Shown here: positions 1 to 7,863 of the stretch, in pieces | Layout of the letters: the number at the start of each line of letters is the position of its first letter | Numbering within the stretch: position 1 is the first letter of the stretch | Source of the DNA: a virus | Lineage: Duplodnaviria; Heunggongvirae; Uroviricota; Caudoviricetes | DNA length: 7,863 nt | IMG/VR virus record: IMGVR_UViG_2802429226_000012 | Span: 1-7,863 of that record | Reading direction: 5' to 3' (one strand) | Program-made: the position numbers and the translations under genes | The notes under the pieces: generated by a model | What the model saw: the letters and a program-made list of their open reading frames with translations, nothing else | The model's database searches: none | What the model was told of the DNA's origin: nothing

Positions 1-648
1 ATGGCAGCGACGCACACACTCCCTCTGGCGTCACCGGGCATGGCACGCATCTGCCTTTACGGGGATTTACAACGATTTGGCCGCCGCATCGACCTTCGTG
101 TAAAAACGGGGGCTGAAGCCATCCGGGCGTTGTCCACACAGCTCCCGGCGTTTCGTCAGAAACTGAATGAGGGCTGGTATCAGGTGCGCATTGCCGGGCG
201 TGATGCAGGCGAAAATGAATTATCTGCCCGTCTTAATGAGTCGCTGGCAAATGGTGCCGTGATCCACATTGTGCCGCGTCTGGCGGGAGCTAAAAGTGGC
301 GGTGTTTTTCAGGCAGTGCTGGGTGCGGCGCTGATTGCGGTGGCATGGTGGAACCCTGTGGGCTGGCTGGGTGCCGCGGCTGTATCGGGCATGTATGCGG
401 CAGGGGCCAGTATGATCCTGGGTGGTGTGGCCCAGATGCTGGCACCGAAAGCCCGGACGCCCACAGCGACCAGCACGGATAACGGTAAGCAGAACACCTA
501 TTTCTCATCACTGGATAACATGGTTGCCCAGGGCAATGTTCTGCCTGTTCTGTACGGTGAAATGCGCGTGGGGTCTCGTGTGGTTTCTCAGGAGATCAGC
601 ACGGCAGATGAAGGGGACGGTGGTCAGGTTGTGGTGATTGGCCGCTGA
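1..648 (+). CDS. I: Tail assembly protein I (lambda gpI-like); ATG at window position 1 appears to be the native start, stop TGA 646..648
   Basis: 215-aa ORF whose whole length (MAATHTLPLASPGMARICLYGDLQRFGRRIDLRV ... NGKQNTYFSSLDNMVAQGNVLPVLYGEMRVGSRVVSQEISTADEGDGGQVVVIGR) matches my recollection of lambda gpI; GC-rich, lies directly upstream of J as in lambda. Identity is from memory, not a search. Confidence 0.88.
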   Translation: MAATHTLPLASPGMARICLYGDLQRFGRRIDLRVKTGAEAIRALSTQLPAFRQKLNEGWYQVRIAGRDAGENELSARLNESLANGAVIHIVPRLAGAKSGGVFQAVLGAALIAVAWWNPVGWLGAAAVSGMYAAGASMILGGVAQMLAPKARTPTATSTDNGKQNTYFSSLDNMVAQGNVLPVLYGEMRVGSRVVSQEISTADEGDGGQVVVIGR

Positions 649-666
649 TGCAAAATATTTCATGTG

Positions 667-694
667 AAACCGCCTCCGGGCGGTTTTGTCGTTT
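667..694 (+). terminator. Short GC-rich hairpin (AAACCGCC-tccg-GGCGGTTT) followed by a T-rich tract in the I-J spacer; weak attenuator or mRNA-stabilising hairpin
   Basis: Perfect 8-bp inverted repeat with 4-nt loop at 667..686 followed by tgtcgttt. It sits within an operon between the I stop (648) and the J start (709), so it is probably not a full terminator. GGAG at 697..700 serves as RBS for J. Confidence 0.3.
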
Positions 695-708
695 ATGGAG
701 CATGACGA

Positions 709-3700
709 ATGGGCAAAGGAAGCAGTAAGGGGCATACCCCGCGCGAAGCGAAGGACAACCTGAAGTCCACGCAACTGCTGAGTGTGATTGATGCCATCAG
801 CGAAGGGCCGATTGAAGGTCCGGTGGATGGATTAAAAAGCGTGCTGCTGAACAGTACGCCGGTGCTGGACAGTGAGGGGAATACCAATATCTCCGGCGTC
901 ACGGTGGTGTTCCGGGCAGGCGAGCAGGAGCAGTCACCGCCGGAGGGATTTGAATCCTCCGGTTCCGAGACGGTGCTGGGTACGGAAGTGAAATATGACA
1001 CGCCGATCACCCGCACCATTACGTCGGCAAACATCGACCGTCTGCGCTTTACCTTCGGTGTACAGGCACTGGTGGAAACCACCTCAAAGGGTGACAGGAA
1101 TCCGTCGGAAGTCCGTCTGCTGGTTCAGATACAGCGTAACGGTGGCTGGGTGACGGAAAAAGACATCACCATTAAGGGCAAAACCACCTCGCAGTATCTG
1201 GCCTCGGTGGTGGTGGGTAACCTGCCGCCGCGCCCGTTTAATATCCGGATGCGCAGGATGACGCCGGACAGCACCACAGACCAGCTGCAGAACAAAACGC
1301 TCTGGTCGTCATACACCGAAATCATCGATGTGAAACAGTGCTACCCGAACACGGCACTGGTCGGCGTGCAGGTGGACTCGGAACAGTTCGGCAGCCAGCA
1401 GGTGAGCCGTAATTATCATCTTCGCGGGCGCATTCTGCAGGTGCCGTCGAACTATAACCCGCAGACGCGGCAATACAGCGGTATCTGGGACGGAACGTTT
1501 AAGCCAGCATACAGCAACAACATGGCCTGGTGTCTGTGGGATATGCTGACCCATCCGCGCTACGGCATGGGGAAGCGTCTCGGTGCGGCGGATGTGGACA
1601 AATGGGCGCTGTATGTCATCGGCCAGAATTGCGACCAGTCGGTGCCGGACGGCTTTGGCGGCACGGAGCCGCGCATCACCTGTAATGCGTACCTGACCAC
1701 ACAGCGCAAGGCGTGGGATGTGCTCAGTGATTTCTGCTCGGCGATGCGCTGTATGCCAGTATGGAACGGGCAGACGCTGACGTTCGTGCAGGACCGACCG
1801 TCGGATAAGGTGTGGACCTATAACCGCAGTAATGTGGTGATGCCGGATGATGGCGCACCGTTCCGCTACAGCTTCAGCGCCCTGAAAGACCGCCATAATG
1901 CCGTTGAGGTGAACTGGATTGACCCGAACAACGGCTGGGAGACGGCGACAGAGCTTGTGGAGGATACGCAGGCCATTGCCCGTTACGGTCGTAACGTCAC
2001 GAAGATGGATGCTTTTGGCTGTACCAGCCGGGGGCAGGCACACCGCGCCGGGCTGTGGCTGATTAAAACAGAACTGCTGGAAACGCAGACCGTGGACTTC
2101 AGCGTGGGGGCGGAAGGGCTTCGCCATGTACCGGGCGATGTCATTGAAATCTGCGATGATGACTATGCGGGTATCCGCATCGGCGGGCGCGTGCTTGCGG
2201 TAAACAGCCAGACCCGGACGCTGACGCTCGACCGTGAAATCACGCTGCCATCCTCCGGTACCACGCTGATAAGCCTGGTTGACGGAAGTGGCAATCCGGT
2301 CAGCGTGGAGGTTCAGTCCGTCACCGACGGCGTGAAGGTAAAAGTGAGCCGTGTTCCTGACGGTGTTGCTGAATACAGCGTATGGGGGCTGAAGCTGCCG
2401 ACGCTGCGCCAGCGTCTGTTCCGCTGTGTGAGTATCCGTGAGAACGATGACGGTACGTATGCCATCACTGCCGTGCAGCATGTACCGGAGAAAGAAGCCA
2501 TCGTGGATAACGGGGCGCACTTTGACGGCGACCAGAGTGGCACGGTGAATGGTGTCACGCCGCCAGCGGTGCAGCACCTGACTGCCGAAGTCACCGCAGA
2601 CAGCGGGGAATATCAGGTACTGGCGCGATGGGACACGCCGAAGGTGGTGAAGGGGGTGAGCTTTATGCTTCGCCTGACCGTGGCAGCGGATGACGGCAGT
2701 GAGCGGCTTGTCAGCACAGCCCGGACGACGGAAACCACATACCGCTTCAGGCAACTGGCGCTGGGGAACTACAGGCTGACAGTCCGGGCAGTAAATGCCT
2801 GGGGGCAGCAGGGGGATCCGGCGTCGGTATCGTTCCGGATTGCCGCACCGGCAGCGCCTGTCACTATTGAACTGATACCGGGGTATTTTCAGATAACGGC
2901 GGTCCCGAAACTGGCTGTATATGACCCGACGGTGCAGTTTGAGTTCTGGTTCTCGGAAAAGCAGATTATTGATATCAGGCAGGTTGAAACCAGCGCGCGT
3001 TATCTTGGTACGGCGCTGTACTGGATAGCCGCCAGTAGCAATATTAAGCCGGGTTATGATTATTACTTTTATATCCGCAGCGTGAACACCGTTGGTAAAT
3101 CGGCATTTGTGGAGGCCGTCGGTCGGGCGAGCGATGATGCGGAAGGTTATCTGAATTTTTATAAAGGGTTGATCAATAAAACGCATCTCGGCAAGGAGCT
3201 ACTGGAAAACTTTGAGCTGACGGAAGATAACGCCAGCAAACTGGAGGAGTTTTCGAAAGAGTGGAAAGACGCTAACGATAAATGGAATGCCATGTGGGGC
3301 GTCAAAATTGAGCAGACCAAAGACGGCAAACATTATGTCGCGGGTATTGGTCTCAGCATGGAGGACACGGAGGAAGGCAAGCTGAGCCAGTTTCTGGTTG
3401 CCGCTAACCGTATCGCGTTTATTGACCCGGCAAACGGGAATGAAACGCCGATGTTTGTGGCGCAGGGCAACCAGATATTCATGAACGACGTGTTCCTGAA
3501 GCGCCTGACAGCCCCCACCATTACCAGCGGTGGCAGTCCTCCGGTATTTTCCCTGACATCAGACGGAAAGCTGACCGCTAAAAATGCGGATATCAGTGGT
3601 AGTGTGAATGCGAACTCAGGAACGCTCAACAATGTCACGATTAACCAGAACTGTACGATTAAGGGCATGCTGGAGGCGACCCAGGTCAGAGGGGATTTCG

Positions 3701-4122
3701 TTAAAGCTGTATCAAAAGCCTTCCCGAAAAAAGTCGGTACGTGGGGTAACACGGAAACACCAAACGGTACGGTTACAGTCACCATCAGCGATGATCATAA
3801 CTTTGACCGCCAGATTATTATTCCGCCCATTATTTTTAACGGTATAGCGTATGACGATCCGGGGAGCGGAAATAACCCAGGAGGCACGCGATACACGGGT
3901 TATGGTTTTGAAGTTCGCAAAAACGGCGTATTAATCGCATCCAGAGAAACTAAAGGGGCCATTCCCGGTAGTTACAGTGCAGTTATTGATATGCCTAGTG
4001 GTGGTGGTAGCGTCACTCTGGAGTTTAAGGTTTTCCAGAAAGGCAATCAGGGGGCAGGCAATATCACCGACTGTACGGTGATTGTGACCAAAAAAGCCGC
4101 TTCCGGTATCAGTATCCGTTGA
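709..4122 (+). CDS. J: Host specificity protein J (central tail fibre / tail tip protein) with a divergent C-terminal receptor-binding region
   Basis: 1137-aa ORF; N-terminal and central sequence ([45 protein letters not shown] ... [43 protein letters not shown]) matches my recollection of lambda J (about 1130 aa). RBS GGAG 8 nt upstream of the ATG. The last roughly 130-150 aa (from about nt 3700) are AT-richer and do not match the lambda J C-terminus as I recall it. Confidence 0.95.
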
Positions 4123-4142
4123 AATATTTATAACCCCAATAC

Positions 4143-4170
4143 GGGCGCCAGAAATGGCGCCTTTTTTATT
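4143..4170 (+). terminator. Rho-independent terminator-like hairpin immediately after J
   Basis: GGGCGCC-agaaat-GGCGCC stem-loop (4143..4161) followed by TTTTTTATTT (4162..4171), 21 nt after the J stop codon and 12 nt before the stf start. Confidence 0.55.
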
Positions 4171-4182
4171 TGTGGAGTGAGT

Positions 4183-6564
4183 ATGGCAGTACAGATTTCA
4201 GGTGTGCTGAAAGATGGTGCGGGAAAACCAATACAGAACTGCACTATTCAACTGAAGGCAAAGCGTAACAGCACCACGGTACTGGTGAACACGGTGGCCT
4301 CTGAAAATCCGGATGAAGCCGGGCGTTACAGCATTGATGTTGAGTATGGCCAGTACAGCGTTATCCTGCTGGTTGAAGGTTTTCCGCCTTCACATGCCGG
4401 GACCATTACCGTCTATGAAGGCTCCAGACCAGGTACGCTGAATGATTTTCTCGGTGCCATGACGGAAGATGATGTCATGCCGGAGGCATTGCGTCGTTTT
4501 GAGGAAATGGTGGAAGAAGCGGCACGCAACGCTGAAGCCGCCTCTCAGAGCGCAGCGGCGGCAAAGAAATCCGAAACTGCAGCGGCATCATCGAAGAATG
4601 CGGCGAAAACCTCAGAAACGAATGCAGCTAACAGCGCACAGGCGGCAGCGGCCTCGCAGACTGCATCGGCAAACTCCGCGACAGCAGCCAAAAAATCAGA
4701 AACCAACGCGAAAAACAGCGAGACAGCCGCAAAGACGAGCGAAACCAACGCAAAGTCCAGCCAGACAGCAGCGAAAACCAGCGAAACGAATGCCAAAGCC
4801 AGTGAAACTGCGGCGAAAAACAGCCAGGATGCAGCAGCCGAAAGCGAGAGTGACGCAGCTGGTTCTGCAAGTGCGGCGGCTTCTTCTGCCACTGCATCAG
4901 CCAACAGTCAAAAAGCTGCAAAAACCAGCGAAACCAACGCAAAGTCCAGCCAGACGGCAGCGAAAACCAGCGAAACGAATGCCAAAGCCAGTGAAACTGC
5001 GGCGAAAAGCAGTCAGGATGCAGCAGCCGAAAGCGAGAGTGCTGCAGCTGGCTCTGCAAGCGCGGCGGCTGCTTCTGCCACTGCATCAGCCAACAGTCAA
5101 AAAGCTGCAAAAACCAGTGAAACCAACGCAAAGGCGAGCGAGACTGCGGCGGCTAACTCGGCGAAAGCATCCGCTGCAAGCCAGACGGCTGCAAAAGCAA
5201 GTGAAGACGCAGCCAGAGAGTATGCAAGCCAGGCTGCGGAGCCGTATAAACAAGTATTGCAGCCGCTTCCCGATGTGTGGATACCGTTTAACGATTCACT
5301 GGATATGATTACGGGCTTTTCGCCGTCATATAAAAAGATTGTTATTGGTGATGATGAAATAACAATGCCTGGCGACAAGATTGTAAAGTTTAAACGCGCA
5401 TCAAAAGCAACTTACATTAATAAATCTGGTGTGCTGACAGAGGCTGCAATCGATGAACCTCGCTTTGAAAAGTATGGATTGCTGATTGAAGGGCAGCGTA
5501 CAAACCTGTTAATAAACAGCACAAATCCATCAAAGTGGAACAAGTCATCAAATATGATTTTAAATACATCAGGTGTAGATGATTTTGGTTTCCAGTACGC
5601 AAAATTCACATTAAAACCAGAAATGGTGGGGCAAACCTCAGCCATTTCTATTGTCACAGTATCTGGAAGCAAAGGATATGATGTTACCGGCGATGAAAAG
5701 TATGTAACTATCTCATGCAGGGTACAAAGTGGGACTCCAAATTTAAGATGTCGATTACGATTTGAAGAATATGATGGATCTACCTACAAATTCCTGGGTG
5801 ATGCTTACTTAAATATGACAGATTTATCGATTGATAAAACTGGCGGCGCTGCAAGTCGTATTACTGCAAGGGCTGTTAAAAATGAAGCAAGCAAATGGAT
5901 TTTCTTTGAGGCAACAATTAAGGCACTTGATACAGAAAATATGATCGGTGCGATGGTGCAATATGCACCACCAAAAGGGGGAAGCACTGGTGCAGATGAT
6001 TATATTTATGTTGCAACTCCTCAGGTCGAAGGCGGTTCGTGCGCTTCTTCGTTTATTATTACTGAGGCAACGCCAGTCACAAGAGCCAGTGATATGGTGA
6101 ATATACCAACAAATAACAATATCGGTACACCACCTTTAACATTTCTAGCTGAAGTTCATACAAACTGGAACGAAACGCCAAATGCAGCACCACGAATTTT
6201 TGATACCAGTGGTGGGAGCACAACTCCGGGTCAATATATAAGTGTTGCTATTAGTTCAACATTATTTCCTAGTGTTACGATGTACAATAAAAACGGTAGT
6301 ACAGTAGCCGCCGTATCGCCAGTATTATTTGAACAAAAATCTGTTCTTGGATTTGTTTTAAATGAATCTGGTAATGTGCATTTCGTTAGCAATGCTCAGC
6401 ATGGAACTCCTAAAACTACGGATCATGTCGGTGTTAAATCTGGTTATTTCTTCAGGATTGGTGGGCAGACTAATAGCGGCCTACGTCATCTTTTCGGTCA
6501 CATTCGTAATTTTCGTATATGGCATAAAGAATTAACCGATGCGCAAATGGGAGAGATAATATAA
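4183..6564 (+). CDS. stf: Side tail fibre protein (lambda Stf-like N-terminus; repeat-rich shaft; distinct C-terminal LamG/concanavalin-A-like receptor-binding domain)
   Basis: ORF track gives 4177..6564 from a GTG; I prefer the ATG at 4183 because the product then begins MAVQISGVLKDGAGKPIQNCTIQLKAKRNSTTVLVNTVASENPDEAGRYSIDVEYGQYSVIL, matching the lambda Stf N-terminus from memory, and GGAG at 4173..4176 is correctly spaced. Middle region has KTSETNAK-type Ala/Ser/Thr repeats. C-terminal end FGHIRNFRIWHKELTDAQMGEI resembles the C-terminal consensus of LamG-like (Laminin_G_3) domains (F-G-x-I-D-E-V-R-I-Y-N-R-A-L-S-x-x-E-I). Stop TAA 6562..6564. Confidence 0.85.
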   Translation: MAVQISGVLKDGAGKPIQNCTIQLKAKRNSTTVLVNTVASENPDEAGRYSIDVEYGQYSVILLVEGFPPSHAGTITVYEGSRPGTLNDFLGAMTEDDVMPEALRRFEEMVEEAARNAEAASQSAAAAKKSETAAASSKNAAKTSETNAANSAQAAAASQTASANSATAAKKSETNAKNSETAAKTSETNAKSSQTAAKTSETNAKASETAAKNSQDAAAESESDAAGSASAAASSATASANSQKAAKTSETNAKSSQTAAKTSETNAKASETAAKSSQDAAAESESAAAGSASAAAASATASANSQKAAKTSETNAKASETAAANSAKASAASQTAAKASEDAAREYASQAAEPYKQVLQPLPDVWIPFNDSLDMITGFSPSYKKIVIGDDEITMPGDKIVKFKRASKATYINKSGVLTEAAIDEPRFEKYGLLIEGQRTNLLINSTNPSKWNKSSNMILNTSGVDDFGFQYAKFTLKPEMVGQTSAISIVTVSGSKGYDVTGDEKYVTISCRVQSGTPNLRCRLRFEEYDGSTYKFLGDAYLNMTDLSIDKTGGAASRITARAVKNEASKWIFFEATIKALDTENMIGAMVQYAPPKGGSTGADDYIYVATPQVEGGSCASSFIITEATPVTRASDMVNIPTNNNIGTPPLTFLAEVHTNWNETPNAAPRIFDTSGGSTTPGQYISVAISSTLFPSVTMYNKNGSTVAAVSPVLFEQKSVLGFVLNESGNVHFVSNAQHGTPKTTDHVGVKSGYFFRIGGQTNSGLRHLFGHIRNFRIWHKELTDAQMGEII
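4726..5150 (+). repeat. In-frame tandem direct repeat, 189-bp unit (63 aa), about 2.2 copies, inside the stf shaft region; built from shorter roughly 42-bp (14-aa) sub-repeats
   Basis: gaaaccaacgcaaagtccagccagac occurs at 4741..4766 and 4930..4955; aaaaccagcgaaaccaacgcaaag at 4921..4944 and, with one mismatch, at 5110..5133 (offsets of 189). Copies are near-identical over most of the unit. Encoded repeat is AKTSETNAKSSQTAAKTSETNAKASETAAK[N/S]SQDAAAESES[D/A]AAGSASAAA[S/A]SATASANSQKA. Confidence 0.85.
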
Positions 6565-6845
6565 TGCGAGATTTAATTATCAAATTCACAGACAAGGCCG
6601 ACTTTTCGGCCTTTATGGATAGCATTGGTTATGACGATGACGAGGTGATGCAGAACAATGTTCTCATTGACGTGATAGGTAACGTGTATAAAGAAACCGG
6701 AGAACTGACTGAAGATGGCGAACCGGTATGTGTTAAGGAAGACGGATATTTTGTAAATGTGCGCATCATTAATGATGTGAAAACACCGTCAATGTTCGAT
6801 GAATACGCGGTTGTTGTTGAGCATCAACTTCGTGGCTGGATGTGA
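6564..6845 (+). CDS. Small strongly acidic protein of unknown function, translationally coupled to stf; occupies the position of a tail-fibre assembly gene but is not recognisably Tfa-like
   Basis: 93-aa ORF; ATG at 6564 overlaps the stf stop (TAATG). GGAGAG 8 nt upstream. About 21 Asp/Glu against about 8 Lys/Arg by my count. AT-rich codon usage like the stf C-terminal domain. No similarity to lambda Tfa that I can recognise. Confidence 0.6.
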   Translation: MRDLIIKFTDKADFSAFMDSIGYDDDEVMQNNVLIDVIGNVYKETGELTEDGEPVCVKEDGYFVNVRIINDVKTPSMFDEYAVVVEHQLRGWM

Positions 6846-6854
6846 GGCAGAAAA

Positions 6855-7559
6855 ATGGCTACATCGACAGTAATTCCAGGAGATATCACCACGCTAAAGG
6901 GAGAAGTCACTAAAACTAAGGAAGATATTTCCTCAATTAACGGAAAAGTATCAACGCTTCAGACTGATATGACCAGTGCAAAGCAGGATATCAGCTCCAG
7001 ATACACAAAAACTGAAGTTGATAATAAGCTGAAAAACAAAGTGGAAGCGAACGATCTGGAAAGCGGTCGTTATGGCGGTGATTTTTACCCGCTGACAGGT
7101 CGAGAAGCGTTTTATTTATGGAATTTGGCCACGACTACAGCGGCGGCAAACCTTTATCTTAATCCTGACCCCGCAATTTCGTCTGTACTGCGGTCAACAT
7201 CGTCTATTCGCTATAAACATTCAGTAGAGACGATAGATTCAGAGCACGCCGATCTCATTTTCAAGATGCGCCCTGTGTGGTACAGGTCGCAATGCGAAAA
7301 TGACAGGCGCGATTGGGGATTCTATGGATTGATTGCCGAGGAAGTAGGAGAAATTGCCCCTCAGTTTGTTCACTGGCGACCAGCTAACGAAGATGATGCA
7401 CCGGAAACCATTTCCAGCAATGGCCTTGTTGCCGAAGGTGTAATGTACGAACGTCTGGTTGTTCCACTGATTCACCATATCCAGAAACTGACTGAAAGAG
7501 TTGATGAACTTGAGTCAGAATTAAAGTTGTTATTAACTTCCCGAAGCGATATTGGATAA
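6855..7559 (+). CDS. Short tail-fibre-like protein with C-terminal peptidase S74 intramolecular chaperone (endosialidase-chaperone type) autoproteolytic domain
   Basis: 234-aa ORF. N-terminal half has fibre-shaft-like motifs (ITTLKGEVTKTKEDISSINGKVSTLQTDMTSAKQDISSRYTKTEVDNKLKNKVEANDL). C-terminal half (SSIRYKHSVETIDSEHADLIFKMRPVWYRSQ ... DWGFYGLIAEEVGEIAPQFV ... GLVAEGVMYERLVVPLIHHIQKLTERVDELESELKLL) fits the Peptidase_S74 consensus (S-D-x-x-L-K-E-N-I ... R-P-V-x-Y ... G-F-I-A-Q-E-V ... Y-x-x-L-V-P-L-L-I-x-A-I-K-E-L). Ser116 and Lys121 are spaced as in the catalytic Ser-Lys dyad. Confidence 0.8.
   Translation: MATSTVIPGDITTLKGEVTKTKEDISSINGKVSTLQTDMTSAKQDISSRYTKTEVDNKLKNKVEANDLESGRYGGDFYPLTGREAFYLWNLATTTAAANLYLNPDPAISSVLRSTSSIRYKHSVETIDSEHADLIFKMRPVWYRSQCENDRRDWGFYGLIAEEVGEIAPQFVHWRPANEDDAPETISSNGLVAEGVMYERLVVPLIHHIQKLTERVDELESELKLLLTSRSDIG
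7200..7556 (+). other. Peptidase S74 / intramolecular chaperone domain within the 6855..7559 CDS; predicted autocleavage at Ser116 (codon 7200..7202) with Lys121 (codon 7215..7217)
   Basis: Motif alignment to the S74 family consensus as described for the parent CDS; the S-x-x-x-x-K spacing matches the Ser/Lys dyad arrangement described for endosialidase C-terminal chaperone domains. Confidence 0.7.
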
Positions 7560-7569
7560 AGGAGGAGTC

Positions 7570-7863
7570 ATGGATATAACACCTTTCCTTCACGCGCTTT
7601 GTGCTGTGGCTGCGCAGGTACTGGTTGGTCTTTTTACCGGAAACTGGGCTTACGGGGCGATAGCCGGTTGTACATTCTTCATTGCGCGGGAACACACCCA
7701 GGCAGAATATCGCTGGATTGAAATGTTCGGGCATGGCAAGCGGATTAACATGCCGTGGTGGGGCGGTTTTGATCCACGTGCATGGGATGTGGCAAGCCTG
7801 ATGGATTTTGCTGTGCCGGTGGTGGCGTGTCTGCTGGTCTGGCTGTTGGTTAATCGCGGGTGA
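7570..7863 (+). CDS. Small predicted inner-membrane protein (2-3 hydrophobic segments), function unknown; possible moron or accessory gene
   Basis: ORF track starts at a TTG (7552) that overlaps the upstream stop; I prefer the ATG at 7570, preceded by a strong SD (AAAGGAGGAG, 7558..7567). 97-aa product with hydrophobic stretches FLHALCAVAAQVLVGLFTGNWAYGAIAGCTFFIA and FAVPVVACLLVWLLV. GC-rich, unlike the two upstream genes. Stop TGA at 7861..7863, the last codon of the window. Confidence 0.55.
   Translation: MDITPFLHALCAVAAQVLVGLFTGNWAYGAIAGCTFFIAREHTQAEYRWIEMFGHGKRINMPWWGGFDPRAWDVASLMDFAVPVVACLLVWLLVNRG

Follow-up and report, generated by a model that had tools for sequence, protein, structure and literature searches.

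The DNA analyzed here, a stretch of 7,863 nucleotides referred to as the window, represents the right end of a lambdoid tail gene cluster, with the 3' part of gene I followed by gene J, a hairpin, stf and three more ORFs (Table 1). When the window was compared with phage records by megablast, lambdoid coliphages were matched throughout, the best being the Escherichia phage IdasGreatGrand (96% over positions 649-7848), followed by HannyBb and Tritos.

Table 1. Features of the window and the matches on which they are based
Feature	Position (nt)	Strand	Basis
I, 3' part	1-648		Lambda_tail_I match
J, tip attachment/central tail fibre protein, 1137 aa, intact	709-4122	+	ORF
J backbone common to lambda and 434 (aa 1-973): hub, FNIII/Ig domains, helical shaft, beta-prism fibre	709-3627	+	Pfam; PMC11101478
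434-type (h434) receptor-binding module, aa 974-1137 and stop codon	3628-4122	+	Identity to lambda versus 434; AlphaFold model
Intrinsic terminator-like hairpin and T-run after J, 434 type	4143-4172 (hairpin 4143-4162)	+	Scan: GGGCGCCAGAAATGGCGCCT then TTTTTATTTG
stf-like side tail fibre gene, 793 aa	4183-6564	+	PF08400 N-terminal domain; full-length phrog_1419 match
First ORF after stf, 93 aa	within 6564-7863		phrog_1361, function unknown
Second ORF after stf, 234 aa	within 6564-7863		Peptidase_S74 intramolecular chaperone domain; resembles the last ~240 residues of long fibre proteins (phrog_3299)
Third ORF after stf, runs off the window	within 6564-7863		phrog_1443

The J product belongs to the gpJ family. 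All six of its Pfam families scored above the cut-off and in the lambda order (FNIII-A_GpJ, Phage-tail_3, Ig_J, Ig_J_second, Phage_Tail_Tip and Ig_GpJ_C), BLASTP returned a single alignment to lambda J that was colinear over the full length with 88% identity (1137/1132 aa), and the gene follows I. The backbone, aa 1-973, was identical to lambda J at 937 of 973 residues (96.3%) and 97.1% identical to 434 J, without gaps in either comparison, which bears out the original prediction that most of J matches lambda.

A milder second mosaic patch was found within J at about positions 2860-3240 (aa 718-844), from the second Ig/FNIII domain into the beginning of the helical shaft. It carries 19 amino acid changes relative to lambda, 434 and IdasGreatGrand, which are themselves near-identical there; the full-length phage matches listed for the patch DNA were 87.1% identical, and five records lay at 90-95%. 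On the minus strand, a 625-aa ORF (1309-3186) inside GC-rich J sequence most likely reflects the codon bias of the sense strand and not a gene.

Downstream of J, the hairpin lines up with the annotated post-J terminator of phage 434, and does not line up with that of lambda. The J-stf gap (4123-4182) is without lom, and the 434-type terminator leads directly to the ribosome-binding site and ATG (4183) of stf. A lom moron of 600-620 nt lies between J and stf in lambda, in 434 and in the closest phage, IdasGreatGrand; HannyBb, Tritos, PhiR63_1 and ev207 are colinear with the window over the junction. The stf gene is host-range context and lies outside the J swap. Its N-terminus is lambda-like (PF08400), whereas its C-terminal half is very AT-rich (GC 39.7%, GC3 29.7%) and matches, at 82-84% in its DNA, tail proteins of larger, unrelated coliphages, BUCT632 and EC195 among them. 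Sequence comparison suggests for this half a fibre-tip exchange of its own, which would have a further effect on host range. In place of a lambda-type tfa, the region after stf (6564-7863) contains three ORFs; the one of 234 aa could represent a piece of a fibre tip or a second tip protein.

The C-terminus of gpJ compared with lambda and 434

The similarity of J to lambda ends abruptly near the C-terminus. DNA identity per 90-nt bin was 92-99% up to position 3588, 80% at 3589-3678 and 36-61% from 3679 on, and a three-way alignment of the window, 434 and lambda placed the start of dense mismatches to lambda at positions 3618-3645. At the protein level, aa 974-1137 and lambda J shared 64 of 170 alignment columns (37.6%) with 17 gap columns, so that the domain falls outside the lambda-type, LamB-binding group, whose members stay near lambda J aa 974-1132 with the contact loops included. 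The original prediction had put forward an alignment to lambda J as the check on its claim; the two ends proved colinear but only about 37% identical, far from the near-identity that would have spoken against a change. It had also set the divergent end at 130-150 residues from position 3700. The divergence was confirmed, and over the span first proposed (aa 998-1137) identity to lambda J was 34.9%, but the segment is longer, about 164 residues from aa 974, and begins some 70 nt further upstream. What 3700-4122 almost equals is the Pfam domain Ig_GpJ_C, described as the 'C-terminal receptor binding domain', at aa 1001-1136 (positions 3709-4116, 4.2e-25); the peptide quoted in the prediction lies at aa 1043-1137.

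The C-terminus could be identified directly with that of phage 434. Over aa 974-1137, 161 of 164 residues were identical to 434 J (98.2%) without indels, the DNA of the module was 96-100% identical to 434 per 90-nt bin, and both sequences leave lambda at the same positions, 3618-3645. J as a whole has the same length in phage 434 (OL657226; lambda h434 imm21, OM418627), 1137 aa, with 1106 identical residues (97%) and no gaps, the same junction with a lambda-like backbone and the same type of terminator after J. The differences from 434 J are three substitutions in the receptor-binding domain (RBD), N1019D, Q1110H and G1115R (window to 434), and, in the backbone, the patch of 19 substitutions at aa 718-844. 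Beyond J, phage 434 has lom, a shorter stf (437 aa) and a tfa-like chaperone, whereas the window has no lom and an stf of 793 aa. Across 681 nt around the J end, identity was 97.5% to phage 434, 97.3% to lambda h434 imm21, 98.5% to mEp460_ev081 and 91-96% to many Stx-converting and other lambdoid phages. The expectation that J would carry a different receptor-binding module on a lambda-like backbone was therefore upheld by the 98.2% identity to the 434 domain.

The J end had further been described as visibly AT-richer than the rest of the gene. This is real, with GC of 47.3% at 3700-4122 versus 56.7% in the rest of J and GC3 of 44.7% versus 68.5%, but only in part is it peculiar to the exchanged segment. 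In the corresponding part of lambda J, GC is 54.2% and GC3 61%; the drop starts at about position 2850, upstream of the divergence, and is partly shared by lambda; and of all 423-nt segments of J, the one beginning at 2916 is richest in AT (46.6% GC). Because GC falls before the divergence and lambda is partly alike, composition alone has no power to mark the boundary of the swap; the GC shift, considered as independent evidence of foreign origin, was rejected as a boundary marker.

Predicted receptor and allelic variation

The receptor of phage 434 is reportedly protein Ib, which is OmpC, the original report being that of Hantke in 1978. Published work gives OmpC as the receptor of 434, and lambda equipped with the J of 434 binds OmpC instead of LamB (PMC3509688, PMC11101478, PMC12502783). 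Since the J end is near-identical to that of 434 (98%) and 434 uses OmpC, we consider the divergent end very probably (about 0.9) to be the classical phage 434 (h434) receptor-binding domain and predict OmpC as its receptor. The sequence comparison thus supports the earlier expectation of a receptor other than LamB and sharpens it to OmpC.

The hybrid lambda h434 imm21 (PMC9119081) was used to delimit the host-range determinant. Its left crossover (OM418627) lies within J at record nucleotides 17619-17637, that is, at codons ~705-711, and to the right of it all DNA is that of 434 through lom, stf, tfa and the effector genes of the b-region. The h434 host-range allele must accordingly lie to the right of codons ~705-711, which fits a determinant in the J C-terminus. 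As sole proof that the RBD is the determinant the hybrid was rejected, for it also carries the lom, stf and tfa of 434.

Residual doubt about a 434-type domain directed to OmpC lies mainly in allele-specific tropism. The 434-type family is polymorphic at residues 1004, 1008-1009, 1019, 1049, 1099, 1108, 1110 and 1115, and N1019, Q1110 and G1115 of the window fall at such variable positions, where they are common states. It is conceivable, though on the whole doubtful, that these sites form an allelic series tuned to natural OmpC variants and that N1019, Q1110 and G1115 give a host spectrum unlike that of laboratory 434; if so, a fine-scale arms race would run on top of the coarse module swap. 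A rival reading, in which residues 1019, 1110 and 1115 alter the OmpC variants recognized by the window's domain, or bring in another receptor such as OmpF as an addition or a replacement, appears improbable. Besides the polymorphism of the three sites, it would draw on the placing of residues 1115 and 1099 in loops of the predicted model, on the discrimination of OmpC alleles by gpJ RBDs (1A2 works on the OmpC of EDL933 and not on that of MG1655; PMC11338833) and on phages lambda and 21, where few J substitutions suffice to alter receptor use and single J mutations do so in phage 21 (PMC11336670). Nothing, however, points to a receptor other than OmpC; N, Q and G are common in the family, in which P0001 (396 member sequences) and P0002 (624) show 99% identity, and the exact DNA of the module (100%) occurs in three complete E. 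coli genomes, so the allele of the window is a standard one and not an unusual one. Phage 21 was also considered as an OmpC reference and rejected, its native receptor being LamB and its use of OmpC arising only through mutation (PMC11336670). A literature search for receptor data on the PhiR/ECOR13 temperate phages with the same J found no relevant paper.

Fold and other gpJ receptor-binding types

The classical 434 domain was then placed among the solved gpJ structures. Against PDB sequences, the last 187 residues of J gave E values of 2.7e-47 for A8 gpJ (9wca), the best match among solved structures, and ~1e-38 for lambda gpJ (8xcj, 8iyk; best 2.4e-38). An AlphaFold model of the J end (monomer, 22 homologues) reached a pLDDT of 77.9, that is, moderate confidence, and a pTM of 0.66. 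When the model was searched against the PDB with Foldseek, the top four matches were 8xck, 8xcj, 9wcb and 9wca (E values of 1e-13 to 1e-14, TM 0.67-0.70), representing the lambda fibre closed and LamB-bound (8xck, 8xcj) and the A8 fibre closed and OmpC-bound (9wca, 9wcb); the next matches were ten orders of magnitude weaker. The modelled J end has the same Ig-like fold as the domains of lambda gpJ with LamB and A8 gpJ with OmpC.

An invariant framework (FDRQ, DMPxGxG and KK..GI) runs through the alignment of the RBD types. Relative to lambda, the indels occupy stretches that separate predicted strands, at model residues 60-65, 101-108 and 162-166 (aa 1010-1015, 1051-1058 and 1112-1116), and the loops so located in the model may take part in receptor contact. 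The lambda RBD puts four distal loops into the LamB trimer; on binding, the RBD base spreads, the beta-prism twists, the helical shaft flips and the tail tip opens (Ge & Wang, 2024, PMC11101478). The lambda gpJ RBD with LamB (8XCJ/8XCK) shows the same Ig-like fold in a trimeric fibre, and the upstream signal-transmitting domains are 96% identical to those of the window, whereas the RBDs themselves differ, with 37.6% identity and indels in predicted loops, and the lambda receptor is LamB.

J forms a trimer whose C-terminal Ig-like domains, at the tip of the central tail fibre, offer loops to a trimeric outer-membrane porin, which is LamB in lambda and is predicted to be OmpC with the 434-type module. 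Binding would open the RBD base, after which the beta-prism would twist, the helical shaft would flip and the tail tip would open for DNA ejection. Because J and its lambda counterpart agree at about 96% of the residues before aa 974, we infer that these transmission steps would be the same as in lambda and that only the porin-contacting surface would have been exchanged.

Other gpJ types lead to OmpC as well. Brodel et al. (2024, PMC11338833) swapped gpJ C-termini at lambda aa 964 and obtained working OmpC-targeting particles; this engineered graft point lies just upstream of the break seen here. The A8 and 1A2 gpJ of that work (PDB 9WCA/9WCB for A8 gpJ with OmpC) have the same fold and carry C-terminal modules that redirect lambda particles to OmpC. 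A8 is of the P0052 type and 1A2 of the P0076/P0116 type, both with some 50% identity to the RBD of the window, which shares the fold alone with the A8/P0052 cluster and stands outside it at ~51-54% identity to P0051-P0053. Since the printed A8 and 1A2 ends belong to other RBD types, that paper contains no direct test of the 434-type receptor, and searches of its supplementary files with four strings of 17-20 nt and four peptide strings did not find the RBD of the window among the gpJ chimeras. The EHEC siphophage phi330, lambdoid and long-tailed, has a J-like tip that targets OmpC, as judged by knockout and complementation (PMC12502783); with a reported identity of only 35-40% to the RBDs of 434 and lambda, its RBD is yet another type. 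Counting the 434 type with those of A8 and 1A2, at least three RBD families with mutual identities of about 50% converge on OmpC.

Origin and distribution of the module

The sequences point to acquisition of the 434-type module by recombination at the conserved stretch just upstream of aa 974. Identity to lambda steps from ~96% to ~40% within roughly 30 nt, GC3 is 45-49% versus 61% in the lambda counterpart, a module 90-100% identical stands beside differing J backbones and downstream regions (with or without lom, with different stf), and a near-identical flank up to aa ~973 is common to at least four discrete RBD types whose mutual identity is about 50%. Given these four observations, it is very improbable that no module was exchanged and that the C-terminus of a lambda-like ancestor instead changed in situ under diversifying selection, its AT-richness being incidental, even though the domain is homologous to that of lambda over its whole length (E 2.4e-38) and GC declines already upstream of the break, in part also in lambda.

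The module recombined into J is widespread. Its DNA (positions 3630-4122) was found at 80% identity or higher in 2112 of 5426 complete E. coli genomes (~39%); 218 records fell into the class of at least 99% identity, 996 into 95-99% and 886 into 90-95%. It was also present in 164 phage records, on many different backbones. The homologous segment of lambda was found in 98 of the 5426 genomes (<2%), every one at 99% identity or higher, and the five carriers listed were laboratory K-12, B and DE3 strains. A protein search with the RBD gave a bimodal result, with one group 90-99% identical (the 434 type) and several others at ~50%, the A8 and 1A2 types among the latter. Among E. coli prophages, the 434-type J end is a very common module and nothing out of the ordinary.

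The modularity of J at this locus is a textbook case with an already known, very common allele, and it opens no new biological question. It is textbook lambda that is the unusual case, the 434-type tip being far commoner in E. coli genomes than the LamB-binding tip. The finding locates the point of exchange within J at about aa 964-974 and, for this phage or prophage, yields a receptor prediction that can be put to use, OmpC and not LamB; this is of relevance to phage engineering and to the prediction of host range.

Follow-up and report, generated by a model that had tools for sequence, protein, structure and literature searches.

A small acidic protein encoded directly behind lectin-tipped side tail fibres of phages, a candidate tip-specific accessory protein

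Introduction

Phage fibres are assembled with the aid of several structurally unrelated solutions, namely Tfa for lambda Stf, gp38 and gp57A for the fibres of T4, and C-terminal S74 domains in self-chaperoning fibres. In the gene order of lambda, tfa occupies the position behind stf. The gp57A protein is an all-helical oligomer, and in T2-type phages gp38 stays on the tip, so that the choice between a chaperone and a retained subunit is a real alternative.

Lateral fibres with a lectin tip rank among the most common determinants of host range in siphoviruses of E. coli and Salmonella, in T5-like and rV5-like phages, and in lambdoid prophages. The head spike fibre of RcGTA, a relative of the lectin-type tip considered here, binds capsular polysaccharide and works as a single subunit (PMC7296036), and chimeric lambda side tail fibres have been engineered (the Nature 2024 base-editing paper). 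The small gene that follows such tips is unmentioned in that paper and in the DT57C, BF23, BASEL 2021, BASEL 2025 and marine coliphage studies, the exception being an apparent Gp22/Gp23 slip in BASEL 2025. Here we analyse this gene, denoted ORF93, in a stretch of DNA of 7,863 nt (the window) from a tailed phage (IMG/VR record IMGVR_UViG_2802429226_000012). The best reading of the comparative sequence evidence is that ORF93 encodes a tip-specific accessory or assembly protein of a family unrelated to Tfa, gp38 and S74.

The side tail fibre and the genes of the block

The stf gene (positions 4177..6564, plus strand) encodes a side tail fibre of 795 aa that matches PF08400, PHROG 1419 (over its full length) and NF048003. 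An N-terminal anchor of the lambda-Stf type (aa 3-133, PF08400 E 8e-67) leads into a repetitive shaft rich in Ala (about aa 110-350), and the tip begins at about aa 370. The fibre-tip cassette (5300..6561, plus strand) comprises a GTA-head-spike-fibre domain (NF048003 GTA_spike_fiber, stf aa 436-637, E 2e-16) and a C-terminal ConA/LamG-like domain. Its hypervariable, receptor-facing parts (stf aa 456-615 and 676-755) alternate with a conserved framework (aa 396-455 and 616-675). Together with the C-terminal 40 aa, this framework makes up the best-conserved part of the tip, and in the AF2 model of the tip monomer these conserved segments are the ones with low pLDDT. No match to PF13884 (Peptidase_S74) was found in either stf or ORF93.

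The gene that starts 9 nt past the ORF93 stop, ORF234 (6855..7559, plus strand), encodes a short distal (branch) fibre, with matches to PF13884 (E 4e-6), to PHROG 3299 in the C-terminal part, and to T5 pb1 (PDB 8hqz). It carries at its N-terminus the docking motif MATSTVIPGDITTLK, which is common to LtfB-type distal fibres, combines a coiled coil with an intramolecular chaperone of the Peptidase_S74 type at the C-terminus (aa 116-172), and is 93-97% identical across about 45 loci. ORF234 is a second, branching mini-fibre that had been overlooked in the sequence-only reading of the window. The block is closed by a small membrane protein of 97 aa (7570..7863, plus strand; PHROG 1443, E 7e-59), a homologue of CPT_21_24 of phage 21, for which we took as the start the ATG at 7570, preceded by AGGAGG; in the program-made list of open reading frames it began at TTG 7552.

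ORF93: gene, family and predicted structure

ORF93 (6564..6845, plus strand) encodes 93 aa, with 20 Asp and Glu versus 8 Lys and Arg residues, a computed net charge of -12 and a pI of 4.13, in agreement with the description of a small, strongly acidic protein that had been made from the sequence alone; the acidity is general in the family (pI 4.05-4.45). The TAATG overlap described there is likewise real: at the coupling junction (6550..6566, plus strand), the TAA of stf (6562-6564) and the ATG of ORF93 (6564-6566) have one base in common, and a Shine-Dalgarno-like GGAGAG (6550-6555) lies within the last stf codons, 10 nt 5' of the ATG. In each of the 84 loci with a readable upstream end the overlap amounts to 1 or 4 nt, and in the environmental clade the fibre gene and the ORF93-family gene either overlap by 4 nt or are separated by a gap of at most 10 nt. 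ORF93 belongs to the late tail operon, where neither a promoter nor a terminator dedicated to it was found; promoter-like and terminator-like sites are not enriched around it, and its surroundings yielded no Rfam hits and no repeats. In all records examined but one the gene is annotated as 'hypothetical protein', the exception being a RefSeq record with 'tail fiber protein'.

Over its full length ORF93 matches PHROG 1361 (E 2.2e-43; residues 1-93 against profile positions 1-92 of 92), a family the function of which is listed as unknown. A search of a representative library of 1.84 billion proteins yielded 51 relatives, and a profile search found 3011 clusters. Conservation is uniform, with no hypervariable region: ORF93 stays 81-98% identical, versus about 40% for the receptor-binding loops of the tip. 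The dN/dS ratio is about 0.31 (41 distinct alleles), indels are absent (all 70 of the 70 alleles measured have 279 nt), and 996 of the 5426 complete E. coli genomes (about 18%) contain ORF93-related DNA. On these grounds, ORF93 is a genuine gene under purifying selection.

The earlier failure to recognise Tfa motifs was confirmed by searches that returned no match to Tfa, S74 or any other Pfam or NCBIfam family; for Tfa (PF02413), Pfam gave no hit at E values up to 1, either with ORF93 or with 23 family members. PDB searches with ORF93 and with the family alignment gave no relative above noise, and viral contigs scanned with the distant members P0149 and P0157 gave no matches. The hits to CIS_spike_tip (E 0.14) and telomerase p19 (E 0.03) were dismissed as noise. 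Two large proteins hit in the representative library, P0151 and P0159, were set aside, the former as a chance match to repeated Ig-like modules and no fusion. The AF2 model of ORF93 (pLDDT 82) consists of a small alpha/beta core spanning aa 1-68 and, from aa 69 to 93, a flexible tail that is conserved in sequence despite its low AF2 confidence and is closed by the family motif PxRxW-x-COOH, in ORF93 in the version QLRGWM. Likeness to known fibre chaperones in fold or sequence was found neither in Pfam, NCBIfam and PDB nor by structure comparison, a point against a chaperone role, and the model gave no structural match to known DNA mimics.

Linkage of ORF93 to a single tip type

Where the sequence 5' of it could be read, in about 110 loci, the ORF93-family gene is located directly 3' of a fibre with the GTA-spike-fibre and ConA/LamG-like tip, with a single exception, a degraded prophage. 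These loci span lambdoids, Drexlerviridae, Dhillonvirus, Nonagvirus, T5-like and rV5-like phages, environmental contigs and a Celeribacter prophage. In the first locus set, the homologue of the stf tip ends at the start of ORF93 in 83 of 83 cases; in 24 environmental contigs and the Celeribacter prophage the arrangement is kept at about 30% identity, with no distal fibre next to it. A tblastn search of phage records detected 204 with the LamG domain versus 179 with ORF93, with identical taxon breakdowns, and two apparent exceptions to the pairing proved to contain divergent ORF93-family members (profile E about 1e-16). In these genome comparisons ORF93 is tied essentially one-to-one to this tip type, both across at least six lineages of phages and in environmental phages that are only distantly related. 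ORF93 also co-varies with stf aa 676-755 (rho 0.54), a signal that is inseparable from physical linkage and was accordingly rejected as evidence.

The tip and ORF93 form one block of 38-42% GC between flanks of 53-57% GC, and the tip is found on at least three kinds of anchor: PF08400 (lambda-Stf), PF03406, and T5-like or rV5-like fibres with neither. Fibres of rV5 (gp41) and EmilHeitz (gp26) are 90% identical over 1050 aa and then diverge; the former ends in an S74 intramolecular-chaperone tip and the small ORF is absent, whereas the latter ends in a LamG tip and the small ORF is present. The fibres of T5 and DT57C, similarly, have S74 domains; the LtfA-type fibres of AKFV33 and IrisVonRoten are without S74 and are accompanied by the small ORF. 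In phage 21 and IdasGreatGrand, the ORF93-family gene occupies the position of lambda tfa. Inspection of these junctions shows that the tip and the small gene travel jointly as a mobile cassette, replacing intramolecular-chaperone tips.

Proposed role and alternatives

Given its constant place directly behind lectin-tipped fibre genes, ORF93 is probably the tip's own helper protein; that the GTA-spike-fibre plus ConA/LamG-like lectin tip has in ORF93 its cognate accessory protein we consider probable, if only just. The sequence-only reading had proposed a non-canonical factor that chaperones or assembles the LamG-like tip. Of its two hypotheses this is the better supported, through the comparative genomics of tip linkage, cassette exchange and the tfa position, all of it linkage evidence, with chaperone activity as such a proposed role. 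In the mechanism that we envisage, stop/start-coupled translation would yield ORF93 in step with the fibre, at roughly one copy per chain, and the protein would bind the conserved tip framework (stf aa 396-455 and 616-675, plus the C-terminal 40 aa), probably through its C-terminal strand, which is both conserved and flexible, and through the PxRxW-COOH end. It would then aid the correct folding of the tip or its assembly on the trimeric shaft, a job equivalent to that of Tfa, gp38/gp57A or the C-terminal S74 domain in their respective fibres, and tip and helper would be swapped between phages as a single cassette. We propose that ORF93 is so much more conserved than the receptor-binding loops because it contacts the conserved framework only. 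The binding of ORF93 to the tip, the site of binding, the chaperone activity and any departure of the protein from the finished fibre are all inferred from these patterns.

The synteny, coupling and cassette evidence applies equally to a structural subunit kept on the mature fibre, for instance a small cap or clamp keeping the three monomeric lectin domains in place where the coiled-coil shaft ends, an alternative that we regard as rather unlikely and yet deserving of serious consideration. Coupled translation near 1:1 fits a stoichiometric component, and the conserved PxRxW-x-COOH terminus resembles a permanent docking peptide. Because the RcGTA homologue works as a single subunit, the lectin tip may not need a trimerisation chaperone, and a folding helper would be less needed. 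AKFV33 ORF137 ran at 95.8 kDa in a published gel versus about 85 kDa estimated for its 784 aa, a discrepancy that falls inside normal gel error. ORF93 appears in no virion proteome list, none of which is adequate to show a protein so small: AKFV33 provides the only virion proteome found for a homologue-carrying phage, and since just four gel bands were analysed, a 10-kDa protein could not have been seen; a shotgun proteome exists for rV5, a phage with the S74 allele and no ORF93 homologue. The AlphaFold-Multimer model of the branched Bas32 fibre, which counts against a retained subunit, consists of Gp22 and Gp24 only, with Gp23 given no role bar one apparent slip (PMC11990801). If the retained subunit is improbable, an adaptor that docks the distal fibre (ORF234 or LtfB-type) onto the proximal one, in the manner of the T4 hinge proteins gp35/gp36, is distinctly more so. 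Many coliphages do have the small gene exactly between the proximal and distal fibre genes, the latter starting 9-12 nt on and its product opening with a conserved M-x-T-x-T-x-IP-x-DI-x-LK end, and variants in the C-terminal region of ORF93 go with the allele that lies downstream, of either 234 aa or 346 aa. Such tracking, however, is expected from adjacency alone, and phage 21, EmilHeitz and all environmental and Celeribacter loci have an ORF93-family gene but no distal fibre. Furthermore, the fused LtfAB proteins of DT530 and DT571/2 share the LtfB-type N-terminal sequence, and no ORF93-like gene features in the DT57C literature.

Many anti-restriction factors are small acidic proteins, and the charge of ORF93, conserved family-wide, had suggested in the sequence-only reading an acidic DNA mimic or anti-defence moron that merely rides beside the fibre gene. 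This suggestion was not borne out and is now very improbable: ORF93 is the obligate neighbour of one tip type, not an occasional insertion, and its place is the late tail operon, with coupling to the fibre gene, rather than an early position independent of the structural modules. Neither homology nor structural similarity connects it to known mimics, and its predicted fold, a compact alpha/beta domain, would be unlike a DNA-like rod of charge.

Returning to the preferred reading, a tip-specific helper, ORF93 would, if it is an obligatory partner, belong to the minimal cassette for fibre swaps that retarget phages or phage-derived delivery particles. It would also represent a fourth, structurally unrelated solution to fibre assembly, beside Tfa, gp38/gp57A and S74 domains. 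A broader claim can be advanced only tentatively, namely that ORF93 founds an unrecognised class of fibre-tip partners with a fold of its own, either a new intermolecular chaperone or a permanent clamp on three monomeric lectin domains, obligatory wherever a fibre has the GTA-spike/LamG tip, from coliphages through to the prophages of alphaproteobacteria; moving these very common O-antigen- or glycan-binding tips to engineered phages or delivery particles would in that case fail without it. The role of ORF93 is readily testable because homologues are carried by well-behaved model phages, namely phage 21, Bas32 (gp23), tunus (gp82) and IdasGreatGrand, and Bas32 has a clean phenotype that depends on the fibre when plated on K-12 with O16 restored.

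Comparison with known fibre systems

The first domain of the stf tip and the RcGTA head spike fibre Rcc01080 belong to the same family (NF048003; PDB 6tb9). This comparison covers the fibre and not ORF93, and Rcc01080 is a monomer on the capsid, whereas the stf tip is the end of a trimeric tail fibre. The T5-like branched fibres (LtfA/LtfB of DT57C; Gp22/Gp24 of Bas32) resemble the window in the combination of a proximal and a distal fibre with a common N-terminal docking motif. In Bas32, Gp23 is a homologue of ORF93 with 43% identity, and the tip of Gp22 is 55% identical to the stf tip; the publications on branched fibres assign no role to the small gene.

The T4 proteins gp38 and gp57A are, like ORF93 as proposed here, small accessory proteins dedicated to fibre assembly. 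However, a Pfam scan of ORF93 and its family members found no gp38 or gp57A family, the conservation of ORF93 contrasts with the hypervariability of the gp38 adhesins, and the all-helical gp57A contrasts with the alpha/beta fold predicted by AF2 for ORF93. With the S74 domains (endosialidase, T5 pb1, DT57C LtfA/LtfB), the connection is one of replacement, near-identical fibres ending either in S74 or in the LamG tip with the ORF93 gene. An S74 domain is fused to its fibre and autocleaving; ORF93, in contrast, is a separate polypeptide that lacks a PF13884 match, and a true S74 is present in the neighbouring ORF234.

Tfa, P2 G and Mu U (PF02413, Caudo_TAP) differ from ORF93 in sequence, with no match between them, and in size (about 175-200 aa for Tfa versus 93 aa). 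Tfa combines a conserved N-domain with a variable, tip-specific C-domain, whereas ORF93 is conserved throughout, and the partner of Tfa is an Stf/gpH-type tip, that of ORF93 a lectin-like jelly roll. Nevertheless, in both cases the gene is located immediately 3' of the side tail fibre gene and tightly coupled to it, and Tfa, like ORF93, forms with the fibre tip a cassette that is passed on as a whole.

Organization of the window and its closest relative

The window carries the distal genes of a lambdoid tail operon. Genes for an I-like protein (1-648) and J (709-4122) are followed by the side tail fibre gene stf (4177-6564; 795 aa), the small gene ORF93 (6564-6845), ORF234, which encodes a fibre-like protein of 234 aa (6855-7559), and, up to the last position of the window (7863), the gene for a small membrane protein. 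The temperate Escherichia phage IdasGreatGrand is the closest cultured relative (98.5% identity across 6000-7848); it encodes an identical ORF93 and shows the gene order J, lom, stf, ORF93, ORF234 and membrane protein, followed by the integrase region. The J-stf gap of the window (4122-4177) contains a terminator-like hairpin (4143-4162), in the same place as an annotated terminator of phage 21, and no lom, which IdasGreatGrand and PhiR55_1 each possess there. The membrane-protein ORF is listed from TTG 7552 (7552-7863), and its start is almost certainly ATG 7570, which is preceded by a strong AGGAGG site; the resulting 97-aa protein (PHROG 1443) resembles CPT_21_24 of phage 21 (two TMDs), and its gene is the conserved final gene of the block.

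ORF93 belongs to a catalogued but uncharacterized family

As the sequence-only reading had noted, the ORF93 start overlaps the stf stop: base 6564 is both the last of TAA (6562-6564) and the first of ATG (6564-6566). A ribosome-binding site, GGAGAG, lies within the final stf codons (6550-6555). The full-length protein matches PHROG 1361 (function unknown; E 2e-43), 51 relatives were found in a search of 1.84 billion representative proteins, and the family profile matches 3011 clusters. Length was constant (279 nt) across the 70 lambdoid alleles measured, and dN/dS is ~0.31 among the 41 distinct ones. Of 5426 complete E. coli genomes, 996 contain related DNA, and PGAP labels the product in them 'hypothetical protein'. 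Because of these matches, the constant length, the dN/dS value and the spread in E. coli, ORF93 is no chance ORF; the gene family is already catalogued, yet uncharacterized. No Rfam family, repeat or surplus of promoter-like or terminator-like sites was found around it. The small gene is undescribed in the genetic and cryo-EM studies of DT57C, the BF23 paper, both BASEL papers, the AKFV33 and rV5 genome-and-proteome papers, a marine coliphage study and the Nature 2024 paper on base editing, in which chimeric lambda side tail fibres are engineered.

The strong acidity remarked on earlier (20 acidic against 8 basic residues among 93, pI 4.13) proved to be a family trait (pI 4.05-4.45), and the reported lack of a recognizable Tfa motif was upheld, there being no significant match in Pfam, NCBIfam or PDB sequence searches with either the single sequence or the family alignment. 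The AlphaFold2 model (23-sequence alignment; mean pLDDT 82) predicts with confidence a small alpha/beta domain consisting of a strand (2-8), two helices (11-20 and 27-32) and four strands within 33-68; the tail (69-93) is modelled with low confidence and is nevertheless conserved. D3, G39, G61, N65 and R67 are invariant, and nearly all family members end in P-x-R-x-W plus one final residue. Across loci L004-L083, ORF93 is mosaic: variation in its N-terminal half parallels that in stf aa 676-755, and the variants of its C-terminus follow the downstream allele (234 aa vs 346 aa), although adjacency alone accounts for both patterns. The invariant centre (GNVYKETGEL...DGYFVN) may be a recombination joint between modules.

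ORF93 is coupled to lectin-tipped fibres

An ORF93 homologue lies directly 3' of a tip-bearing fibre in all loci of the first comparison set (80 IMG/VR prophage loci, phage 21, the T5-like Bas32 (IrisVonRoten) and the rV5-like Bas49 (EmilHeitz)), and throughout this set the C-terminal 427 aa of the fibre are homologous to stf 369-795. The two genes overlap by 1 or 4 nt at 84 of 84 readable junctions. The same arrangement is found in Warwickvirus tunus, Dhillonvirus KarlBarth, Nonagvirus JenP2, PhiR55_1 and the T5-like AKFV33; the small ORFs of the latter two are too divergent for tblastn and match the family profile at ~1e-16. It is retained at ~30% identity in two metagenomic contigs, 24 environmental viral contigs and one of two Celeribacter prophages, the second having merely a 51-aa ORF upstream of the small gene and looking degraded. 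In these distant loci, the small family members are 69-111 aa long. The protein encoded directly before them shares the conserved motifs and a C-terminal strand of LamG type, and the two genes overlap by 4 nt or lie at most 10 nt apart. Among phage-collection records, the LamG domain alone retrieves 204 and ORF93 179, with identical taxon breakdowns.

The tip comprises a GTA head-spike-fibre domain (stf aa 436-637; NCBIfam, E 2e-16), the sole PDB sequence relative being Rcc01080 of RcGTA, and, in its homologues, a C-terminal Laminin_G_3 match; the C-terminus of Bas32 Gp22 has been independently described as a galectin-like domain (BASEL 2025, PMC11990801). Two stretches of the tip, stf aa 456-615 and 676-755, are hypervariable within the lambdoid set (mean pairwise identity ~35-50%), and aa 356-455, 616-675 and the final 40 aa are conserved; ORF93 itself remains 81-98% identical. 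Within stf aa 396-795 (window 5362-6561), the AlphaFold2 monomer model is confident for the variable jelly-roll core, and its confidence is lowest (pLDDT below 50) in the most conserved parts (~aa 396-446, 621-640 and 765-795). This pattern suggests contacts unavailable to a monomer, and these segments are candidate inter-chain or ORF93 contact sites. The upstream shaft (window 4500-5250; aa 110-350) consists of near-identical Ala/Ser/Thr-rich repeats (SETNAKSSQTAAKTSETNAKASETAAK...); read in the other frames or from the minus strand, these give rise to spurious ORFs of some length.

The tip and ORF93 form a mobile cassette

The GC content drops from 53-57% in the stf shaft to 38-42% between ~5300 and the end of ORF93 (5300-6850) and returns to 54% in the membrane-protein gene, a sharp block that fits the horizontal acquisition of a tip-plus-helper cassette. 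The tip sits on anchors of at least three kinds, namely the lambda-Stf anchor PF08400, PF03406, and T5-like and rV5-like fibres with neither. The sharpest comparison, a natural experiment for the helper hypothesis, is a C-terminal module swap between Vequintavirus fibres: gp41 of rV5 (DQ832317) and gp26 of EmilHeitz are 90% identical across 1050 aa and then diverge, the former ending in a Peptidase_S74 (S74) intramolecular chaperone with no small ORF, and the latter in a LamG-type tip followed by an ORF93-like gene and a terminator. S74 domains are present in the T5 and DT57C fibres, and the proximal fibres of AKFV33 and Bas32 combine the lack of S74 with the presence of the small gene. In lambda, the corresponding position is that of tfa; ORF93 fills it in phage 21 and IdasGreatGrand. 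Fibres with this type of tip are thus those without Tfa and without S74, and always with ORF93.

A branched fibre

ORF234 begins 9 nt after ORF93 and shares the N-terminal motif MATSTVIPGDITTLK with the 346-aa allele that fills its slot in other prophages, AKFV33 orf135, Bas32 Gp24 and the LtfB part of the fused LtfAB proteins of DT530 and DT571/2. Together with an S74 domain (aa 116-172), this motif indicates that a branched fibre of the DT57C and Bas32 kind is encoded in the window. Although ORF234 looks like a fragment, it is a conserved distal branch fibre allele (93-97% identity across ~45 loci) consisting of a docking N-terminus common to LtfB-type fibres, a coiled coil and the S74 intramolecular chaperone; autocleavage would leave ~113 aa without an obvious receptor-binding domain.

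The likely role of ORF93

The best-supported reading of the sequence comparisons is that ORF93 is an accessory protein specific to the lectin tip, most likely an assembly helper. Made one-for-one with the fibre, it would attach to the conserved tip framework, the conserved tail at its C-terminus probably providing the contact. The comparisons show that the gene is genuine, that it is an obligate companion of this tip type and that the cassette is mobile. The earlier proposal of a non-canonical chaperone or assembly factor for the tip pointed in the right direction. The main rival is a structural clamp retained on the fibre. It is favoured somewhat by the finding that the tip's homologue in RcGTA acts as a monomer (PMC7296036), so that a trimerization chaperone may be unneeded. 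ORF93 could in principle also be a docking adaptor between the proximal and distal fibres, as the C-terminal variants that follow the downstream allele might suggest were adjacency not sufficient to account for them; however, the family is present without a distal fibre in phage 21, EmilHeitz and the environmental and Celeribacter loci, and the same LtfB-type N-terminus occurs in DT57C-type phages, for which an ORF93-like gene is undescribed. The other early proposal, a DNA mimic or anti-defence protein, has acidity as its sole basis, and both the strict association with structural genes and the predicted fold speak against it.

An assembly helper of this kind, if confirmed, would be a useful though conceptually unsurprising finding, and is of practical relevance to fibre engineering. 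The proposed role is likened to that of Tfa, gp38 and the S74 domain, although sequence membership of ORF93 in these families failed in each test run; if confirmed, ORF93 would add to the known theme of a fibre plus a dedicated helper a variant that is new and structurally unrelated.

What the first reader, a model, noticed from the sequence alone, without database searches (positions are those of the whole stretch)
6855..7559. Unusually short (234 aa) fibre-like protein with a peptidase-S74 self-cleaving chaperone domain
S74 intramolecular chaperone domains normally sit at the C-terminus of large trimeric fibres or tailspikes (endosialidases, T5 L-shaped fibre) and are removed by Ser-Lys autoproteolysis after folding. 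Here the domain follows only about 115 residues of fibre-shaft-like sequence, so the mature product would be a roughly 115-aa trimeric stub. It could be a minimal adaptor or decoration fibre, a trans-acting folding template for the neighbouring Stf tip, or the 3-prime remnant of a longer fibre gene truncated by recombination. Predicted catalytic residues are Ser116 (7200..7202) and Lys121 (7215..7217).
Basis: partly seen in the sequence, partly recalled or inferred. Interest (0 to 1): 0.65.

Follow-up and report, generated by a model that had tools for sequence, protein, structure and literature searches.

The report
Short self-cleaving side-tail-fibre tip subunit
A small, very common prophage gene encodes a minimal tail-fibre piece with its own cut-off folding domain; it most likely plugs onto the end of the phage's side tail fibre, and it is real but an ordinary member of a known class.

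Summary
Window 6855..7559 (+) is an intact 234-aa gene. Residues 116-234 are a peptidase-S74 intramolecular chaperone (IMC) domain: the Pfam match is above its cut-off, the fold matches solved IMC structures, and Ser116/Lys121 are invariant.

It is not a truncated remnant. It has its own ribosome-binding site, both halves are under purifying selection, and an intact copy of the same 705-nt span occurs in 740 of 5426 complete E. coli genomes, including E. coli B/BL21. Full-length 57-60% identical copies (about 225-231 aa where annotated) sit in lytic T1-like phages.

It is the third gene of a mobile three-gene lateral-fibre cassette: a proximal fibre with lectin-like end, a 93-aa protein, then a distal protein. 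All distal proteins start with the peptide M[AV]TxT[VIN]IPxDIxxLK. Known alleles are 221-234, 343-351 and 574-586 aa. The 574-aa one (IrisVonRoten Gp24) has been modelled by others as attached to the proximal fibre. Phage 21 and relatives lack the third gene, which argues against a role as trans-chaperone for Stf.

Best reading: the shortest allele of a distal or branch fibre subunit, consisting of docking peptide, five-heptad coiled coil, small beta tip and self-cleaving IMC. Attachment, cleavage and receptor are inferred, not shown. Interest is modest.

The parts
4177..6564 (+). Stf-like proximal side tail fibre (795 aa from GTG 4177; the real start is probably ATG 4183). It has a lambda-type N-terminal anchor, an Ala-rich repeat shaft, and a distal part resembling the RcGTA head-spike fibre plus a LamG/ConA-like lectin.
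   Evidence: PF08400 E 8e-67. NCBIfam GTA_spike_fiber at residues 436-637. PDB 6tb9 head spike fibre. Its KarlJaspers homologue has a sub-threshold Laminin_G_3 match (E 2.9e-4, 21.4 bits against a cut-off of 27.6). It is 45-48% identical to the lateral fibres of KarlJaspers, IrisVonRoten Gp22 and phage 21.
6564..6845 (+). 93-aa protein of unknown function, the conserved second gene of the cassette. Its start overlaps the stf stop.
   Evidence: phrog_1361 E 2e-43. Homologues occur in 179 phage records, in the records listed directly at or after the lateral or side tail fibre gene. It is 49% identical to the KarlJaspers copy. The AlphaFold2 model is unreliable, pLDDT 52.
6844..6847 (+). Shine-Dalgarno-like GAGG, 7 nt upstream of the ATG at 6855.
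   Evidence: Read from the sequence. No terminator-like site lies between stf and the end of the window, apart from a weak one inside stf.
6855..7559 (+). The 234-aa S74 protein itself; the stop codon is 7557-7559.
6855..6899 (+). Residues 1-15, MATSTVIPGDITTLK: the conserved N-terminal docking peptide shared by all third-position alleles.
   Evidence: Alignments. N-termini from five phage groups. Nucleotide homology to HannyBb and ESCO3 stops at 6898. Residues 1-32 also match the N-termini of two other tail-fibre PHROGs.
6885..6992 (+). Residues 11-46: five clean heptads (a = I11 V18 I25 V32 M39 I46; d = L14 T21 I28 L35 A42), a predicted trimeric coiled-coil stalk.
   Evidence: Heptad register. 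Helix 9-49 in the model. Similarity to the P22 gp26 needle coiled coil, E 9e-4. Homologues differ by 7- and 14-aa in-frame indels.
7002..7022 (+). Residues 50-56, YTKTEVD: a fibre-shaft repeat motif. From here the protein is homologous to the C-terminal end of full-length Stf proteins.
   Evidence: It aligns with the repeated YTKTEVD of DT57C LtfA. It marks the start of the 59%-identical match to Citrobacter Stf P0066.
7071..7199 (+). Residues 73-115: a short beta-rich tip segment that would become the C-terminal end of the mature fibre. T94, N99 and R113 are invariant or nearly so.
   Evidence: Conserved columns. Most distant S74 relatives begin to match at residues 81-93. pLDDT is below 50 in the monomer model; I take this to reflect a trimer-only fold, which is inference.
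7197..7202 (+). Thr115-Ser116: the predicted scissile bond, with Ser116 as nucleophile at 7200-7202.
   Evidence: The T5 pb1 Thr1263-Ser1264 precedent is in PMC4690869.
7215..7217 (+). Lys121: the predicted general base of the Ser-Lys dyad.
   Evidence: Invariant. It aligns with Lys964 of 8hqz_d and corresponds to T5 Lys1269.
7200..7556 (+). Residues 116-234: the intramolecular chaperone (peptidase S74) domain, including the long C-terminal helix 198-232.
   Evidence: PF13884. Model pLDDT about 90. Foldseek matches 7dc3, 3gud and 3gw6. dN/dS 0-0.22.
7570..7863 (+). Downstream 97-aa putative membrane protein (ATG 7570 after AGGAGG 7560-7565). It forms the 3' conserved flank of the swapped region and is not part of the fibre cassette.
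   Evidence: phrog_1443. In phage 21 and relatives it directly follows the 93-aa gene. It is 93-96% identical at nucleotide level where the S74 gene body differs or is absent.

Best explanation
The gene encodes the shortest known allele of the distal (or branch) subunit of a bipartite lateral/side tail fibre. The fibre is specified by a mobile three-gene cassette: the distal part of the proximal fibre, ending in a lectin-like domain; a 93-aa protein; and a distal protein. Proposed mechanism, with the status of each step marked. Three chains assemble, nucleated by the C-terminal IMC domain (inferred from the family). The IMC templates the short interdigitated beta tip (residues ~73-115) and the five-heptad coiled coil (residues 11-46) (inferred). 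Once the trimer is correctly folded, Ser116 activated by Lys121 cuts the Thr115-Ser116 bond and the 119-residue IMC is released (inferred from invariant residues and the T5/K1F precedent). The mature ~115-residue trimer docks through its conserved N-terminal peptide onto the distal end of the Stf-like proximal fibre, possibly with the 93-aa protein involved. This step is inferred from synteny, from the conservation pattern, and from a published AlphaFold-Multimer model of the homologous long allele, Gp24 of IrisVonRoten. The exposed small tip would serve as a second, minimal host-contact point beside the lectin domain of the proximal fibre (speculative). What is actually shown here is the domain identity, conservation, synteny, allelic series, mosaic boundaries and selection.
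For: S74 identity. Real, selected gene: dN/dS 0.15-0.42 (N-terminal half) and 0-0.22 (IMC half), with heptad-sized in-frame indels. An intact copy covering the full 705 nt is present in 740 of 5426 complete E. coli genomes. Full-length homologues of 57-60% identity occur in about 45 lytic T1-like phages. Cassette: the three genes are 45%, 49% and 59% identical between the window and Drexlerviridae phage KarlJaspers, in the same order. The same order is seen in Nonagvirus ESCO3 and JenP2, the T5-like IrisVonRoten and phA11, and other lambdoid phages. Docking peptide: every third-position protein begins M[AV]TxT[VIN]IPxDIxxLK, whatever follows it (221-586 aa). Nucleotide homology between the window and HannyBb or ESCO3 runs through the 93-aa gene and stops at 6898, codon 15. 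With HannyBb it resumes at 7570. So the body of the gene is exchanged between conserved flanks. Published model: IrisVonRoten Gp24, which has the same N-terminus and an IMC, is predicted to attach to proximal fibre Gp22 (PMC11990801). Gp22 is 48% identical to the window Stf, including its whole distal part. The tip+IMC module is a true fibre end: residues 50-223 are 59% identical to the C-terminus of a full-length Citrobacter Stf with PF08400, Phage_fiber_2 and S74 domains.
Against: No direct evidence for attachment, cleavage or virion incorporation was found. There is no globular receptor-binding domain between the coiled coil and the IMC, so a receptor-binding role for a ~45-residue tip is uncertain. 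Sequence diversity among the lambdoid copies is low (91-98% identity), unlike typical receptor-binding domains under diversifying pressure. The BASEL GenBank records call the homologue 'putative lateral tail fiber chaperone'. The published complex model concerns a much longer allele and is itself only a prediction. Whether the partner is the proximal fibre or the 93-aa protein is unresolved; the paper's figure legend names Gp22 and its text names Gp23. The fold of the 93-aa protein could not be predicted.
Confidence: 0.6

Rival explanations
1. Trans-acting assembly chaperone: the protein is not a virion component but uses its IMC domain to fold the neighbouring Stf (or another fibre) in trans. 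This is what the GenBank label 'putative lateral tail fiber chaperone' suggests.
For: The Pfam family is named 'Chaperone of endosialidase'. BASEL records annotate the homologue as a chaperone. The protein lacks an obvious receptor-binding domain. The IMC half is the more conserved half.
Against: Phage 21, 4A7, 3W, ev017, ev207 and Lambda_4B5 carry the homologous Stf distal part and the 93-aa gene, followed immediately by the membrane-protein gene with no third gene. The Stf type therefore exists without it. The Stf ends in lectin-like and GTA-spike-like domains, not in the triple beta-helix or tip that IMCs cap. The scissile Thr-Ser bond and the dyad are conserved, which only makes sense for a cis substrate. 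The N-terminal half is under purifying selection and has a fibre-like coiled coil. The same module is fused in cis to full-length Stf proteins elsewhere.
Confidence: 0.1
2. Recombination remnant: the ORF is the 3' end of a longer fibre gene, left behind when the Stf distal part was replaced, and has no function of its own.
For: The whole protein aligns to the last ~235 positions of a 1385-position PHROG profile. It also aligns to the C-termini of 539-1243-aa proteins. A tail fibre assembly pseudogene fragment lies nearby in some prophages.
Against: It has its own SD and ATG. The N-terminal 15 residues are not from the interior of a long fibre; they are a module shared by all third-position alleles in five phage groups. 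dN/dS is well below 1 in both halves. An intact copy spanning the same 705 nt occurs in 740 genomes. It is retained in compact lytic T1-like genomes.
Confidence: 0.03
3. A structural cap or filler, or a fibre attached elsewhere. In one version the mature stub occupies the docking site on the proximal fibre without binding any receptor, for example stabilising the fibre end or setting the geometry of the lectin domain. In the other version it attaches to a different virion site as a decoration.
For: No globular receptor-binding domain is present, while the longer alleles have ~150-450 extra residues. Diversity among lambdoid copies is low. The third gene is dispensable in some phages.
Against: The tip+IMC module is also the terminal part of full-length Stf proteins, where it is the only candidate receptor-binding end. 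In T5 pb1 the segment directly before the IMC is the receptor-binding domain (PMC4690869). The only proteins shared by all phage groups that carry the docking peptide are the proximal-fibre distal part and the 93-aa protein, which argues against attachment elsewhere.
Confidence: 0.22

Closest known systems
C-terminal intramolecular chaperone domains (peptidase S74) of phage T5 pb1, K1F endosialidase, GA-1/phi29 neck appendage, DT57C LtfA, and eukaryotic MyRF
   Same: Same domain family and fold, the same Ser-x4-Lys dyad, and a Thr-Ser scissile bond as in T5. The position is also the same: C-terminal to a trimeric fibre segment.
   Different: Those proteins have hundreds to more than a thousand residues before the IMC. 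Here there are only 115, with no beta-helical stalk of any length and no globular binding domain.
IrisVonRoten (Bas32) Gp24 'T-shaped' lateral tail fibre and its proximal fibre Gp22 (PMC11990801)
   Same: Same gene order (proximal fibre, 92/93-aa gene, distal protein). The proximal fibres are 48% identical. The N-terminal peptide is the same (MVTKTVIPTDITKLK versus MATSTVIPGDITTLK), and both have a C-terminal S74 domain.
   Different: Gp24 is 574 aa, with a Gp12-like and a T5-like receptor-binding domain. The window protein has neither; a coiled coil and a ~45-residue tip take their place.
343-351-aa alleles at the same locus (HannyBb, ESCO3, JenP2)
   Same: Same flanks, same docking peptide, and an S74 domain with invariant Ser/Lys.
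   Different: They carry about 110 extra residues (two insertions in the alignment), probably a globular domain, and are only 26-30% identical overall.
Full-length lambdoid Stf proteins ending in the same module (Citrobacter freundii WP_418224550, 735 aa)
   Same: Residues 50-223 are 59% identical to the last ~180 residues, including the tip and the IMC.
   Different: There the module is fused in cis to the PF08400 anchor and shaft. Here it is a separate polypeptide with a docking peptide.
Branched receptor-binding systems: DT57C LtfA/LtfB (PMC4728585) and the Klebsiella KP32-type RBP1 branching domain with RBP2 docking peptide (PMC13352976)
   Same: Same logic: a secondary fibre attaches through a short conserved N-terminal peptide to a primary fibre, so the variable part can be swapped.
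   Different: No sequence relationship to those anchors was shown, and attachment in the present system is untested.
Lambda Tfa / Mu-type tail fibre assembly proteins (trans chaperones)
   Same: Encoded just downstream of stf.
   Different: Pfam, NCBIfam and PHROG searches gave no match to Tfa/Caudo_TAP families for the 234-aa or the 93-aa protein.

Membership tests
Peptidase S74 / intramolecular chaperone (IMC) domain proteins | Significant match to PF13884 above the curated cut-off | tested here: met
   27.4 bits against 22, E 4.2e-6, residues 116-172 matching profile positions 1-57 of 58.
Peptidase S74 / intramolecular chaperone (IMC) domain proteins | Ser-x4-Lys catalytic dyad at the N-terminal border of the domain | tested here: met
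   Ser116 and Lys121 are invariant in 33 sequences. They align with S959/K964 of 8hqz_d. Thr115-Ser116 corresponds to T5 Thr1263-Ser1264, with Lys1269 as partner.
Peptidase S74 / intramolecular chaperone (IMC) domain proteins | IMC fold: an alpha/beta part plus a long C-terminal helix that forms the trimeric coiled coil | tested here: met
   AlphaFold2 residues 122-230 at pLDDT ~90, with helix 198-232. Foldseek matches 7dc3 (E 1e-5, probability 1.0), 3gud (probability 0.95) and 3gw6.
Peptidase S74 / intramolecular chaperone (IMC) domain proteins | Domain sits C-terminal to a trimeric fibre or spike segment that it helps to fold | tested here: inconclusive
   A heptad coiled coil and a conserved beta-rich segment precede the domain. 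The trimeric state could not be modelled; only monomer prediction was available, and residues 55-115 have pLDDT below 50.
Peptidase S74 / intramolecular chaperone (IMC) domain proteins | Autoproteolytic release of the domain after folding | not testable with these tools
   Requires expression with S116A and K121A controls.
Distal/branch subunit of the bipartite lateral tail fibre (IrisVonRoten Gp24 type) | Encoded as the third gene after a homologous proximal fibre and the 92/93-aa gene | tested here: met
Distal/branch subunit of the bipartite lateral tail fibre (IrisVonRoten Gp24 type) | Conserved N-terminal peptide M[AV]TxT[VIN]IPxDIxxLK | tested here: met
   The mosaic boundary lies at codon 15.
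Distal/branch subunit of the bipartite lateral tail fibre (IrisVonRoten Gp24 type) | One or more globular receptor-binding domains between the anchor and the IMC | tested here: not met
   Only a coiled coil and a ~45-residue tip are present. No domain hit was found and no extra folded domain appears in the model.
Distal/branch subunit of the bipartite lateral tail fibre (IrisVonRoten Gp24 type) | Physical attachment to the distal end of the proximal fibre | not testable with these tools
   Only a published AlphaFold-Multimer model of the long allele exists.
Tfa-type trans-acting tail fibre assembly chaperones | Match to Tfa/Caudo_TAP families | tested here: not met
   No such hit in Pfam, NCBIfam or PHROGs.

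The most novel reading that the evidence does not exclude
The 221-234-aa allele is a deliberately 'blank' or minimal distal subunit. After self-cleavage it leaves a ~115-residue coiled-coil stub whose job is not classical receptor binding. Instead it would cap or regulate the docking site and lectin domain of the proximal fibre. Alternatively it would present the smallest known IMC-matured adhesin tip, recognising a conserved structure such as the LPS core. Either way it would define the minimal substrate an S74 chaperone can fold, about 45 residues of interdigitated beta structure.
Probability: 0.15. Interest if true: 0.5.

Novelty: new member of a known kind. Interest (0 to 1): 0.3.

Why it matters
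The gene is in about one in seven complete E. coli genomes, including BL21, and in many T1-like phages used in the laboratory. Its labels nevertheless conflict: 'hypothetical', 'tail fiber domain-containing', 'chaperone of endosialidase', 'putative lateral tail fiber chaperone'. Placing it as the shortest allele of a swappable distal subunit, with a defined 15-residue docking peptide and defined recombination flanks, gives a concrete and testable map for engineering lambdoid and T1-like side fibres. It also offers a very small model substrate for studying IMC-assisted folding. It does not reveal a new kind of system.

Tried and rejected
(1) Fold of the 93-aa protein. The AlphaFold2 model built from 15 close homologues was poor (pLDDT 52), so no fold search was run. 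PDB sequence hits were noise.

No multimer prediction is available.

(3) Literature. No paper in the held library characterises the short protein. The BASEL papers discuss the locus and the long allele only. The RBPseg atlas excluded proteins under 300 aa and anything named chaperone. A search for virion proteomics of these phages gave nothing usable.

(4) Antisense ORFs 7239-7478 and 7384-7734 have no family match and were dismissed.

(5) Promoter and terminator scans gave counts at or below shuffled expectation. Only the hairpin after J is noted.

(6) dS against the T1-like copy is saturated, so selection could only be measured among the lambdoid copies.

(7) Remnant and trans-chaperone readings were considered and rejected or down-weighted, as set out under the rival explanations.

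Full report
Context. The window is the tail-tip end of a lambdoid (pro)phage. It contains:
- tail assembly protein I (1-648);
- J (709-4122, seven J-specific Pfam domains);
- an Stf-like fibre (4177-6564);
- a 93-aa ORF (6564-6845);
- the 234-aa ORF in question (6855-7559);
- a small membrane-protein gene (7570-7863).
The closest phage is Escherichia phage IdasGreatGrand, 98% identical over 4903-7848. In E. coli 980-2 the same region lies beside appY-ompT-envY.

Observation. The ORF is real and the S74 call is correct.
- PF13884 matches residues 116-172 above its gathering score.
- PHROGs give E 1.5e-138 to a family of long fibre proteins, aligned to their last ~235 profile positions.
- The best PDB sequence hit is the IMC region of DT57C LtfA (8hqz_d), with Ser116/Lys121 opposite Ser959/Lys964.
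- In an alignment of 33 homologues down to 30% identity, Ser116 and Lys121 are invariant, and R113, S117, R119 and Y120 nearly so.
- The Thr115-Ser116 bond copies the scissile Thr1263-Ser1264 bond of T5 pb1, where Lys1269 activates the serine and cleavage depends on correct trimer folding (PMC4690869).
- An AlphaFold2 model has pLDDT ~90 for residues 122-230. Its best structural matches are the MyRF ICA domain (7dc3, E 1e-5), the GA-1 appendage IMC (3gud) and the K1F endosialidase IMC (3gw6).

Anatomy of the pre-IMC part.
- Residues 1-15 form a conserved peptide, discussed below.
- Residues 11-46 form five clean heptads: a = I11, V18, I25, V32, M39, I46; d = L14, T21, I28, L35, A42. The model makes this a helix and it resembles the P22 gp26 needle coiled coil.
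- Homologues differ by exact 7-aa (PhiR55_1) and 14-aa (KarlJaspers) in-frame indels.
- Residues 50-56 are the fibre motif YTKTEVD.
- Residues ~73-115 are a conserved beta-rich segment. It is modelled poorly as a monomer, which I take to reflect a trimer-only fold (inference).

It is a functional gene, not a remnant.
- GAGG lies 7 nt before the ATG.
- Pairwise dN/dS among five lambdoid copies is 0.15-0.42 for residues 1-115 and 0-0.22 for the IMC half.
- An intact copy covering the full 705 nt is found in 740 of 5426 complete E. coli genomes, including E. coli B and BL21(DE3). In every row listed RefSeq annotates it as 'tail fiber domain-containing protein'.
- About 45 lytic T1-like phages (Drexlerviridae) carry a homologue of about 225-231 aa (where annotated or clustered) that is 57-60% identical over residues 1-217.

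The cassette. In KarlJaspers (Bas06) the lateral-fibre locus has the same three genes in the same order, 45%, 49% and 59% identical to the window proteins. The same order occurs in:
- Nonagvirus ESCO3 and JenP2;
- the T5-like phages IrisVonRoten and phA11;
- several other lambdoid phages.
The first gene's distal part resembles the RcGTA head-spike fibre, and the cassette's proximal fibre appears to end in a LamG/ConA-type lectin. The lectin assignment rests on a sub-threshold Pfam match in the KarlJaspers homologue and on the conserved C-terminal sequence. The 93-aa gene is found in 179 phage records, in the records listed directly at or after such a fibre gene.

The third position is an allelic series. 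Proteins encoded there are:
- 221-234 aa (window type);
- 343-351 aa (HannyBb, ESCO3, JenP2);
- 574-586 aa (IrisVonRoten Gp24, phA11).
All begin M[AV]TxT[VIN]IPxDIxxLK. Every allele scanned against Pfam (the window type, KarlJaspers, HannyBb, ESCO3, JenP2 and IrisVonRoten Gp24) ends in an S74 domain. In the four-way alignment of the window, IdasGreatGrand, HannyBb and ESCO3 proteins, Ser and Lys are invariant. At the DNA level, homology between the window and HannyBb or ESCO3 runs through the 93-aa gene and stops at 6898, codon 15. With HannyBb it resumes at 7570 in the next gene. So the body of the gene is exchanged between conserved flanks.

In phage 21, 4A7, 3W, ev017, ev207 and Lambda_4B5 the 93-aa gene abuts the membrane-protein gene with no third gene. 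Phage 21's Stf is nevertheless 48% identical over the distal part. The third gene is therefore an optional add-on.

Link to published work. The second BASEL paper models IrisVonRoten Gp24 as a T-shaped fibre with a Gp12-like and a T5-like binding domain and an IMC. In that model it attaches to the proximal fibre Gp22, whose C-terminus carries a protruding galectin-like domain (PMC11990801). Gp22 is 48% identical to the window Stf, including all of its distal part. Gp24 shares the N-terminal peptide. The window protein is therefore the minimal allele of that distal subunit.

The earlier BASEL records labelled the short homologue 'putative lateral tail fiber chaperone'. No paper in the held library studies it.

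The tip+IMC module is a genuine fibre end. Residues 50-223 are 59% identical to the C-terminus of a 735-aa Citrobacter prophage Stf that has PF08400, Phage_fiber_2 and S74 domains. Similar matches occur in proteins of 539-1243 aa. Most distant relatives begin to match at residues 81-93, so the last 25-35 mature residues travel together with the IMC.

Interpretation. Best-supported (confidence ~0.6): a short trimeric distal or branch subunit. It folds with the help of its own IMC, cleaves itself at Thr115-Ser116, and docks by its N-terminal peptide onto the distal end of the Stf-like fibre, possibly with the 93-aa protein involved. Domain identity, conservation, synteny, the allelic series and the mosaic structure are shown. 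Trimerisation, cleavage, attachment and any receptor are inferred.

The rival readings are weaker:
- The trans-chaperone reading is weakened by phages that have the fibre without this gene, by conservation of the cis scissile site, and by selection on the N-terminal half.
- The remnant reading is contradicted by the data.
- A non-binding cap or filler role remains possible, because the protein lacks a globular binding domain and varies little.

Novelty and score. S74-matured fibres, branched fibres with N-terminal docking peptides (DT57C LtfA/LtfB, PMC4728585; KP32-type RBP2, PMC13352976) and this very locus architecture are all known. Short S74 proteins recur in databases. This is a new, uncharacterised but very common member of a known kind. 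It is of practical interest for fibre engineering and as a minimal IMC substrate, but it is not surprising. Interest 0.3.

Noticed in passing
window 4725-5151: The Stf shaft contains a 189-nt tandem repeat (2.3 copies, 92% matches) with nested 21/42-nt units encoding AAKTSETNAK-like Ala-rich repeats. Homologues differ in shaft length here.
   Followed up: partly
window 4177-4185: The mechanical ORF starts at GTG 4177. The Pfam PF08400 match and the phage 21 Stf N-terminus (MAVQISG) both indicate ATG 4183 as the real start.
   Followed up: partly
window 7552-7863: The downstream ORF is listed from TTG 7552, overlapping the S74 stop. AGGAGG at 7560-7565 followed by ATG 7570 gives a 97-aa protein that matches phrog_1443 end to end. 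Its phage 21 homologue is annotated as a membrane protein with two transmembrane segments. It is 93-96% identical at nucleotide level in many lambdoid phages whatever lies upstream; function unknown, possibly a moron or exclusion gene.
   Followed up: partly
window 4143-4162: A terminator-like GC-rich hairpin with a T-run lies between J and stf, at the same place as the annotated terminator in phage 21. The side-fibre operon would then need read-through or its own promoter.
   Followed up: no
window 4123-4176: There is no lom gene between J and stf, unlike IdasGreatGrand, E. coli 980-2 and PhiR55_1, which have a 600-nt lom there. HannyBb lacks it too.
   Followed up: no
window 6564-6845: The 93-aa protein (phrog_1361) is much more widespread than the S74 gene: 179 phage records spanning lambdoid, T1-like, T5-like, Dhillonvirus, Queuovirinae and rV5-like phages. 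It sits directly after a lectin-ended lateral fibre gene. It has no family annotation and no predictable fold (pLDDT 52). It may be the fibre's chaperone or connector.
   Followed up: partly
L011 (KarlBarth) 3770-4649: In this Dhillonvirus the third position holds a 98-aa ORF with the docking peptide, followed by an overlapping 196-aa ORF whose C-terminus is a non-S74 tail-fibre end. This is either a split gene or a two-part allele, and it shows that not all third-position alleles use an IMC.
   Followed up: partly
L005 10384-10494; L007 6439-6573: Short pseudogene fragments of a Tfa-type tail fibre assembly gene lie a little downstream of the cassette in some prophages. They look like scars of an earlier lambda-type stf-tfa arrangement that the cassette displaced.
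   Followed up: no
L009 (phage 21) 4677-8126: Phage 21 carries a sitABCD iron/manganese transporter operon immediately after the membrane-protein gene, a cargo locus at the position where the window ends.
   Followed up: no

Follow-up and report, generated by a model that had tools for sequence, protein, structure and literature searches.

What is the role of a small membrane protein gene that closes the tail-fiber region of a phage and stands directly behind its receptor-binding genes? The question is raised by a stretch of 7,863 nucleotides from a Caudoviricetes virus (IMG/VR record IMGVR_UViG_2802429226_000012, positions 1 to 7,863; hereafter the window), which covers the late part at the right-hand end of a lambdoid tail region and begins with the C-terminus of gpI (1-648) and gpJ (709-4122). 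These are followed on the + strand by a 795-aa side tail fiber (4177-6564; phage_tail_N, PHROG 1419) whose C-terminal half opens a low-GC cassette, by a 93-aa PHROG 1361 protein with no assigned function (6564-6845), and by a 234-aa fiber-type protein with a C-terminal Peptidase_S74 intramolecular-chaperone domain (6855-7559). The last of these is the immediate upstream partner of the gene under study (7570-7863, + strand), while in phage 21 it is the homologue of the 93-aa protein that lies directly 5' of the corresponding gene.

Within the side tail fiber gene, a 189-bp unit with nested 42- and 21-bp periods is repeated 2.3 times at 4680-5151 (92% matches), encoding Ala/Ser/Thr/Glu/Lys-rich repeats (…AAKTSETNAKSSQT…) with an AT skew that rises as high as 0.5-0.7. 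The low-GC cassette at 6564-7559 consists of two genes, for the 93-aa PHROG 1361 protein and a 234-aa coiled-coil protein, and phage 21 has only the 92-aa homologue of this pair. The 234-aa S74 protein aligns with no more than the C-terminal ~240 of the 1385 positions in the PHROG 3299 profile and looks like a separate short fiber or tip subunit. A 625-aa open frame antisense to gpJ (1309-3186, - strand) probably amounts to a shadow ORF of J, a GC-rich gene.

The final gene of the window is a genuine gene under purifying selection. It runs from an ATG at 7570 to a TGA ending at 7863 (97 codons plus stop), its product matches a family profile over the full length, and its dN/dS is 0.10-0.20 in pairwise comparisons with six homologues. 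The Shine-Dalgarno sequence AGGAGG (7560-7565, + strand) lies 4 nt 5' of the ATG and 1 nt 3' of the TAA of the upstream gene (7557-7559), the distance from the upstream stop to the gene being 10 nt. A mechanical ORF list also offers a TTG start at 7552 (103 aa); we take the ATG at 7570 as the true start because homologues begin at the MD(I/L)(T/S)P position. The first-pass annotation, made from the sequence by itself, had described a strong Shine-Dalgarno, a 97-aa product and a return to GC-rich composition exactly here, all of which was borne out: GC content is 54.4% in this gene, compared with 44.3% in the 234-aa gene, 41.8% in the 93-aa gene and 39.4% in the C-terminal half of the side tail fiber (Stf) gene. 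The gene thus sits at the level of the backbone (gpI, 59%; gpJ, 55.5%), and the compositional outlier is therefore the receptor-binding cassette. Its TGA is also the last codon of the window, and its downstream side is visible in related loci only.

The claim that this is a small integral membrane protein gene directly 3' of the tail-fiber cassette likewise stood. Hydropathy places three hydrophobic stretches at residues about 5-23, 27-39 and 74-95, and AlphaFold2, supplied with a 37-sequence alignment, predicted helices at residues 4-23, 26-53 and 74-96 (mean pLDDT 97, pTM 0.82). Helix 1 (residues 4-23; 7579-7638) is hydrophobic, carries a nearly invariant His8, and is predicted to form a hairpin, through a G24-N25 turn, with the hydrophobic part of helix 2 (residues 26-39; 7645-7686). 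A conserved polar segment follows (residues 40-76; 7687-7797); it carries most of the Lys and Arg of the protein and holds the block REHTQAEYRWI..FG.GKR.NMPWWGGFDPRxW, which spans the polar remainder of helix 2 together with the loop that leads into helix 3. Helix 3 (residues 74-96; 7789-7857), the most hydrophobic segment, contains a conserved D79 and an invariant P83. All of these elements are encoded on the + strand.

Conservation is unusually high for a small phage membrane protein, with the E. coli, Aeromonas and Comamonas copies 57-60% identical to one another. In an alignment of 37 members reaching down to 32% identity, R40, E41, Q44, A45, W72 and P83 never vary, H8, E46 and R48 reach at least 90% conservation, and a closer set of homologues adds D68 and D79 to the invariant positions. 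In their respective helices, H8, R40/E41 and D79 are all 4-5 residues away from the same end, and because of these positions relative to the helix boundaries they should share one membrane depth in the predicted fold.

On which side of the membrane does the conserved segment lie? Averaged over 299 family members, K+R counts are 0.42 in the N-terminal tail, 0.08 in the turn between helices 1 and 2, 5.64 in the conserved segment and 0.58 in the C-terminal tail, summing to 6.1 for the side of the N-tail and loop and 0.7 for the other side. Since the hairpin predicted by AlphaFold brings the N-terminus and the conserved segment to one side, and the positive-inside rule puts the K/R-rich side in the cytoplasm, the predicted topology is N-in and C-out, and the conserved segment probably faces the cytoplasm. 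At odds with this, the phage 21 record cites a TMHMM prediction of two TMDs with N-in and C-in, and some family members have basic C-terminal tails, which also run counter to the N-in/C-out arrangement. Two longer homologues (P0165 and P0231; 140 and 146 aa) carry ~45 extra hydrophilic residues within the conserved loop, inserted between FGK and RANMPWW, which include a WHYxxYGxxEGR motif. This motif may recur in polysaccharide-biosynthesis enzymes; a PDB search with the insert returned weak transketolase similarity only.

The protein belongs to a catalogued yet uncharacterised family. It matches PHROG 1443 from end to end (E = 5.9e-59; its residues 1-96 align with positions 1-96 of the 97-position profile), a family with no assigned function whose members are labeled 'hypothetical protein' by their sources, except for the UniProt name 'Ybl63' given to some E. 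coli entries; two clusters with such entries among their members (P0016 and P0036) are 81% and 80% identical to the window protein. Relatives of PHROG 1443 amount to 341 clusters at 50% identity by phmmer and 2117 clusters at 90% identity by profile search, are nearly all 90-125 aa long, and are distributed across Proteobacteria. Homologues are found in 1900 of the 5426 complete E. coli genomes (35%), with a median of two copies, and among 50,697 phage records in 53 by DNA similarity and 75 by protein similarity (tblastn). The window protein has no match in Pfam, NCBIfam or PADLOC (0 PADLOC families at E <= 0.1), a sequence-profile search of the PDB yielded chance matches only (E about 1), and no specific likeness emerged among solved or predicted viral structures. 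The searches thus turned up no known structural or lysis protein as a homologue, which, together with the predicted transmembrane helices, leaves the earlier reading of a small membrane protein intact. We found no relevant literature on Ybl63 or PHROG 1443, nor any description of the pattern documented below, namely a constant membrane gene linked to receptor-binding proteins across morphotypes and lifestyles that also occurs in capsule loci.

In the phage records inspected, the homologue lies on the same strand as, and directly 3' of, a receptor-binding gene (annotated or judged as such) or the small partner of one, with a single exception, Aeromonas phage 62AhydR11PP, where all neighbors are unannotated hypothetical proteins. 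Among lambdoid phages, phage 21 has the order Stf, 92-aa protein, homologue and then a convergent sitABCD, and PhiR49_1 has the same cassette as the window. The P22-like phages JEP4 and Gally carry it between tailspike and integrase, with a 4-nt overlap in JEP4, and in the P22-like vB_EcoP-611R6 the order is tailspike, OafA-type acetylase, fiber fragment, homologue, integrase. In the Halomonas myovirus phiHAP-1 it overlaps a tail-fiber assembly gene and precedes the sheath gene, and in HC6 an unannotated copy follows an 859-aa protein. Virulent phages carry the homologue as well, placed between tail-fiber genes: in the jumbo Aeromonas phage ACP1 it stands between a 1125-aa protein and a tail fiber, and in the 154-kb Cobetia phage Carin-5 the order is tailspike, homologue, fiber, tailspike.

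A survey of 48 upstream neighbors, drawn from diverse IMG/VR loci and phage records, gave the same result, 22 of the 25 commonest upstream PHROG families being tail fiber, tailspike, tail, baseplate or virion-structural families and the other three being without description. Prophage copies in Comamonas, Acidovorax, Pantoea, Leclercia and Trichlorobacter are preceded by large proteins (1000-2500 aa) or by spike-like ones, the large upstream protein having been confirmed as gpJ-type in one Comamonas locus (L004). In Pigmentiphaga and Comamonas nitrativorans the homologue is flanked on one side by a 370-aa fiber-type protein and on the other by Avd of a diversity-generating retroelement (DGR). 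Those two loci (L115 and L117) and two metagenomic phages (IMG/VR L191 and L198) share a 366-383-aa protein 5' of the homologue, with PHROG 2889 (fiber-type) assigned for L117 only; bAvd is directly 3' of the homologue in L115, L117 (4824-8054) and L191; the following gene in L198 looks like a reverse transcriptase. In these retroelement loci the homologue would be directly 3' of the probable DGR target gene. In 611R6, the OafA/YrhL-type O-acetylase and a 37-aa tail-fiber fragment lie between tailspike and homologue (locus L170, 2405-4288), which suggests that the homologue entered the seroconversion slot along with the 3' end of a fiber gene.

The neighbors vary and the gene does not. In 80 E. 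coli viral loci the protein is at least 96% identical, and upstream of it stand three unrelated groups of genes: in 36 loci the 227-234-aa S74 type, in 23 loci a 309-347-aa type and in 19 loci the 92-aa PHROG 1361 protein. DNA similarity between the window and phage 21 begins at the Shine-Dalgarno, which is therefore also a mosaic junction, and the sequences upstream of it are unrelated. An 80%-identical copy of the window protein follows a P22-type tailspike. A consensus scan, which weak or non-sigma-70 signals could escape, detected no promoter-like + strand site within about 1 kb 5' of the gene and no terminator-like site in the window; the same kind of scan detected no terminator-like site between gene and downstream neighbor in a locus with a 100%-identical copy (L005), where that neighbor is a convergent YbcY-like gene. 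Because such signals of its own were not seen, the gene is most simply read as co-expressed late with the fiber genes. Its constancy, the junction at the Shine-Dalgarno and the missing signals together mark it as the fixed right flank of an exchangeable receptor-binding cassette, and it appears to behave as the last cistron of the late operon, no autonomous moron.

Many IMG/VR prophage calls (L005-L084, e.g., L011, L013 and L017) have their end, like the window, at the stop codon, three bases past the aligned coding sequence, a consistency that shows the gene to be the last late-strand gene before convergent cargo. The cargo on the opposite strand varies. In phage 21 it is the sitABCD iron/manganese transporter operon (L001, 5399-8848), and in L005 (6488-7153) and PhiR49_1 it is the YbcY-like protein; behind it come, in PhiR49_1, an annotated Tfa fragment and OmpT and, in L005, a short unannotated ORF at that place.

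The first-pass annotation had taken the gene for a likely moron, with receptor masking among the suggested functions, and neither idea fits well. There are no flanking promoter- or terminator-like sites, GC content is that of the backbone, the gene overlaps its upstream neighbor in other phages, and both virulent phages and bacterial capsule loci carry it; one trait of morons is present, namely patchy occurrence among related phages (75 of the 50,697 phage records, 1900 of the 5426 E. coli genomes). Masking of a specific receptor is unlikely for a protein that stays more than 95% identical beside unrelated receptor-binding genes.

Homologues in bacterial chromosomes provide a second context. 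Kps/Kds genes lie within 6 kb of the homologue in 21 of 80 genome loci, all of them alphaproteobacterial and in three gene orders, the taxa being related and the 21 loci not phylogenetically independent events. The order in Aureimonas is KpsD-like, OMP, homologue, KdsA, KpsU, KpsF. In Qipengyuania, Aurantiacibacter and Porphyrobacter it is GT2 (opposite strand), KpsD-like, homologue, PhyH (opposite strand), KdsA (opposite strand), KpsF, KpsU. The third order has a sulfatase-family gene (opposite strand), a KpsS/C-like gene, the homologue and a GDP-mannose-dehydratase-like gene (Erythrobacter, Porphyrobacter), with other genes 3' of the homologue in a variant found in Croceibacterium, Novosphingobium and others; in Croceibacterium (L119) the homologue overlaps the KpsS/C-like gene by 4 nt. 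Three gene orders in two bacterial orders point to a putative functional tie with Kdo-lipid-anchored capsule assembly. Placement in a Kps/Kds cluster was seen neither in the window nor in any phage locus, and we know of no such gene in the E. coli kps clusters.

Elsewhere the chromosomal setting differs. Aeromonas species (L003, L091, L092, L094 and L097) hold the homologue at one fixed chromosomal site, between pirin and a RIO1-type kinase and with no phage genes nearby, where it looks like a domesticated or ancestral bacterial gene. In L003, the sole locus with Pfam calls reaching that far, two lipid A acyltransferase genes lie 3' of the kinase; the kinase itself was considered as a Kdo or LPS kinase and set aside, as it matched RIO1 only. 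A chromosomal copy in Leclercia sits between housekeeping genes.

What, then, might the protein do? We tentatively propose, as a possibility that we would not put near an even chance, that it is a late-expressed inner-membrane factor acting on lipid-linked surface-glycan assembly. The conserved segment, His8 and Asp79 would form a ligand-binding or catalytic site on one side of the inner membrane, likelier the cytoplasmic one, and this putative site would act on an assembly step common to many hosts; chromosomal relatives inside Kdo/Kps-type capsule clusters would act likewise. In the phage, display of the glycans recognized by fibers or spikes would be altered or stopped, and fewer progeny and nascent receptor-binding proteins would be trapped and superinfection reduced, whatever the specificity of the receptor-binding protein, a benefit of late glycan-synthesis shutdown that is speculative. 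In favor of the glycan link, P22-like phages carry the gene in the tailspike-to-integrase slot, shared in 611R6 with an OafA-type O-acetylase. Against it, the capsule-locus association is limited to related alphaproteobacteria, and the Aeromonas and Leclercia neighbors are unrelated housekeeping genes. A broader version of this proposal is doubtful: PHROG 1443 would be a near-universal accessory of receptor-binding modules, a mini inner-membrane enzyme or ligand-binder derived from Kdo/Kps-type capsule assembly that temperate and virulent phages of three tail morphologies captured to reprogram the lipid-linked glycans of the host at the time when fibers or spikes are made.

The protein could instead serve superinfection exclusion at the inner membrane, in the style of T4 Imm, P22 SieA or HK97 gp15, where it would block DNA entry or another generic step regardless of receptor. 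It is a small inner-membrane protein, its gene adjoins receptor-binding genes as cor and llp do, its indifference to the type of receptor-binding protein suits a post-adsorption block, and prophages carry it in abundance (median two copies; 35% of complete E. coli genomes); virulent phages carry exclusion genes too. Yet the lack of a detected promoter of its own and the translational coupling to late receptor-binding genes make it less likely that a lysogen expresses it. Exclusion proteins are usually lineage-specific, and the very strong conservation across distant hosts runs against such a role, as does the absence of a PADLOC match; the chromosomal copies in capsule operons would be left unexplained. 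We consider exclusion rather unlikely.

Size and position also recall lysis genes, and the protein could be an auxiliary holin, an antiholin or a lysis-timing regulator at the end of the late operon. At about 100 aa and with three helices it resembles class I holins, holin genes follow receptor-binding genes in T4 (t after 38) and T7 (17.5 after 17), and an endolysin cassette is the next module in about 6 of 37 diverse viral loci. However, each of the loci with an endolysin has another small TM protein beside it, and most have spanin (Rz/Rz1-like) candidates as well; the holin idea is weakened because separate holin candidates flank every downstream endolysin, and spanin candidates most of them. 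Neither the window nor the E. coli phage loci that were inspected have an endolysin adjoining the gene, and the lambdoid and P22-like carriers presumably have canonical lysis cassettes elsewhere. A nearly invariant polar segment of 37 residues is atypical of holins, and homologues stand in chromosomal capsule and housekeeping contexts. The window protein is probably not the holin, and a lysis role of any kind seems improbable.

Very improbable, in our view, is a membrane-anchored assembly or maturation factor for fibers and spikes, such as a platform holding nascent receptor-binding proteins at the membrane: strict adjacency and coupling to receptor-binding genes in siphoviruses, podoviruses and myoviruses, including virulent phages with the gene between two fiber genes, and the favored cytoplasmic orientation of the conserved segment would suit it, but the neighboring receptor-binding proteins are structurally unrelated while the protein is nearly constant, so that a shared binding surface is hard to picture, chromosomal copies occur without any phage context, and many phages of the same groups do without the gene (75 of 50,697 phage records match). 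Tai/Ati tail-assembly interference of phi80 (orf63 and orf64, with atiEcA 5' of the packaging module; PMC11364771) was set aside as well, since the available part of that source places it in a different region of the phi80 genome and gives no link to the PHROG 1443 gene. The remaining probability falls to something else.

Whichever reading holds, near-invariance over 37 residues from E. coli phages to sphingomonads, in a protein found in a third of complete E. coli genomes, means that it must do something specific. As the fixed right flank of a swappable receptor-binding cassette, the gene is tied to host range, prophage-mediated resistance and phage engineering, and an exchange of fiber cassettes would either take it along or disrupt it. 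Were it to act on surface-glycan assembly, as we tentatively propose, it would represent a phage-host interface of a new type and perhaps a component so far missing from Kps-type capsule pathways.

In position the gene resembles cor and llp, the seroconversion genes of P22-like phages and the holins adjacent to receptor-binding genes, yet the features that define each of these are absent from it. Cor (phi80, N15 and T1-like phages) and Llp (T5) are likewise encoded by small envelope protein genes beside receptor-binding genes and protect cell and progeny at the level of the receptor; both are outer-membrane lipoproteins specific for FhuA. In contrast, the window protein is a three-helix integral membrane protein without a lipobox (Cys11 is preceded by H-A-L, with Leu at -1, and a basic n-region is missing from the N-terminus MDITPFLHALC), and it shows no co-variation with the receptor-binding protein; Cor/Llp-type receptor-specific masking was set aside on both grounds. 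With T4 Imm, P22 SieA and HK97 gp15 it shares being a small phage inner-membrane protein, presumably dispensable in the laboratory, but profile searches, as opposed to direct sequence comparison, gave no annotated homology to them; these proteins are expressed early or from the prophage, whereas the window gene is coupled to late receptor-binding genes. Class I holins (lambda S105), T4 T and T7 gp17.5 are similar in size, number of hydrophobic helices and a position at the end of the tail-fiber genes, but the window protein differs in its long invariant polar segment, in the chromosomal copies outside phages and in the separate holin candidates found where an endolysin follows. The P22-like seroconversion modules (gtrABC, oac/OafA) occupy the tailspike-to-int slot that the homologue takes in JEP4, Gally and 611R6, and the window protein is, like GtrA, a small inner-membrane protein; it also has a possible link to surface glycans. 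It has no similarity to GtrA, to acyltransferases or to any Pfam family and no GtrB or GtrC partner, and, unlike these modules, its homologues occur also in virulent phages and stand in the same orientation as the tailspike gene, coupled to it.
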